A stretch of 52,424 nucleotides of DNA from positions 1 through 52,424 of the IMG/VR virus record IMGVR_UViG_3300013009_000061; one strand, given 5' to 3'. Below are positions 1 to 52,424 of the stretch, in pieces. The translations under genes were made by a program, and so were the position numbers. The notes under the pieces were generated by a model. It did not search any database, was not told the origin of the DNA, and saw nothing but the letters and a program-made list of their open reading frames with translations. Within the stretch, counting starts at the first letter, position 1. Each line of letters opens with the position of its first letter. The DNA comes from a virus (lineage: Duplodnaviria > Caudoviricetes).

Positions 1-1704
1 CTATGACGCACGGACTGGATACGGCAGAGGATTGCATGAGGTGCTTGGCGGTGCTCGGCGAGCCCCAGCGGCTGCGGATTCTCCGGGCGTTGGCCGACGG
101 CGAGCAGACCGCGGGTGAGCTCTCCGAGCGCCTCGGCGTGCGGCAAAACACGCTTTCCCATCACATGAGACAGCTTCGCGAGCACGGGCTGGTGGAGGTT
201 CGCCTCCACCATGCATAACCCGAACTCGCAAGTTGCAGTCGAATTCGTCGGTTCCGTCGTCGAAAGTCAAGATGACGGAGTCGACGAATTCTTGTATGAC
301 AGCCTTCTTTGCCACGTCGTCTCCATGTAGGAGCTGGTACTTCTTTTCGCGGATCACAGCCTCAATCGCCGCGTCGTCCAGATGGTCTCGTTTTTTCATG
401 ACTTCGAGACGGACAAGCGCTTTTTCGATTTCATCCTTCCGGTCCTTAGCCTCATTGATGTACGACCAGACAAGTTCCTGATCTTTAATGCCTCTTAACG
501 AGTTCATCCAGGCCTGAATATCCTGATTAATTTCCGAGAGCTCGCGCCGCAGCACTTCTTCGTCTTGTTTCAATTGCGCGCGCTGCTCTGCATACAGCGC
601 TTGGATGTTCTTCACCATCATTTGAATGGACTCGTCTGTGAAATAGGTGTCAACCAAAAGTTTGATAATCGCATTCTCAATGTCAGACTTACGAATGCTC
701 GGAAGGCCACACTTCGCAGAACATGTGTAGTACTGATACTGACTTCCTTTGTTGGTATAGCTGTTGCCGTTACAACGAGCACCGCATTGGCCGCAGTACA
801 ACTTATCGCTCAACAGATACGTAGCATCGCCTTTGTAATAGCTCGGTTTGAATTTCCGTGTGGCCATGATCTGATTCACCCTCTCAAAGAGTTCACGGTC
901 AATGATGGGAGGAACTACACCCTCCACAACAACCTGCTCTTCTCTTGGTTTGAAATCATGATTATTCCGTGTTCCATCTTCTCGCTTTGAAGACCGTACG
1001 TCCCAAGTATAAATGCCGATGTATTTCTTGTTGCAGTGCCAACCGTCAAAACTATTGATGGTGAAAGGCCGTCCGCGTTGGGTACGGAAGCCGCGTTCAT
1101 TGAGCTCTGCAGCGATCTCCGACTTGTTTTTCCCCTCGGCAATACGGGTAAAGAAGATTCGGACGGCTTCTGCGGCACGTTCATCGATTTCCAAACGCTT
1201 GGTCTCTGGATTGACTCGATAGCCATAAGGTGGCCGTCCGCCTGTTGTCATGCCCTTTAGGGCGTTTTCCTTCAATCCTTTACGGCTTTCCCTTGCGAGG
1301 TTTTTGGAGTAGTACTCGGCCAAACCCTCTAATACTGATTCCAAAATAACACTTTCCGGTGAATCGTCCAAGCGCTCCAGGACGCTTTCAAGACGTACAC
1401 CGTTCCGCTTCAGAATGCGTTTGTAATACGCGCTGTCGTAACGATTGCGCGCAAAGCGATCTAATTTATGCACGACGACCACATCAAAGAGTCCTTTTGC
1501 ACTATCTTGGATCATCCGTTGAAAGTTCGGTCGATCATCGGTCGTCGCCGACCGTGCCTCGTCTGGGTAAACCCCAACTAGTTCGTAGCCCTTCTGTTTA
1601 CAGTACTCCTCGATCGCGCGCATCTGAGCGTCAATTGACTCTTCGCGTTGGTTATCGGAGCTATAGCGAGGATAGGCAACGGCCCGAATTTTCTTTTTAA
1701 CCAA
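1..1704 (-). CDS. Large serine recombinase (integrase)
   Basis: YPRYSS catalytic Ser motif, DRFARN, recombinase domain PYGY, Zn ribbon CGQCG...YYTC, coiled coil; TTG start with GAAGGTGA RBS. Confidence 0.95.
   Translation of the reverse strand: MVKKKIRAVAYPRYSSDNQREESIDAQMRAIEEYCKQKGYELVGVYPDEARSATTDDRPNFQRMIQDSAKGLFDVVVVHKLDRFARNRYDSAYYKRILKRNGVRLESVLERLDDSPESVILESVLEGLAEYYSKNLARESRKGLKENALKGMTTGGRPPYGYRVNPETKRLEIDERAAEAVRIFFTRIAEGKNKSEIAAELNERGFRTQRGRPFTINSFDGWHCNKKYIGIYTWDVRSSKREDGTRNNHDFKPREEQVVVEGVVPPIIDRELFERVNQIMATRKFKPSYYKGDATYLLSDKLYCGQCGARCNGNSYTNKGSQYQYYTCSAKCGLPSIRKSDIENAIIKLLVDTYFTDESIQMMVKNIQALYAEQRAQLKQDEEVLRRELSEINQDIQAWMNSLRGIKDQELVWSYINEAKDRKDEIEKALVRLEVMKKRDHLDDAAIEAVIREKKYQLLHGDDVAKKAVIQEFVDSVILTFDDGTDEFDCNLRVRVMHGGGEPPPARAREAVSCDGKACFAARRGARRAHPRSARRRPTPGESAAAGARRAPPSTSCNPLPYPVRAS
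3..218 (+). pseudogene. 5' fragment of host ArsR/SmtB-family HTH regulator, interrupted by prophage
   Basis: LAVLGEPQRLRILRAL...TAGELSERLGVRQNTLSHHMRQLREHGLVEVR is the ArsR winged-HTH signature; it breaks off in the wing at the inverted repeat and stops after LHHA. Confidence 0.85.
190..211. other. Putative attL core (dyad symmetry)
   Basis: Perfect 9-bp inverted repeat TGGTGGAGG-ttcg-CCTCCACCA exactly where ArsR similarity ends and integrase-like sequence begins. Confidence 0.7.
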
Positions 1705-1740
1705 AGAAGCTCACCTTCTTTTCTGACACAGTTAGTAACC

Positions 1741-2316
1741 TTAAGAAGAAACAAAACCTCCGCCATTAAACCAGAGGTCCGCTTCTATCCACTCTAAAGC
1801 CTCAAGGAACAACCGATTCCGGATAGCCCTGCTTAGATGATTGATACGCTTTTCAGCTGGTGTAAAATTGACATCACACTTGTTAGACAACACGGCTGGA
1901 ATGAGATCTTCAAGGCCGTTAAAACAGTAATCTGGGATTAGCAAGCGGGACGCGCACCAGTTTGCTTCGACCTCAAGTACGCCTCGAAGTTCGGGGGAAA
2001 TCCGATCGAGCTCATCAGTTGTATTCCAGGGTAAATCCCAATGAGCTAGAACATGGCTCAATTCATGTGCTAACGTCCACCGTTGTCGACGCCGAACTGT
2101 CTCTGCATCACCGCGCAAATCGGTCGCTATGTATATGTGGTACCCTGTACCCGTTCTAACGGTGTAGCCTTCCGGGCCCTTTAAGTAAGTAAATTGTATA
2201 CGACAATTAAATATTCGAGCTAGAGGTGTGAGATCGATTGGTGGCTGTGGATTTCCGATCTCCGCAAGAGCAACGTAGGCGATCTGTTCCATGGCTTTAA
2301 ATCGAGGAGAAGACAA
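1741..2316 (-). CDS. ImmA/IrrE-family metallopeptidase (anti-repressor protease)
   Basis: RQRWTLAHELSH (HExxH) and EVEANWCASRLLIP; lies between repressor and integrase. Confidence 0.9.
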   Translation of the reverse strand: MSSPRFKAMEQIAYVALAEIGNPQPPIDLTPLARIFNCRIQFTYLKGPEGYTVRTGTGYHIYIATDLRGDAETVRRRQRWTLAHELSHVLAHWDLPWNTTDELDRISPELRGVLEVEANWCASRLLIPDYCFNGLEDLIPAVLSNKCDVNFTPAEKRINHLSRAIRNRLFLEALEWIEADLWFNGGGFVSS

Positions 2317-2329
2317 GACAGAATGCTCA

Positions 2330-2695
2330 TTATTTGTGCTTGTTTCCGTGCTTCATCGCCTCCGCGAGCTGCTTCGTGAGCTCCAGAAATCGTGTATACG
2401 CTTCCTCCGAGAGCTCATCCCGGGCTCGAGTAATAAATTCAACTGCGTCCCTCAATTGTTCGTCTTCACCCGCATCTTGGGAATACCCGTGCGGGTCATT
2501 AGTACGCCCGAGTAAATAGTCTACCGAAACCCCCAACACCTCAGCAAGTTTTTGTAATCGCTCACTTGGCGGTATGGATTTATCCCGTTCGTAATTTGAA
2601 ATGTTTGCCTCGGTGACTCCTAAAGCCATTGCGATCTGACTTTGAGTTAAACCTCGCCGGATGCGCGTCTGCCGAATGCGTTGCCCCAACGTCAT
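2330..2695 (-). CDS. XRE-family phage repressor (ImmR/CI-like)
   Basis: MTLGQRIRQTRIRRGLTQSQIAMALGVTEANISNYERDKSIP...LGVSVDYLLGRT HTH; start trimmed to the ATG at 2695. Confidence 0.9.
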   Translation of the reverse strand: MTLGQRIRQTRIRRGLTQSQIAMALGVTEANISNYERDKSIPPSERLQKLAEVLGVSVDYLLGRTNDPHGYSQDAGEDEQLRDAVEFITRARDELSEEAYTRFLELTKQLAEAMKHGNKHK

Positions 2696-2735
2696 GTACT
2701 TCACCGTCCTTAAATAAAATTTTCGATTCACCCCC

Positions 2736-2764
2736 TTGCTTAAGCGATACTTAAGTGCTATATT
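2736..2764 (+). promoter_or_regulatory. Rightward early promoter with overlapping operator
   Basis: TTGCTT-17bp-TATATT with extended TG; palindrome TTAAG-cgata-CTTAA (2740-2754) overlaps the -35 and spacer. Confidence 0.7.
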
Positions 2765-2791
2765 CGAGGCACAAGGAGGTGAGGCCCCGAA

Positions 2792-3040
2792 ATGGTCACG
2801 CAAACATCATCCTCAACGCCTTTGCGCAGTCGGTTGCGCGAAGCCCGCAAGCAAAAAGGGACGCAGCGCAAAGTCGCAGCGGATCTCGGGATTACAGAGA
2901 CATACCTTCGAGCCATCGAACATGGTACTTACTTGCCAAGCATTCGTATCATGAAACGGATGGAGCATTATTTTGGTGTTCCTCTGGACGAGCTCTTTCC
3001 GGAGCTTAACGACCCTAGTTTCTATTTGTCTGATAGTTAA
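2792..3040 (+). CDS. Cro-like XRE HTH protein
   Basis: LREARKQKGTQRKVAADLGITETYLRAIEHGTYLPS; divergent from repressor; GGAGGTGA RBS. Confidence 0.85.
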   Translation: MVTQTSSSTPLRSRLREARKQKGTQRKVAADLGITETYLRAIEHGTYLPSIRIMKRMEHYFGVPLDELFPELNDPSFYLSDS

Positions 3041-3062
3041 GGGAAACTTGTTGTCGACGCCT

Positions 3063-3091
3063 ATTATAAAGCATCAATTGAACTTGCGCAA
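3063..3091 (-). promoter_or_regulatory. Leftward promoter downstream of cro (convergent)
   Basis: Minus strand TTGCGC-17bp-TATAAT; operator-like TTAAG-N5-CTT(A/G) copies at 3037-3051 and 3130-3144. Confidence 0.5.
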
Positions 3092-3199
3092 GTGACACTT
3101 ACGGTGAAGGGCTGTCTTATGCCTTCTACTTAAGCGAAACTTAACTTTATCCTTGGACCAAATGTCAACTCACGAAGACCGGTCCAGGTGTGAACGGCC

Positions 3200-3418
3200 A
3201 TGACGCGGAAGGGGCTGACGCCAATCAAACGCGCGAAACCCATTCGTTTCACAGTGGAAGAGGTCCCACACCCCGAGCCAGAGCGGCTTGCCAAGGTTTT
3301 GGCGCAGTTCTTCTATCCCATCGTGATGGAGGAACTAGGCGTGACTTCAGAGTTGGAGAGCATTCGTGCCATCAAGGAAGGAGGCCGTATGGATGGCCAA
3401 ACTCACACTCAACCCTGA
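3200..3418 (+). CDS. Small phage protein (possible recombination directionality factor)
   Basis: AGGTG RBS; lies after cro; no recognisable motif. Confidence 0.5.
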   Translation: MTRKGLTPIKRAKPIRFTVEEVPHPEPERLAKVLAQFFYPIVMEELGVTSELESIRAIKEGGRMDGQTHTQP

Positions 3419-4046
3419 GTATCGGTTGTATGAGCGTGACGGGCAAGTGTTTTGCAGCAGTCGACAAGTAGCCGATGAGTTTGGAAAGCGTCACGACAAT
3501 GTCTTGCGAGACATTGCAAACCTCGACTGCAGCGAGGAGTTCCGACTCCTCAACTTTGAGGAGTCATATTACATCAACGAGCAAGGAAAGAAACAGCCTC
3601 AAATGCTCATGACCAAAGACGGATTCACCTTTTTGGTTATGGGCTATCGGGGAAAGAAAGCGGCGTGCTTCAAAGAAGCCTACATCCGACGCTTTAACGA
3701 AATGGAAGCCTTCATCCGCTCATTGCAGGCAGCGAAGATGGAGTTCCCGGCGTTCACGGAAGCCGTGATGAACGCGCACGAAGAGCCGAAGCATTACCAC
3801 TTCAGCAACGAGATCAACATGATCTATCGCATCGTGCTCGGCATGGACGCGAAAGCCTTCAGGCAACTGCACGGGCTGGACAAGGACGCGGTCATTCGCC
3901 CGTACTTGACGGTCGAACAAATACAAGCCATCGAAGCCCTCCAGCGGGTGGACATTGGATTGCTGGTGGCCGTACCGGATTATCAGCGACGCAAACAGCT
4001 GCTTCAAGAGCATTACGTGCGAATGCAGAGGAAACGAATCGCGTGA
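3393..4046 (+). CDS. Rha-family phage regulatory protein
   Basis: SSRQVADEFGKRHDNVLRDI...MTKDGFTFLVMGYRGKKAACFKEAYIRRFNEME. Confidence 0.9.
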   Translation: MAKLTLNPEYRLYERDGQVFCSSRQVADEFGKRHDNVLRDIANLDCSEEFRLLNFEESYYINEQGKKQPQMLMTKDGFTFLVMGYRGKKAACFKEAYIRRFNEMEAFIRSLQAAKMEFPAFTEAVMNAHEEPKHYHFSNEINMIYRIVLGMDAKAFRQLHGLDKDAVIRPYLTVEQIQAIEALQRVDIGLLVAVPDYQRRKQLLQEHYVRMQRKRIA

Positions 4047-4060
4047 GAGGAGGGCTTCAT

Positions 4061-4222
4061 ATGAACACCATCGACAGTGACGACGTCTTGATGGAGTTTT
4101 GCGACAAGACCGGCTTTGAAGACCCACATCCCAACGATTTCCCTGTGTTTCTTGAGTTCTTGCAACACGAGTATCCCGATCTCGTCGATGCGGCGTGGCT
4201 CATCTGGAAGCAATGGTTCTGA
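4061..4222 (+). CDS. Small acidic hypothetical protein (53 aa, not in ORF track)
   Basis: GAGGAGG RBS, ATG 4061, MNTIDSDDVLMEFCDKTGFED...WKQWF; fills the gap in the operon. Confidence 0.55.
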   Translation: MNTIDSDDVLMEFCDKTGFEDPHPNDFPVFLEFLQHEYPDLVDAAWLIWKQWF

Positions 4223-4239
4223 AAGGAGGGCTTATCACA

Positions 4240-4596
4240 ATGGACGCCTATTACGTCCGGATTTACACCCTGCAAAACGGTGAACAGATTGAAGCGCCTG
4301 TCGTGTATCAATCATACGAGCAGGCGGAAGCCGACTTGGACAAGTTCCGCCTGCACCCTGAATTTGACCTCTCTCAAGTAGCTCACATTCGAATTGAAAA
4401 GCGATACTGCTCTCGGCCCTTCTGGGCGTCAGACGTAACTGAGAGCAAAACGGATGCCACGAACCGTGGAAACCAATACACCATCAAAGTTGCGCTCGAC
4501 ATGAGTGAGCTAGCTAATCAACTGCGAGAACTGGCAGACATTTTGAGCCCCCAAAACGGGGAGGGGAACGGTTCGCTGCTTAAAGTTTCAGATTGA
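4240..4596 (+). CDS. Hypothetical protein
   Basis: AAGGAGG RBS before ATG 4240. Confidence 0.55.
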   Translation: MDAYYVRIYTLQNGEQIEAPVVYQSYEQAEADLDKFRLHPEFDLSQVAHIRIEKRYCSRPFWASDVTESKTDATNRGNQYTIKVALDMSELANQLRELADILSPQNGEGNGSLLKVSD

Positions 4597-4819
4597 TATG
4601 CGTCGTTTGCCTCCTAAGCAACTTGGATAAGTCGTCCAGTGTTCGCTGCACCGTGTCGATCGCTTCGCGATTGTCCAAACGGATCTCAGCGTTGCAGTGA
4701 GGGCAATGCACGACAGTGTCTGGTATGAACAAACTCTCAGCTGCCACTGAGAATTTGTTCTGACAACCCGGGCATTTCAGGTCTGCTGAATCACCCTTGA
4801 AAAAGTCTTTTGGTTCCAT
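4580..4819 (-). CDS. Small zinc-ribbon protein, antisense to early operon
   Basis: GGAGG RBS; CPGC...CPHC pairs. Confidence 0.6.
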   Translation of the reverse strand: MEPKDFFKGDSADLKCPGCQNKFSVAAESLFIPDTVVHCPHCNAEIRLDNREAIDTVQRTLDDLSKLLRRQTTHINLKL

Positions 4820-4914
4820 AACGTGCCTCCAGGACTTCCGCTCCCCTGGTGACAGTTTCGATGTGTGGACGGAAATTCCTGCATAAACAAAGTGCCTGAA
4901 AGGAGGTGACCCAC

Positions 4915-5241
4915 ATGGGCAACAGACGCAGGGGCAAACGGAAAAAGGGTTCCCGCGGCAACGGGAACCCAGGCGCAGCACGTCTGACACACACCAACAC
5001 CATAAGTGTACCAGACGTGCCTGTGTCTCCGCCAGCCCCTGCTGAGCCCGACATCTGGGACAGCGTGACCGTGGCGGACGTACGGGAGTTGGTACGCCGC
5101 TACGGCCATTGGGGACTGCGGTTCCCCGCCAAAGTGGTCATCAAACTGCTCGACGAGATCGAGCGACTGGAGGGACAGGCATGCACAAGTTCTACGTTGG
5201 ACAACCCGTCATCGTCGGCCCGCACGCCGAACACTCGGTAG
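4915..5241 (+). CDS. Hypothetical protein
   Basis: AAGGAGGTGA RBS; basic N-terminus. Confidence 0.55.
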   Translation: MGNRRRGKRKKGSRGNGNPGAARLTHTNTISVPDVPVSPPAPAEPDIWDSVTVADVRELVRRYGHWGLRFPAKVVIKLLDEIERLEGQACTSSTLDNPSSSARTPNTR

Positions 5242-5462
5242 GCTGCCAAGGCCGCATTGAGCGAATCCGCGGACGGATGTGCGATGTCCGCGTCACCACA
5301 ACGCGAGGCAACTATCTCAGCACCTTTGATGCTCGCACGCTGGCACCGTCGGACAGCCACGCACTGCACCCGGAACGGGCACTCCAGCGCGCGTTGGACA
5401 AGCTCCTGGCTGAAGCAAAGGCGGCAATCGCCGCAGAGGAGGTGAAGACGACGTGGAGCTGA
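5181..5462 (+). CDS. Hypothetical protein (SH3/KOW-like beta barrel)
   Basis: GGAGG RBS; FYVGQPVIVG...GRIERIRG pattern. Confidence 0.5.
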   Translation: MHKFYVGQPVIVGPHAEHSVGCQGRIERIRGRMCDVRVTTTRGNYLSTFDARTLAPSDSHALHPERALQRALDKLLAEAKAAIAAEEVKTTWS

Positions 5463-5920
5463 CCGTACGCATCGAAGCGCCCGAACTGACGCACGCCATT
5501 CTCGAGCTCGCCTCCGTCCTCGCCATGGGTGTGTCCGCGGAGGCGGCCAAGGTGTCATTGGCGCATGAGCGCGCCATCTCTGAGGCTACGGCACAGACGA
5601 CATCTGCGCCAAGTCCACAACCAACGGCGGCTCCGGCAACGGCGTCGGCCGCGGCAGCCGCAGCAACCCAACCTGCGGCCCCAACGGCACCAGCGGCACC
5701 CACACCGCCACCGGCGCCCTCAACTGCTGTGCCGACAGCCGCGCCGACCTACACCCTCGAGCAGCTGGCGGTCGCCGCGACACAGCTCGTCGACGCCGGC
5801 CGACGGGACGAACTCATCCAGCTGCTCCAGTCGTTCGGCGCGCAAGCGCTCACCGCCTTAGCACCTGAGCACTACGGTGCGTTCGCGACAAAGCTGCGCG
5901 AGATGGGGGCGAAGCTCTAG
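5453..5920 (+). CDS. Phage protein typically upstream of DUF2800/DUF2815
   Basis: Ala/Pro-rich linker and C-terminal YTLEQL...LLQSFGAQALTAL..EHYGAF helical domain; synteny. Confidence 0.7.
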   Translation: MELTVRIEAPELTHAILELASVLAMGVSAEAAKVSLAHERAISEATAQTTSAPSPQPTAAPATASAAAAAATQPAAPTAPAAPTPPPAPSTAVPTAAPTYTLEQLAVAATQLVDAGRRDELIQLLQSFGAQALTALAPEHYGAFATKLREMGAKL

Positions 5921-7104
5921 TGGTCGCGACACACGCAGAACGCCCTCACGCACTGCTCAGCGCGTCTGCAGCACATCGATGGCTGGCCTGCCCGCCGAGT
6001 GCCCGGCTGTGTGAACAATTCCCGGACACGACGAGCGAGTATGCGGCTGAGGGGACTTTAGCGCATGAGCTCGCCGAGCTCAAGCTACGCAAAGCGTTGA
6101 AACTCGGCAATCTCAACGCGCGGGAATTCAACAAGCGCCGCAAAGAAATTGAGTCGCATCCGCTCTACAGTGCTGAAATGGACACTTACACGGATAGCTA
6201 TGTCGACTACGTCCTTGGTATCGTGCACAGCTATCGCGTGCCACCTTACGTGACGGTCGAAAAGCAGATTGACTACAGCGCCTACGCGCCTGAGGGTTTT
6301 GGCACCGGCGATTGCATCGTGATCGGCGGCGAAACCTTACACATCATCGACCTGAAGTACGGGAAAGGCGTGCGAGTGAGCGGAGAAGGCAACCCACAAA
6401 TGCGTCTCTACGCGCTCGGCGCCTTGCAGGAGTACGGGTTCCTGTACCCGATTACGGAAATCCACACGGCCATTGTGCAACCGCGCCTCGAGAGCATCAG
6501 CGAAGAGACGATCTCTGTCGACGAACTGCTTGCCTGGGGCGAATCTATCAAGCCTATCGCCGAGATGGCGTATCGAGGCGAGGGTGAGTTCAACGCGGGG
6601 GAGCACTGTCGCTTCTGTCGTGCGAAGTCCGTCTGCCGCGCTCGGTCTGAACAGTACCTGGCGCTCGAAGCGTTCGGACAAGCCAAGCCTCCGCTCATCA
6701 CGGACAGCGAGGTCGGGGAAATTCTGCGTCGAGCCAAGGCATTAGCAGAGTGGGTAACGGACCTCGAGGAATACGCACTGCAACAATGTTTGGCTGGCAA
6801 CCAGATCCCCGGCTGGAAAGCTGTCGAAGGTCGCGGTTCGCGGCAATACGTCGACTTGGATGCCGCGTTCAAAGCGCTCATCGACGCCGGCATCGATGAA
6901 GCGGTGCTCTACGAACGCAAGCCACTCACTGTCGCGCAACTCGAAAAGGTACTCGGCAAAGCGCAGTATCGACAGCTACTCGAAGAACCGGGACTCGTGA
7001 GGAAGGAACCCGGCAAACCGACACTCGTGCCTGAATCGGACAAGCGTCCCGCGATCACCGCGAAAATTACGGCCCAAGAAGCCTTTGGAGGAGACGAACG
7101 ATGA
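5920..7104 (+). CDS. DUF2800 PD-(D/E)xK (Cas4-like) exonuclease
   Basis: HALLSASAAHRWLACPPS, GTGDC...IIDLKYGKG, NPQMRLYALG, HCRFCRAKSVC. Confidence 0.9.
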   Translation: MVATHAERPHALLSASAAHRWLACPPSARLCEQFPDTTSEYAAEGTLAHELAELKLRKALKLGNLNAREFNKRRKEIESHPLYSAEMDTYTDSYVDYVLGIVHSYRVPPYVTVEKQIDYSAYAPEGFGTGDCIVIGGETLHIIDLKYGKGVRVSGEGNPQMRLYALGALQEYGFLYPITEIHTAIVQPRLESISEETISVDELLAWGESIKPIAEMAYRGEGEFNAGEHCRFCRAKSVCRARSEQYLALEAFGQAKPPLITDSEVGEILRRAKALAEWVTDLEEYALQQCLAGNQIPGWKAVEGRGSRQYVDLDAAFKALIDAGIDEAVLYERKPLTVAQLEKVLGKAQYRQLLEEPGLVRKEPGKPTLVPESDKRPAITAKITAQEAFGGDER

Positions 7105-7739
7105 CGAAACCGACGACCGTGACGACCGGACAAGTGCGTCTGAGCTACGTGCATTTGACGAAACCGTATGCCGCGAATCCCGGGCAAGAGCCGAAGTACA
7201 GCGTGACGCTTCTCATCCCGAAATCCGACGTGCAAACGAAGCAACGTATCGATGCGGCTATCGAAGCGGCCATCCAAGAAGGCGTCCTGTCGAAGTGGGG
7301 TGGCGTGCGACCCCCGGTACTCAAGATCCCCGTCCACGACGGAGACGGCGTGCGCCCGAACGGCGAACCATTTGGACCTGAATGTAAGGGTCACTGGGTA
7401 GTCACTGCCTCCAGCAAACAGCCGGTCGAAGTGGTCGACCTCAATCTGAGTCCGATACTCGACCAAACGCAAATCTACAGCGGCATGTACGGGCGCGTGT
7501 CGATCACCTTCTTCGCTTTCAATACGAACGGCAACCGCGGTATCGGATGTGGCTTGAACGCCGTGCAGAAGGTCGCCGACGGTGAACCACTTGGCGGACG
7601 AATCAGTGCCGCGCAGGCCTTCGGTGATGGTTTCACGCCAGCTACGACTACCACACCAACTGCGCCGCCAACGGCTGCGAAACCTGCCATCGATCCGATT
7701 ACTGGCCAACCGCTGAGCGGAGGCGTGATGGGGTTGTGA
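7101..7739 (+). CDS. DUF2815 single-stranded DNA-binding protein
   Basis: VRLSYVHL, KYSVTLLIPK, DGD, YSGMYGRVS, GNRGIGCGLNAVQKVADGEPLGG. Confidence 0.9.
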   Translation: MTKPTTVTTGQVRLSYVHLTKPYAANPGQEPKYSVTLLIPKSDVQTKQRIDAAIEAAIQEGVLSKWGGVRPPVLKIPVHDGDGVRPNGEPFGPECKGHWVVTASSKQPVEVVDLNLSPILDQTQIYSGMYGRVSITFFAFNTNGNRGIGCGLNAVQKVADGEPLGGRISAAQAFGDGFTPATTTTPTAPPTAAKPAIDPITGQPLSGGVMGL

Positions 7740-7742
7740 GCG

Positions 7743-9029
7743 ATGCGACATTTGAGCGTGGACATCGAGACGTACTCCAACGTCGACATCAAGAAGAGCG
7801 GCCTGTACAAGTACGCGCAAAGCCCTGACTTCGAGATCTTGCTGTTTGCGTACTCGTTCGACGGAGGGCCCGTCGAGGTCGTCGACCTGGCTCAGGGAGA
7901 GCAGCTGCCGGCAGACATTCTGTCGGCGCTGCAAGACCCAGGCGTGATCAAACACGCTTACAACGCGGCCTTTGAGTGGTACTGCATCAATCGGTTCTGG
8001 CCATCTCCGCTCGAGCAGTGGCGCTGCACCATGGTGCACGGTCTGTACTGCGGGTATCCCGCAGGTCTCGCCAACGTCGCCAAAGCGCTCCAGCTCAACG
8101 AGGACAAGCAGAAGATGAGCGTCGGTGCCGCACTAATTCGGACGTTCTGTGTGCCGTGTAAACCCACCAAAGCGAACGGAGGGCGCACACGGACGCTCCC
8201 GCATCACGAGCCCGAAAAGTGGGCGCTCTTCAAGGAGTACTGTCGGCGCGACGTCGAGGTCGAGATGGAGGTTGCGAGGCGTCTGGCAGCCTTCCCGGTG
8301 CCTGAAGAAGAACAGCGACTGTGGGTACTCGATCAGCGCATCAACGCGTACGGCGTGGCCATCGACACGGACCTTGTGGACGGTGCCCTGGCCATCAACG
8401 AGACCGTGACCTCGGAGCTGATGGACGAAGCCGTCCGACTGTCCGGACTGGACAACCCGAACAGCGTGCAACAGCTCACCAAGTGGCTGACCGAGGAGTT
8501 GGGCGAAGAGGTCACGGACCTGCGCAAGGATACGGTGGAGACGCTGCTGCAGTCCATCGACGATGGCGCAGCCAGACGCATGCTCGAAATAAGGCAAGAG
8601 TTATCAAAAGCATCCGTCAAAAAGTACGCCGCCATGCGCGACGCGGTGTGCGCGGATGGGCGGGCGCGAGGGCTGCTCCAGTTCTACGGGGCCAGCCGCA
8701 CAGGGCGATGGTGTCTAGCCGAAGGAACGCCCGTACTTGTGCGAACACAAGAAGGCGAAATCCTGGAAAAGCCCATCGAATCTGTATTGCTTACAGACCG
8801 AGTTTGGGACGGAGAGCAGTGGGTAACTCACGAGGGGGTAGTGTTCAGCGGTGACAGGGACGTGATCACCTGGGACGGTATTACTGCGACCCCTGAACAC
8901 ATCGTGTACATCTCCGACACCGAATCAATGCCACTGGCCGAAGCCAAGAGAAGGGGGTTGCGACTGTGGAGAGGCAATTCACCGTTTACCGCATCATCGG
9001 ACCAACTGGCAAACAGTACATCGGCGTGA
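7743..9029 (+). CDS. DNA polymerase family A, N-terminal half (3'-5' exo/thumb) fused to split-intein N-fragment
   Basis: SVDIETYS exo motif, AYNAAFE, LQFYGASRTGRW followed by intein block A CLAEGTPV (Cys at 8712) and block B ITATPEH. Confidence 0.9.
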   Translation: MRHLSVDIETYSNVDIKKSGLYKYAQSPDFEILLFAYSFDGGPVEVVDLAQGEQLPADILSALQDPGVIKHAYNAAFEWYCINRFWPSPLEQWRCTMVHGLYCGYPAGLANVAKALQLNEDKQKMSVGAALIRTFCVPCKPTKANGGRTRTLPHHEPEKWALFKEYCRRDVEVEMEVARRLAAFPVPEEEQRLWVLDQRINAYGVAIDTDLVDGALAINETVTSELMDEAVRLSGLDNPNSVQQLTKWLTEELGEEVTDLRKDTVETLLQSIDDGAARRMLEIRQELSKASVKKYAAMRDAVCADGRARGLLQFYGASRTGRWCLAEGTPVLVRTQEGEILEKPIESVLLTDRVWDGEQWVTHEGVVFSGDRDVITWDGITATPEHIVYISDTESMPLAEAKRRGLRLWRGNSPFTASSDQLANSTSA

Positions 9030-9841
9030 CCAGCATGTCAGTGACAGAACGTTGGCGTCACCACATCAATCACGCCGATTCGGCGCCGATAGACCATCCT
9101 TTTTACTCGGATGTCCGTAAGTACGGCCGAGATGCGTTCATGGTTGAGACGATTCGCTCTGGATTGGGCTTCACCGAAGCCCGTAAGGCGGAACGTGCAC
9201 TCATCGCTGTCACCCCAGAGCACTTGCGTTACAACCTCTCTCCAGGCGGAGCGGAAGACGCGAAATTCGGCGGAATCGTGTTCTGGGAAAGGCTCAATGC
9301 GGATCCGGAAGCCCGACAGATTTTCCTGCAAAAGCTTTCAGAGGTAAAGAAGGCGCGCGATTGGTCAGACTATGAGTCCATGTCTGAGGCTGCGGAATCC
9401 TGGCGCAAGGAACATCCCAAAGAAGCGTACAGGCTCGCGTACCGGGCCATCCGCCTGGCACGCAAAGCTCGACCGCAGCCTGTTCGCAAGGAAGATACAC
9501 GTCCTCTGAAGGAGCGGCTCATGTGGAAGCACAAGCGCTCAGAGATGACGCGCAAGCATGCATTGGCGCAGTGGGCCCGCAGGACCGAAGCCGAACGCGT
9601 CGCAATCGGAGCAAAGATCTCCAAGAAACTGAAGAAACGAATGATGGATAAGGCGATCCTTCCTGATTTCAAGCAGGAAGAATGGCCGTTTGCAAAGGCT
9701 ACGGTTTTACGAAAGATGCGGCAGGGAATGTCGAGAGAAGAAATCATCGCAGACGCTATCAAGGTTGTCAGGCAACGCGGATCCCATTGGCGCGACGTAC
9801 AAGCCAAACTACAGGCCATGCGAAAAGAGGGGCATCTCTGA
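8966..9841 (+). CDS. Free-standing GIY-YIG homing endonuclease
   Basis: TVYRI...KQYIGVT...ERWRHH...AERALI...YNLSPGG; basic C-terminal DNA-binding region; own RBS (AGAAGGGGG) and GTG start. Confidence 0.85.
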   Translation: MERQFTVYRIIGPTGKQYIGVTSMSVTERWRHHINHADSAPIDHPFYSDVRKYGRDAFMVETIRSGLGFTEARKAERALIAVTPEHLRYNLSPGGAEDAKFGGIVFWERLNADPEARQIFLQKLSEVKKARDWSDYESMSEAAESWRKEHPKEAYRLAYRAIRLARKARPQPVRKEDTRPLKERLMWKHKRSEMTRKHALAQWARRTEAERVAIGAKISKKLKKRMMDKAILPDFKQEEWPFAKATVLRKMRQGMSREEIIADAIKVVRQRGSHWRDVQAKLQAMRKEGHL

Positions 9842-10911
9842 TGCGAACGTACGACATCATCAATGCAGGACCGAAGAACAGGTTCATGGCAAACGGCCGG
9901 ATTGTATCAAACTCAGGGCGGCTCATCCAACCCCAAAATCTGCCAAGAAATCACTTGGATTGCATGTCCTTGGCACGAGACCTCGTCAAGGCGCGCAAGC
10001 TTGATGCCATCCGAGTGATCTACGGCAACCTAGCGGACACACTCTCGCAGCTCACGAGGACTGCGCTCATCCCGTCTCCAGGACACCTCTTCGTCGTCGC
10101 CGACTTCTCCGCTATCGAAGCACGCATCACCGCATGGCTAGCGGGCGAAGAGTGGGTGCTCGAAGTCTTTCGGACGCACGGCAAGATTTACGAGGCCACG
10201 GCTGCGCAGATGTTCGGCGTGCCGCTAGAGCGGATTGTCAAAGGCAACCCGGAATACGAGCTGAGGCAGAAGGGCAAGGTCGCGACTCTCGCACTTGGGT
10301 ACGGCGGCGGTTCAGGAGCGCTCATCAACATGGGCGCGTTGAAACAAGGTCTCACAGAGGATGAACTGCCTGAGATCGTACAACGCTGGCGTGCCGCCAA
10401 CCGGCGCATCGTTGGCCTCTGGTACACCGTTGAAAACGCCGCGCTTGAAGTGATGCGCACGGGACAAGCCGTCGGTGTACGAGGGCTCATCTTCGCACGA
10501 GAGGGCGACGGACAGCAGGACTGGCTCACCGTACGGCTACCGAGTGGTCGCAAGCTCTATTACGCGAAACCCGCTATCGAGCTCAACGACCGCGGGAACG
10601 AACAGCTAAGTTACCAGGGCACCACGATGAAAGGCGGCAAACCGGAGAGGACGTCGACGTGGGGCGGGAAGCTCGTCGAGAACTTGGTGCAGTCCATCGC
10701 CCGCGACTGTCTGGCGGTGTCGCTCATGCGACTTGCCGCGGCAGGCTACAAGATCGCGTTTCATGTGCATGACGAAATCGTGCTTGATGTACCGGCTGAA
10801 CAAGCAGACGTCGATGCGGTGACGACCATCATGGGACAACCCATCGACTGGGCGCCAGGGCTACCGCTTAAAGCCGAGGGCTTCGTTTGCGAGTACTACC
10901 GAAAGGATTGA
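9841..10911 (+). CDS. Split-intein C-fragment (24 aa) fused to DNA polymerase family A C-terminal half
   Basis: MRTYDIINAGPKNRFMANGRIVSN/S (blocks F,G) then SGRLIQPQNLPR, motif A ADFSAIEAR, motif B RQKGKVATLALGYG, motif C HVHDE; ATG overlaps endonuclease TGA, GAGGGG RBS. Confidence 0.9.
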   Translation: MRTYDIINAGPKNRFMANGRIVSNSGRLIQPQNLPRNHLDCMSLARDLVKARKLDAIRVIYGNLADTLSQLTRTALIPSPGHLFVVADFSAIEARITAWLAGEEWVLEVFRTHGKIYEATAAQMFGVPLERIVKGNPEYELRQKGKVATLALGYGGGSGALINMGALKQGLTEDELPEIVQRWRAANRRIVGLWYTVENAALEVMRTGQAVGVRGLIFAREGDGQQDWLTVRLPSGRKLYYAKPAIELNDRGNEQLSYQGTTMKGGKPERTSTWGGKLVENLVQSIARDCLAVSLMRLAAAGYKIAFHVHDEIVLDVPAEQADVDAVTTIMGQPIDWAPGLPLKAEGFVCEYYRKD

Positions 10912-11014
10912 GGACCTTGCATGAAACCTGCTTCTACTGCGGCCGCGCGACCGAAGAGCCTCTTAATCGATACGGCGTACACGACTATTGCTGCTACGAA
11001 CAGGAGGACGACAC

Positions 11015-11251
11015 ATGCGAGACACCGCGCTCACAGTGGGCCAGCGAATCATCGCCATGGACTGTCTCGGCATCGGGCCGCGTGCTGGATATCGCTACGT
11101 GGGCGGCACCATCGAATACCTCTCTCCTCGAGGCTGGGCAACCGTAATGCTCGATTTTGGATATCGGGAGTGCTTCTGGCTGGAGGAACTCGAGCCTGTG
11201 GAGGAGGCGGCACCATGGGAGAACTGTGGGAACGTGCTTTACGCGCCTTAA
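11015..11251 (+). CDS. Small hypothetical protein (SH3-like)
   Basis: AGGAGG RBS; LTVGQRI...GTIEYL...YRECFWLEELEPV. Confidence 0.55.
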   Translation: MRDTALTVGQRIIAMDCLGIGPRAGYRYVGGTIEYLSPRGWATVMLDFGYRECFWLEELEPVEEAAPWENCGNVLYAP

Positions 11252-11553
11252 AGGCACGCGTTGATGCCGGCGAACTCGACCCTGAAGACGTCATCACACG
11301 GTTGACCGATACCATCCTGCACCCAGAATCCCCTACATACGACCCGGTCAACCATCCTCGTCACTACGTAACCGGCGGTATCGAGACGATCGACTTCATC
11401 GAGGCAAAGCTCGGCCCGGAACGGTTTGAGGGCTATTGCATTGGCAACGCCATCAAGTATCTCTCACGTTATCAGCACAAGGGCGGCAAGGAAGACCTTC
11501 AAAAGGCCGTTTGGTACCTCAACCGCATCATCGAAAGGAGCCAAGAAGTATGA
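11215..11553 (+). CDS. DUF3310 domain protein
   Basis: DPVNHPRHY..GGIETIDFI...GNAIKYLSRYQHKGGKEDLQKAVWYL. Confidence 0.85.
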   Translation: MGELWERALRALKARVDAGELDPEDVITRLTDTILHPESPTYDPVNHPRHYVTGGIETIDFIEAKLGPERFEGYCIGNAIKYLSRYQHKGGKEDLQKAVWYLNRIIERSQEV

Positions 11554-12638
11554 CGACGACCACTGATCTGACCCTTGAAATCACGAAACCCATTCTCGAC
11601 GCCATGAAAACCGCCGCGCGGTTCGCGCCGAAGAAATACCCCGTACACGCCTATGAATACATCCGTGTCACCGCAAAAGGTGGGGACCTGATCATCGAAG
11701 CCGCAAATAGCGACGCGTACTACCGTCGGACCCTCTTCATGCCGGATGTAACGGTGCCCTCACCGACGGCCGCGGTACTACATCGCGATGTACTCCTGAA
11801 CACCAAGGCACCGACCACCTTGCAATTCGGCGACCGCCCGCGCTTGGGCCCGATGGTGCTTTGCCCTGATATCTTACCTGAGGACTTCCCGTCAGCCCCG
11901 CCGAAGGCGACAAGCGAAGCCGTGAATTGTGGTGCGGCTTACTTTCACGCGCTTGAACGCGCCGCACTTTCCGCATCGAAGTCAAAGGTTCGCCCAGTGC
12001 TGCAAGGCATCTGCCATCGCGGAAATGCAATGTTTGCCTCAGACGGCCTGTGCGCGTATTGGGCGAAAACAGATCAGTCCTGGCCGCAAGATCTCGTTTT
12101 ACCTGCCTCGTACGCGGCGACACTCGGGAAACTATTCGCGCGGTCAGGAGCATACATGGCCTGGAACGACTCACACATCTGGTATTGGGGCAACGGGCAT
12201 CAGATCGCAATTCGGCCTCTTGTACGCCCTGTGGATGGGCGACATTATCCCGATGTCGAAGGGGTCTTTCCACGATCAACACCGATTGCGAGCGGCACGC
12301 TTGATCGCAAAGCGTGGATGCAGGCACTCGATTCTGTGATCTCGCTCTATAAGTCGGTCAAACGCCGTGATCTCGAATTCCGGATGACCATCGAGGGATT
12401 CATCGGAAAAGCCGTCATCTGTGCACGTGTGGAGGGACATGAACTGCAACAGGAAGTACCCTGTCAAGCCAGCGTGTCCTTCTGGCTACGGATCAACGCG
12501 CAGTTGCTCCATCAGGCGCTACAACAGTTGGATGACAGTAACGAAGTCGAATTCGAATTTTACGGTTCGGAGACGCCGTTTCTACTCTCGCAACGTAACG
12601 GACAACGCAAAGCCTTGATCGCGGTCATGACCAAGTGA
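11550..12638 (+). CDS. DNA polymerase III beta-clamp-like protein
   Basis: ~362 aa; SKSKVRPVLQGI, ASDG, GRHYPDVEGVFP, INAQLLHQAL...PFLL...ALIAVM resemble DnaN repeats. Confidence 0.7.
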   Translation: MTTTTDLTLEITKPILDAMKTAARFAPKKYPVHAYEYIRVTAKGGDLIIEAANSDAYYRRTLFMPDVTVPSPTAAVLHRDVLLNTKAPTTLQFGDRPRLGPMVLCPDILPEDFPSAPPKATSEAVNCGAAYFHALERAALSASKSKVRPVLQGICHRGNAMFASDGLCAYWAKTDQSWPQDLVLPASYAATLGKLFARSGAYMAWNDSHIWYWGNGHQIAIRPLVRPVDGRHYPDVEGVFPRSTPIASGTLDRKAWMQALDSVISLYKSVKRRDLEFRMTIEGFIGKAVICARVEGHELQQEVPCQASVSFWLRINAQLLHQALQQLDDSNEVEFEFYGSETPFLLSQRNGQRKALIAVMTK

Positions 12639-12838
12639 GGTGGGACGCAATGGGCACTCCCGTCACTTCCGATGTCGTCATCGTCGAAGCTCGCCCGCTA
12701 AAGATGCACAAAGGCTTGCCCACGGTCATCGAGCTCACGTATGTCGTCGGTCAACAGGTCCACGTGCTCGACTACATCCTGCGTCACCCCGACCAGGGCA
12801 AAGCCCGACCTCGCAGACACGAGGTGGACAAGCCATGA
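12635..12838 (+). CDS. Small hypothetical protein
   Basis: Coupled between neighbours; KMHKGLPTVIE...YILRHPDQ. Confidence 0.5.
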   Translation: MRWDAMGTPVTSDVVIVEARPLKMHKGLPTVIELTYVVGQQVHVLDYILRHPDQGKARPRRHEVDKP

Positions 12839-13650
12839 CGTATCGGAACTATCATCGCACACTCGCCGGTACCCCGGTCCCACGTGCGGACCGGGAACGC
12901 GCGGCAGAGCAATCCAGCGAAATGGTGGTGTATCACATGAGCAAAGCCGAGATGGAAGCCTATCTCGAGGAGCGATACGGGAAAAAGCGCAAGGACAAGC
13001 CTGAACCTACACAAGAGGCGTACCTCGCATTACGCCTGAATGGCAGAGGCCGAGCACAGGCCATTCGAGAGCTCTTCAACTCGCACAGTCAGGGCTATCA
13101 GGCGCTCGAACGGTGGGGGCTGAAAGACAAGCATGCGGAGGCAGCTGCGCTCGACGAGATGCGTCGCCGATTCACTGCCAAGACGGGCGAAGTGGCGCCG
13201 GCCGTCGAAGCAAACAGCACGGCGGAAGGCCTCGACACACAAGACCATGCACAAGATGCCGCGCGCGTTGAGGCACAAGAGGAAACCCCTGATGAACCCG
13301 AAGCCGAGCCATCGATTACCTTCACCCTCGTGTGCCACGAGGACATGGCGCGGACGGTGCTTGAGGCGCTCATCGAAGACGTACACGTCACCGCGCGCAG
13401 CAAAGGCTGGCACGATACCGAAACGCCGTTGCCGGTGCATCTCGCGCTCATTCACTCCGAGGTCAGCGAAGCGCTCGAAGCGGACCGCAAAGGTTTTGGC
13501 ACTGACCTAGTGGCCGAGGAGCTCGCTGATGTCGTCATCCGTACGTTCGACACCGCCGCCGCGCACGGGCTGAAACTCGCGGATGCGCTCCTCGCCAAGA
13601 TGGCGCGAAACAAGGCACGGGCGTATCGTCACGGCGGTCGGAAGTACTGA
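12835..13650 (+). CDS. MazG-like NTP pyrophosphohydrolase with N-terminal extension
   Basis: C-terminal KGWHD...LALIHSEVSEALEADRK...AEELADVVIR...KMARNKARAYRHG. Confidence 0.8.
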   Translation: MTYRNYHRTLAGTPVPRADRERAAEQSSEMVVYHMSKAEMEAYLEERYGKKRKDKPEPTQEAYLALRLNGRGRAQAIRELFNSHSQGYQALERWGLKDKHAEAAALDEMRRRFTAKTGEVAPAVEANSTAEGLDTQDHAQDAARVEAQEETPDEPEAEPSITFTLVCHEDMARTVLEALIEDVHVTARSKGWHDTETPLPVHLALIHSEVSEALEADRKGFGTDLVAEELADVVIRTFDTAAAHGLKLADALLAKMARNKARAYRHGGRKY

Positions 13651-14207
13651 TGGCGTCATCAACGCCGCGAGCGGGAGGAAAAGGCGCAATGAGCGCAACG
13701 AACCGCGACACAGCAAGACGCGAGTATGATGCGTACCAAACGCCGCGATGGGTCATTGCAGCCCTGTTGGACAAGATCGGGCCACTAGTACACGGCAAGA
13801 CAATCCTTGAGCCGTGCGCCGGAAAGGGTGAGATCGTTCGAGCACTTCAAGACCGCGGCGCGGTGGTGACAGCCTACGATATTCAATCCGGGACTGACTT
13901 TCTGACGATGGACTGTGCCGGTATGCACTGGGACTGGTGCATCACCAACCCGCCGTACCGATACGCGCAGGAGTTCATTGAGAAAGCAATGAGCGTAGCC
14001 GACGAAGTTGTGATGTTGCTCCGTCTAGGTTTCCTTGCAGGGCAAAAACGAAAGGACTGGTGGCAAGTCAATAGACCGAAAGTTGTTTACGTCTTGTCCA
14101 AACGCCCAAGCTTCACTGGACGAGGAACCGACAGCGCGGATTATGCGTGGGTGTTATGGAGGCCAAGACGGCACGACACGTCTTGCACGCTTCTGGAATG
14201 GATGTGA
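13650..14207 (+). CDS. Orphan amino (likely N6-adenine) DNA methyltransferase
   Basis: YQTP, ILEPCAGKG (SAM binding), ITNPPY catalytic motif. Confidence 0.85.
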   Translation: MASSTPRAGGKGAMSATNRDTARREYDAYQTPRWVIAALLDKIGPLVHGKTILEPCAGKGEIVRALQDRGAVVTAYDIQSGTDFLTMDCAGMHWDWCITNPPYRYAQEFIEKAMSVADEVVMLLRLGFLAGQKRKDWWQVNRPKVVYVLSKRPSFTGRGTDSADYAWVLWRPRRHDTSCTLLEWM

Positions 14208-14221
14208 GGGGGGCTAGAAAC

Positions 14222-14485
14222 ATGAACGGACAGCTAGCGCCTGGCACAAGAGTTCGATGGTTCATCCGACACCGCGACGAGCGAATGCAGATGACGGGCT
14301 CCGTCATCGCGTTCGTGCCCGCAGGACATGCGGCACTAGCATACACACCAAAGGGAACGCCGAGCGACTGGCTTAAGGCCAAGAATATGGCGAAGGTGGA
14401 CAGGTATCTCGTAGAAGTACGCCCGTCATTAAACGTTTGGTTGTACTACTGCCCGCGCGCGTCACAAGTAGAAATCGATGAATAA
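14222..14485 (+). CDS. Hypothetical protein
   Basis: GAGGGGG RBS, ATG 14222. Confidence 0.55.
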   Translation: MNGQLAPGTRVRWFIRHRDERMQMTGSVIAFVPAGHAALAYTPKGTPSDWLKAKNMAKVDRYLVEVRPSLNVWLYYCPRASQVEIDE

Positions 14486-14564
14486 CCGAGGGAATGCATT
14501 TCGCGAAACGTCATACGAGCCGTCAGCGCTGATCCGTTGGCGGCTCAACCTAGGAGTGAGACGG

Positions 14565-14855
14565 ATGAAAGTCTACATAGCGGGCCCCATGACCGGGCTA
14601 CCCGACTACAACTATCCCGCGTTCTTTCGCGCTGCGGAAGTCATCCGCGCGTTGGGTGATGAGCCGCTGAACCCCGCGGAAGGCATGATCGACCTGCATC
14701 AACCGTGGGCCTGGTGCATGCGACGGGCGCTACGGTTGTTACTCGACGCAGACGCTGTAGCAATGCTGCCGGGGTGGCAATCCTCCCGCGGTGCACGGCT
14801 TGAGTATGTGATCGCACAGCAGCTCGGCATGCCCGTCATCGAACTGGACGAATGA
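14565..14855 (+). CDS. DUF4406 (nucleoside deoxyribosyltransferase-like) protein
   Basis: KVYIAGPMTGLPDYNYPAF...LNPA...MLPGWQSSRGARLE. Confidence 0.85.
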   Translation: MKVYIAGPMTGLPDYNYPAFFRAAEVIRALGDEPLNPAEGMIDLHQPWAWCMRRALRLLLDADAVAMLPGWQSSRGARLEYVIAQQLGMPVIELDE

Positions 14856-14859
14856 GGAT

Positions 14860-17445
14860 GTGATGGCGATGCAATACGACAAGCTTCTCACCATCGCAGC
14901 GGCAGGCAGTCGCAAGGCCACGCATTGGCCGGCCCAGCAAATCTACTGGTCTGAGCTCGTCGAACGCTTGCGCGTGCCGGTGCGAGGTACGGAGACGCTC
15001 GAGCAATATCTCCAGCTCCCAAAGGCCCAACAGGACGATCTGAAGGACGTGGGCGGCTTTGTCGGCGGCTGGTTCCACGGAGACCGCCGCAAGGCCGCGA
15101 ACGTAGCAGGGCGGGATCTCATCACCCTCGACCTCGACCATATCCCCGCGGGCGCCACGGACGACGTCCTGCGCCGGCTGGAGGCACTCGGGTGCGCCTA
15201 CGTCGTCTACAGCACCCGCAAGCACGAACCGGCGAAACCTCGCCTGCGCGCGCTCTTCCCGCTCAGCCGCACGGCGACGGCAGATGAATATGAGCCGGTC
15301 GCGCGGAAGCTCGCGTCCATTCTCGGCATTGAGCTATGCGACCCGACGACGTTTGAGGCCTCACGGCTCATGTACTGGCCGTCCTGTTGCGCCGACAGCC
15401 AGTACGTCTTCCACTACGGAGACAAGCCGTTCGTCGACACGGACGGCCTCCTGGCGCTCTACGTCAACTGGCGAGATGTGTCGGAGTGGCCGCAGGTACC
15501 AGGCGTACATGACGCGCAGGTGAAGCGCGCGGCGAAGCAGGCCGATCCCACGACGAAGACAGGCATCGTCGGTGCGTTCTGCAAAGTCTATGACATCTAC
15601 AGCGCGATGGATAAGTACCTCCCTGGGGTATACGAGCCGACCGAACACCCGGACCGTTATACCTACACTGGCGGCACGACGACCGGCGGCGCCATCGTGT
15701 ACGACAACGGGTTGTATCTATACTCCCACCATGCCACGGATCCAGTCAGCGGTCGACTCGTGAACGCATGGGATCTTGTGCGGCTACACAAGTTCGGCGA
15801 CCTCGACGATGACGCGGCGCCCGGCACACCGCCTGCAAAGCTGCCCAGCTGGTCCGCCATGCGACAGCTCGCCATCCAGGACCCGGACGTCATGGCGGTG
15901 CTCGATGCGGAGCGTTACGCCCAGGTGCGCGAGGCGTTCGCGGACGAGACGACCGCTACCGCTGAGACGCCGGCAACTGAAGTGAGCGTTTCGGGAGCAC
16001 CCGCAGAGACGCCTGCTGAGACGGACCTCAGTTGGCTGAGGAAGCTGAAGCGCAACCCAAACACCGGCGCTCCGGAGAAGAGCGCGTACAACGTGCAGGT
16101 GGTCCTTGAGAACGACCCCGCGCTCAAGGGACGTATCTATCTGGACACGTTTGCGGACCGCATCATGGGCATCGCACCGCTCCCGTGGGGCATGCGAAAA
16201 GAACAGCGCGGCGAATTCGTGTGGAGCGATTACGATGACGACGGTTTGTGCGTGTATCTGGAGCTCCTGTTGAACACATCAAACGCCAATCTCGTTCGCA
16301 TGGCACTTCGGGATCACGCGGCCAAACACCAGCGAAACCCGGTGGCAGAATATCTGAACAGCTTGCAATGGGACGGCACACCGCGACTCGATACGCTACT
16401 GATTGACTATCTGGGCGCGGAAGACTGTGCGTTCATACGCACGATCACCCGGAAACTGTTCGTCGCGGCCGTGGCGCGCGCGATGACGGATGAGGGCGTC
16501 AAGTTCGACAACATGATCGTCGTCTGTGGGCCGCAGCGAATCGGAAAGAGCACCTTGTTTCGAAAGCTCGGGAAGCGATGGTTTTCCGACAGCATTCGAA
16601 GTTTTGAAGGCAAAGAGGCAGAAGAGCTGATTCAAGGACGTTGGATTGTCGAGATCGCTGAACTCCAAGCGTTTAACAAGACGGACATCAACCGTATCAA
16701 ACAGTTTCTAAGCAAGATTGATGACCAATATCGAGCTGCGTATGGACGACACGTCAAAACCCAGGTACGTCGGTGCGTGTTTGTGGGAACGACCAATGAT
16801 CATGAATATCTACGCGACCCGACTGGGAATCGGAGATTCTGGCCTGTTGACGCCATGGTCCAACCCCCAACGAAATCTGTGTTTGCGGATTTAGACCAGG
16901 AAGTCGACCAGATTTGGGCCGAAGCCGTGATTCGTTGGCGCACTGGGGAGCCAGTATTTCTGACCGAAGAGATGGAGCATGAAGCCGACAGACGCCGAGA
17001 ATCGCATATGGAATCGGACCCGCTGCAAGGGCAGATTGAGGAGTTTCTGAGTAAACCGATACCTGAGGACTGGATGAAGTGGGGACTCGGTCGACGGCTC
17101 ATGTATTGGGGAGGCGAAATGCAGACCGACCACCTCAAACTCGTCCCACGTGACCGCGTATGCGCCTTAGAGATTTGGAGGGAATGCTTAAACGAACGGC
17201 GCACCATGACCAAAGCGGACGCGAAACGGATCAACGATATCCTGCAACGGATGCCGGGATGGGAACGGGCGAAGCCGTTGAATTTCGGAGCCGGATACGG
17301 CAACCAAAGAGGGTTCAAACGAGTAACACATTACCTCATTGCCCATAACATTCCTGACCTACATTCGCCCGTTTCGCCTACATTCCCTCAAAAAGGAAAA
17401 CTACATTCTCTACAAGAAGAAGGGGAATGTAGGCAGGGAATGTAG
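14860..17445 (+). CDS. Primase-helicase (VirE/virulence-associated E family)
   Basis: N-terminal KDVGGFVGG, LDLD, YSTRKH; C-terminal Walker A GPQRIGKST, EIAEL, GTTN, DPTGNRRFWPV. Confidence 0.9.
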   Translation: MMAMQYDKLLTIAAAGSRKATHWPAQQIYWSELVERLRVPVRGTETLEQYLQLPKAQQDDLKDVGGFVGGWFHGDRRKAANVAGRDLITLDLDHIPAGATDDVLRRLEALGCAYVVYSTRKHEPAKPRLRALFPLSRTATADEYEPVARKLASILGIELCDPTTFEASRLMYWPSCCADSQYVFHYGDKPFVDTDGLLALYVNWRDVSEWPQVPGVHDAQVKRAAKQADPTTKTGIVGAFCKVYDIYSAMDKYLPGVYEPTEHPDRYTYTGGTTTGGAIVYDNGLYLYSHHATDPVSGRLVNAWDLVRLHKFGDLDDDAAPGTPPAKLPSWSAMRQLAIQDPDVMAVLDAERYAQVREAFADETTATAETPATEVSVSGAPAETPAETDLSWLRKLKRNPNTGAPEKSAYNVQVVLENDPALKGRIYLDTFADRIMGIAPLPWGMRKEQRGEFVWSDYDDDGLCVYLELLLNTSNANLVRMALRDHAAKHQRNPVAEYLNSLQWDGTPRLDTLLIDYLGAEDCAFIRTITRKLFVAAVARAMTDEGVKFDNMIVVCGPQRIGKSTLFRKLGKRWFSDSIRSFEGKEAEELIQGRWIVEIAELQAFNKTDINRIKQFLSKIDDQYRAAYGRHVKTQVRRCVFVGTTNDHEYLRDPTGNRRFWPVDAMVQPPTKSVFADLDQEVDQIWAEAVIRWRTGEPVFLTEEMEHEADRRRESHMESDPLQGQIEEFLSKPIPEDWMKWGLGRRLMYWGGEMQTDHLKLVPRDRVCALEIWRECLNERRTMTKADAKRINDILQRMPGWERAKPLNFGAGYGNQRGFKRVTHYLIAHNIPDLHSPVSPTFPQKGKLHSLQEEGECRQGM

Positions 17446-17605
17446 GCCGAAAAACCTAGTCGTAGCAAGGATAAATACGTATTACCTACATTCTCTACAT
17501 CATCAATATAAAACAGTACGTAAATAAGGATTTATAGATGCAAATGGAGCTTATAGAGTCTATAAATCCTTTAATTTCGAGTGCTCTATACGCGCGTACG
17601 CGCGT
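17346..17605. repeat. Putative replication origin: CTACATTC iterons, AT-rich tract, palindrome
   Basis: CTACATTC at ~17359, 17378, 17401, 17486; inverted GAATGTAGG at 17425, 17438; AT-rich 17500-17580; 16-bp palindrome ACGCGCGTACGCGCGT 17590-17605. Confidence 0.6.
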
Positions 17606-17623
17606 GTAGGCGAACCGGAGAAG

Positions 17624-17917
17624 GTGAACGAGATGGTCCTTGAACGCGACATCGAGGCCTACCTGCGTAAGCGCGTGGATGCGTTGGGTGGACGAGCCTA
17701 TAAATTCGTCTCGCCGGGGAACGCCGGCGTCCCTGACCGCCTGGTCCTCTTGCCTGGCGGCAGAGTGGTGTTCGTGGAGCTGAAGGCACCGGGGCGGCGG
17801 CCGACGCCGCTCCAGATGGTGCAGCAGGAGCGGATCCGTGCGCTGGGGTTCGATGTGAGGGTGATTGACAGCTGTGAGGCTGTGGACGAGCTTATCCGAG
17901 AGTACAAGGGGAGGTGA
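17624..17917 (+). CDS. VRR-NUC domain nuclease
   Basis: ERDIE, KFVSPGNAGVPDR, FVELKAPG...LQ. Confidence 0.9.
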   Translation: MNEMVLERDIEAYLRKRVDALGGRAYKFVSPGNAGVPDRLVLLPGGRVVFVELKAPGRRPTPLQMVQQERIRALGFDVRVIDSCEAVDELIREYKGR

Positions 17918-17924
17918 CGCACAC

Positions 17925-18611
17925 GTGAGGTTCATTGATTTAACTGGACGCAGGTTCGGACGCCTCACTGTTGTACGTCGCGTAGAAGATAGAGTCACGC
18001 CCAGCGGACGAAGAATTGCGCAATGGCTTTGTTATTGCGAATGCGGAGGGCAATGTGTTGTTCAAGGGTGGAATCTAAGTCGTGGGTTAACCCGATCATG
18101 TGGTTGTTACGCACGGGAACAACATGTGAAACGTGGGCAGACCATGAATCTGAAGCACGGCCATAATCGTAGGAAGGCTGTATCGCCTGAATATCAGTCA
18201 TGGCGGTCAATGATTCAACGATGCGAGAACCCGAACGCGTATGACTATGCGAGATACGGCGGCCGTGGAATCACAGTTTGTGAGCGGTGGCGTAGCTGTT
18301 TTGAAAACTTCCTTGCTGACATGGGGCCAAGGCCGTCGCCGCAACACACTTTGGATCGTATTGACCCGAATAGGAACTATGAACCCGGGAATTGTCGCTG
18401 GGCCACGAAGGCGGAACAGAGCCGTAACGTACGCCCGCGGCAGTCAAATGTAATCGGAGTAAAGGGTGTTCGGAAATCCGGCCGGAACTCCTACGCGGCA
18501 AGTATCTCCGTCGACGGTAAAAGCGTGTACCTGGGTGTTTTCCCAACGGTTGAGGAGGCTATTCAGGCCCGACGAAAAGCCGAGCAACTCTACTGGGGTG
18601 GAGAGCGATGA
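17925..18611 (+). CDS. HNH homing endonuclease with AP2-like domain
   Basis: DLTGRRFGRLTV, WLCYCECG, YGGRGITVCERW, TLDRIDPNRNYEPGNCRWAT, C-terminal YLGVFPTVEEAIQAR. Confidence 0.85.
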   Translation: MRFIDLTGRRFGRLTVVRRVEDRVTPSGRRIAQWLCYCECGGQCVVQGWNLSRGLTRSCGCYAREQHVKRGQTMNLKHGHNRRKAVSPEYQSWRSMIQRCENPNAYDYARYGGRGITVCERWRSCFENFLADMGPRPSPQHTLDRIDPNRNYEPGNCRWATKAEQSRNVRPRQSNVIGVKGVRKSGRNSYAASISVDGKSVYLGVFPTVEEAIQARRKAEQLYWGGER

Positions 18612-20002
18612 CTGTATTTCGACCTTTCCCGTATCAGCGCTATTGCATCGAGCGCGTGATTCAAGACGAAGCCCTGATTCTCATGTTGGACATGGGCCTT
18701 GGCAAAACGGTGATCACGTTGACCGCGATCAACGACCTGAAGTACAACCGGTTCGCCGTTTCGAAGGTCCTCGTCATCGCGCCGAAGAAAGTGGCGGAGT
18801 CGACATGGATTCGTGAGGCGCGGAAGTGGGACCACCTGCGCCTGTTGCGAATTGTCCCGGTGCTTGGGTCGCAGACGAAGCGTATTCGGGCGCTTAATAC
18901 GCCGGCTGATGTCTACGTGATCAACCGCGAGAATGTGCCGTGGCTTGTCGAGTATTATCGCAACGCATGGCCGTTTGACATGGTCGTGATCGACGAGTCG
19001 ACGTCGTTCAAGAACCCGAAGTCGAAGCGGTTTCGCGCGTTGAAGCTGGTACGGGGCCATATCAAGCGCATCGTCGAATTGACCGGCACCCCCGCGCCGC
19101 ACGGGCTTGAGGACTTGTGGGCGCAGGTGTACCTGCTGGACCAGGGCGAGCGATTGGGTAAGTCGTTCGCTGGGTTTCGCGAGCGCTATTTTGACCCGGA
19201 TCAGCGTGACCGGGATCACATCTGGACCTACGCGCCGAAGCCAGGCGCTGACGAGGTCATTCGGCGCCTCATCGGCGACATTGTCATCAGCATGAAGGCG
19301 GAGGACTATCTTGAGCTGCCGGAGATCACGTATGTCACGGTGCCGGTGGCCCTTGACGCGAAGGCGCGCAAAGCCTATCAGACGTTGGAGCGCGACATGC
19401 TGTTGCGGGTGGACGAGAACACGATTGACGCCGGCAGCGCAGGCGTCTTGACCGGGAAACTGCTGCAACTGTGTAACGGCGCGGTGTACGACGAGGAGCG
19501 TCAAGTCGTGCCGATTCACGATTGCAAGCTGGAGGCCTTCTTGGAACTCGTCGAAGCCCTGAACGGTAAACCGGCGCTGGTGTTCTACGGCTTTCAGCAC
19601 GACGCGGCGCGTTTACAGGCGGCGCTGGCGAAGACCGGTCTTCGTGTGCGACAGTTACGCGGGCCGCAGGACGAGGACGACTGGAATGCCGGGCAGATCG
19701 ACATCTTGCTGGCGCATCCGGCCAGCGCGGCGTTTGGTCTGAATCTTCAGCAAGGCGGCAATCATGTGATCTGGTTCGGCTTGACGTGGAACTTGGAGTT
19801 GTACCAGCAGGCTAATAAGCGCCTGCACCGTCAGGGGCAAACGGAACGCGTGATCGTGCATCACCTGGTGGTTGAGGACAGCGTGGACGAGGACGTGATG
19901 GAGGCCTTGGAAGGCAAAGCGGATGCGCAAGAGCGGTTGATTGAGGCCTTGAAGGCGCGCATTGAGCGCATGCGTTCCGAGTCCGCGGTCGTGGGGGTGT
20001 GA
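18608..20002 (+). CDS. SNF2-like DEAD/DEAH helicase
   Basis: DMGLGKT, VIDES, LTGTP, GLNLQ, QANKRLHRQGQ. Confidence 0.92.
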   Translation: MTVFRPFPYQRYCIERVIQDEALILMLDMGLGKTVITLTAINDLKYNRFAVSKVLVIAPKKVAESTWIREARKWDHLRLLRIVPVLGSQTKRIRALNTPADVYVINRENVPWLVEYYRNAWPFDMVVIDESTSFKNPKSKRFRALKLVRGHIKRIVELTGTPAPHGLEDLWAQVYLLDQGERLGKSFAGFRERYFDPDQRDRDHIWTYAPKPGADEVIRRLIGDIVISMKAEDYLELPEITYVTVPVALDAKARKAYQTLERDMLLRVDENTIDAGSAGVLTGKLLQLCNGAVYDEERQVVPIHDCKLEAFLELVEALNGKPALVFYGFQHDAARLQAALAKTGLRVRQLRGPQDEDDWNAGQIDILLAHPASAAFGLNLQQGGNHVIWFGLTWNLELYQQANKRLHRQGQTERVIVHHLVVEDSVDEDVMEALEGKADAQERLIEALKARIERMRSESAVVGV

Positions 20003-20005
20003 GCG

Positions 20006-20476
20006 TTGACGACGTACGTGGTGGATAAGGCGCGCACCCGCCAAGCGGTGCAAGCGTATTTCGCGGTGTATCGACGCTTCGTGCAGTTGCTTAACGCGGG
20101 TACGGTTCCGCGTGAAGAGCTGCAGCCCGTGCCAGGCTACGAGCATGCACAGCACCCAGATACCATCCACGCGCCGGGGTTTCGATCGACTTGGCCGCTG
20201 GTCGAGAAAATCGACGGAAAGCTGCGGTACATGCAGTGGTTTGTCCGGGATGTCGAGCGTGTGGTAGCGGGTTTGCCCCGGTATCAGGAGGCGATTTTGC
20301 GGACGCAGTATATGGGGCGCGAGCAGCTGTCGAACGAGGAGACGTACGAGGCGTTGTTGCGTGCAGATTCGCGGTGGTGTTATAGCGAACGTTATTTTCG
20401 TGAGCAGCGCGCAGATGCGCTTCTGACGGTAGCGGATGTGTTGGGTCTAACCTTATATCTGGAAGATTCCCAGTAA
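20006..20476 (+). CDS. ArpU/RinA-like late transcriptional activator
   Basis: Last gene before packaging module; C-terminal sigma-region-4-like ...QEAILRTQY...YSERYFREQRADAL. Confidence 0.7.
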   Translation: MTTYVVDKARTRQAVQAYFAVYRRFVQLLNAGTVPREELQPVPGYEHAQHPDTIHAPGFRSTWPLVEKIDGKLRYMQWFVRDVERVVAGLPRYQEAILRTQYMGREQLSNEETYEALLRADSRWCYSERYFREQRADALLTVADVLGLTLYLEDSQ

Positions 20477-20479
20477 ACC

Positions 20480-20524
20480 GTGCCACTTTTGTGCCGTTTT
20501 TGTGCCGACATCGCATGATACAAT
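20480..20524 (+). promoter_or_regulatory. Activator-dependent late promoter
   Basis: Three GTGCC repeats at 11-bp spacing (20480, 20491, 20502) in place of a -35, then extended -10 TGaTACAAT. Confidence 0.6.
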
Positions 20525-20565
20525 GCCCTTGGAGAAGTGCACCCAAAATTCGAGATGAGCGATTC

Positions 20566-20590
20566 GGCTGCCCTGCGGGGCGGCCTTTTT
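20566..20590 (+). terminator. Intrinsic terminator-like hairpin
   Basis: GGCTGCCC-tgcg-GGGCGGCC-TTTTT. Confidence 0.6.
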
Positions 20591-20615
20591 CGTTGACGCG
20601 GAGGAGGTAGGCATC

Positions 20616-20861
20616 GTGTTATGCCAGGAGGGTTACCCGTGCGTGTACATGACGCGGCTATCCGGGAGCCGTGCGAAATGCGCCTTGCCGCGGTGCGTGA
20701 TGGAGCGTTACGGGAACTTTGTGCATGACACGATGACCGACCGTGTGACGCGCTATGTGACGCAACCGATACGCGAGACAAGCGACGAAACGACGAATCG
20801 GGAATACGTGAAACGCGAACGGCACCGACAACTACGCGCGAAACGAACCTCATGCGTGTAA
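20616..20861 (+). CDS. Small hypothetical protein
   Basis: GGAGGAGG RBS, GTG start; Cys-rich N-terminus. Confidence 0.45.
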   Translation: MLCQEGYPCVYMTRLSGSRAKCALPRCVMERYGNFVHDTMTDRVTRYVTQPIRETSDETTNREYVKRERHRQLRAKRTSCV

Positions 20862-20873
20862 GAAGGTGGTGAA

Positions 20874-21428
20874 ATGGCAAAGTGTGGTGCGAAGACGCGT
20901 AAAGGGACACCGTGCCAAAGCAACGCGATGGCGAATGGACGATGCCGTATGCATGGCGGTAAGTCGACTGGCGCGCCGCCGGAAAAGTTGCGGGGTAACA
21001 AAAACGCGGTCACGACAGGCGAGTACGAGACGATATGGCTGGACACGCTGGACGACGCGGAACGCGTACTCTTCCACGCGATTGACATCGATGCACTCGT
21101 GCAACTGGATAACGAGATCCGTCTAACCGAGATTCGAGAACGGCGCATGCTCCAACGGATTCAGCGACTAAGGCAAAGCGAAGATCTCGGCGTAGAGCAG
21201 CTCGTCCGCAGCGAGTCTGCGGACGAGACCGGCACGAAGACGTCAGAGACCGTCGTCATGCAGCCCGTATTGAACACCATTCAGCGCATTGAGGAGGCGC
21301 TCACGCGCGTGCAGGAGCGCAAGCTGAAGCTCATCGAGTTGAAACACCGTCTGCTGTCCGGAGACGGACGTGATCTCGATAGCTTGAGTGGTCTCGTCGA
21401 AGCGATCCGGGAGAGCTCTCGGACATGA
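20874..21428 (+). CDS. Terminase small subunit (HGGxSTG domain)
   Basis: CGAKTRKGTPC...NGRCRMHGGKSTG...GNKNAVTTG; upstream of TerL. Confidence 0.85.
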   Translation: MAKCGAKTRKGTPCQSNAMANGRCRMHGGKSTGAPPEKLRGNKNAVTTGEYETIWLDTLDDAERVLFHAIDIDALVQLDNEIRLTEIRERRMLQRIQRLRQSEDLGVEQLVRSESADETGTKTSETVVMQPVLNTIQRIEEALTRVQERKLKLIELKHRLLSGDGRDLDSLSGLVEAIRESSRT

Positions 21429-22642
21429 CCTTCGCGTGGGGGAGCTTCAGCGACAAACAGTTGGCTTCGATACGCGATTCGACGGCGCGCCTGAATATCT
21501 GGGAAGGCGCTGTTCGCTCCGGCAAGACCATCGCGAGCATTGTCCGATGGCTTGACTACATCGCCACGGGCCCGGCCGGTGACCTGCTGATGGTCGGGAA
21601 GACCGAGCGAACACTGAAGCGCAATATTCTCGATGTGCTCGAGCAGATCCTCGGCCCGCGACTGTACCGCTACAACAAGGGTGAGGGCGAGGTCTACATC
21701 TGTGGCCGTAAGATTTACGTCGTCGGCGCGAACGACGAGCGAGCAGAAGGCAAGATCCGAGGCATGACTCTGGCTGGCGCGTATGGCGACGAGGTGACGC
21801 TGTGGCCGGAGAACTTCTTCAAGATGCTCCTGTCTCGCTTGAGCGTGGCTGGAGCGAAGTTCTTCGGCACGACCAACCCCGACAGCCCATATCACTGGCT
21901 AAAGGAGCAGTACCTCGACAATGCGGAGCTTGATCTCGTGTCGTGGAGCTTCAAGCTTGAGGATAACCCGAATCTCGACCCGGCGTACGTTGAATCGCTT
22001 AAACGCGAGTACACGGGCCTCTGGTATAAGCGATTCATTCTCGGGCTTTGGGTTATGGCGGAAGGTGCCATCTATGACATGTGGGACGACGAACAAAACA
22101 CGTTCTCGGATGATGAGATGCCTCTGGGGCTCAAGACCACGGCGCGCCGGTATGTATCGGTGGACTACGGAACGCAAAATGCGACGGTATTCCTCGACTG
22201 CTGGGATGATGGACAGACGCTTTGGATCGTCGACGAATACTACCACAGCGGAAGAGATCAAGGGAGACAAAAGGAAGATGCCGAGTACGCCGAAGATCTC
22301 ATCCGCTTTGTCGGAGCGGATCGCCCGCGCTTTGTCATCGTCGATCCATCGGCGGCGAGCTTCAAGGTGGCTTTGCGTCGGCGCGGGTTCATGGTGCGTG
22401 ATGCCGAGAACGACGTCCTGGAAGGCATCCGCATGACGTCGACGATGATCGCGAAGCGGAGATTGCGCGTGAATCGCGACCGATGCAAGAACCTCATCAA
22501 AGAGATCTCGAGCTATGTATGGGACGAGAAAGCGGCGGAACGCGGACAGGAGAAACCGGTCAAGCAAAATGACCATGCGTGCGACGCATTACGGTATCTC
22601 GTTGCGACAGTCGTTAATCCGCGTCGGCTGCACGCCATCTGA
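21425..22642 (+). CDS. Terminase large subunit (PBSX family)
   Basis: EGAVRSGKT Walker A, GAYGDE Walker B, TTNP, VDYG, DPSA, NDHACDALRY. Confidence 0.95.
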   Translation: MTFAWGSFSDKQLASIRDSTARLNIWEGAVRSGKTIASIVRWLDYIATGPAGDLLMVGKTERTLKRNILDVLEQILGPRLYRYNKGEGEVYICGRKIYVVGANDERAEGKIRGMTLAGAYGDEVTLWPENFFKMLLSRLSVAGAKFFGTTNPDSPYHWLKEQYLDNAELDLVSWSFKLEDNPNLDPAYVESLKREYTGLWYKRFILGLWVMAEGAIYDMWDDEQNTFSDDEMPLGLKTTARRYVSVDYGTQNATVFLDCWDDGQTLWIVDEYYHSGRDQGRQKEDAEYAEDLIRFVGADRPRFVIVDPSAASFKVALRRRGFMVRDAENDVLEGIRMTSTMIAKRRLRVNRDRCKNLIKEISSYVWDEKAAERGQEKPVKQNDHACDALRYLVATVVNPRRLHAI

Positions 22643-22662
22643 GACGAAGGGGGTGAAAAGGC

Positions 22663-24213
22663 ATGAAGACGTTGAAAGCCTCTGCGAGCGATCCAAAAGG
22701 GCTCATGCTCGATGAGTTTGCGAAGGTGCTGTCGCGTGTGGTCACGATGGACGCCTTCAGCAACCCTCTTGCCCGTCTCGGCTATGGTACGCCGAACCTC
22801 ATTGAGGGCACTGAGTATCCGTTGACGCGACTCACGCAGAACTATCAGTTGTTGAATAGCTTGTATCGCAACAACTGGATTGTGCGGCGTGTGGTCGACA
22901 TCATTCCGGAGGATATGTGCCGGAACTGGATCACGATCCATACTCAGATCCCTCCGGAAGCGCTCGACAAGCTCAATCGGATGTGGCGCTCGAAACGCCT
23001 TAAACAGAAGATCCTGCAAGGACTGAAGTGGGGACGCCTGTACGGAGGCGCCGCAGGGCTTATCCTCATTGAAGGGCATGAGGATATCCTCGATCAGCCA
23101 CTCGACTACGACACCATCATGCCGGGGTCGTTCAAGGGATTGCAGATCGTGGACCGTTGGACGGGCGTGTATCCAAGTGAAGAACTGGTCGAGGACATCG
23201 ACGATGTCGAGTTTGGCCTTCCGGCCTACTACCTGATGACACTGGAGGACGGCCAAGTACTTCGGATTCACCATAGCCGTATCCTCCGCTTCACGGGCCG
23301 CGACCTTCCCTACTGGGAGCGGCTTGCAGAAGTCCACTGGGGTTTGTCTGAGGTCGAGGTGGTGTACGAGGAACTCCGCAAGCGCGACAACACGTCCTAC
23401 AACATCGCGTCGCTCATCTTCCTCGCGAACCTGCGCGTGATCAAGATGAATGACTTGGGACAGACACTGGCGCTTGGCGACCAGCAGGCGCAGACGGACC
23501 TGTATAACGTCCTGCAAGCTCAGAATTGGCTCATGTCAAACATGGGCATCTACGTGATGGATAAGGACGACGAATTCCAGCAATTCCAATACACTTTTTC
23601 GGGTCTTAACGAGATATACGAATCGTTCATGATGGACGTGTCCGGCGCGTGTCAAATCCCTGTCACGCGCCTCTTCGGGCGGTCGCCGGCGGGGATGAAC
23701 GCAACTGGCGAGAGCGACTTGCAGCACTACTATGAGACGGTGCAGCAGGCGCAAGAAACGTATTTGGCTCCAGCGCTCGATAAGCTGTTGCCAGTCATGT
23801 GCATGTCCGAGTTTGGTGCGATCCCGGACGACTTGGACTATTCGTTCAATCCCATTCGCAACCCGTCGGACAAGGACATTGCGGACCTTGTCGAGCAAAA
23901 AACAAACGCGCTTGTCAATCTGTACAACGCCGGCATTATTTCGCAGAAGACGGCGCTGCAAGAGCTGCGTCAGATGTCGGATACGACGGGCATGTTCACG
24001 AACATCACGGATGAACAGATCGCGGCGGCCGACGAAGGCACGTCGCCAGGCGAGGTGATCCCGGACGATGCCTTCTCGCCGCTATCCTCGGCATTATCCG
24101 CTGTGGGCGCCGAAAATGCGCATCGAGATGGAGTACCGCAGGGCGATTCGAGCGGCGCTTCGGCAGCTCGGAAGTTTGTTGACTGGCTTAGAGGATCCAA
24201 GCGAAATCATTAG
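22663..24213 (+). CDS. Portal protein (DUF1073 type)
   Basis: Follows TerL; LYRNNWIVRRVVDIIPEDM, WGRLYGG, IPVTRLFGRSPAGMNATGESD. Confidence 0.9.
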   Translation: MKTLKASASDPKGLMLDEFAKVLSRVVTMDAFSNPLARLGYGTPNLIEGTEYPLTRLTQNYQLLNSLYRNNWIVRRVVDIIPEDMCRNWITIHTQIPPEALDKLNRMWRSKRLKQKILQGLKWGRLYGGAAGLILIEGHEDILDQPLDYDTIMPGSFKGLQIVDRWTGVYPSEELVEDIDDVEFGLPAYYLMTLEDGQVLRIHHSRILRFTGRDLPYWERLAEVHWGLSEVEVVYEELRKRDNTSYNIASLIFLANLRVIKMNDLGQTLALGDQQAQTDLYNVLQAQNWLMSNMGIYVMDKDDEFQQFQYTFSGLNEIYESFMMDVSGACQIPVTRLFGRSPAGMNATGESDLQHYYETVQQAQETYLAPALDKLLPVMCMSEFGAIPDDLDYSFNPIRNPSDKDIADLVEQKTNALVNLYNAGIISQKTALQELRQMSDTTGMFTNITDEQIAAADEGTSPGEVIPDDAFSPLSSALSAVGAENAHRDGVPQGDSSGASAARKFVDWLRGSKRNH

Positions 24214-24934
24214 TCGTTTGTTCTCTGCCACGAATGAGCCTTGGTTCGTTCGGTATGCCGAAGCCGCTGCGATGAAGATGGTCACCCATCTCTTTACGGA
24301 TGCGGGCCGGACATGGCGGCAGGCAGCGAAGGTCAACAGCCAAGGTCGTATGATCTATGAGGCGCTTCAGCGCGAGCTTCAAGGCCCTCTAGGTGGTGCC
24401 GTCGTAGCGCAGGTTCGCAGGAATGCGGAGCTCATCCGTTCTGTCCCTGCGGACATCGCGCGCGAAATGACGGAGCACATCATGCGACGGTCATTCGAGG
24501 GTATCCGAGCTTCCGATATCGCACAGGAACTTCTCTCGCTGTATCCCCATATCTCCGAAGTCAAAGCGAATCTCATCGCGCGCACCGAGACGAATAAGAC
24601 GTCAACGGCACTCACGCAGTCTCGGAGCGAAATGCTCGGCATTCGGTGGTATCGATGGCGGACGTCGGAGGACGCACGTGTACGAGAGAGCCACCGCATC
24701 ATGGATAAAGTGCTGGTTGCGTGGGATGACCCTCCGAGTCCGGAGGAGTTGGCGCATGAGCGCAGCTACGGGCACTACCATGCAGGTTGCATCTTCAATT
24801 GCCGCTGCTACGCCGAACCTTTGATCGACCTCGACTTCGTGGACTGGCCGTGCAAAGTGTATCGAAATGGCGTGATTCGCCTCATGACGCGGAAGGAATT
24901 TGAGTCGATTTGGTCACCGAGCATGGCCGGATAA
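24068..24934 (+). CDS. Minor head morphogenesis protein (Mu gpF/SPP1 gp7-like)
   Basis: LIARTET, YRWRTSEDARVRESH, FNCRC. Confidence 0.88.
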   Translation: MPSRRYPRHYPLWAPKMRIEMEYRRAIRAALRQLGSLLTGLEDPSEIISRLFSATNEPWFVRYAEAAAMKMVTHLFTDAGRTWRQAAKVNSQGRMIYEALQRELQGPLGGAVVAQVRRNAELIRSVPADIAREMTEHIMRRSFEGIRASDIAQELLSLYPHISEVKANLIARTETNKTSTALTQSRSEMLGIRWYRWRTSEDARVRESHRIMDKVLVAWDDPPSPEELAHERSYGHYHAGCIFNCRCYAEPLIDLDFVDWPCKVYRNGVIRLMTRKEFESIWSPSMAG

Positions 24935-24952
24935 AGGACCCGTTGAAGGGAG

Positions 24953-26581
24953 GTGATGCTTACGGCTAGGGCGTATTATGGTTCGCGCTTTTCACCCAAT
25001 CAGACGATGACGCCGGAAGGATTTCTGGTCGCACATAACGTCCCAATCGCTCGAACGGGATGGTACGAGTACTGGGCGAGCGAGATTGGCGCGGACACAT
25101 CGAATGGAGATCGGGTCGTGAAAGTTTATCGGTCTCCTGAAGAGGTGTTTGCACCTGCAGCCGTGGCAAGTTTCGAGGGCAAACCTGTGACGGACGACCA
25201 TCCGCCGTCCGTGGTTACGCCCGAGAATGCCCACCTCTACGCCAAAGGTGCGGTGCAAAATGTGAGGCGCGGGTCCGGCGAGAACAGCGACCTTTTGCTG
25301 GCTGACCTTGTCATCTACGACGAGCAACTCATCCAGGAAATCCGGGCTGGAAAGCGAGAGGTATCAGCCGGTTACGAGTGCGACTATGTGGCCAATGGCG
25401 ACGGTACGTACTCACAGCGCAATATCGTCGGCAACCACGTGGCCGTTGTCTACGCCGGAAGGGCTGGTGATAGGGTACGAATCCTGGACCAGAAGCCGGA
25501 TGTGGACGACGAAACGAAAGAAGCGTCCCGGAAGTATGGGATCGCGCCGAAGAGGGACGGACATCGATCACCGCCCAAAGGCTACCCGGAGGATCGCGAG
25601 AAGTACGGCGATCCTGTGAACTATAAGTACCCCATCGACCGGGAGCACATCGAACCAGCCGTCCAGTACTTCAACCGGGCCGGCCAGCGCGAGGACGGCG
25701 AGTATACGCCGGAAGAGTGGTCTATCATCGGCAAGCGGATAGCAACCGCCGCGAACCGTCTGCTGGACGATGGATATGAGTACAAGGACGGCAAGATTAT
25801 CACTCCAAACGACAAGAAGGAGGCACAAGATCGTATGAGCACGAAGCTGAAGTTGCCTGCGCGCAAGCGCTCGCGTGTGACAGACTTTCTGGCGGCTATG
25901 GGTCTAAAACACTTCGCCCAAGATGCTGAGCCGGAAGACATCATGGAAGCTGTTGATGCGATGGCTGAAGAGAAGGCAGAAGATCCGAACGCTACAACGA
26001 ACGACGAAGATACACCCGAGGACGTGAAGGCCATCGAAGAGCTGAAGTCACAATTCGAAGAACGCTTCGCTGCACTTGAGGAGATGTTGAAGCAAGCGTT
26101 AGCGAAGGATGAGAACATTGAGGAGAAGTCCGCAGAAGAACTCATCGACGACGCCATCGCGCAGATGGAGGACCCCGAGAATACGCCTCCGCGCGAGGAT
26201 GAGAATGAGGAGAGCCACACGATCGACCCTGAGATGATTCAGGACGGAGACCCGGACGAGGGCCCTGTGGCACCCAAGGAAGATCGGCCGCAAAACGGGT
26301 TTGCGACGCTCGACACGGCATATAAGATTGCGGCGCTTCGAGCTATCAAGCCCATCATTGCAGCAATCCCGGATCCTGCGGAGCGTAAGCGCGCTGCGGA
26401 CGCCGCGATTAAGGCCATTAAGGGTAAGCCGAAGACCAATACGTATGCGCAGATTGAACGCGGACGGAAGCGGGCCGCGCAAGATGCCCAAAAGCAAGCG
26501 CCGAGCATCGTCGTCGATCCGAACTTAGGACGCGAGTGGGCGAAGAAGTACAATCCGCACTACAAGAACCGGGCGCAGTGA
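24953..26581 (+). CDS. DUF2213 prohead protease/scaffold protein
   Basis: IARTG, VYRSPEEVF, SFEGKPVTDDHP, EVSAGY, GNHVAVV..GRAG; acidic helical C-terminal half. Confidence 0.85.
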   Translation: MMLTARAYYGSRFSPNQTMTPEGFLVAHNVPIARTGWYEYWASEIGADTSNGDRVVKVYRSPEEVFAPAAVASFEGKPVTDDHPPSVVTPENAHLYAKGAVQNVRRGSGENSDLLLADLVIYDEQLIQEIRAGKREVSAGYECDYVANGDGTYSQRNIVGNHVAVVYAGRAGDRVRILDQKPDVDDETKEASRKYGIAPKRDGHRSPPKGYPEDREKYGDPVNYKYPIDREHIEPAVQYFNRAGQREDGEYTPEEWSIIGKRIATAANRLLDDGYEYKDGKIITPNDKKEAQDRMSTKLKLPARKRSRVTDFLAAMGLKHFAQDAEPEDIMEAVDAMAEEKAEDPNATTNDEDTPEDVKAIEELKSQFEERFAALEEMLKQALAKDENIEEKSAEELIDDAIAQMEDPENTPPREDENEESHTIDPEMIQDGDPDEGPVAPKEDRPQNGFATLDTAYKIAALRAIKPIIAAIPDPAERKRAADAAIKAIKGKPKTNTYAQIERGRKRAAQDAQKQAPSIVVDPNLGREWAKKYNPHYKNRAQ

Positions 26582-26635
26582 TGTCGACAAGACACAAGGC
26601 GCCCTATTCTTTTATCTGCTAGAGGAGGTATACAC

Positions 26636-27160
26636 ATGCCGGGCAGTGTGATTGGTAAAACGCTGAATCTGGGCTATCCGGGGAACGTGTCGCGCAGTGC
26701 AGATGCTGTGATCGTGAATCGTCCGGTGCGTCCGACGGATACGAACCCCATCCCGTTTGGCGCGCCTGTGGTGCTGAATGCGGACAACACATATTCCCTG
26801 TTTGGCGCGTCGAATACTGCCGCGGATTTCGCGGGTGTCGCCATCCGCGAAGTTAAGCAAGCGACGAGTTATCTTGGCGCGCCGTATGGGATCACGCAGT
26901 ACAACCCTGGCGACCCGTGCGACGTCATCGAGCGTGGCAGCGTGACGGTGACCTGCCAGCTCGGTACGCCCACGGCTGGTGGGCCTGTCTATATCCGCGT
27001 AGCGACCAATGCGTCGTATCCGAATGCGGTGGTCGGCGGGTTTGAAGCCCAGGCGGACGGCACGAACAACATCCTGATCCCGAATGCCGTGTGGAAGACC
27101 GGCAAAATGGACGGCAATAACACGGCTGAAATCACCATCTTGAACCGCAACAAGCCGTAA
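26636..27160 (+). CDS. Capsid cement/decoration protein
   Basis: Between scaffold and major capsid; IPFGAPVV, FAGVA, GSVTV, GGPVYIR. Confidence 0.75.
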   Translation: MPGSVIGKTLNLGYPGNVSRSADAVIVNRPVRPTDTNPIPFGAPVVLNADNTYSLFGASNTAADFAGVAIREVKQATSYLGAPYGITQYNPGDPCDVIERGSVTVTCQLGTPTAGGPVYIRVATNASYPNAVVGGFEAQADGTNNILIPNAVWKTGKMDGNNTAEITILNRNKP

Positions 27161-27207
27161 CGGAAGTCATCGCAGAAAGCTGGTCAACTTAAAGGAGGTA
27201 TCAACGC

Positions 27208-28215
27208 ATGGCAGTTGTGCCTGGTTTGAAGACATACACCGTGGATGGACTCGGTGGCGGTGTGGTCACGAATGACGCCGCCATTGCGAGTGGCCTGGCG
27301 TTTCTGAATGCCGAACTCGAAAAACGAGACCCTCGGCTGCTCGAGCCTCTGCAAAGTGTCACCTGGCCACGGGATATCGTGGCACGCACGGGTGGCGGTT
27401 GGGTCGAGTTCAGCAGCCAGTACTTCGTCGATTACGCCACGACGGGCGGTTCCGACGGCGGCATCGTCGGCGGCGAGACGAACGACATCCCTGTGATGCA
27501 AGCCAACATCTCAAAGGATATCTGGAAGGTGTTCACCTTCTCGAATATCCTCAAGGTTCCGTTTGTCGATCAAGCCAAGCTGCAGGGTATCGGTCGCTCG
27601 CTTGACGAGATCCTCGATAAGGGAATCCGCCTCAACTACAACAAGTCCATCGACAACATCGTGTATGTCGGCCTGCCGTCGCAAAACATCTACGGGCTGG
27701 TCAACAACCCGTCGATCACGGCGATGGCGGCTCCGAACGGCGCGAGCGGTCAGTCGACTTGGGCCAATAAGACGCCACAAGAAATCCTGGCTGACATCAA
27801 TACGGTCATCGAGACAACCTGGGCGAACAGCCAGTACGACTTGACGGGCATGGCCAACCATATCTTAATTCCGCCGGCACAGTACGGTTACATTGCGACG
27901 GAACTGGTGTCTCAGGCCGGCAATCGCTCGATCTTGGATTACGTGCTCGAGAACAACCTCGCCCACAACCAGGGCGTGGACCTGTACATCTATCCATCCC
28001 GTTGGTGCATCGGCGCGGGCGTCGGCGGTAAGGACCGTTTGGTGGCCTACGTCAACGATGAGGATCGCGTGAACTTCGACCTGACGGTTCCGCTGTCGCG
28101 TGTCATGACGCAGCCAATGGTGACCGAGATGGCGTATATGACGGCGTATGCGGCGCAGTTCTCGCAGGTCAAGGTCCTTTACACGCAGACGATGGTCTAC
28201 ATGGACGGTATCTGA
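27208..28215 (+). CDS. Major capsid protein (DUF2184/encapsulin-like HK97 fold)
   Basis: FLNAELEKRDP, YGLVNNP, ILIPPAQY; strong RBS; position. Confidence 0.88.
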   Translation: MAVVPGLKTYTVDGLGGGVVTNDAAIASGLAFLNAELEKRDPRLLEPLQSVTWPRDIVARTGGGWVEFSSQYFVDYATTGGSDGGIVGGETNDIPVMQANISKDIWKVFTFSNILKVPFVDQAKLQGIGRSLDEILDKGIRLNYNKSIDNIVYVGLPSQNIYGLVNNPSITAMAAPNGASGQSTWANKTPQEILADINTVIETTWANSQYDLTGMANHILIPPAQYGYIATELVSQAGNRSILDYVLENNLAHNQGVDLYIYPSRWCIGAGVGGKDRLVAYVNDEDRVNFDLTVPLSRVMTQPMVTEMAYMTAYAAQFSQVKVLYTQTMVYMDGI

Positions 28216-28544
28216 TGGGAGGCGACATCATGCGTATCTTCGCGCGGCAGGCGTTACGGTTCGACCATCCCCAGAAGGCAGAGGCGCCCGTTTTTGTACG
28301 GGCGCTCGATTTTTCGGATGTGCCGGATTGGGTTGCGGAATCGACGATGTTCAAGTGGGCCGAAGAAGAAGGAACGGTCATGCGCGTCGATTCCAAAGCT
28401 GATGAGGTGAAGGCTGAAACCTCAGTGACCGACCAGGACCTGAAGGAACTTCGAAACGTGGCAAAAGAACTTGGTATCCCAGGCTACACCAAGATGAGCA
28501 AGGAGCAGCTGACGCAAGCGATCGAAGCCGCAAAGGCATCGTGA
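28215..28544 (+). CDS. Head-associated protein with Rho-N-like domain
   Basis: C-terminal LKELRNVAKELGIPGYTKMSKEQLTQAI. Confidence 0.7.
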   Translation: MGGDIMRIFARQALRFDHPQKAEAPVFVRALDFSDVPDWVAESTMFKWAEEEGTVMRVDSKADEVKAETSVTDQDLKELRNVAKELGIPGYTKMSKEQLTQAIEAAKAS

Positions 28545-28561
28545 ATCGCGGGTGATGGGCG

Positions 28562-29059
28562 ATGAGCATCAATCCGACGTTCATGGATGCCTACGGCTTT
28601 TATGCGTTCGGCGACGGCTCCAACCTACGGACCGGGTCCAACCCGCCCTACGGCGTGTCTGATTTCCTCTCGATGTTCCCGCAATTCGGTCCGGACTCGA
28701 ATGGGAACTATGTCGTGCCTCAATCCGTGATCCAGTCGTTTATCGGCATGGCGAACGCCTGTCTCCAGCAAGCAAGATGGCGTAGCGTTTGGCCCTTGGC
28801 GATGGGCTGGTTCGTTGCGCATTTTTGCACGCTTTGGTTGCAGAGTCAGGCCGATCCCAATGGGGGCGCCGCTGCCGTGCTCGAGGCTGGGCGTGCTCAA
28901 GGCGTCATCACCGGTGAATCGGTTGGCGACATTTCCTACTCAGCCGATCTGTCGCTAGCTACGGTCAACGGATGGGCGGCATGGAATCTCACGAGTTACG
29001 GTCAGCAATTGGTCACGTACGGCAAGCTCATCGGGAAGGGCGGCATGTACGTGTGGTGA
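28562..29059 (+). CDS. Head-tail adaptor (DUF4054)
   Basis: FLSMFPQF, WFVAHF, ESVGDISYS, WNLTSYGQQL. Confidence 0.8.
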   Translation: MSINPTFMDAYGFYAFGDGSNLRTGSNPPYGVSDFLSMFPQFGPDSNGNYVVPQSVIQSFIGMANACLQQARWRSVWPLAMGWFVAHFCTLWLQSQADPNGGAAAVLEAGRAQGVITGESVGDISYSADLSLATVNGWAAWNLTSYGQQLVTYGKLIGKGGMYVW

Positions 29060-29075
29060 GAGGAAGTGGTGGTGC

Positions 29076-29744
29076 GTGCTCAAAGCGCTCGCGAAGGTGA
29101 CAAGTTCGAAGGACTTGACCAAACGGGTGCGACAGTCGCTACAGTCGCTTGAGAAGACCGATGTGTATGTTGGTATCCCTGAAGGCCAAGACGGCAACCA
29201 TCCCAATATAACGAATGCGCAACTGATGTACGTCTTGACTCACGGCGTACGGAGGAAGGAAATGCGCGATGCCATGGATGAATACATGGGTCTGACACCC
29301 GGTGGCATGCCCATTATGCGCGACTTCGAGCGCTTCCTCACCAACATGGAGACGATGCCTTACAGCGCCGCCTATCAACTCTATCTCTACGAGCACGGGT
29401 CTCCACTCTGGCGCATACCCCCGCGGCCAATTTTGGAGCCGGCAATCAACCATTACAAGGACATCATTGCAAAACCGCTTCGGCAAGCAGCTGTTAACGC
29501 GTTAGATGGTAGCGACCCAATGCCTTCGCTTCATAAAGCTGGAGAACTTGGTGTTGAAGCGGCTAAAGATTGGTTCGTGAATCCGCTCAACATGTGGCCA
29601 CCAAACTCGCCGGTCACCGTTCACGGGAGCAAACCTGATAAGCACGGCAAAAAGTTCATCAAGGGGAAAGGGAGCGACCAGCCGAACATCGACACCGGCA
29701 ACCTCCGCAACTCAATCACCTATGTGGTGGCGAATGCGCCATGA
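29076..29744 (+). CDS. Neck/tail completion protein
   Basis: VYVGIPE, HGS...IPPRPILEP, PNSP, IDTGNLRNSITY. Confidence 0.75.
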   Translation: MLKALAKVTSSKDLTKRVRQSLQSLEKTDVYVGIPEGQDGNHPNITNAQLMYVLTHGVRRKEMRDAMDEYMGLTPGGMPIMRDFERFLTNMETMPYSAAYQLYLYEHGSPLWRIPPRPILEPAINHYKDIIAKPLRQAAVNALDGSDPMPSLHKAGELGVEAAKDWFVNPLNMWPPNSPVTVHGSKPDKHGKKFIKGKGSDQPNIDTGNLRNSITYVVANAP

Positions 29745-30100
29745 ACGTAGGACGAGTGGTGAGCGGGCGATTAGCTCAGGATGTCACGGTTTATCGAAAG
29801 TCGGGTAGTTGGGTCGGCGGGCGTTGGGTCGGGAGCGAAACAGCGCTTACGGTACGCGGGGTTGTAGACATTCCAGACCCGACGGAGTTGGAGCAAATCC
29901 CCGAGGGCGACCGCCAGCGCGGCGCGATACGGCTGCACACGACAGCTCCTATCCTGATCACGTCCACGTCCGGCACCTCGGACGAGATCCTGTGGCGCGG
30001 GAATCGTTATCGCGTGATGCAGGTGGTGCCTTATGTGGACTACGGCTACTATAAGGCGATTGCCGTCAAGATGGATCCATCTTCAGAGGTGACGCCGTAA
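29741..30100 (+). CDS. Head closure protein
   Basis: LEQIPEGDR, DEILWRGNRYRV, YGYYKA; position. Confidence 0.7.
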   Translation: MNVGRVVSGRLAQDVTVYRKSGSWVGGRWVGSETALTVRGVVDIPDPTELEQIPEGDRQRGAIRLHTTAPILITSTSGTSDEILWRGNRYRVMQVVPYVDYGYYKAIAVKMDPSSEVTP

Positions 30101-30663
30101 TGGCGGATACTGTGTTGTCTCTCGAACAACTCGAAGACTTTTTTCAATCATGGACAAGTCAAACACTCGGGACGACCGATCCATCTGCAGTGCGCATCAG
30201 CTGGCCGACGGACGGATCGCCAGGGTGGCAGGTCACCGACGATGTCTGTTTTTTGATGGTGCAGTACGCAGACAACTCGTACACGCGTCAGATCCAAACG
30301 GAATACGCCCAGTTGGACGTTGCGGATGCACAGGTGAGTCAGGTCTACACGGTGGGGATTCGAGCCACATGGACGTTCTATGGACCGAATGCGTGGTCCA
30401 ATGCCGATATGGTCCGTGCGTCGCTCTATCGTGACGCGACGACGCAGATGTTGGCCGCCAACAATCTGTCCCTCATCCCTGACGTTCCGATGCCTGTCAG
30501 GGTACCAGAGTTGTTTAACGGCCAGTGGTGGAATCGCGTGACGTTCTTCGCTGACTTCTATGAGCTGGTGATCCGCCAGACAAGCGTGCCGTACATCGCG
30601 GAAGTCGACGTCACAGTAGCATCAGAAGACGAAAGCGAAGGCGTCCAAATCATCGAAGGGTAG
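30100..30663 (+). CDS. Tail terminator protein
   Basis: Directly before sheath; WTFYGPNA, PELFNGQWWNR. Confidence 0.7.
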   Translation: MADTVLSLEQLEDFFQSWTSQTLGTTDPSAVRISWPTDGSPGWQVTDDVCFLMVQYADNSYTRQIQTEYAQLDVADAQVSQVYTVGIRATWTFYGPNAWSNADMVRASLYRDATTQMLAANNLSLIPDVPMPVRVPELFNGQWWNRVTFFADFYELVIRQTSVPYIAEVDVTVASEDESEGVQIIEG

Positions 30664-31785
30664 GTGCTTTATGTGACGGCACAATCGCTAAGCAATATCG
30701 TCAATGTGACCGTGAGCGTTTCGCCGTCCTTACCCGCGGCACCGTCGCTCAACGTCGGATTGATTGTCGGTACGTCGACGGTCATTCCGACGTCACAGCG
30801 CATCGCCACGTATAGCAGCACCACGGATATGCTCGGTAGCGGATGGAAAGGCACAGAGCCTGAGTTTCTGGCGGCGGAGGCCTATTTTTCACAGTCACCT
30901 GCGCCCACCAAGGTCATGATTGGTCGCCAGGACGTCACCGTGCCCGAGACTGCGTTGGAGGCTGTTCAGGCGTGCCGGGTCGCGAGCAACGGATGGTACG
31001 GGGTGTACGTCTGCGGGGCCGCTGATAGCGACATTGAGGCGATTGCACAGTACGTGCAAAGCGCGCAGCCGCAGACGATGTTCTTCTACGATACGTCGGA
31101 TACAGCTGTCGCTTCCGGTACCACCCCCAACATCATGTCTGCGTTGCAAGGGGCGAAGTATAGTCGGTCCTTCGGCGTGTATTCCGCGACGGAGCAGTAT
31201 TCGGGTGCCGCGGCTATGGGGCTTGCCATGGGGTCGAATACGGGGCTTGCGAATAGCGCCTTCACTATGGCGTACAAGTCGCTGGTGGGTGTCCAGCCAG
31301 ATAACCTGACTACGCAACAGGTGAACAACATTCTCGGGTGGAACGGCAACGTTTATACGATTTATGGAAACGGCTATGAGTTGCTTGTACAAGGTCGCAT
31401 GGCTGATGGGACACCGCTGGACCAGGTCTTGTACCTCGATGTGCTCACGGTCGACATCCAGACGGCCGTAATGAACGCACTCGTATCAGCTCCAAAGATC
31501 CCGCTGACTGACTCCGGCGTTACGACATTGATGAATGTCATCGGCGTCGTCTGCGATCAGGCCGTCGAGACCGGTTTCTTGGCGCCGGGTGTCTGGAACG
31601 GGCCGCAGATTTTAACGCTTTCGCCGGGCGCAAACCTGTCCAAGGGTTACATGATCCTCGCTGAGAAAGTGTCCACCCTTACCCAAGAGCAAATTCAGCA
31701 GCGGCAGGCGCCTCCGATTTATGTGTGCGTGAAACTTGCGGGCGCCATTGAGCATGCCATCATCGGCGTGCAAGTGAGTCTGTAA
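30664..31785 (+). CDS. Tail sheath protein (DUF3383)
   Basis: IVNVTV, EFLAAEAYFSQSPAP, YKSLVGV, KIPLTDSG, LAGAIEH. Confidence 0.85.
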   Translation: MLYVTAQSLSNIVNVTVSVSPSLPAAPSLNVGLIVGTSTVIPTSQRIATYSSTTDMLGSGWKGTEPEFLAAEAYFSQSPAPTKVMIGRQDVTVPETALEAVQACRVASNGWYGVYVCGAADSDIEAIAQYVQSAQPQTMFFYDTSDTAVASGTTPNIMSALQGAKYSRSFGVYSATEQYSGAAAMGLAMGSNTGLANSAFTMAYKSLVGVQPDNLTTQQVNNILGWNGNVYTIYGNGYELLVQGRMADGTPLDQVLYLDVLTVDIQTAVMNALVSAPKIPLTDSGVTTLMNVIGVVCDQAVETGFLAPGVWNGPQILTLSPGANLSKGYMILAEKVSTLTQEQIQQRQAPPIYVCVKLAGAIEHAIIGVQVSL

Positions 31786-31799
31786 GGAGGGATGACGGC

Positions 31800-32240
31800 A
31801 TGCCAACCACCACGACTTATAGTTTCGCGGATTGCATCGTGGTTATCTCGCATCCCGCCCTCGGCCAGTACTCCGCTCAAGGGACGGGCATCGGGAGCAT
31901 CACGGTCACGATGTCCACGGACCGAACGGCACACGACGTGGCGGCCGACGGTTCGGTGCTGATTAGCAAGATTGAAGGGAACAACGGGACGATCTCGTTC
32001 CAAATTCAGCAGACCTCCGGCTTCAACGCATGGCTCGTCCGCGCTTTTGACTACCTCATCACGGCGGACCCGTCGCAATGGGCGCAGATGGCCGTGACCA
32101 TCCGGTCTGTTTCGTCGGGCAGCCTCATCAACGCGACGGGTGTATCGTTCCAGAACCGTGCAGAGTTGTCCCTTCAGGCGCAGGGACAACAACGGACGTG
32201 GAACCTCATGGCGGCGAGTATCACGGAGACAGCGGCTTGA
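31800..32240 (+). CDS. Tail tube protein (DUF3277-like)
   Basis: TYSF, VAADGSV, GTISFQIQQTS; follows sheath. Confidence 0.8.
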   Translation: MPTTTTYSFADCIVVISHPALGQYSAQGTGIGSITVTMSTDRTAHDVAADGSVLISKIEGNNGTISFQIQQTSGFNAWLVRAFDYLITADPSQWAQMAVTIRSVSSGSLINATGVSFQNRAELSLQAQGQQRTWNLMAASITETAA

Positions 32241-32257
32241 CGAGAGGAGTAGCTTGA

Positions 32258-32734
32258 ATGGAACGGTACAAGGTCGTGAAAGTCAAGGAGCGCGAATATC
32301 GGATCGGCAAGTGGTCGGCGCGCGAAGGCGTGTACATCGTCACCAAATTGGCTGGACTCCTGGCGCCGGTGTTTGCGCCCTTACTGAAGGGCATGGATGT
32401 GAACAAAGCGTTGAACGCGAAGGCGCCGTCGGATATCGACCTGCAAAATGTCGATATCGCGTCCATGTTCCAACCGCTGGCCTCTATCCCGGAGGCGGAT
32501 TTTCTCTACTTGCAGGATAAGTGCCTGAAAGTCGTGCAGGTTAAGTTGCCGGCTGGATGGATTGATGTGGTGAATGACAACGGCTCATTCGCCCTCCAAG
32601 ACCTCGAAGAAGACGGGATGCTCCTGTTGACGTTGATGGTCCATGTCATCATTCACAACTTGGCGGGTTTTTTCGACGGAAGCCCCTTGATGGGGTTGTT
32701 TGGCGCCATCCAGGGTACGAGCTCTGCAACCTGA
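32258..32734 (+). CDS. Tail assembly chaperone (gpG-like)
   Basis: Between tube and tape measure; contains slippery G-GGT-TTT at 32665-32671. Confidence 0.8.
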   Translation: MERYKVVKVKEREYRIGKWSAREGVYIVTKLAGLLAPVFAPLLKGMDVNKALNAKAPSDIDLQNVDIASMFQPLASIPEADFLYLQDKCLKVVQVKLPAGWIDVVNDNGSFALQDLEEDGMLLLTLMVHVIIHNLAGFFDGSPLMGLFGAIQGTSSAT

Positions 32735-32913
32735 CCAACATCGATCCGTTCTTGTACGCTCCGGTTGTGGCTGGCTTCTGGAGCCATCGCGATCTGATCG
32801 AGGATGTGTTCACGCTTGATGACTTGTTGGACGCTCATGAGATCTTGCAGGTGCGCGCCGAGAATGAATGGCGTTACGCAGAGTATCTACGGGAGAGGAG
32901 CGAGATGCCGTGA
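32665..32913 (+). CDS. -1 frameshift extension of tail assembly chaperone (gpGT-like)
   Basis: The -1 frame is open from the slippery site to TGA 32911-32913, encoding ...FLYAPVVAGFW...FTLDDLLDAHEILQVRAENE... Confidence 0.75.
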   Translation, partial: GFFRRKPLDGVVWRHPGYELCNLTNIDPFLYAPVVAGFWSHRDLIEDVFTLDDLLDAHEILQVRAENEWRYAEYLRERSEMP

Positions 32914-34685
32914 TCGAGACCATCAAGGAGTATCTCGTTTCTCTGGGGTTTTCTGTCGATAAGTCGTCCTATGACAACACGGAGAAGGCCATCGAGGGGA
33001 TCGGAAAGGTCGTCAACAACTTTGCGACAGGGGCTATGCGGATTTTCGGGCAGGCGTCGATGGCGATGGCGGCGTTTGCGACCACAGCTGCAGTGGGTAT
33101 GACCAAGTTCCTTGCAGGTCTCGGTAACCAGGAGATCCAGATGGAAATCCTGTCGCGTCAGTTGTGGACGACCCAACAGCAGGCCATGGCCTTTAACGCC
33201 ACGCTGAAGGCGCTCGGCGCGAACCTGCAAGAGCTGTACTTGTCACCCACCCTTATGCAGCAATATGAAAAGCTGCACGCTGTGGCCGAGCAGATGCAGA
33301 CGCCAGGGGATTATCAGCAACAGATTCAGATGGTCCAGAACTTGCAGCTGCAATTCCGGCAGTTGCGGCTTGAGGCGTACTACTCACTTCAGTGGGTCGG
33401 GTACTACTTCATCAAGTACATGAGCGGACCGATCACGCGCGTGACCAATGTGCTTCAGGCCATCAACGATGCCATCGTCAAGAACATGCCGACATGGACA
33501 AAGCAGGTTGCGCAAGTGATGGTGAGCTTTGTTCAGGCAGGACAGTATATCGTCCAAGCCCTGACGTCCGTGTGGAACTGGCTGCGCAATCTGGCTCAGT
33601 ATGTACCGCAGTGGGCGAAGGTTGTGGGAATGGCGCTAGCGGCGCTTGCGATCTCGAACCCGTTTTTCCGTATGATCACGGCACTTAGTACGTTGATTCT
33701 GTTATTTGATGATTTCGAGACGTACCTGCACGGCGGCAATGCGATGTTTGGCCCGTTTTGGGCCCAGCTTGTCCAGTTCTTTGATCATATCTCGAAGGAC
33801 GGAGACGGTCTGAAGACGCTCAAGGATGCTGTGCTGGCGGTGATTACGGCCATCTTGGGCGCAAGGGTTTTGCGTAGTGTAGTACCGATCTTGAAACTTG
33901 TCCGGGCCGCCTTTGTAGCGTTATTTGCCGTGTTCGAGGCGGATCCCATCGTCGCTGCTCTTACGTTGATCGGCGTCGCCATTGGTGCGTTTATCGCCCG
34001 TTTAGCGCTTGCGAATCGAACAGGGAAACAAACGCAGGGCATTCTGCAAGGCTTGCAAAGCGCGTTTGCGTGGCTCAATCAACAGGTGGACAAGGCCGTG
34101 TCCTTCTTCTCGAAACTCTACGATCGATTCCAACAAAACGGAACGATCAAGGCCATGACTTCAGCGATACGGTCGTTGTTCAATGCCTTTGCCGATTTGG
34201 GTGGCGCCATTCTCAATGTTGTATCGGCCGTCGGGGATCTGTTCGGAAAAATCACGAACTCAAGCAATAAGAGCGGTCTGCAGAACTTCTTTCAGATGAT
34301 CGCCGACATGGCGATTGGTGCAATTGATATCGTAGCCAAGCTTGTCGAAGGTCTCGCTGATGTAGTGCAGATTGTCGGAGACGTGCTGCAAGGTAAGTGG
34401 GGCGCGGCATGGGACTTCATCAAGGATAAGCTTTTATCCGGGCCGACCGTCGCTCAATATGCAGCTGCGCAACAACATGGTGGCAGTTCGACCGCAGGGC
34501 AGACCGCAAACTCGAAGAACGCTTACCCTTATATGTTCCAAGGATCGTCCACCACGACGAAGCACATCACGGTGAACGTAAGTCAGACCAATCATATCCA
34601 CGGGAGCAGCCCGCAAGCGACTGCGAACGCTGTCACGCGGTCGTTTAATCGCAACTTGCACAACATACGCGGGGTGATTAACTGA
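32910..34685 (+). CDS. Tape measure protein (short)
   Basis: GTG start with GAGGAG RBS; IKEYLVSLGF N-terminus; amphipathic helical repeats; position. Confidence 0.8.
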   Translation: MIETIKEYLVSLGFSVDKSSYDNTEKAIEGIGKVVNNFATGAMRIFGQASMAMAAFATTAAVGMTKFLAGLGNQEIQMEILSRQLWTTQQQAMAFNATLKALGANLQELYLSPTLMQQYEKLHAVAEQMQTPGDYQQQIQMVQNLQLQFRQLRLEAYYSLQWVGYYFIKYMSGPITRVTNVLQAINDAIVKNMPTWTKQVAQVMVSFVQAGQYIVQALTSVWNWLRNLAQYVPQWAKVVGMALAALAISNPFFRMITALSTLILLFDDFETYLHGGNAMFGPFWAQLVQFFDHISKDGDGLKTLKDAVLAVITAILGARVLRSVVPILKLVRAAFVALFAVFEADPIVAALTLIGVAIGAFIARLALANRTGKQTQGILQGLQSAFAWLNQQVDKAVSFFSKLYDRFQQNGTIKAMTSAIRSLFNAFADLGGAILNVVSAVGDLFGKITNSSNKSGLQNFFQMIADMAIGAIDIVAKLVEGLADVVQIVGDVLQGKWGAAWDFIKDKLLSGPTVAQYAAAQQHGGSSTAGQTANSKNAYPYMFQGSSTTTKHITVNVSQTNHIHGSSPQATANAVTRSFNRNLHNIRGVIN

Positions 34686-35260
34686 TGGCCTCTCCGATTC
34701 TTGATCTGACCAAAGCTCCCATTAAAAGCTGGGTGTACGCGAAGACGAACATCGGCGGATGGTTCTTTGATGCGGTGCTGCAGGCTACGCATACGAGCAC
34801 GCTGACCATCACGCAGCACCCAGTGCAATCCGGTTCGTCTATCACTGACTATGCCTACATGCAGCCGAGGACGCTTTCGTTGACGATCGGAATGTCCGAC
34901 GTGGCGAAGAGTTTCATCCCAGGTCAGTTCAGCGGCGGCAAGTCGCGGTCTGTGCAGGCGTATCAAGTGCTCCTGCAGTTGCAGCAGATGCGAATACCTG
35001 TGCAGGTCTATACGAGACTTGGCTTGTACCAGAACATGCTCATTGAGACGCTGACAGTACAGGACGACAACACGACAGCACACGGGTTACGGTGCACAGT
35101 GGACATGTCGGAAGTGTTCGTTGCGACGGTCCAGACAGTCAAGATTAGCTCGAAACCGTCCGTCACCAGCTCCGCGAACAAGGGAAAGCAGCAGGCAAGA
35201 CAGGTGCCGCAGTCTATCATGGAGACGCTGTCCCAACTGTTGAACGGCAAAGCGAGTTAA
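34685..35260 (+). CDS. Baseplate/tube initiator (Dit-like) protein
   Basis: FDAV..H..TLTITQHPVQSGSSITD, YQNMLI. Confidence 0.75.
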   Translation: MASPILDLTKAPIKSWVYAKTNIGGWFFDAVLQATHTSTLTITQHPVQSGSSITDYAYMQPRTLSLTIGMSDVAKSFIPGQFSGGKSRSVQAYQVLLQLQQMRIPVQVYTRLGLYQNMLIETLTVQDDNTTAHGLRCTVDMSEVFVATVQTVKISSKPSVTSSANKGKQQARQVPQSIMETLSQLLNGKAS

Positions 35261-35317
35261 ATATACAGCATCTTTCGCATATCCTGTATGGTATATTCCA
35301 AGAAAGGAGGGATAAAG

Positions 35318-36040
35318 TTGCGGTGGATTACCATTCTGGGTTGGATCGTGGCACCTTACATCATGATCTTTGTAAAATGGCGTAACATGAAGCCGTGGCT
35401 GCGCGGTTTGGGAACTCTGTGGTCTTTCATCATCTTTGCGAATACAATATACCTCATTCGCGGCTTTCCAAACTCCGACTCTCCAAACCCTGTGTCACTT
35501 AACACTTCAGTGAATCAAGCTTCTAATAGCATAACTCAAACGGTGAAGGAAAACAGCACGTCAACAGCGTCGTCACTTCATAGCAAGACGAACACAACCT
35601 CTCCGAACTCAGAATCGTCGAAGCATGTTGATGTCGGGTCATTTGGCAAGGTTGGAAGTCTTGATATTCGGGTGAACTCGGTCCAAGAAGCTAAGAGCGT
35701 GGGATACGCAAGCTTGGGCGAAACAGCAAGCGGAGCGTACTGGATCATCAATATCACCGTGGTCAATGACGGATCCAGCCCGCTTGGGGTAGCCGATGAT
35801 ATGTTCTATCTTCGAGATCTAAACGGAAAAACTTATGATCCGGACACACCAGCTGAAATCTATGCAAACGCGAATGGAAATTCTCTTCCGTCAACGCTCA
35901 ATCCTGGCGTGTCGATGACCACGAACCTCGTGTTTGACATGCCAGATTTTGCGACATCCCGACATATTGGGATGAACTATAACCTGGTAGCGTCATACGG
36001 ACTGTTTGGTTCGAAAGAAACGGTCTTTAACCTGCCTTGA
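35318..36040 (+). CDS. Membrane-anchored DUF4352-like protein (moron)
   Basis: Lower GC; two N-terminal TM segments, Ser/Thr linker, INITVVN..., FYLRDLNGKTYD, LNPG..LVFDMP; own extended -10 (TGgTATATT 35289-35297) and terminator. Confidence 0.75.
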   Translation: MRWITILGWIVAPYIMIFVKWRNMKPWLRGLGTLWSFIIFANTIYLIRGFPNSDSPNPVSLNTSVNQASNSITQTVKENSTSTASSLHSKTNTTSPNSESSKHVDVGSFGKVGSLDIRVNSVQEAKSVGYASLGETASGAYWIINITVVNDGSSPLGVADDMFYLRDLNGKTYDPDTPAEIYANANGNSLPSTLNPGVSMTTNLVFDMPDFATSRHIGMNYNLVASYGLFGSKETVFNLP

Positions 36041-36055
36041 TCCATAGATTTCTTT

Positions 36056-36079
36056 GGCCGCTTTGGCGGCCTTTTTTTT
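36056..36079 (+). terminator. Intrinsic terminator
   Basis: GGCCGC-tttg-GCGGCC-T8. Confidence 0.75.
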
Positions 36080-36095
36080 GTTGGAGGTGATCGCG

Positions 36096-36455
36096 TTGCC
36101 TAGTGTCGTCGTGCCCATTGCGTCTGGGACCAACCAAACGGTCACGTGTACCTTGCCGGTGAACGGGGGCAACGTCACGCTCACCTTTTCGTTCATGTGG
36201 AACGACGTAGGCGGTTACTGGTTCATGTCGATCACGGACAACAACGGGAACCTGCTCCTTGACGCCATCCCAGTCATCACAGGCCAGTACCCGGCGGCGG
36301 ACATCCTACGCCAATACCAATACCTGAACATCGGAAGTGCTTATCTAGTCCCTGCATCCGCAGGTTTGCCGGACAACCCTTCGTTCGATGACCTCGGGAG
36401 CGACTATTTGCTGGTGTGGACAGATAACGGGGGTTATCTCAGCATAGGAGCGTGA
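36096..36455 (+). CDS. Baseplate plug-like protein
   Basis: GGAGGTGA RBS; WNDVGGYWFMSI...IPVITG..DILRQYQYL. Confidence 0.7.
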   Translation: MPSVVVPIASGTNQTVTCTLPVNGGNVTLTFSFMWNDVGGYWFMSITDNNGNLLLDAIPVITGQYPAADILRQYQYLNIGSAYLVPASAGLPDNPSFDDLGSDYLLVWTDNGGYLSIGA

Positions 36456-36459
36456 GACC

Positions 36460-37923
36460 ATGGCGATTCAAGTTGATTCGTACGTCATGCAACTCGCGCA
36501 AATGGCATCTCAGATTTGTGGGCTCGACGTGAATGTGATCCTCGCACAATGGCAGTGCGAAGAAGGCATCTCAAGCGCGAACTGGCCCAGCAATAATCCA
36601 GCGGGTATCACGCCGGGGAATCCGAACGTCGACAAGTTGGCTACTGGAGTCAACGCAGCTGGATTTCTCATTTTCCCCACTCCGGCTGCGGGCGCTCAGG
36701 CGTACGCTCTCCTCATCAAGACCGACCCGAATTATGCAGGAATCCGCGCGGCCATCCAAACAGGGAATCCTATTGCCGAAATTCAGGCCATCGTCGCTAG
36801 TCCGTGGGACTCGGGTCACTACATGGAGAGTGGTTATAACCACCTCCTAACCGCCTACAACGAGATCACGGGACAGCATATCCAGCTCGTCAATAACACG
36901 AACACGAGTAGCTATGCATTCCCAACTGACTCAACCTCGACATCCGGCATCGCGAATCAGGTAACCTTTCCGCCTACCAACTACAGCGTGGTAGCGAACA
37001 GCCAACGTACCGGTAATGTCCTCTACGGGCGCCGCTATCGGGTGATCGTGGCGAATTCCGGTGGGATTGCACTCGACGTTTCGGATCTGCACTGCACATT
37101 CGACATCCAGTACGTGGTCAATCAGCAACCCCCATTCAGCACCATCGTCATCTACAATCTAAACCCTGTCACCGAAGACTTCATCCTGAACTACGGAGAC
37201 CGCGTCATCGTGGAAGCAGGCTATGAAGGCAATCAGTATGGCGTGATCTTCGACGGAGAAGTCGTCGAACCCATTCGAGACAAAGAGGACAACGTAACCT
37301 ATCGCCTCACGATCAACGCATTGGCTGGAAACTCACTGCTCAATCAGTCCTTCGTGAACTTCACACTGAATCGCGGTCAATCTGCGCGGAGCATTGTGCA
37401 GAATCTCGCGAGCATGGCCACGCATCCATCGCCGATTGGAGAGCTTTCGCCACAACTGAGCGCAGCACAGCTGCCGCGCGCCAAAGCGGTGTTCGGGTTG
37501 ACGCGCGACTACATACGCCAGATTGCCCAGGCAAGTAACCTCGCCTTCTATACCAAGAGCGGCGAGATCAATCTCATACACGCAAGTGACCCGCCGAAAG
37601 GCGAAATCCTTGACCTTACCCCGGAGAGTGGGCTTATCGGTCAGCCGACACAGCAAGATCTAGGGGTCTCGTTCCGGTGTCTGCTTAACCCAGCCATCCA
37701 AATCGGGACGATGGTGCATATCGACAGCAGCTTGATTCAGGCGCAGACCTACCAAATTGGGCAGGTTCCGCGGCCACTGGACGCACAAGGGATTTACCGC
37801 GTGGTCGGAGTGGAGCACGTCGGAGACACACGCGGGAATGATTGGTACACCAATTGCGTCACGGTCAGTCAGGCTGGCGGTATCCCGAACATGATCGCAT
37901 CGAGCGCCTATGGTCCCTGGTGA
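36460..37923 (+). CDS. Baseplate hub with N-terminal glucosaminidase/lysozyme-like domain
   Basis: VILAQWQCEEG...NNPAGI N-domain; hub motifs IYNLN, VEAGYEG, SGLIGQP, CLLNP, GDTRGNDWY. Confidence 0.8.
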   Translation: MAIQVDSYVMQLAQMASQICGLDVNVILAQWQCEEGISSANWPSNNPAGITPGNPNVDKLATGVNAAGFLIFPTPAAGAQAYALLIKTDPNYAGIRAAIQTGNPIAEIQAIVASPWDSGHYMESGYNHLLTAYNEITGQHIQLVNNTNTSSYAFPTDSTSTSGIANQVTFPPTNYSVVANSQRTGNVLYGRRYRVIVANSGGIALDVSDLHCTFDIQYVVNQQPPFSTIVIYNLNPVTEDFILNYGDRVIVEAGYEGNQYGVIFDGEVVEPIRDKEDNVTYRLTINALAGNSLLNQSFVNFTLNRGQSARSIVQNLASMATHPSPIGELSPQLSAAQLPRAKAVFGLTRDYIRQIAQASNLAFYTKSGEINLIHASDPPKGEILDLTPESGLIGQPTQQDLGVSFRCLLNPAIQIGTMVHIDSSLIQAQTYQIGQVPRPLDAQGIYRVVGVEHVGDTRGNDWYTNCVTVSQAGGIPNMIASSAYGPW

Positions 37924-37941
37924 CAAGGGGGAGGTGATGGG

Positions 37942-38490
37942 ATGCTCACCATCAACGACATCTTGCCGAATAATCAAGAAGAGGTCTACCGGACGCTCAT
38001 GGACACGATTGCGGCAAACATCCGTGTCGCCATTCCCGGCATCATTCAAGCGTTTGACCCTGTTGAGCAGATCGTATCCGTTCAGCCGGCCGTCCGCGAG
38101 CGCATTCGCAACCCCGACTTGAGTTACTCATGGGTTAAACTCCCCATCCTGCTCGACGTGCCCATCGTCGTTCCGCGCGCGGGCGGCTTCGCGTTGACGC
38201 TCCCGCCAAAGCAGGGGGACGAGTGCCTGATCGTCTTCGGGGACATGTGCATCGACGGATGGTGGAAGTATGGGGGCATCCAGAATCAGCCCGACAAGCG
38301 GCGTCATGATCTAAGCGATGGCTTTGCGATTCTGGGTACGTGGTCGCAGCCGCGAGTGTTGTCCAATTACGCAACTGACGCGGCGCAGCTGCGCACCGAC
38401 GATGGGCAGACGTACATCAGCATGCGGCCTGGTGAGATTGATATTGTTGCAGCCACCGTGAAGGTCAATGGGACGGTGATCTCGCCTTGA
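37942..38490 (+). CDS. Baseplate central spike (Gp138-like)
   Basis: VAIPGII, VSVQP, GDECLIVFGDMCIDGW, RRHDLSDG. Confidence 0.85.
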   Translation: MLTINDILPNNQEEVYRTLMDTIAANIRVAIPGIIQAFDPVEQIVSVQPAVRERIRNPDLSYSWVKLPILLDVPIVVPRAGGFALTLPPKQGDECLIVFGDMCIDGWWKYGGIQNQPDKRRHDLSDGFAILGTWSQPRVLSNYATDAAQLRTDDGQTYISMRPGEIDIVAATVKVNGTVISP

Positions 38491-38858
38491 TCTATCGCAA
38501 GTTATCTCCAACAGGGGATTACGTGCTTGGCAGGCCCAACGAGTTCTGGACGGATGCAGACGCCGTTGCACAAGCCATCTACACGAGCCTGAAGCTCTTG
38601 CAGGGCGAGTGGTGGGAAGATACATCGGCCGGCTTCCCGCTCTTCCAAGTTGTGCTCGATACGCCGGGCTCTCCCGAACACATACGAGGGATCGATATGG
38701 TCGTTCAAGAGGCTATCTTAAATGTCCCAAACGTCCAGGCCATCACGAACTTCTCGAGTGTGTATGACAATACGACACGAACGTACACCATTGAGATTTG
38801 CACTGTGGAAACAGTGTTTGGTGAAGTCGCTGTGAAGGGGGTGGCGTTCTCGCCGTGA
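38487..38858 (+). CDS. Baseplate wedge/sheath initiator (gp25-like)
   Basis: YRKL...GDY, AVAQAI...LKLLQGEWW.D...G. Confidence 0.75.
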   Translation: MIYRKLSPTGDYVLGRPNEFWTDADAVAQAIYTSLKLLQGEWWEDTSAGFPLFQVVLDTPGSPEHIRGIDMVVQEAILNVPNVQAITNFSSVYDNTTRTYTIEICTVETVFGEVAVKGVAFSP

Positions 38859-40030
38859 GCTATTTCGCGCCATACATCGACTCCGCCGGATTCCACATGC
38901 CGACGTATCAGGATATCGTCGACCAATTGGTGGCGGATGCCCAGAACATCTTTGGCCAAGATATCTATCTCGGCTACGACAGCCAGGACTATCAGATGAT
39001 TAGCGTGTTTGCACGCATGATCTATGACTCGTTCCTCGCGGCTCAAGCTGCGTACAACAGTCGTTCGCCTTCCACGGCATTAGGGAGCGCGTTGGACGCC
39101 ATCGTGGCGGTCAACGGGCTTGTGCGCAAGCCTGCGACTTATTCCACGTGCCAAGTGACCATATCCGGCACACCGGGCACGATGATCGAGAACGGCGTCG
39201 TTAGTGACGTGAATGGCTACAACTGGTCGTTGCCGACACCAACTGTGATTGGCTCAAACGGCACGGTGACCGTGACTGCGACATGCCAAACACCGGGCGC
39301 CATCACGGCGAACCCAGGGGATATCAACACCATTGTCACGCCGCAGCTTGGTTGGAACTCGGTGACGAATCAGGTCGCCGCAATCCCTGGCACGCCCGTG
39401 GAGACCGATTCCGAGTTACGTGCCCGTCAAGCGGTGTCGACTGCGCAACCCAGTCAGAACATGGTCGACAGCCTCATCGCGGGGCTTTCGGCTATTCCGG
39501 GCATTGGCCGCTTCCGCGTGTATGAGAACTACACGAGCCAGACGGATGCAAACGGCATACCGCCGCATTCGATTTGGTGTGTGGTGGAGGGTGGCGATGC
39601 ACAAGACGTCGCCAATGTGATTTGGCTGCGTAAGGGCATCGGCTGCGGCACGTATGGCAGCACAGCGGTCCAGGTCACAGACTCACAGGGCGTCGTCAAC
39701 ACGATCTACTACGATGTCCCACAGTATGTCGACATCGACGTCACTATTAACGTGAAGAAGCTACAAGGATTCACGCAAGACACGCAAACCGCCATTGCGA
39801 ACGCGGTGTACGCGTATCTGAATAACTCGGAGATCGGCGTGCCTGTGTATAACTCCGCGCTGTGGGGTGCTGCGCTGTCGGCGAACCCGACACCAAACAA
39901 CCCAACCTTCTCCGTTACAAGCGTCACCGCAGCCGTACACGGGCAAACACAAAGCACCTCCGATATTCCCATCGCCCTGAATCAAGTAGCGCGCGGAAAT
40001 CTGTCATACATCACGGTCAACGCGAGCTAA
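38855..40030 (+). CDS. Baseplate J/gp47-family protein
   Basis: ALGSALD, GLVRKPA, ETDSELRARQ, YENYT, PPHSI. Confidence 0.88.
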   Translation: MSYFAPYIDSAGFHMPTYQDIVDQLVADAQNIFGQDIYLGYDSQDYQMISVFARMIYDSFLAAQAAYNSRSPSTALGSALDAIVAVNGLVRKPATYSTCQVTISGTPGTMIENGVVSDVNGYNWSLPTPTVIGSNGTVTVTATCQTPGAITANPGDINTIVTPQLGWNSVTNQVAAIPGTPVETDSELRARQAVSTAQPSQNMVDSLIAGLSAIPGIGRFRVYENYTSQTDANGIPPHSIWCVVEGGDAQDVANVIWLRKGIGCGTYGSTAVQVTDSQGVVNTIYYDVPQYVDIDVTINVKKLQGFTQDTQTAIANAVYAYLNNSEIGVPVYNSALWGAALSANPTPNNPTFSVTSVTAAVHGQTQSTSDIPIALNQVARGNLSYITVNAS

Positions 40031-40047
40031 GGCAGCGAGGTGAGAGC

Positions 40048-40608
40048 ATGTCGATCGCACCCTATTTGTCGCTCATCACCTCTGAGCACTCGGACAAGCC
40101 CAACTACATGGCTTGGTTGTCGGCGCTCCTGCAAAAAGTCGACGATGGCATGTCCGCATCGAATTCGATACCGAGCGCTTTTAGCCTAAATACAGCCGAA
40201 GGTGTCCAACTGGACATCTTAGGCCAACTGATCGGTCAGCCGCGGGATATCGGCATCCCGTTGACGAACAGCTCATCGATTCTCGACGACGAACACTATC
40301 GTATGGTTTTGCGGTCCAGGATTGTCCGCAACCAATGGGACGGCACGGTCGGAGAGATTTATGATATCTGGAACGCGGCTTTTCCCGGCACGCAACTCGC
40401 ACTGGTCGACAACCAGGATATGACGATGACGGCCAACATCACGAATCTCGAGGATAACCTATCTGCGGAGCTCGTGACAGCAGGTCTGATCATTCCGAGA
40501 CCGATGGGCGTCCTGCTCAACATCATGGCGAATACTGGAGTCGTTGACCAAGTGTTTGTCGGGGGTCTTGTGAGTGGAGGAGATGTGATAAAGCTACAAG
40601 TGGTCTGA
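40048..40608 (+). CDS. Baseplate protein (DUF2612)
   Basis: TAEGVQLDILGQLIG, LDDEHYR, NQWDGT, DNQDMTM, PRPMGV. Confidence 0.82.
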   Translation: MSIAPYLSLITSEHSDKPNYMAWLSALLQKVDDGMSASNSIPSAFSLNTAEGVQLDILGQLIGQPRDIGIPLTNSSSILDDEHYRMVLRSRIVRNQWDGTVGEIYDIWNAAFPGTQLALVDNQDMTMTANITNLEDNLSAELVTAGLIIPRPMGVLLNIMANTGVVDQVFVGGLVSGGDVIKLQVV

Positions 40609-40640
40609 GATCAAGAGCGAGGGCACGAAAGGCCCTCATC

Positions 40641-40844
40641 TTAACAAAGATTGGTGTTGTCATCTTTTTGTGTTTGTGTTCTTTTTACGTGATCTGGCAT
40701 TAGATATGAAAACCAGATTTCCGGGTGTTTGCACACCGAACAATACCCTGAGGCTACATATTGTCCATCTTTATCACCTTCAATATGCGTGATGATGAAG
40801 TCTTGGTCTTTTCTGCAAATTACACAATGCATCCGTTCTTTCAT
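40641..40844 (-). CDS. Small AT-rich zinc-finger protein inserted antisense in tail module
   Basis: AAGGGGTG RBS; HCVICRK...YCSVCKH; local GC drop. Confidence 0.6.
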   Translation of the reverse strand: MKERMHCVICRKDQDFIITHIEGDKDGQYVASGYCSVCKHPEIWFSYLMPDHVKRTQTQKDDNTNLC

Positions 40845-40937
40845 GTCGTCCACCCCTTTATTTAGCCTTGTTCGTTCTTTCACTATCATCTCCTTGTTCA
40901 TAGTTGTACCAAATTAAAGTTCGAATGTAGAAAGGAG

Positions 40938-42113
40938 ATGGCACATGTGGCCGTTTACGGCAACATGGTCGTCACCAAACAAGGCCAGGCGCTATATGCC
41001 AAAGTGCAAGCGGGTACCCAAATGCAGTTTACCCGGCTCCAAATTGGTAGCGGGCAACTCACGACGCAGCTGAGCAGTGCCCTAACCTCGGGGACGTCCT
41101 ACACTTCCATACCCGTACAGGCGCTCACATCTCCTGTCGCGAGTGGTCAGACGATCACAATCGGCACAGGTAGCACGACGCAAACAGTCACGGCAAGTGC
41201 CGCGGTGTCCATCGGAGCCACGAGCATCCCGGTTGCGTCATTTACTGCGAACGCGAACTATCCTGCGGGCACCACGGTGACGTTGGTTTCCGACCCGACC
41301 ACGCTCACGGGGTTGCTCAGTCCGATTGATTGGGTGCCAATTAACTCGATCTCGACAAACGGCAACACAGCAAATATCCTCGCTATCTACCAGAACACGA
41401 AACTCCAGCAACCTACGTACACGTGCGAGATCGGGCTATTCGCGCAAGACCCGCAGGCGGGTGAGATCCTATACGCCTACGCTAATGCTGGGGCTCAAGG
41501 GGACACCTTTCCGCCGTACTCAGCCGGGCCGTACTCGCGGCAGTTTCAGCTGGCGATTGCCATCGGGAACGCGACACAAGTGACGGCCAACGTCCCGACG
41601 GGTACCTGGATCCCGGTGTCACAGATGGGGGTACCCAATGGAGTAGCGACCCTCGATGCCACCGGCAATGTGCCGTTGTCACAGCTCGGAAACGTGCCAA
41701 AGCCGGGAACGGCATCATCAACAGCGTTGGGGCTTATTCAGTTACCACCGTCAGCCGGCACACCCACCAACCCCGTCGCCGTGTATCGCCCCGTCAGTGT
41801 CCGAGACATGACCCTCACGTCCACATCAGCCACGACTGTACTCAGCTACACGCCAGCCGCATCAGGACAGTTTAAGGTGAGCGGCTATCTACGTGTGGCC
41901 AACGCGGCGACCGGCGTGACAGTGACGCTGACGTACACCAGTCCATCCGGTTCACAGACCATTACGCTTGTGCCGCAGTACACCTTGGCGGTCGGTGACT
42001 ACACCATAACAGCTACGACTTTTGAGGCTACAACAAGTAGCGCCATCACACTTACAGCTACAGCAGGCACAGCGAACAACGTGACAATCTCCGCAGTACT
42101 GGAGGCGGTGTGA
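40938..42113 (+). CDS. Tail fiber/baseplate-anchored protein
   Basis: VVTKQGQAL, FTRLQIGSG, EIGLFAQDP..GEILYAY, NGVATLDATG. Confidence 0.8.
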   Translation: MAHVAVYGNMVVTKQGQALYAKVQAGTQMQFTRLQIGSGQLTTQLSSALTSGTSYTSIPVQALTSPVASGQTITIGTGSTTQTVTASAAVSIGATSIPVASFTANANYPAGTTVTLVSDPTTLTGLLSPIDWVPINSISTNGNTANILAIYQNTKLQQPTYTCEIGLFAQDPQAGEILYAYANAGAQGDTFPPYSAGPYSRQFQLAIAIGNATQVTANVPTGTWIPVSQMGVPNGVATLDATGNVPLSQLGNVPKPGTASSTALGLIQLPPSAGTPTNPVAVYRPVSVRDMTLTSTSATTVLSYTPAASGQFKVSGYLRVANAATGVTVTLTYTSPSGSQTITLVPQYTLAVGDYTITATTFEATTSSAITLTATAGTANNVTISAVLEAV

Positions 42114-42116
42114 TAC

Positions 42117-43001
42117 ATGAGTCAAGCGATTGTACCTTCATCTGCAGTTCCGTTTGGCGCGCCCGCAATCACAGCAGGCGGTATCAACGGACTTGGTAGT
42201 TTACGATTCGTGGGCACCACAAACGGAGGCCCACCGACGAGCGGGACGTACAACACGAGGGATGTGGTGTTGGATCTCAACACGCTGCTCCTGTGGATCT
42301 GTACCTCCGGCGGCACCCCTGGCACGTGGACGGGTTTGAGTTACTTGCGAACGGATAGCGGCGCGCCGAATCCGCAGATGGTGCAACAGCCGGTAGTATT
42401 TCAATCGAATGCAAACCAATCAAGTCAGCAACCGATTCTTGCCAAATCCCCTGACGGGAGCTATATCGCTCTTGCTCCTAGTGTAACAGTAGGAAGCTGG
42501 AATGCCCTCGTTCAAGCCGGGGATGAAGTGCTGGTATTCGTTAGCAAAGGCAATCCTACAAATCCATCCTTTTTGTCTATTGTGCCTTGGGCAAGCAAAA
42601 CCGCTGGAATCCGAATCGGAAGCGATGGAACAGTCAAAAGTGCCAACAACACTCTCGATGACGGTTCTGGTGGCATCGTAGCGGCTGGAGCTATGAAAGC
42701 GCAAGGTGCTTATTTTGTGCTAGAAGCGCTGAGCGGAGGGTACAAAATCCAGTCAGGCGCCGCTAATATCTCAAATGTATCGCCGAACACAGTATACACG
42801 ACTACCATCACGTTTCCTGTACCCTTTTCTTCCGCCCCGTATGTCTACGTCACATCCAATACGAACACAGTAAACAATAGCTATACGGTCTATTTATCTG
42901 CCTACGAAAATACCGCCACTCAATTCACGGTTGAAGGCCTAATCTCAGGCACTGCAAACCCGGGTACGATTAGTTTCAGTTGGATAGCGATTGGAAATTG
43001 A
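42117..43001 (+). CDS. Tail fiber/receptor-binding protein
   Basis: GPPTSGTY...WICTSGGTPGTW; C-terminal IQSG...TITFPVPFS..P...FSWIAIGN (H-type lectin/gp53-like). Confidence 0.75.
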   Translation: MSQAIVPSSAVPFGAPAITAGGINGLGSLRFVGTTNGGPPTSGTYNTRDVVLDLNTLLLWICTSGGTPGTWTGLSYLRTDSGAPNPQMVQQPVVFQSNANQSSQQPILAKSPDGSYIALAPSVTVGSWNALVQAGDEVLVFVSKGNPTNPSFLSIVPWASKTAGIRIGSDGTVKSANNTLDDGSGGIVAAGAMKAQGAYFVLEALSGGYKIQSGAANISNVSPNTVYTTTITFPVPFSSAPYVYVTSNTNTVNNSYTVYLSAYENTATQFTVEGLISGTANPGTISFSWIAIGN

Positions 43002-43015
43002 AGCGAGGTGAAACC

Positions 43016-43876
43016 ATGAATTATTTCTTTCTGTATACAGAGACCACAGGTCAAATCTATGGTGCTCCATATCTCGGTACAGCAGAAGAGTGGACCAACA
43101 TCCCCGAAGGCTGTGGGGTTATCGGCCCGATTGACCAATCCGATTCGACAGCGACGGATGCTTACCAACACCCAGAACGATATCTCGTCCAAAACGGCGA
43201 ACTGGTGCTCCAGCCGTACATCACAATCACATCGTCAGAGTCAAGCGGCTCCTACAACATCACCGCAACCCTCAACAACCCACCCTCCACGCCTCCGTCC
43301 AGCGTCACGTTCACGATTGGCTCATGGACGCAGACTTCAACGCTTGCCAACAACCAGGCCAGCATCACGGTGCAGATGCACCCATCACTCTCATCGTATG
43401 CGGTGCCTGTGTCCGTTTCTGCGACGGGATGTGTAGGGGCGTCGGCGACGATTGGTGGGACACAACCACTCCCCATCGGTATCCAGGTCTTCACTCCATC
43501 TGGTTCGAGTACGCCGATGGTCGCTCCTGTCGGCCCTGGGTCAAAGAGTTTCCTTGCGGCGTATTACTCGCTTTCCGCAGGATCGCTTGAAACGTATCTC
43601 GCCGACATCGGAACGGTCATCAGTCTGCTGACCGACGCCGTGTTCAATGTGCTGTTCCCGGCGGTAAATCCGACGTTGAACGCCAATCAGCAGAACGCCT
43701 ACAACGATATCAAGGCCAACGCATTGCCGAATCTGTACACAACGCTCAACAACGCCTATCCGTCCGGCGGAACGAAACAATTGCAGTACGCAGATTATCT
43801 CGCTGGCCTATCGAGCACGTTCAAGGCATACGAGAGTTACGCACAAGACCTTGAGACGATTCCTGGACTTGAGTGA
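43016..43876 (+). CDS. Tail-fiber-associated protein
   Basis: GAGGTGA RBS; follows fiber; Ig-like Ser/Thr-rich middle. Confidence 0.55.
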   Translation: MNYFFLYTETTGQIYGAPYLGTAEEWTNIPEGCGVIGPIDQSDSTATDAYQHPERYLVQNGELVLQPYITITSSESSGSYNITATLNNPPSTPPSSVTFTIGSWTQTSTLANNQASITVQMHPSLSSYAVPVSVSATGCVGASATIGGTQPLPIGIQVFTPSGSSTPMVAPVGPGSKSFLAAYYSLSAGSLETYLADIGTVISLLTDAVFNVLFPAVNPTLNANQQNAYNDIKANALPNLYTTLNNAYPSGGTKQLQYADYLAGLSSTFKAYESYAQDLETIPGLE

Positions 43877-43895
43877 CCACATCTTCTGTTTCCTC

Positions 43896-43920
43896 AGCGC
43901 TCCTTCGGGGGCGCTTTTTT
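43896..43920 (+). terminator. Intrinsic terminator
   Basis: AGCGCTCC-ttcg-GGGGCGCT-TTTTT. Confidence 0.7.
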
Positions 43921-43943
43921 CATGCCTGAAAGGAGTGTCCATC

Positions 43944-44690
43944 ATGCCGAAGTACCGCTACCTCCAGACGGCCACTGTCCCGTACTATCAGCCGCACGGA
44001 AACGGAAAAGTGGAAGTGGACCTGCGGCAATATTTTGGGCCTATCTACAACCAGGGCGACCTAGGCGCATGCTCCGCCTTTGCCGCGACCGCTTGGTACG
44101 CCGCGTGGCGCGTGAAGCACGGTTATTCGTGGGTCGAGTACAGCGAATTGGCTCAGTATTACGAGGAACGCAAACTGGAGGGCACCGTCTTCCAGGACTC
44201 CGGCGCGACCATCTGGGACGCTGTCCAGGTGCTCGCCACATACGGCGTTATGCCCGAGCAGGATGACCCGTACAATCCCGCGGACTTCACCAATCCGCCG
44301 CCTGAGCAGGACTTCATCCCTGGATCGCAATTGCCGCTCAACCTCGTCCGTCGCCTTCCGCTCTCTCGCCTCGTGGACTACGCCATGGACGCGCTCAGCA
44401 ACGACATGCCCATTCTGTTCGGCGCAGCGGTGTTCTCCGAGCTTGAGTCGCAAGAAGTGGCGGAGACAGGCTATCTCTCCATGCCTGCGCCGTATGAACA
44501 GCCCATCGGCGGTCACGCGATGGTGGCCGTCGGCATGGACGTCGGCAAGCGCCTGTTCCTCATCCGCAACTCGTGGGGCGCTGACTGGGGCATCGGCGGC
44601 TACTTCTGGATGCCATTTGAGTACTGGCAGGACTTCGTGAGCGAGGCATACGTCATCGACGATTTGGTAGAGGACAAGAAGGTGGCCTAA
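43944..44690 (+). CDS. Papain-family (C1) cysteine peptidase
   Basis: VDLR, NQGDLGACSAF (Gln/Cys), GGHAM (His), IRNSWG (Asn), WGIGGY. Confidence 0.9.
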   Translation: MPKYRYLQTATVPYYQPHGNGKVEVDLRQYFGPIYNQGDLGACSAFAATAWYAAWRVKHGYSWVEYSELAQYYEERKLEGTVFQDSGATIWDAVQVLATYGVMPEQDDPYNPADFTNPPPEQDFIPGSQLPLNLVRRLPLSRLVDYAMDALSNDMPILFGAAVFSELESQEVAETGYLSMPAPYEQPIGGHAMVAVGMDVGKRLFLIRNSWGADWGIGGYFWMPFEYWQDFVSEAYVIDDLVEDKKVA

Positions 44691-45187
44691 TGCTGGAGCC
44701 AGGCGACCTCATCTTTGTACGCGGGCGTTGGTGGGACCCGATTGCAGACGCCATCAAACTGGGGGAAGTCCTCATCAACCATGAAGAGAAGCTGCCGCTC
44801 GCGCGTCTCTACACCCACGTCGCAGTCTATCTCGGCGGCAACAACATCGCGGAGGCGCAGGGCCTTCGCGTATCAGGGACGGGGCGAATCGGTGCATATG
44901 CAGGCGAGTACGACATCGGCCATGTGGTCGGCATGACGTATGACCAGCGCCAGCAGTTTCTTGCCGCACTCCAGCGCGAGAATGGCTTTCCTTACGACTG
45001 GGTGGGCATCTTCTGGCTGGCGGTCAAGGCTATCACGGGCTACAGCAAGAAGTACGAGGAGCACAAGACGCGGTACTGCTCGACCTATGTGGGATGGGCG
45101 CTCAGGCAAGCAGGCATTGTGGTGGACGATGAGACACCTTCCACACTGGCGCTTGACCCGCGTATTCACATCGAGATTGTTTGCTGA
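44690..45187 (+). CDS. Permuted papain-like NlpC/P60 enzyme (YiiX/YebB-like)
   Basis: LEPGDLIF, YTHVAVYLG (His first), PYDW, RYCSTYV (Cys last). Confidence 0.82.
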   Translation: MLEPGDLIFVRGRWWDPIADAIKLGEVLINHEEKLPLARLYTHVAVYLGGNNIAEAQGLRVSGTGRIGAYAGEYDIGHVVGMTYDQRQQFLAALQRENGFPYDWVGIFWLAVKAITGYSKKYEEHKTRYCSTYVGWALRQAGIVVDDETPSTLALDPRIHIEIVC

Positions 45188-45201
45188 GAGGGGCGGTTGA
45201 A

Positions 45202-45504
45202 GTGCATGAGAACCACTCCCCTGATACCCGGCTAGCGGTGGCGGCCAACGACATCGCGTGGATCAAACAATCCCTGAAGGAGATCAAGGAGAAACAAGAG
45301 GAACTATCGGACCAGATACGCGCGCAGAACGACCGAGCGTCGGAGTTCGCCACAAAATCCGACATCGAACAGCTTAGCAAGGACGTCCAAGACCTGCAAC
45401 GATGGCGTTCATGGCTGACGGGGGCCTATCTTGTCGGCGCAGGCATCATTGGGGCGCTATTTGAGTACGGACGTCAGTGGTTGACAGGAGGTGGTGGCAA
45501 ATGA
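45202..45504 (+). CDS. Coiled-coil protein with C-terminal TM (XhlA/holin-like)
   Basis: Heptad-rich N-part, WLTGAYLVGAGIIGALF TM; lysis region; start uncertain. Confidence 0.6.
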   Translation: MHENHSPDTRLAVAANDIAWIKQSLKEIKEKQEELSDQIRAQNDRASEFATKSDIEQLSKDVQDLQRWRSWLTGAYLVGAGIIGALFEYGRQWLTGGGGK

Positions 45505-45860
45505 TACGGCGGATGAATGCGTGGCTAGCTGAACGCATGGCGAACATGCTTTCGAGTATGTGGCTCTTTTGGGGCTTGACCATCCTCATTTGGGCGACAG
45601 TCATCTTGCAGCGCCCTAGCGGGCCGCAAGGGTGGATATTGTTTCTCGTTTCCGTGTTCTTTCAGGGCGTATCTCTGCCAGTTCTGGCTTTCGTGAGTAA
45701 CATCCAAGGGGATAGAACAGAAAAACTGTTGCGTGAAACCCACGACGCTGTCATGTCCGAGCTTACGGAACTTAGGCGCATGCATGAGGAACAGGCGACG
45801 GAACTTGCGGAACTAAGGGCCGTCCATCGCGAACTAGGGAGGCGTTCGCATGACCGCTAA
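45501..45860 (+). CDS. Small two-TM membrane protein (DUF1003-like)
   Basis: NAWLA...LSSMWLFW, FFQGVSLPVL, C-terminal coiled coil. Confidence 0.6.
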   Translation: MIRRMNAWLAERMANMLSSMWLFWGLTILIWATVILQRPSGPQGWILFLVSVFFQGVSLPVLAFVSNIQGDRTEKLLRETHDAVMSELTELRRMHEEQATELAELRAVHRELGRRSHDR

Positions 45861-46413
45861 CCGCGTCGTGGAGGAGCATGAGGTCACGGAGAAGGTCACG
45901 GAATACGTCGTGTTCCCGGAGCACTCGCAAAGGACGGAAAGCGAACTGTTCCGCACGAACAAGCATAAGCTTGTCCACGAAATGAACCTCCCGTGCTTCA
46001 AGTGTGCCATGAAAGCATGGCCGGACAAACCGCCGCCGGAAGCGTACCATAACCGCGAAGTCCACCACTGGCTTGTCGAATGGGCCGTGTGGAACGCCGC
46101 TGATCCAGCGAAGGTGCAACGCCTGCTGGATAGCGGCTTTTTTGATCCCTACGGCTTCTCGGCACATATGAAGGGACAACCCTTCGATTCCCCAGACGAC
46201 ATCCGAAACCTCATCGTGCTCTGCGAACGCCATCACCGAGACGGTCATATCGGCGTCCACCACTCGACGGCTCCTGAGTGGTTGTCTGACCTCGTGGCGA
46301 AAGACGGCGTAGACATTCTGCTCACGGATGAGGAGTGGCGACTGCTCGCAAGCGGGCAAGCCGAACTCGGAGACGACGGCAAGCTCATCCCGAAGGAGGC
46401 CAATGATGAATAA
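45850..46413 (+). CDS. Hypothetical protein with HNH-like motif
   Basis: CFKC...EVHH...NLIVLCERHHR..GVHH. Confidence 0.55.
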   Translation: MTANRVVEEHEVTEKVTEYVVFPEHSQRTESELFRTNKHKLVHEMNLPCFKCAMKAWPDKPPPEAYHNREVHHWLVEWAVWNAADPAKVQRLLDSGFFDPYGFSAHMKGQPFDSPDDIRNLIVLCERHHRDGHIGVHHSTAPEWLSDLVAKDGVDILLTDEEWRLLASGQAELGDDGKLIPKEANDE

Positions 46414-47452
46414 GCATCTTACGCGTGCGCTAGCCGCGATATCGCTCGCTGGCGCTCTTGGTTTTCCGGCTGTGGCACATGCGCAGAACGTATCATACCC
46501 AACCATCAAAGCAACGGTTAACGGCGTGAGCGTGCCTGCGATTGTCGTTCGAAACACCACTTACGTCAGCACCAGAGCCCTTAGTGTTGCGCATACGGCC
46601 TACGAACAGGTGAACAGCAGCACGTATGACGTGCTCGGATGGAACGAGTCGGTGGTCACATACAACGGCCAATCTTACATCCCGTGGGCGTGTCTAGCGC
46701 CGAGCGTGAAGGCGACAAAGATACCTGGCGGGTGGGCCTTCGCGGCAGATCAAGACTATCAACTCAAGCTTGTCTATGATCCGCAAGCCTTTGCAGGCAA
46801 CTGGGATATGGTCAGAATCTACACGCTCGACGGGAATCGGCCAGCCCCAGGCCAAGCATTCGACATGAAAATCTACTATGGGGGAACGAACGGCGCGCCT
46901 GACGAGATCATAGACAAAACATCGCAAGATGGCGCATATGAGTGGGGCTTCAACGAGGTCAAGCCTACGTCCGATAGCATCGTGCTGACGTGGACAGACC
47001 CCGAAGGAATCAAGCATGTTGGCACCGCCACAGTTACGTTCGTGTCGCAGACCCCTTCTTCAACACCTATCCCTCCAGACGACCACCTCGTCGCGCAGAC
47101 CGCTATCAGCGTGATCAACGACGAAGTGCTATTCGATGCGCAAGTGAACGGTGTGGATATGACATTCCAGCTTGATACTGGCGCTATGATGCCGCTCATT
47201 TCTGCCAACGATGCAAAGAAACTCAACCTGCCCAATCTAGGGACAATTGAGGTTGCGGGCGTCGGCGGGACAAACCAAGCCTATCTCAGTCAAATGAATG
47301 TTACCATCGGGGGCGTCACGTTCGAGAACGTCCCCTGCATCGTTGACCCATCGTATCAGTATAACTCGCTATTCGGCTATTCGTTTTTCGCGGACCATCA
47401 GTATGACCTGCTTGTGTCTCTTAAACACCACACGCTCAGCATTCTCGACTAA
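46403..47452 (+). CDS. Secreted protein with C-terminal retropepsin-like aspartic protease
   Basis: Signal peptide ending AHA; FQLDTGA catalytic motif, GVGG flap, SLFGYSFF. Confidence 0.8.
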   Translation: MMNKHLTRALAAISLAGALGFPAVAHAQNVSYPTIKATVNGVSVPAIVVRNTTYVSTRALSVAHTAYEQVNSSTYDVLGWNESVVTYNGQSYIPWACLAPSVKATKIPGGWAFAADQDYQLKLVYDPQAFAGNWDMVRIYTLDGNRPAPGQAFDMKIYYGGTNGAPDEIIDKTSQDGAYEWGFNEVKPTSDSIVLTWTDPEGIKHVGTATVTFVSQTPSSTPIPPDDHLVAQTAISVINDEVLFDAQVNGVDMTFQLDTGAMMPLISANDAKKLNLPNLGTIEVAGVGGTNQAYLSQMNVTIGGVTFENVPCIVDPSYQYNSLFGYSFFADHQYDLLVSLKHHTLSILD

Positions 47453-47471
47453 TTCTGGGGGATGAGGGACC

Positions 47472-48437
47472 ATGCCTACGGTGATAGCAAAGGCTATTGA
47501 TTGCACGGTCAAACTCACGCCCCAACAAGCACAGGCTATTGCGCAGGCGGGATATAGCGTTGTGATGCGGTATCTCGGTAACTGGGCGAAGTCTCTCACC
47601 GCCGATGAGGTGGCTGCTATCCGTGCGAGCGGCCTGAAAGTCGGCCTCATCTGGGAGAGTGACCCGACATATGTGGGCTACTTTACGCCGTCACAGGCGG
47701 CGCATGACGCAGTTGCAGCGATGGCTTCTGCGGAAGCGCTCGGCGCGCCGAAGGGAACGGCTATCGCCTTCACGGTCGATTACGACGCCGCCCTCAATGA
47801 CATGGAGGCCATCATCGCGTACTTCGGCGTCCTCTTGAGCAAAGTCACGGACTACAAGGTGGGCGCGTATGGCGATGTGATTGTCATCGATGCGCTATAC
47901 AACACCTACGGCAACAAGCTCTGGTATTGGCAGACGAGCGCATGGAGCAACGGGCAGACGAACGCGAACAATGCCATGTACCAGCACACCTACGATGCCA
48001 TGGTCGGCGGCGTGCAGGTGGACGTGAGTGACGTATACGCGGACCCGGGCTTCTGGGAACCGTCTTCGACACCCGCACCTAGCCCGTCGCCGTCGCCATC
48101 ACCGAACAACGGAGGTGACATCGTGACAATTCTTCAACTCGGCAGCACGGGCGACGCCGTGAAGCAGTTGCAAGAGGACTTGAACAAAGTCCTAGGTATC
48201 CATCTCGCCGTGGATGGTATCTTCGGACCGGCCACGCAAGCGGCGGTCAAGTCGTTCCAATTGCAGCACGGTCTCACGGTGGACGGCATCTACGGCCCTC
48301 AGACCGCACAGGCCATGTACGAGGCACTGTTGGCCCTCGCGAACAAGGGAAGTACCATCACCGTGGACAAGGCCAAGGTGCAGGCGCTTGTGACGGCGCT
48401 TGAGTCGGCACTGAACGCGGCGAAGGCGCTGCTCTAA
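47472..48437 (+). CDS. Endolysin: DUF1906/GH25-like glycoside hydrolase + peptidoglycan-binding domain
   Basis: VMRYL, IAFTVDYD, GAYG, WQTSAWS; PS linker; LQLGSTGDAVKQLQ...DGIFGPAT...DGIYGPQT. Confidence 0.9.
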   Translation: MPTVIAKAIDCTVKLTPQQAQAIAQAGYSVVMRYLGNWAKSLTADEVAAIRASGLKVGLIWESDPTYVGYFTPSQAAHDAVAAMASAEALGAPKGTAIAFTVDYDAALNDMEAIIAYFGVLLSKVTDYKVGAYGDVIVIDALYNTYGNKLWYWQTSAWSNGQTNANNAMYQHTYDAMVGGVQVDVSDVYADPGFWEPSSTPAPSPSPSPSPNNGGDIVTILQLGSTGDAVKQLQEDLNKVLGIHLAVDGIFGPATQAAVKSFQLQHGLTVDGIYGPQTAQAMYEALLALANKGSTITVDKAKVQALVTALESALNAAKALL

Positions 48438-48518
48438 TCAAATGCCATATCCGTCATGGTTTAGTCACGGCCTCGCGCAGACCAGCGTGGGGCCTCATCT
48501 TTTGAGGGAGGGATTCTG

Positions 48519-48908
48519 ATGGCTGCACCTATCACGAGCGTGGAGTTGCAGATCCTTGAGGACGTGCTGAGCGCGTTTGGTCTTGCGTTTGGCGGAGCGG
48601 TCACGTACTTGACGACCAAGGTCGTGCCGAAGTACATCCATAGCAAGACCGCGCAGAACGCCATAAGCGGCCTCGCTTCCATTGCTGAGAGCGTCGTGAC
48701 GCAGTTCAACCAGACGATTGTGAGCGACGCCAAGGCGAACGGCGTCTGGAACGCGACACTAGCCGCGAAGGTGAAGCAGGACGCGGTGCAGGCCGTGTTG
48801 TCGCAGGGCGCGAATTTGGCAAAGCTCGCGGAGAAAGTCGTCGGGGATGTGCCAGAGCTCGTCTCGACGCTCATTGAGCAGGCAGTGGCGAAGGAGAAGA
48901 CAAAGTGA
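48519..48908 (+). CDS. Holin (LL-H-like)
   Basis: N-terminal TM, follows endolysin, IEQAV C-terminus. Confidence 0.65.
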   Translation: MAAPITSVELQILEDVLSAFGLAFGGAVTYLTTKVVPKYIHSKTAQNAISGLASIAESVVTQFNQTIVSDAKANGVWNATLAAKVKQDAVQAVLSQGANLAKLAEKVVGDVPELVSTLIEQAVAKEKTK

Positions 48909-49029
48909 TATAGTGGTGCTAAGAGAGCCTGCCACGCGAGCCATGAGGCAGCGGACCAGGGCAGGCCAGTTCGTGTGGAGATTCAAGGCCCGATGCGAAT
49001 GAAGCACCGGGCCAAAAATTTTTTCTCGG

Positions 49030-49074
49030 AAACGTCGACAAAACTATTGAATTCGTCGACGAAACGTGTATACT
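49030..49074 (+). promoter_or_regulatory. Sigma-A-like promoter with palindromic operators heading accessory operon
   Basis: TTGAAT-16bp-TATACT; palindrome TTCGTCGACGAA (49052-49063) in spacer and related AACGTCGACA at ~49031. Confidence 0.6.
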
Positions 49075-49132
49075 GAGAATCAGAAGGAACAAACAAGGCC
49101 CCGACGGACGGGGCGATGAGGAGGGTAAGGAA

Positions 49133-49735
49133 ATGAAGGCGTACCGCATCCAACCTGCCGACCGCGACGTGAATCTCCTTCTCCAGCCCGAGCACCAAGT
49201 CTCTCGGTGCTGGACGTACACCGAGCGCCCGTGCCCGGAGTGCAACGGGGAAGGCCGCCGGTGGCACTACGGGGAGGAGATCGTATGCGAGGCTTGCGGC
49301 GGCGATGGTTGGGTCGAAGATGTACGCCACGGTGTCAGCGCCTGCCTCACGTTGGACGACCTCAGGGCGTATTTCCTCTCGCGGGGCGCCGACCTGGAGG
49401 ACACCGTCCTCGTCGAAATGGAAGCCGAGTGGGCCGAGGATGAGGACTTCGACGTTGACGCCGGCGCGGTGCTCGTCATCCCGCGAGAGATCGTGCGGGT
49501 GACGCCCATCGAGGAGACGGGGCTGTTCCGTTTCTTGGGGCATTCGCTCGACGAAATCCTCGCAGACGTCGAGGAGCGGTTCGCCGACCAAATCCGCGAG
49601 GCCGACGATGAGCGCTGGACGCTGGCTCAAATCCTTGAGTCCGAGTGGGACTTGAGCGAGGAGCAGGGGCAGTTCCAGTACCGTTCGGAGTGGACCAGCA
49701 AGGTCGAGGCATTCCTCGACCGAATTCTTGGATGA
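49133..49735 (+). CDS. Acidic hypothetical protein with DnaJ-type zinc finger
   Basis: CPECNGEG...CEACGGDG; GAGGAGG RBS. Confidence 0.7.
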   Translation: MKAYRIQPADRDVNLLLQPEHQVSRCWTYTERPCPECNGEGRRWHYGEEIVCEACGGDGWVEDVRHGVSACLTLDDLRAYFLSRGADLEDTVLVEMEAEWAEDEDFDVDAGAVLVIPREIVRVTPIEETGLFRFLGHSLDEILADVEERFADQIREADDERWTLAQILESEWDLSEEQGQFQYRSEWTSKVEAFLDRILG

Positions 49736-49742
49736 GGAGGAA

Positions 49743-49979
49743 ATGAAAATGTTGGAGCAAAAGGCGTATTGGTTGGGCTATAAGGCGGCAGAACCTTATC
49801 TTGCCGCCAAACCGGGTACATCACTGCTCTCGCGCCGTGAGGCGCATGCGAAAGGTTTGGAAAAGCTGAAATTTTTAATTTCTGGCTTGAATGACAGTGA
49901 CGCGTTTTTCATGCACCGTGAGTTCGAGCGCGGTTTTCGAGACCGCGAACACGGCGGCCCCGGGAAAAGCGGCATCTAA
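49743..49979 (+). CDS. Small hypothetical protein
   Basis: GAGGAGG RBS. Confidence 0.55.
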   Translation: MKMLEQKAYWLGYKAAEPYLAAKPGTSLLSRREAHAKGLEKLKFLISGLNDSDAFFMHREFERGFRDREHGGPGKSGI

Positions 49980-50091
49980 CCCAGCCGCTAAGCTCGTTGC
50001 CCGTAGCTAGGGCGCCCGACTCGCTCGGGCTCCCCATGGTGCGGACAACGCACACAAAAGCCGCCTTTGGGCGGCAAAGGAGGAAAGTTTC

Positions 50092-50379
50092 ATGATCATC
50101 ACTGTAACACTTCAGGCCGGGCTGCTCCAGCCCGAGCAGTTGCCGGATCTCATCGCCGCCATGCCTTCCGCGGGAGGCACGGAGGGCATCATCCTGAGCG
50201 GGCGCCTGCCTGTGTGGGCGTTCGCGACGCTGGTGCACCATTTCCATCCCAGGCCGTGGGTTGCTACTTACGAGCCAAGGCTTGGACTTGGCGTCGTGGT
50301 AGCCTCCCATACTCCAGCAGTGGTGGTCGGGCAGACGGTCCCGACCGACGGACATGAGACTCTGGAGGTGTTGTTCTGA
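50092..50379 (+). CDS. csx3: Csx3/Crn3-family cyclic oligoadenylate ring nuclease homolog
   Basis: GIILSGRLPVWAFATLVHHFHPRPWVATYEPRLGLGVVVASH matches the Csx3 pattern (SGRxPxW...H.HP..WVA.Y(D/E)PRLG.VVV.SH); 95 aa; AGGAGG RBS. Confidence 0.8.
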   Translation: MIITVTLQAGLLQPEQLPDLIAAMPSAGGTEGIILSGRLPVWAFATLVHHFHPRPWVATYEPRLGLGVVVASHTPAVVVGQTVPTDGHETLEVLF

Positions 50380-51170
50380 TGAACGAGCATCTAACTCAAT
50401 TTTGCACAGCCTGGGCTCTCGCCCGTGCTTACTGGCACGGGTGGGCAGCCGACTACGGCACGTCCTTCACGGACATGGTAGAGGACGTCCATCTCGCCGC
50501 CTCTGCGGAGGAGGCGTGCGAGCGCATCCGCGCTCGTTACAAAGCACTACCGTCGTTTCCTGGCCAAATCGCGGGCATCGAGTGCCCGGAGCTGGCGGGA
50601 GATAACATCGTCCACACGACGGGCACTGGGCGTCTGTCGTGGGTTGTCCGCCCTGACGGCTCCGTATCGTTCACCGTCTCCACGCCGTATGGCGTCGTCG
50701 CGCAGGCCGAGGTGTCCGCGCCCGAGGTGGCGCGTACGCGCTACGGCGAGCCTTACATCCGCCGCACAGCCAATATGTGGGCTCGCGACGCTCGTCCGCG
50801 CCACGTCATGGCCTTAAACAAGGCCATAAGTGTGCTCGCCACGATACCAGAGTGCCCCGATGGAGACGTGCTGGAGTTGGCACGCTTCCTGCAGTCTCCG
50901 TTCGGTGAGTGCGAGGGCCTGCGTGTCGAGGTGGACCTGGACGGCTCCAAGTCCACGATGGGTCCTGGAGTCTGGTTCGAGGGTAGCTGGCCCACTGCGG
51001 CCAGCGGCGTGTTCGTGCCGCTGTTCACGCCGTTCACGCAACGTGACCTCGGGCGGGCGTTTGCCCACCTCGCCCGTACGGTGGATGCCGAGTATGCCTC
51101 CCTCGCCCGCGCCTTGGGCGAGAATGTGCCAGACTATATGCTGTTCCGCCCCGAGCCTGTCAGCGAGTAA
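50379..51170 (+). CDS. Hypothetical protein
   Basis: Translationally coupled (TGATG) to the csx3-like gene. Confidence 0.65.
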   Translation: MNEHLTQFCTAWALARAYWHGWAADYGTSFTDMVEDVHLAASAEEACERIRARYKALPSFPGQIAGIECPELAGDNIVHTTGTGRLSWVVRPDGSVSFTVSTPYGVVAQAEVSAPEVARTRYGEPYIRRTANMWARDARPRHVMALNKAISVLATIPECPDGDVLELARFLQSPFGECEGLRVEVDLDGSKSTMGPGVWFEGSWPTAASGVFVPLFTPFTQRDLGRAFAHLARTVDAEYASLARALGENVPDYMLFRPEPVSE

Positions 51171-51213
51171 GCTGACGGGCTAGGGGCGTTTTTGTGTTTT
51201 GAGGAGGAAATGT

Positions 51214-51684
51214 ATGGAAGACAAAGACATCACCTGCCTGGGCGGCACACTTCGCCGCGTCGGCCCAAACCAATGGGAGTGGATAGACGGCACACCGGAG
51301 CCGCGCGTCCGTGACATGCTCCGCGCTGACCTCGCGCCGAACTTTCGCGTCATCGGTGGACGTAACGGCGATGTGGAAATCCCACGGAACTGGCGCGACT
51401 ACGTGGACGACCCGGCTATCGAGATGGCCATCGAATGGCTCATCAAGGAGCACGGTCGTCCATCCGACATCTTCGGCGAAGGTATCGCGGAGGCACTTGG
51501 GGACCATCGTGTCTTCGTGCGCGGGTATCGTGTGCCCGTGCAGAAGTGGGACGAGGTCATGATGGTCCCCACGGGAGTGGAGTGGGACTTGGAGCACGAG
51601 GAGGACATCTTGCAGCGAGCAGAGATGCTTAGAAGGAAGATGGAACGAGAGGAGGCGGAGAATGCCGAGACCCAGGAAGAGTAG
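51214..51684 (+). CDS. Acidic hypothetical protein
   Basis: GAGGAGG RBS, ATG 51214. Confidence 0.65.
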   Translation: MEDKDITCLGGTLRRVGPNQWEWIDGTPEPRVRDMLRADLAPNFRVIGGRNGDVEIPRNWRDYVDDPAIEMAIEWLIKEHGRPSDIFGEGIAEALGDHRVFVRGYRVPVQKWDEVMMVPTGVEWDLEHEEDILQRAEMLRRKMEREEAENAETQEE

Positions 51685-52051
51685 CGGATACCGTATCACG
51701 TGGAGGGTGACGGAAGACCTTGAGCCGTTTATCCAGCGGTTTGTGGAAGCCTTCTGCGAAGTCCCGGCGGCGATGGATACCATCGTGCGCCGGTATCGTC
51801 GTTCGCGAGAGGTCGGGGAAGAACGTCTCCGCGAACTGTTTTCGCCCGCGGAACTCAACTGGCTGATGCAGACCCTCGTGCCGCCAACCGAAGGTACAGG
51901 CATTGAATATATCACAGCCCAAGTATCGGAGGCAGTGCGACTCGGACAAACGGATGGCGTCGATGGTGAATCCATCCTAAGCAGAATCGTCCACTTGTCA
52001 GACATCGAACTGTTCGCGCTCGATGAGCGGAGGCGCATGTATGCCGAGTAA
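51662..52051 (+). CDS. Hypothetical protein, possible DNA-binding regulator
   Basis: MPRPRKS..YRITWRVTEDL resembles a ribbon-helix-helix start; last gene before terminator. Confidence 0.55.
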   Translation: MPRPRKSSGYRITWRVTEDLEPFIQRFVEAFCEVPAAMDTIVRRYRRSREVGEERLRELFSPAELNWLMQTLVPPTEGTGIEYITAQVSEAVRLGQTDGVDGESILSRIVHLSDIELFALDERRRMYAE

Positions 52052-52087
52052 AAGGCCCTGCTCACCACGTCGGTGGGCAGGGCTTTT
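52051..52087 (+). terminator. Intrinsic (possibly bidirectional) terminator
   Basis: AAAGGCCCTGCTCACC-acgtc-GGTGGGCAGGGCTTTT. Confidence 0.7.
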
Positions 52088-52169
52088 GCGCACAATCCGA
52101 TAAGCCCAGACATATGTCGATCTCGATTTTCATACACTCTTAAAAAGTCTTGTGTCGGGGGAAAAACTT

Positions 52170-52424
52170 ATGGACTTTTGGCGCGCAAAGCACTACGATG
52201 AGGGCAAAGACCCGAGAAAAAAGAAGGTGATCCGCATGGCATCCCCTATCGATACCCACGTTCACACCGAACCGATTGAGCGCTATCGCATTCGTCATTC
52301 CGAAATTGAGGCTTGGAAGCGTACTTCTGGCCTTTTGACCGGCAAGATCCCGTATGGGGATGATGGCGAGACTCTGAGCGAGTATATTCATCGGAAGCGC
52401 GCCGAAGAGAGGGAGAGAGGCTAA
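52170..52424 (+). CDS. Hypothetical protein
   Basis: GGGGG RBS-like tract before ATG 52170; ends at TAA at window edge. Confidence 0.5.
   Translation: MDFWRAKHYDEGKDPRKKKVIRMASPIDTHVHTEPIERYRIRHSEIEAWKRTSGLLTGKIPYGDDGETLSEYIHRKRAEERERG

What the first reader, a model, noticed from the sequence alone, without database searches (positions are those of the whole stretch)
7743..10911. Fractured phage DNA polymerase A: natural split intein with a free-standing GIY-YIG endonuclease between the halves
Seen: the polymerase is encoded by two ORFs in different frames. The first ends in a 105-aa intein N-fragment (GRW|CLAEGTPV...TATPEH...). The second starts at its own RBS/ATG (9841) with a 24-aa intein C-fragment (MRTYDIINAGPKNRFMANGRIVSN|SGR). 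A GIY-YIG gene in the third frame, with its own RBS, overlaps the first ORF and is TGATG-coupled to the second. Removing the intein parts restores the conserved SRTGRW-SGRLIQPQNLPR segment and a ~655-aa (323+332) polymerase. Known: 'fractured genes' with split inteins and an intervening endonuclease occur in phage replication genes. Inference: the polymerase is assembled by protein trans-splicing. The very short C-intein with Ser instead of the usual penultimate His makes it a candidate new orthogonal split-intein tool.
Basis: partly seen in the sequence, partly recalled or inferred. Interest (0 to 1): 0.9.

Follow-up and report, generated by a model that had tools for sequence, protein, structure and literature searches.

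The report
Phage polymerase gene split by intein
A prophage's DNA polymerase gene is broken into two genes by a split intein with a homing-endonuclease gene lodged between the halves; this arrangement is already known from other phage genes, but here the C-terminal intein piece is unusually short (24 residues) and is shared by more than a hundred related sequences.

Summary
A family A DNA polymerase is encoded by two ORFs in different frames (7743-9029 and 9841-10911). A 291-codon GIY-YIG endonuclease ORF (8966-9841) lies between them in the third frame. Removing 8712-9912 restores a 655-aa polymerase: 78 of 80 related IMG/VR loci have the two exteins directly abutting. The insert is a class-1-type intein. 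A cis mini-intein relative at the same site folds as a HINT domain whose top PDB matches are all inteins. Cys1, the block B Thr/His, terminal Asn and +1 Ser are invariant or nearly so. The split is not an assembly error. Contigs from other runs show no indels, 114 of 120 listed N-halves stop 88-110 residues after Cys1, and 94 of 120 listed C-halves begin with the same 24-residue C-intein. Some relatives carry unrelated genes between the halves, one on the opposite strand. This is the 'fractured gene' architecture of Dassa et al. 2009, which already included GIY-YIG endonucleases and the endonuclease/C-intein overlap. It is therefore a new member of a known kind, in a host gene (PolA) absent from the passages I read. 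Trans-splicing is inferred, not shown. The compact size (88-94 + 24 residues, penultimate Ser) is the most interesting point.

The parts
7743..8711 (+). N-extein: PolA residues 1-323 (3'-5' exonuclease part and start of the polymerase domain), ending ...SRTGRW
   Evidence: phrog_17 DNA polymerase, E 1.6e-56, residues 1-323 to profile 670-975. 86% identical to the uninterrupted allele L006.
8712..9029 (+). N-intein, 105 codons plus stop. The conserved core runs from Cys1 to ...LWRG (8712-8975, 88 aa). The 17-codon tail 8976-9026 is read-through into the 5' end of the endonuclease gene.
   Evidence: C324 and H386 are invariant and T383 is >=90% in 53 aligned N-halves. Relatives' N-inteins end 88-110 aa after Cys1 in 114 of 120. 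The HINT fold of the same-site cis relative L087 was confirmed.
8950..8957 (+). Shine-Dalgarno-like GAAGGGGG, 8 nt upstream of GTG 8966
   Evidence: Read from the sequence.
8966..9841 (+). Free-standing GIY-YIG homing-endonuclease gene (291 aa). Catalytic domain aa 5-95 (8978-9250), a helical middle part, and a C-terminal module aa 208-285 (9587-9820) that is shared with HNH ORFs of related inteins.
   Evidence: phrog_314 and phrog_5123 homing endonuclease, E 1.5e-12 and 2.4e-6. 56 homologues, many carrying PF01541. Y8, Y18, G20, R29, H33, E76 and N90 are invariant in 40 sequences. The model's top PDB hits are the I-TevI catalytic domain, TMt 0.79.
9825..9832 (+). Shine-Dalgarno-like AAGAGGGG, 8 nt upstream of ATG 9841
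   Evidence: Read from the sequence.
9841..9912 (+). C-intein, 24 codons (blocks F and G), ending ...IVSN
   Evidence: 94 of 120 listed C-halves start with a 24-aa C-intein of this sequence type. T3, D5, I6, N8, A9, G10, R14, V22, S23 and N24 are invariant in 50 sequences. Residues 1-12 and 14-26 lie in the predicted interface.
9913..10911 (+). C-extein: PolA residues 324-655 starting SGRLIQPQNLPR, with motifs A, B and C
   Evidence: phrog_10285, E 8.3e-96; Pfam DNA_pol_A, E 2.5e-17. 96% identical to L006. D88, K146, H310, D311 and E312 are conserved.
8712..9912 (+). The whole insert (1201 nt) that is absent from intein-less alleles; its G+C is lower than the flanks
   Evidence: Gap 0 in 78 of 80 loci. 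G+C is 0.50-0.59 inside against 0.60-0.63 in the flanking polymerase sequence.

Best explanation
The locus is a genuine 'fractured' phage family A DNA polymerase gene. A class-1-type intein sits between Trp323 and Ser324 of the polymerase and is split at the usual endonuclease-insertion loop. A free-standing GIY-YIG homing-endonuclease gene occupies the split. Three proteins are made, probably from one transcript: PolA(1-323) joined to IntN (105 aa), the endonuclease, and IntC (24 aa) joined to PolA(324-655). Inferred steps: IntN and IntC associate into a HINT domain. Cys1 starts an N-S acyl shift, Ser+1 attacks, the terminal Asn24 cyclises, and the two exteins are ligated into a 655-aa polymerase. 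The endonuclease presumably cuts intein-less or endonuclease-less alleles in co-infecting relatives and so spreads the cassette. Shown here: the anatomy, the exact junction, the HINT fold of a same-site cis relative, conservation of the catalytic residues, and recurrence of the split in many independent sequences. Inferred: association, splicing, endonuclease activity and its target.
For: (1) The junction is exact and the uninterrupted allele is common: the phrog_17 profile runs 975/976 across the junction, and 78 of 80 loci have gap 0.
(2) It is an intein. The cis mini-intein at the same site in L087 (139 aa; 65% identical to the window's N part over residues 1-89 and 92% to its C part) was modelled at pLDDT 83.6 and pTM 0.78. 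Its best Foldseek PDB matches are all inteins: gp41-1, Npu DnaE, Ssp DnaB and Mtu RecA, probability 1.00, TM 0.50-0.67.
(3) Catalytic residues are conserved. C324 and H386 are invariant and T383 is >=90% in 53 N-halves. D5, S23, N24 and S25 are invariant in 50 C-halves.
(4) The split is real. No indels appear in contigs of runs X2-X4. 114 of 120 listed N-halves end 88-110 aa after Cys1. 94 of 120 listed C-halves have a 24-aa IntC and 25 have 25-32 aa. All 7 same-site loci from species-representative genomes are split. In L086 a stop lies 28 codons before the splice site.
(5) Relatives carry unrelated cargo between the halves: a DUF3800 gene on the opposite strand in L097 (E 1.2e-12) and a KilAC antirepressor in L100 (E 8e-30). 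This excludes read-through translation in those loci.
(6) The intein is more conserved than its host gene. The N-intein averages 66% identity against 48% for the extein (52 of 52 sequences). The C-intein averages 91% against 46% (49 of 49). This fits horizontal spread and selection on the intein.
(7) Complex prediction of IntN (residues 312-428) with IntC plus 16 extein residues scored ipSAE 0.62, with the best of 3 controls at 0.00. That mark was reached by 58 of 80 solved complexes and 2 of 110 mismatched pairs. The runs agree in at least 87% of contacts and the partner's pLDDT is 61. Split-intein complexes are solved, so this pass may reflect likeness only.
(8) The endonuclease is intact: GIY-YIG catalytic residues are invariant and the fold is I-TevI-like.
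(9) Polymerase motifs are intact, and the record is a provirus rated 100% complete.
Against: There is no experimental or expression evidence. No run listed as RNA holds the stretch. Pfam finds no intein or Hint domain in the N-half at E <= 0.1. phmmer against PDB sequences finds nothing for the N-intein (best E 1.6). The usual penultimate His is replaced by Ser. IntC lacks the first beta-strand that opens the IntC of gp41-1 (described in passages of bioRxiv 10.1101/546465), so efficient association is not guaranteed. The complex score may come from the model's memory of solved split inteins. The endonuclease's target site is unknown. Pfam's GIY-YIG model does not reach E <= 0.1 on the window's own copy.
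Confidence: 0.85

Rival explanations
1. The intein halves only hold the two polymerase fragments together. The enzyme would work as a non-covalent two-chain polymerase without splicing.
For: Gene fragmentation by endonucleases without inteins yields functional two-chain enzymes, such as Aeh1 NrdA and phage gp43, as recounted in Dassa et al. (passages). The predicted interface shows association only.
Against: Cys1, the block B His, block F Asp, terminal Asn and +1 Ser are invariant across 50-53 diverged sequences. Pure dimerisation would not require this. The break falls inside the conserved ...TGRW|SGR...QNLPR segment, which is contiguous in 78 of 80 relatives.
Confidence: 0.05
2. The polymerase gene is dead. 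The insertion broke the gene in a decaying prophage and the pieces are relics.
For: The record is a provirus. No expression data exist.
Against: All three ORFs are intact, each with a ribosome-binding site. Exonuclease and polymerase motifs are conserved. The same split is kept in more than 100 clusters with the intein more conserved than the exteins. Completeness is rated 100%.
Confidence: 0.05
3. Sequencing or assembly frameshifts hide a single cis intein with a nested in-frame GIY-YIG domain.
For: Some relatives (P0033, P0080, P0098, P0109) do have IntN fused in frame to the GIY-YIG domain. L098 has overlapping halves with nothing between them.
Against: Contigs from runs of other samples match with 0 gaps across 8928-9078 and 9591-10000. 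Two independent frameshifts would be needed. Even the in-frame fusions stop before IntC (P0033 ends after the endonuclease). Each ORF has its own start and ribosome-binding site. All contigs laid are assemblies, not raw reads, so rare variants could be missed.
Confidence: 0.02
4. The C-half starts at ATG 9682, not 9841. That would give a 77-aa C-intein whose first 53 residues are the alternate-frame reading of the endonuclease 3' end.
For: The frame is open from 9682. In related cis inteins at the motif B site, such alternate-frame sequence is translated as the intein linker.
Against: 119 of 120 listed C-halves start 0-8 residues before the conserved RTYDI (these starts are gene-caller choices). 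In L086 a stop codon lies 28 codons before the splice site. A good Shine-Dalgarno sequence and TGATG coupling sit at 9841. The cis relatives L087 and P0003 have only a short unconserved linker before the same residues.
Confidence: 0.03

Closest known systems
Fractured genes with split inteins and a free-standing endonuclease gene (Dassa et al. 2009, PMC2677866; gp41-1, gp41-8, NrdJ-1, IMPDH-1, NrdA-2)
   Same: A phage replication gene sits in two adjacent same-strand ORFs. Each half ends or begins with an intein half. A free-standing GIY-YIG (or Vsr-like) endonuclease gene lies between them. The 3' end of the endonuclease overlaps the start of the C-intein gene (6-69 bp in 15 of their loci; passages read).
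   Different: The host gene is a family A DNA polymerase. The passages I read list gp41, IMPDH, DnaE, NrdA, NrdJ, ligase and terminase, and 'PolA' occurs 0 times in the text. The overlap here is 1 nt (TGATG). IntC is 24 aa. Their supplements were not read.
gp41-1 split intein
   Same: It is naturally split, phage-derived and small. It has Cys1 and Ser+1, an IntN of 88 residues, and the HINT fold. It is the top Foldseek match of the same-site cis relative.
   Different: [quoted passage not shown] Here IntC has 24 residues and starts at the block F strand. The penultimate residue is Ser. Sequence identity to solved inteins is 14-25%.
Cyanobacterial DnaE split intein (Npu/Ssp)
   Same: A natural split intein in a replicative polymerase, found in one large family that is split at one insertion point. 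Novikova et al. [quoted passage not shown]
   Different: In DnaE the halves are at distant loci with no endonuclease between them. The fragment sizes I recall (about 102 + 36) come from memory, not from a call. The PolA family here keeps the halves adjacent with variable cargo.
Cis inteins of phage PolA (APSE-1 P45, Streptococcus Javan phages, Sodalis phage SO-1, Ruminococcus phages)
   Same: They belong to the same intein sequence family: 33-56% identity to the N-intein under annotated DNA polymerase genes, and the C part is 50-56% identical.
   Different: For the three loci inspected (Javan113, SO-1 and Ruminococcus phage NatCom_29429), the intein is inserted elsewhere. In Javan113 and the Ruminococcus phage it sits at motif B (...KGKxAELA|C...HN|CGYGG). 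These inteins are contiguous, use Cys+1, and keep the penultimate His.
I-TevI-type GIY-YIG homing endonucleases
   Same: There is an N-terminal ~95-aa GIY-YIG catalytic domain with conserved Tyr, Tyr, Arg, His, Glu and Asn. The structural match to 1mk0 has TMt 0.79 and rmsd 2.3 A. It is followed by a separate C-terminal region.
   Different: The enzyme sits between intein halves rather than in or beside a group I intron. The helical C-terminal two thirds have no PDB match. The last ~80 aa are shared with HNH ORFs of related inteins. No cleavage data exist.
Inteins with out-of-frame homing endonuclease ORFs (Gosselin et al. 2025 preprint, 10.1101/2025.01.02.630785)
   Same: Relatives of this intein (L034, Javan113, L101 and others) are contiguous inteins that carry an endonuclease ORF in another frame, as that preprint describes for actinophages (passages).
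   Different: In the window the intein frame is broken, so the intein is split. The nested ORFs in the relatives look HNH-type by motif, and their hosts are Firmicutes-type phages.

Membership tests
Intein (class 1, HINT fold) | HINT (Hedgehog/intein) fold | tested here: met
   The AF2 model of the same-site cis relative L087 has pLDDT 83.6. Its top Foldseek PDB matches are all inteins, probability 1.00. The window's two pieces are predicted to assemble with ipSAE 0.62 against a best control of 0.00. The test was on a relative plus a complex model, not on a solved structure.
Intein (class 1, HINT fold) | N-terminal nucleophile (Cys/Ser) at position 1 and block B Thr-x-x-His | tested here: met
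   C324 and H386 are invariant and T383 is >=90% in 53 aligned N-halves.
Intein (class 1, HINT fold) | C-terminal Asn followed by Cys/Ser/Thr at +1; block F Asp | tested here: met
   D5, N24 and S25 are invariant in 50 aligned C-halves.
Intein (class 1, HINT fold) | Penultimate His in block G | tested here: not met
   Ser23 is invariant in 50 of 50. From memory, not from a call: inteins without this His are known to splice, so this is not an excluding feature.
Intein (class 1, HINT fold) | Recognised by curated sequence models | tested here: not met
   No Hint or intein Pfam family at E <= 0.1 on the N-half. No PDB intein by phmmer.
Intein (class 1, HINT fold) | In-frame insertion in a conserved site of a host protein that also exists without it | tested here: met
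   78 of 80 relatives are uninterrupted at exactly this point. The profile is contiguous at 975/976.
Intein (class 1, HINT fold) | Protein splicing activity | not testable with these tools
   Needs co-expression and mass spectrometry.
Fractured gene (Dassa et al. 2009) | Host gene in two adjacent same-strand ORFs, each carrying one half of a split intein | tested here: met
   The split recurs in 114 of 120 N-halves and 119 of 120 C-halves.
Fractured gene (Dassa et al. 2009) | Free-standing endonuclease gene between the intein halves, with its 3' end overlapping the C-intein start | tested here: met
   ORF 8966-9841 with its own ribosome-binding site; TGATG at 9839-9843. The same protein family lies on the same longest contigs as N- and C-halves in NCBI records: contig length 85,994 for P0034/P0246/P0164 and 2,482,259 for P0016/P0245. 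Adjacency in those records was not inspected.
GIY-YIG nuclease superfamily | GIY and YIG motifs with conserved Arg, Glu and Asn | tested here: met
   Y8, Y18, G20, R29, H33, E76 and N90 are invariant in 40 sequences. The correspondence to I-TevI residue numbers is recalled from memory.
GIY-YIG nuclease superfamily | Match to Pfam PF01541 | tested here: inconclusive
   The window's own copy has no hit at E <= 0.1. P0109, 43% identical over 222 aa (E 5e-55), scores 26.6 bits against a cut-off of 22.6. Many of the 56 homologues carry PF01541.
GIY-YIG nuclease superfamily | GIY-YIG alpha/beta fold | tested here: met
   The model has pLDDT 87.4. The three best PDB matches are the I-TevI catalytic domain: probability 1.00, TMt 0.73-0.79, but E only 9e-3 to 4e-2.

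The most novel reading that the evidence does not exclude
The window belongs to a large, apparently undescribed family of natural split inteins at one PolA site. This would be the most compact natural intein known: an IntN core of 88-94 residues plus a 24-residue IntC, about 112-118 in all, against 125 for gp41-1. It lacks the first IntC strand that other split inteins use as a 'zipper', has an invariant penultimate Ser, and uses Cys1/Ser+1. The IntC is almost invariant across polymerases that are only ~46% identical, and the split tolerates arbitrary cargo genes. If it trans-splices efficiently, nature has already produced a short IntC of synthetic-peptide length. This copy is held by runs labelled hot-springs metagenome, so it may be heat-tolerant.
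Probability: 0.45. Interest if true: 0.65.

Novelty: new member of a known kind. Interest (0 to 1): 0.5.

Why it matters
For phage biology, this adds the family A DNA polymerase to the genes known to be fractured by a split intein and a homing endonuclease. One insertion site also shows every stage of the cycle side by side:
- empty allele
- cis mini-intein
- IntN fused in frame to the endonuclease
- free-standing endonuclease
- endonuclease remnant
- foreign cargo
- bare split

This makes the gene-breaking model of Dassa et al. directly testable with natural alleles.

For protein engineering, a naturally evolved and extremely conserved 24-residue C-intein with Ser at +1 would be attractive for semisynthesis and as a partner orthogonal to DnaE- and gp41-type inteins. 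Engineered inteins with shorter C-fragments already exist (abstract of PMC2664965, search listing), which limits the practical novelty.

For annotation, the halves are currently named only 'DNA polymerase', 'hypothetical protein' and 'GIY-YIG nuclease family protein' in public records.

Tried and rejected
- Pfam on the three ORFs gave no intein or GIY-YIG hit at E <= 0.1.
- phmmer against PDB sequences gave nothing usable for the N-intein (best E 1.6) and nothing for the endonuclease.
- Rfam at E <= 1 on 7600-11000 gave 0 matches. There is therefore no sign of a group I or II intron, and the RNA-splicing rival was dropped.
- A scan of IMG/VR with the endonuclease protein found no relative (3 pattern matches, none confirmed). 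Relatives were found later by protein search.
- The promoter and terminator scan of 7000-11600 found no more than the shuffles give, and none on the + strand inside the locus. This says nothing either way.
- tblastn of the pieces against the whole window found no second copy. No tRNA gene is present in the window.
- No RNA holder was listed among the sequencing runs, so there is no evidence on expression.
- Parts of 8600-10000 are not covered by X2-X4 contigs; that absence is not evidence.
- I looked for a co-conversion donor. No intein-bearing N-half is closer than 64% to the window in the divergent tract aa 220-323, so the donor is unsampled and the idea stays a hint.
- Literature searches: 'split intein' + 'family A DNA polymerase' gave 0 papers. 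'split intein' + 'PolA' + 'phage' gave 85 papers; of the 15 listed, the only relevant one concerns a split PolB intein in phage MIJ3. A five-term search and a 'find' in Novikova et al. found no split PolA intein. These searches cover only the held library. Supplements, including those of Dassa et al., were not read and could list a PolA locus.


Full report
**What is there.** The window is a 52,424-base provirus record rated 100% complete. The finding lies in a phage replication module. In order, this module holds an exonuclease (phrog_69, E 6e-132), a Gp2.5-like ssDNA-binding protein (phrog_112, E 6e-66), the polymerase region, a protein whose C-terminal part matches PHROG 'nucleotide kinase' families, and a processivity factor (phrog_947, E 4e-21).

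- 7743..9029, 428 aa.
- 8966..9841, 291 aa, GTG start.
- An ORF open from 9682 to 10911 whose ATG at 9841 overlaps the preceding stop as TGATG.

The three ORFs use three different frames. Shine-Dalgarno-like runs lie 8 nt upstream of GTG 8966 and of ATG 9841.

**The junction is exact.** The PHROG DNA-polymerase profile phrog_17 matches N-half residues 1-323 at profile positions 670-975. It matches C-half residues 25-351 at positions 976-1228. I cut the proteins at those points and ran tblastn against the 80 best IMG/VR relatives of the N-half.
- 78 loci have the two exteins directly abutting.
- L034 is also continuous at this site.
- L059 shows a 10-nt offset that I left unexplored.

The closest relative, L006, lacks the insert and is 86% (N-extein) and 96% (C-extein) identical. 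Paenibacillus phage Pd_22F has an uninterrupted 655-aa polymerase next to the same neighbouring genes. The insert (8712-9912, 1201 nt) has lower G+C than its flanks.

**The insert is an intein.** Curated sequence models do not see it, but relatives do.
- tblastn of the 105-aa N-part against GenBank phages hits 151 records. The listed hits lie mostly under annotated DNA polymerase genes, including Streptococcus Javan phages, Ruminococcus phages, APSE phages and Salmonella phages.
- Of the three of these loci that I inspected, the inteins in Javan113 and the Ruminococcus phage are contiguous and sit at polymerase motif B. SO-1 carries its insert at a different place from the window's site.
- At the window's own site, IMG/VR locus L087 carries a contiguous 139-aa mini-intein. 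Its N part is 65% identical and its last 24 residues are 92% identical to the window's.
- Protein P0003 carries another contiguous mini-intein at the same site.
- In both cis forms the stretch between ...WRG and ...RTYDI is a short unconserved linker.

An AlphaFold2 model of the L087 intein used a 22-row alignment and reached pLDDT 83.6 and pTM 0.78, with low confidence only in that linker. Foldseek against the PDB returns inteins as all the best matches: gp41-1, Npu DnaE, Ssp DnaB and Mtu RecA, probability 1.00, TM 0.50-0.67, 14-25% identity.

In alignments of 53 N-halves and 50 C-halves, the following hold:
- Cys1 and the block B His are invariant.
- The block B Thr is at least 90% conserved.
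- The block F Asp, the terminal Asn and Ser+1 are invariant.
- The penultimate Ser is also invariant.

**The split is biological, not an artefact.** Contigs of four runs laid on 8600-10000 show no indels. X4 bridges 8928-9078 and X2 bridges 9591-10000. X1 covers everything but may be the source. These are assemblies, so rare variants cannot be excluded.

More telling is the recurrence in other sequences:
- A database search with N-half residues 316-428 returned 140 proteins at E <= 0.001 out of 267 candidates. Of the 120 listed, 114 end 88-110 residues after Cys1. One ends at 124, four continue in frame into a GIY-YIG domain, and one is the cis form.
- A search with the first 45 residues of the C-half returned 141 proteins out of 143 candidates. 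Of the 120 listed, 94 have a 24-residue C-intein, 25 have 25-32 residues, and one could not be classified. These starts are gene-caller choices.
- All 7 same-site loci from species-representative genomes are split. They come from Clostridia MAGs, Synergistales and Fretibacterium.
- An all-against-all HMMER search with the N-intein over 1.84 billion cluster representatives gave 1858 proteins at E <= 0.001 and 506 at E <= 1e-10. By my count of the printed table, the match ends within 25 residues of the protein's end in 31 of the best 50 rows.

**What lies between the halves varies**.
- A GIY-YIG gene: the window, L095 and L096.
- A GIY-YIG remnant of 81 codons (L094), and a partial locus with a GIY-YIG start (L099).
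- A 115-aa ORF with no Pfam match: L086.
- A DUF3800 gene on the opposite strand: L097, E 1.2e-12.
- A KilAC antirepressor gene: L100, E 8e-30.
- Nothing, with overlapping halves: L098.

A gene on the other strand between the halves rules out any read-through model for that locus. In L086 a stop codon lies 28 codons before the splice site, which caps the C-intein length independently of gene callers.

**Selection and mobility.** Relative to the window, the N-intein core averages 66% identity while the N-extein averages 48%; the intein is higher in 52 of 52 sequences. The C-intein averages 91% against 46% for the C-extein; it is higher in 49 of 49. An intein that is better conserved than its essential host gene fits horizontal spread plus constraint on the intein itself.

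Against the intein-less allele L006, the window is 93% identical over residues 1-219 and 96% over the C-extein. It is only 71% identical over residues 220-323, the tract just 5' of the insertion. Other relatives show no such drop. This resembles a co-conversion tract, but no donor is sampled, so I count it as a hint.

**Association of the halves.** Complex prediction used N-half residues 312-428 (52-row alignment) and C-half residues 1-40 (50-row alignment). It gave ipSAE 0.62, 0.63 and 0.61, with the best of three controls at 0.00. That mark was reached by 58 of 80 solved complexes and 2 of 110 mismatched pairs. The runs agree in at least 87% of contacts and the partner's pLDDT is 61. All of C-intein residues 1-12 and 14-24 are in the interface, and they contact N-half residues 323-411. 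Split-intein complexes are in the PDB, so the pass may reflect likeness. It supports binding but does not show it.

**The endonuclease.**
- PHROG families of homing endonucleases match it (E 1.5e-12; the 'GIY-YIG motif' family at 2.4e-6).
- 56 proteins of similar length are 32-57% identical over most of its length. Many carry PF01541 and several are named 'GIY-YIG nuclease family protein' by NCBI.
- Two of those share their longest-contig length with N- and C-halves found earlier. This suggests the same three-gene arrangement in annotated genomes, but I could not inspect those contigs.
- Y8, Y18, G20, R29, H33, E76 and N90 are invariant in 40 sequences.
- The model (pLDDT 87.4) has the I-TevI catalytic domain as its three best PDB matches: TMt 0.73-0.79, rmsd 2.3-3.3 A, but E only 9e-3 to 4e-2. 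The helical remainder matches nothing.
- The gene caller's version of this protein (P0242, 268 aa) starts after the GIY motif. The homologues support the GTG 8966 start.

**Comparison with what is known.** Dassa et al. 2009 (passages read) described 26 metagenomic loci in which a replication or nucleotide-metabolism gene is interrupted by a split intein with a free-standing endonuclease gene between the halves. The endonucleases are of the GIY-YIG or a Vsr-like family. In 15 loci the endonuclease 3' end overlaps the C-intein start by 6-69 bp, which they read as the endonuclease supplying the downstream start codon. The window fits this in every respect.

The hosts they name in the passages I read are gp41, IMPDH, DnaE, NrdA, NrdJ, ligase and terminase, and 'PolA' does not occur in the text. 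I found no paper on a split intein in a family A polymerase. A split PolB intein with an HNH gene is reported for phage MIJ3. These searches cover only the held library and no supplements.

The locus is therefore a new member of a known kind. [quoted passage not shown] Its IntC opens with a strand that zips onto IntN, and shortening it below 125 residues hurt splicing (passages of bioRxiv 10.1101/546465). This family has an IntN core of 88-94 residues and an IntC of 24, with no counterpart of that strand.

**Verdict.** I put 0.85 on a working trans-splicing fractured polymerase. The mechanism beyond the anatomy is inferred. Interest is moderate: the architecture is textbook for the field since 2009, but the family is large, unannotated as such, and unusually compact.

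Noticed in passing
L034:5511-6242; L002 (Streptococcus phage Javan113):2646-3419; also L097, L098, L101, L103, L105 and L088-L093: Related contiguous inteins keep a long open intein frame across an endonuclease ORF that lies in another frame. These sit at polymerase motif B, and in other host genes in L088-L093. The nested ORF in L034 and L002 has an HNH-like motif by eye. The intein-frame translation there looks like unconserved filler. The last ~60-80 aa of these ORFs are 35-42% identical to residues 208-288 of the window's GIY-YIG protein, so one C-terminal module is combined with two different nuclease domains. The out-of-frame arrangement matches what Gosselin et al. (2025 preprint) report for actinophages.
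   Followed up: partly
P0033, P0080, P0098, P0109 (proteins): In these relatives the N-extein, IntN and the GIY-YIG endonuclease form one continuous ORF that stops before IntC. After splicing this would release an IntN-endonuclease fusion. P0109 and P0098 pass Pfam PF01541; P0033 does not.
   Followed up: partly
L097:3820-4512 (- strand); L100:3764-4543; L086:2523-2867: Genes that are not endonucleases sit between the split halves: DUF3800 on the opposite strand, a Bro-N/KilAC antirepressor, and a 115-aa ORF without a Pfam match. The split site seems to act as a landing place for cargo.
   Followed up: partly
window 8400-8711 (N-extein residues 220-323) compared with L006: This tract just 5' of the intein is only 71% identical to the intein-less allele L006, while the rest of the polymerase is 93-96% identical. 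Other relatives show no such local drop. It may be a co-conversion tract from the intein donor; no donor was found.
   Followed up: partly
L086, L095, L097, L098, P0003: The same polymerase carries two inteins of this family: the split (or, in P0003, cis) one at the TGRW|S site and a second contiguous one further along the polymerase.
   Followed up: no
window 8966-9034: The database's gene call for the endonuclease (P0242, 268 aa) starts at an internal Met and cuts off the GIY motif. Homologues of 289 aa align over 98% of the 291-aa version that starts at GTG 8966.
   Followed up: yes
L059:4970-4979: This otherwise uninterrupted polymerase shows a 10-nt offset and a change of frame at the intein insertion point in my tblastn comparison. 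It could be an alignment effect, an error or a footprint.
   Followed up: no
window 10921-11553: Only the last ~75 residues of this 210-aa ORF match PHROG families (the 'nucleotide kinase' type, E 2e-35). The first 130 codons overlap other ORFs and match nothing, so the true start is probably much later.
   Followed up: no

Follow-up and report, generated by a model that had tools for sequence, protein, structure and literature searches.

A Caudoviricetes prophage encodes a stand-alone Csx3/Crn3 protein and, judging by its sequence, probably uses it for silencing the alarm signal on which type III CRISPR immunity relies. The window analysed here comprises all 52,424 nt of the IMG/VR provirus record IMGVR_UViG_3300013009_000061 (Duplodnaviria, Caudoviricetes) and shows phage hallmark genes along its whole length. 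The carrier of csx3 is best explained as a myovirus-like, temperate phage that has inserted into arsR in a hot-spring Alicyclobacillus similar to A. sendaiensis. On balance, we lean towards the view that a canonical Csx3 is part of the cargo that this phage has between the lysis genes and attR, and that the protein acts as an anti-type III CRISPR ring nuclease.

The gene runs from an ATG at 50092 to a TGA at 50377-50379, and its 95-aa product bears the Csx3 signature, as proposed in the initial annotation. Searches against Csx3 models place the protein above the curated cut-offs of both Pfam (PF09620 Cas_csx3, 79.5 bits against a cut-off of 21, E 1.7e-22, residues 9-83 aligned with positions 5-77 of the 78-position profile) and NCBIfam (TIGR02579 'CRISPR-associated ring nuclease Crn3/Csx3', an equivalog model, 71 bits against 55.4). 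Six PADLOC Csx3 models also match, with a top score of 81.2 bits, as do the five PDB sequences of A. fulgidus Csx3 (AfCsx3) at E 2e-11 to 6e-10. PF09620 is the only Pfam match of the protein, and no PHROG family matches it. The PF09620/TIGR02579 family is common to the phage protein, AfCsx3 (AF_1864; PDB 3WZG, 3WZH, 3WZI, 6VJG, 6YUD) and M. mazei Csx3, and superposition on AfCsx3 reveals the same fold at 34% identity and in the same length class. The AlphaFold (AF2) model has a pLDDT of 95.5 and a pTM of 0.86, and all 13 Foldseek PDB matches at E <= 0.001 are AfCsx3 chains (TMq 0.65-0.72), the top match being 6vjg (E 3.5e-6, TMq 0.72, rmsd 1.9 A across 81 columns).

The residues that contact cyclic tetra-adenylate (cA4) and the histidines are likewise those of AfCsx3. 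Residues S44/G45/R46, I49, H57, H60, R71 and H80 of AfCsx3 correspond to S36/G37/R38, V41, H49, H52, R63 and H73 of the phage protein, S44-G45-R46 and R71 being the cA4 contacts, and none of these eight phage residues varies among the 57 homologues. As in AfCsx3, a homodimer is predicted, with a score of 0.73 against 0.00 for the best control, for the dimer only. The dimer mark is reached by 20 of 30 proteins solved as same-chain pairs and by 1 of 23 single-chain structures; the runs have at least 98% of contacts in common with a partner pLDDT of at least 93, although the pass may stem from likeness to the solved AfCsx3 dimers. Family models and the predicted structure together confirm the ORF as a true, complete, canonical Csx3/Crn3.

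The gene belongs to an operon that follows the lysis genes (Table 1). The promoter-led layout described in the initial annotation is borne out, as the holin-like gene ends at 48908, the promoter lies at 49047-49074 and a terminator follows the last gene, which ends at 52051. Rfam searches over 48850-52424 gave no match at E <= 1, and the 112-nt leader 5′ of csx3 shows no significant folding advantage over its shuffles (z -1.8). The lysis genes are the final block common to the window and related proviruses. The csx3 operon is absent from three such proviruses, in which similarity is lost where the holin gene ends; Csx3 is found in none of the three (0/3), so that the operon is dispensable. By this comparison the operon is lineage-specific cargo. 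A contig from one hot-spring run spans 41043-51328 unbroken and a contig of a second study bridges 48474-49051. Contig comparison over the window showed no joints; the loose ends look technical, and attR was not revealed. Contigs from two runs extend to the right of 52424, by 4.8 kb and 1.07 kb.

Table 1. Features of the window that bear on csx3 and its surroundings.
Feature	Position	Strand	Basis or remarks
Large serine integrase	1-1704	-	ORF crosses attL into antisense arsR DNA
Host arsR 5′ part (residues 1-69 of 111-aa ArsR) and attL junction (~210-216)	3-215	+	Sequence comparison
Endolysin	47472-48437	+	Family searches; lysis block 47472-48908
Holin-like gene	48519-48908	+	Family searches
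Second CGTCGAC half-site	49033-49044	+	Probable operator
Predicted operon promoter: TTGAAT (49047-49052), 16 nt, TATACT (49069-49074)	within 49033-49074	+	Sequence
Palindrome TTCGTCGACGAA overlapping promoter	49052-49063	+	Probable operator
First operon gene, 200 aa; DnaJ/anti-TRAP-like CxxCxGxG zinc-ribbon motif	49133-49735	+	Matches all below curated cut-offs
Small ORF, 83 aa (TTG 49728) or 76 aa (ATG 49749)	49728-49979	+	No family
Strong Shine-Dalgarno AAGGAGG, 8 nt before csx3 ATG	50077-50083	+	Sequence
csx3/crn3, 95 aa, stand-alone ring-nuclease homologue	50092-50379	+	HMMs, AF2 model, residues
263-aa gene	50379-51170	+	ATG shares A of csx3 TGA stop
ORF, 161 aa (TTG 51199) or 156 aa (ATG 51214)	51199-51684	+	No family
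Last operon gene, 129 aa; possible regulator, by inference	51662-52051	+	No family match (Pfam, PHROG, PADLOC)
Strong terminator hairpin, then UUUUG	52048-52092	+	-30.7 kcal/mol, z -5.2, 0/200 shuffles fold as well

Unlike AfCsx3, the phage protein is prophage-encoded and has no cas genes or CRISPR array within 52 kb. This agrees with the initial annotation: six-frame searches of the window returned 0 matches to RAMPs (PF03787) and to the Cas10 palm (PF22335), 0 direct-repeat families (at least 20 nt, within 150 nt) were present, and TRF reported nothing array-like. A type III CRISPR-cas locus in association with csx3 is not seen in the 52-kb record, a point of genomic context only and no biochemical criterion. 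In the host genus, an A. acidocaldarius strain is described with '5 Cas systems' of unspecified type (PMC12243458). Literature searches on type III CRISPR in the host returned only Cas12b reviews or papers that name no CRISPR types.

As an anti-CRISPR, Csx3 would be produced, in the phage or prophage state, from a dedicated promoter under operator control. By homology, its dimers would stack head-to-tail around cA4 and, with Mn2+, cleave the ring to linear di-adenylates. Where Cas10 of a host type III CRISPR system makes cA4 on sensing phage RNA, Csx3 would remove it, and with cA4 gone Csx1, Csm6 and other CARF effectors would remain off. We infer the cA4 cleavage, the timing of expression, the benefit to the phage and that the host has a cA4-signalling system. 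In vitro, Crn3 and AcrIII-1 break down cA4 at about the same rate (PMC8284326), and phages are known to carry the ring nucleases AcrIII-1, AcrIII-2, Csx16 and Csx20 (PMC12409355; PMC13148439). The same activity could instead serve the lysogen: Crn3 expressed during lysogeny would act as a damper and keep host type III CRISPR spacers that match prophage transcripts from sending the lysogen, through cA4, into dormancy or death. This would amount to tolerance or lysogenic conversion and not to a lytic-phase anti-CRISPR. The sigma-70-like promoter and terminator of the operon, set outside the late/lysis transcription unit, and its location at the prophage end, the usual site of lysogenic-conversion genes, are consistent with such a role, as is the moderate in vivo strength of cellular Crn3 as an off-switch (PMC8284326). 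The probable palindromic operator at the promoter, however, suggests repression in some state, and a role in lysogeny is regarded as possible but unlikely. No RNA run contained the stretch, a blank that weighs neither way.

The nearest sequence relatives of the phage Csx3 (40-66% identity) are of the Csx3-AAA/AAA-Csx3 kind (PADLOC 'Csx3-AAA', 'C3a67'), in which Csx3 is fused to or adjoins a P-loop ATPase, and an ATPase gene is adjacent or fused in 36 of the 51 loci of close relatives. The phage csx3, in contrast, is without an ATPase, none being found anywhere in the 52-kb window, and is coupled to an unrelated 263-aa protein; if Csx3 depends on that ATPase, the phage copy may act in a different way. 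The initial annotation had inferred that the phage co-opted a host off-switch. The nearest relatives with genomic context come from unrelated organisms and mobile elements, namely an Armatimonadetes MAG, archaeal MAGs, a phage-like contig and conjugative elements, not from Alicyclobacillus. The closest one with a readable context (L028, 66% identity) lies in a Csx7/TIGR03986 RAMP/Csx14 locus of the Armatimonadetes MAG and is without link to the Alicyclobacillus host. Neighbour tallies cover 287 ORFs of at least 97 aa within 5 kb of csx3 at 50 loci, as totals and not per locus; 18 shorter ORFs were left out, and one locus (L047) had none. In a Csx3 tree of 52 rows and 106 columns, built by a quick method, the window protein pairs with P0002 (SH-aLRT 86), and the two are loosely grouped (92) with L004, L009/L012 and the phage-like L001/L010. 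The tree is too weak for naming a donor.

The gene for the 263-aa protein is translationally coupled to csx3 through the overlap of stop and start. Its N-terminal domain (approximately residues 1-155) falls in a conserved family that has no name and is marked by the motif HTTGTGRLxW, in which the His, Arg and Trp are nearly invariant across 86 cluster representatives. One metagenomic protein carries a domain of this type fused to a Cas_VVA1548 domain, which we take to be Csx16-type. The 263-aa protein has no match in Pfam, PHROG or PADLOC, no usable Atlas match and 0 Foldseek PDB matches at E <= 0.001; a single-protein IMG/VR scan with it found none, and the family member P0113 was not found in IMG/VR. 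A 69%-identical homologue (WP_304459600.1) is encoded on a 3,192-bp contig of A. sendaiensis. The coupling and the fusion raise the prospect of a two-part anti-signalling module, with the N-terminal family as a dedicated ring-nuclease partner on mobile elements, in which the 263-aa protein might bind or finish the linear products, act likewise on other cyclic nucleotides, or block an effector. HMM and phmmer searches around the three viral loci of the family found neither Csx3 nor a Csx16-like protein next to it. The existence of such a module is considered doubtful.

The placement of csx3 in the prophage depends on the borders of the insertion, which was judged relative to the intact arsR genes of four Alicyclobacillus species. 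Positions 3-209 encode ArsR residues 1-69 with 96% identity to the 111-aa ArsR of A. sendaiensis, and this fragment, by comparison with the intact genes, gives the left border of the prophage and the host genus Alicyclobacillus. The remaining 45 C-terminal residues have no match anywhere in the window (best E 0.064), and the 3′ part of arsR (codons for ...RHPRDERFTFYRL...) is absent from its entire length, so that attR lies beyond 52424 and csx3 lies within the insertion. The initial annotation had reasoned that an attR upstream of 49100 would make csx3 a host gene; the absence of the arsR 3′ part from the window argues for csx3 being in the prophage. An attR directly after the holin gene had been suspected from an ORF at 48847-49002 with a wing-like end, 'GQFVWRFKA', and was ruled out, since the ends of intact Alicyclobacillus ArsR proteins differ and their C-terminal 45 residues are unmatched in the window.

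The operon could still be chromosomal host DNA, or part of an island of its own beside the prophage, if the program-predicted right border of the provirus record had been set too far. In keeping with this, the similarity of related proviruses stops exactly at the holin end, two related provirus records end approximately 90 bp past the holin, the csx3 operon, with a GC content of 0.61, is closer to the 0.66 of the arsR fragment than to the mean of 0.57 for the phage, and attR itself is not seen in the window. This origin is nevertheless improbable, as the arsR 3′ part that is required after attR is missing from the whole window. A relative with a 97% identical integrase, on a contig whose integrase end stops a few bases from the attL junction, contributes 85 nt 3′ of its holin that have no match in the window, and the absence of this right-arm sequence too places everything up to 52424 within the insertion. 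Furthermore, no second integrase is present in 49-52.4 kb (ORF list, Pfam, PHROG), the GC3 of csx3 (0.73) is inside the range of the phage structural and lysis genes (0.67-0.80), and the early region of the phage itself attains a GC content of 0.62. With csx3 read as prophage cargo and attR beyond the window, the cargo could be part of a second element inserted in tandem.

The sole change among the residues shown to be important in AfCsx3 is at the catalytic aspartate D69, where the phage protein has E61. In AfCsx3, activity is lost in H60A and D69A and strongly reduced in R71A and H80A, and the three conserved histidines have been assigned an 'H60 face' role (PMC7371418). The initial annotation had read YEPRL in place of the usual YDPRL as a sign of an altered nuclease or a cA4 sponge; the motif is indeed present (Y60 E61 P62 R63 L64), but close homologues have D in 40, E in 16 and G in 1 of 57 at this position, and with the other key residues invariant the substitution lends no support to that reading. 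The Glu in place of D69 would fit a protein that binds cA4 without useful cutting, whether sponge or sensor domain. Such a protein would resemble the Csx3-type domain of the cA4-sensing TIR effector Cat1, whose sensor domain is of the Csx3 family according to a 2026 preprint (10.64898/2026.10.26.761840), and cA4-bound Cat1 filaments take Foldseek ranks 14-15 (E 0.015-0.03). Against this stand the retention of all three conserved histidines and of R63, the frequency of E as a natural variant in a family accepted by the equivalog model, the absence of an effector domain fused to the phage Csx3, and the argument that sponging is ineffective against the large cyclic oligoadenylate (cOA) output of type III systems (PMC13148439), so that binding alone has a low probability. 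The phage Csx3 is catalytically intact-looking, with a conservative replacement of D69 by Glu. That it is a Mn-dependent 3′ deadenylase acting on RNA and not on cA4, in line with an early report of poly(A)-tail exoribonuclease activity of AfCsx3 (cited in PMC7371418, PMC8284326), is highly improbable, because the family was later re-assigned as cA4-specific ring nucleases and the crystal RNA sits in the cA4 site (PMC7371418, PMC8284326).

As an anti-type III ring nuclease, the phage Csx3 would be comparable to AcrIII-1/Crn2 (DUF1874), a small virus-encoded enzyme that destroys cA4 and blunts type III signalling. The two folds are unrelated, as the initial annotation had recognized: the phage Csx3 has no DUF1874 match, and its strong PDB fold matches are Csx3 only. 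AcrIII-1 is also metal-independent, whereas Crn3 requires Mn2+ and a dimer-of-dimers active site, so that the phage Csx3 is at most a functional analogue of AcrIII-1. In a survey of sequenced phages AcrIII-1 is the common ring nuclease, in 36 of 28,114 genomes, and no Crn3 is among the matches reported in its main text, although the supplementary tables might list some (PMC12409355). Phage Csx16 and Csx20 (PMC12409355) and the viral SAVED protein AcrIII-2 (PMC12751052) are, like the phage Csx3, cellular off-switch families found on viruses, and they belong to protein families other than Crn3.

Few routes for defeating type III CRISPR are known, viral ring nucleases being one, and those published are AcrIII-1, AcrIII-2 and rare copies of Csx16 or Csx20; the literature search found no paper reporting a phage Crn3. 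The prophage protein makes a good test case, as it passes a strict family model, comes from a thermophile source and is thus likely to be stable, and has a cultivable host genus. As Crn3 is here separated from the ATPase that is usual in its close relatives, the phage also offers a natural experiment on the role of that ATPase. A canonical prophage Crn3 would show viruses recruiting a third cellular off-switch family.

The csx3 product belongs, with near certainty, to the Crn3 family of cellular ring nucleases. The Csx3 signature reported in the initial annotation is borne out by the Pfam model PF09620 Cas_csx3 (79.5 bits against a cut-off of 21, with nearly the full model covered), by TIGR02579, an NCBIfam equivalog model titled 'CRISPR-associated ring nuclease Crn3/Csx3' (71 bits, cut-off 55.4), by six PADLOC Csx3 models and by five Archaeoglobus fulgidus Csx3 (AfCsx3) sequences from the PDB (E ~1e-11); no PHROG family matches. 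An AlphaFold2 model built with 57 homologues as input (pLDDT 95.5, pTM 0.86) superposes on AfCsx3. In a Foldseek search of the PDB, AfCsx3 chains account for all 13 matches at E <= 0.001; the top one, 6vjg, has an E of 3.5e-6, a TMq of 0.72 and 34% identity, with an rmsd of 1.9 A over 81 columns. Filaments of Cat1 bound to cyclic tetra-adenylate (cA4), the type III CRISPR messenger, rank after AfCsx3 (E 0.015-0.03), and the predicted viral protein structures of BFVD yield no match to the model at E <= 0.001. A two-copy complex prediction scores 0.73 against 0.00 for the best control, passing a mark reached by 20 of 30 solved one-chain pairs versus 1 of 23 solved single chains, with at least 98% of contacts common to the runs and a partner pLDDT of at least 93. 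Since solved AfCsx3 dimers exist, likeness to them may account for this pass.

Key residues were mapped through a phmmer alignment of the protein with AfCsx3, in which PDB chain numbering minus 6 gives the numbering of PMC7371418. By the assignments in the accessible part of that paper, the cA4-contacting residues S44, G45, R46, I49 and R71 correspond to S36, G37, R38, V41 and R63 of phage Csx3, and the conserved histidines H57, H60 and H80 to H49, H52 and H73; none of these phage residues varies among the close homologues (57 of 57). The sole key-residue difference is E61 in place of D69, and the AfCsx3 D69A mutant is inactive according to the accessible mutational data of PMC7371418. The resulting YEPRL motif, usually YDPRL, had been taken as a possible pointer to an altered nuclease or a cA4 sponge. 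This was not borne out: the position holds D in 40 homologues, E in 16 and G in 1, and since 16 of 57 carry the glutamate, YEPRL would be an ordinary natural variant within the Csx3 subfamily. Cleavage of cA4 by phage Csx3 is predicted and considered probable.

The csx3 gene very likely resides in the prophage. The window corresponds to a whole record that IMG/VR classes as 'provirus', cut at gene borders and estimated by CheckV to be 100% complete, and its other phage genes encode a repressor, an anti-repressor, replication functions, terminase, portal, capsid, sheath and baseplate of a myovirus-like phage, with the closest portal relatives among isolated phages found in Agathobaculum phages (47% identity). 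At the left end, the plus strand of the first 209 bases codes for residues 1-69 of an ArsR regulator (HTH_5, 59.6 bits), and this fragment is 96% identical to the full-length homologue (100-112 aa) of A. sendaiensis, 89% to that of A. acidocaldarius, 86% to that of A. mali and 74% to that of A. vulcanalis; judged from sequence, the host would be a close relative of A. sendaiensis within Alicyclobacillus. For the last 45 residues of ArsR, tblastn finds nothing equivalent anywhere in the window, its best hit (E 0.064) falling at an unrelated position. Compared with an intact arsR, position ~215 to 52424 would therefore be an insertion, and attR would lie to the right of 52424. This would place csx3 inside the prophage, in line with the initial annotation, and not on the host side of attR.

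A relative on a 47,254-bp contig (L055/L056) encodes an integrase 97% identical to that of the window, and its integrase-side end lies only a few bases from the junction of the window. In this relative (L056, 44271-47254 of record G010) the integrase ORF stops at a TAA forming the record's last bases, and the window ORF (junction region 1-216) runs ~65 codons further into arsR antisense DNA, so that integration would alter the integrase C-terminus. The opposite end of the relative lies 85 nt past the holin, and these 85 nt were sought in the window and not found; the two ends and the missing 85 nt may be read as further support for insertion. Contigs from two hot-spring metagenome runs, belonging to two studies, carry the region with zero differences, one covering 41043-51328 and one in the second study bridging 48474-49051. 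Contigs of these runs also continue for 4.8 kb and 1.07 kb to the right of 52424. As the record may derive from one of the runs, these contigs are weak as independent support.

The promoter-led operon described after the lysis genes holds, with both the endolysin and the holin-like gene upstream of the promoter. The palindrome TTCGTCGACGAA overlaps this promoter, a second CGTCGAC site lies 20 nt upstream, and a strong terminator hairpin closes the operon (-30.7 kcal/mol, z -5.2). The csx3 stop overlaps the start of the 263-aa gene (TGATG), and csx3 GC3 (0.73) is inside the range of the phage structural and lysis genes (0.67-0.80). The other five operon proteins have no above-threshold match in Pfam, NCBIfam, PHROGs or PADLOC. 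The 12-mer GAATTCGTCGAC, exact in two places, has 4 matches with at most one mismatch versus 0.4 expected, a number reached in 0 of 100 shuffles, and may be a candidate site for a shared regulator.

Features of the csx3 operon, the integrase and the lysis genes, in window positions
Feature	Position	Strand	Details
Large serine integrase	1-1704	-	
12-mer GAATTCGTCGAC	280-291	-	3' end of integrase gene
Endolysin	47472-48437		downstream of structural genes
Holin-like gene	48519-48908		downstream of endolysin
Operon promoter	49047-49074	+	TTGAAT-16 nt-TATACT
12-mer GAATTCGTCGAC	49049-49060	+	operator of csx3 operon promoter
Tandem repeat, 36 nt	49543-49614		2.0 copies, 77% matches; within the 200-aa zinc-ribbon gene
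GC hairpin GCCGCCTTTGGGCGGC	50060-50075		just upstream of csx3 ribosome-binding site; terminator score on minus strand only
Shine-Dalgarno	8 nt upstream of csx3 ATG	+	AAGGAGG
csx3 ORF	50092-50379	+	95 residues
Operon			six co-directional ORFs: 200 aa (zinc-ribbon motif), 76/83 aa, csx3, 263 aa, 156/161 aa, 129 aa

In three IMG/VR proviruses with endolysins 80-86% identical, DNA similarity to the window ends at ~48,890 with none past it, and a PF09620 search of the three records matches in 0 of 3. The csx3 operon is variable cargo, and in this phage group the region following the lysis genes looks like a hot spot for such insertions of cargo. The related provirus L054 (11500-16676) has a different post-holin cargo consisting of three minus-strand genes (194, 79 and 205 aa) and a GNAT-like gene.

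A search with the Csx3 protein returned 57 homologues, with identities of 43-72% and no NCBI sequence among them, and the 51 loci assembled comprise 44 metagenome, 6 genome and 1 viral. A conserved P-loop ATPase gene (~170-270 aa, GPPKAGKS...PDxEGQW) lies beside csx3 or is fused to it in 36 of the 51, usually following it; this gene was sought in the window and not found, and the phage copy of csx3 has shed it. The window's other operon proteins occur in 0 of the 51 loci. Among 287 neighbour ORFs searched with Pfam, cas genes are few (RAMPs 7, Cas6 2, Csm4 2, Csx1 2, Cas10 1, Csm2 1), and mobile-element genes are represented by T4SS coupling protein (2), SSB (2), terminase (1), an integrase domain, YopX and family B polymerases, with the majority of ORFs unassigned. 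The closest protein overall (P0002, 72% identity, 95 aa) has D at position 61 and is found on 192 Logan contigs. The closest relative with gene context read, from an Armatimonadetes MAG (L028, 66% identity), lies within a type III locus with Csx7, a TIGR03986 RAMP and Csx14, and another csx3 (L013) adjoins a VirD4-like gene.

As for homologues in phages, tblastn against 50,697 GenBank phage records, a set that may lack those closest to the window, gave nothing at E <= 0.01, and pattern-limited scans of IMG/VR gave one further contig, L001 (6,979 bp), with a Csx3 55% identical and with csx3 and the P-loop ATPase gene adjoining terminase genes. The stretches concerned are 6442-6977 of L001 and 4499-5307 of L010, both phage-like contigs in which the csx3-ATPase pair is beside terminase genes. 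From the neighbours of L028, L013 and the phage-like contigs it follows that the Csx3 subfamily moves among type III loci, conjugative elements and phages. A survey of 28,114 phage genomes found AcrIII-1 in 36, Csx20 in 4 and Csx16 in 2, with Crn3 unnamed in its accessible portion (PMC12409355), and a literature search, within the accessible text of its sources, found no report of phage-encoded Crn3. The present copy stands out in being canonical, in having a known host genus and in having prophage borders for which a case can be made.

An exhaustive search with HMMER for homologues of the 263-aa protein coupled to csx3 matched 86 cluster representatives at E <= 1e-3, of which just two reach E <= 1e-10 (69% and 47% identity), the 69% cluster including an A. 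sendaiensis hypothetical protein on a 3,192-bp contig. This unnamed family shares the N-terminal ~150 residues and the motif HTTGTGRLxW, with H20 invariant and W22, P70, H79, T81, G84, R85, W88, R102, P103, R141 and H142 near-invariant. This N-domain is modelled confidently (pLDDT > 90, about residues 1-150) and has no match at E <= 0.001 in a PDB fold search. One of 61 scanned members (P0113, 345 aa) contains a fused PF09652 Cas_VVA1548 domain, which we take to be the Csx16 family. The accessible part of PMC12409355 lists Csx16 as an active ring nuclease. A Csx3 domain occurs in 0 of 86 members, and no ring nuclease was found near the family in three viral loci. Being based on two cases, the tie of this family to ring nucleases is a lead.

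As the main alternative, phage Csx3 could serve as a damper in the lysogeny phase, which is considered rather unlikely. The proposal towards which we lean is that the phage would use Csx3 to blunt cA4 signalling.
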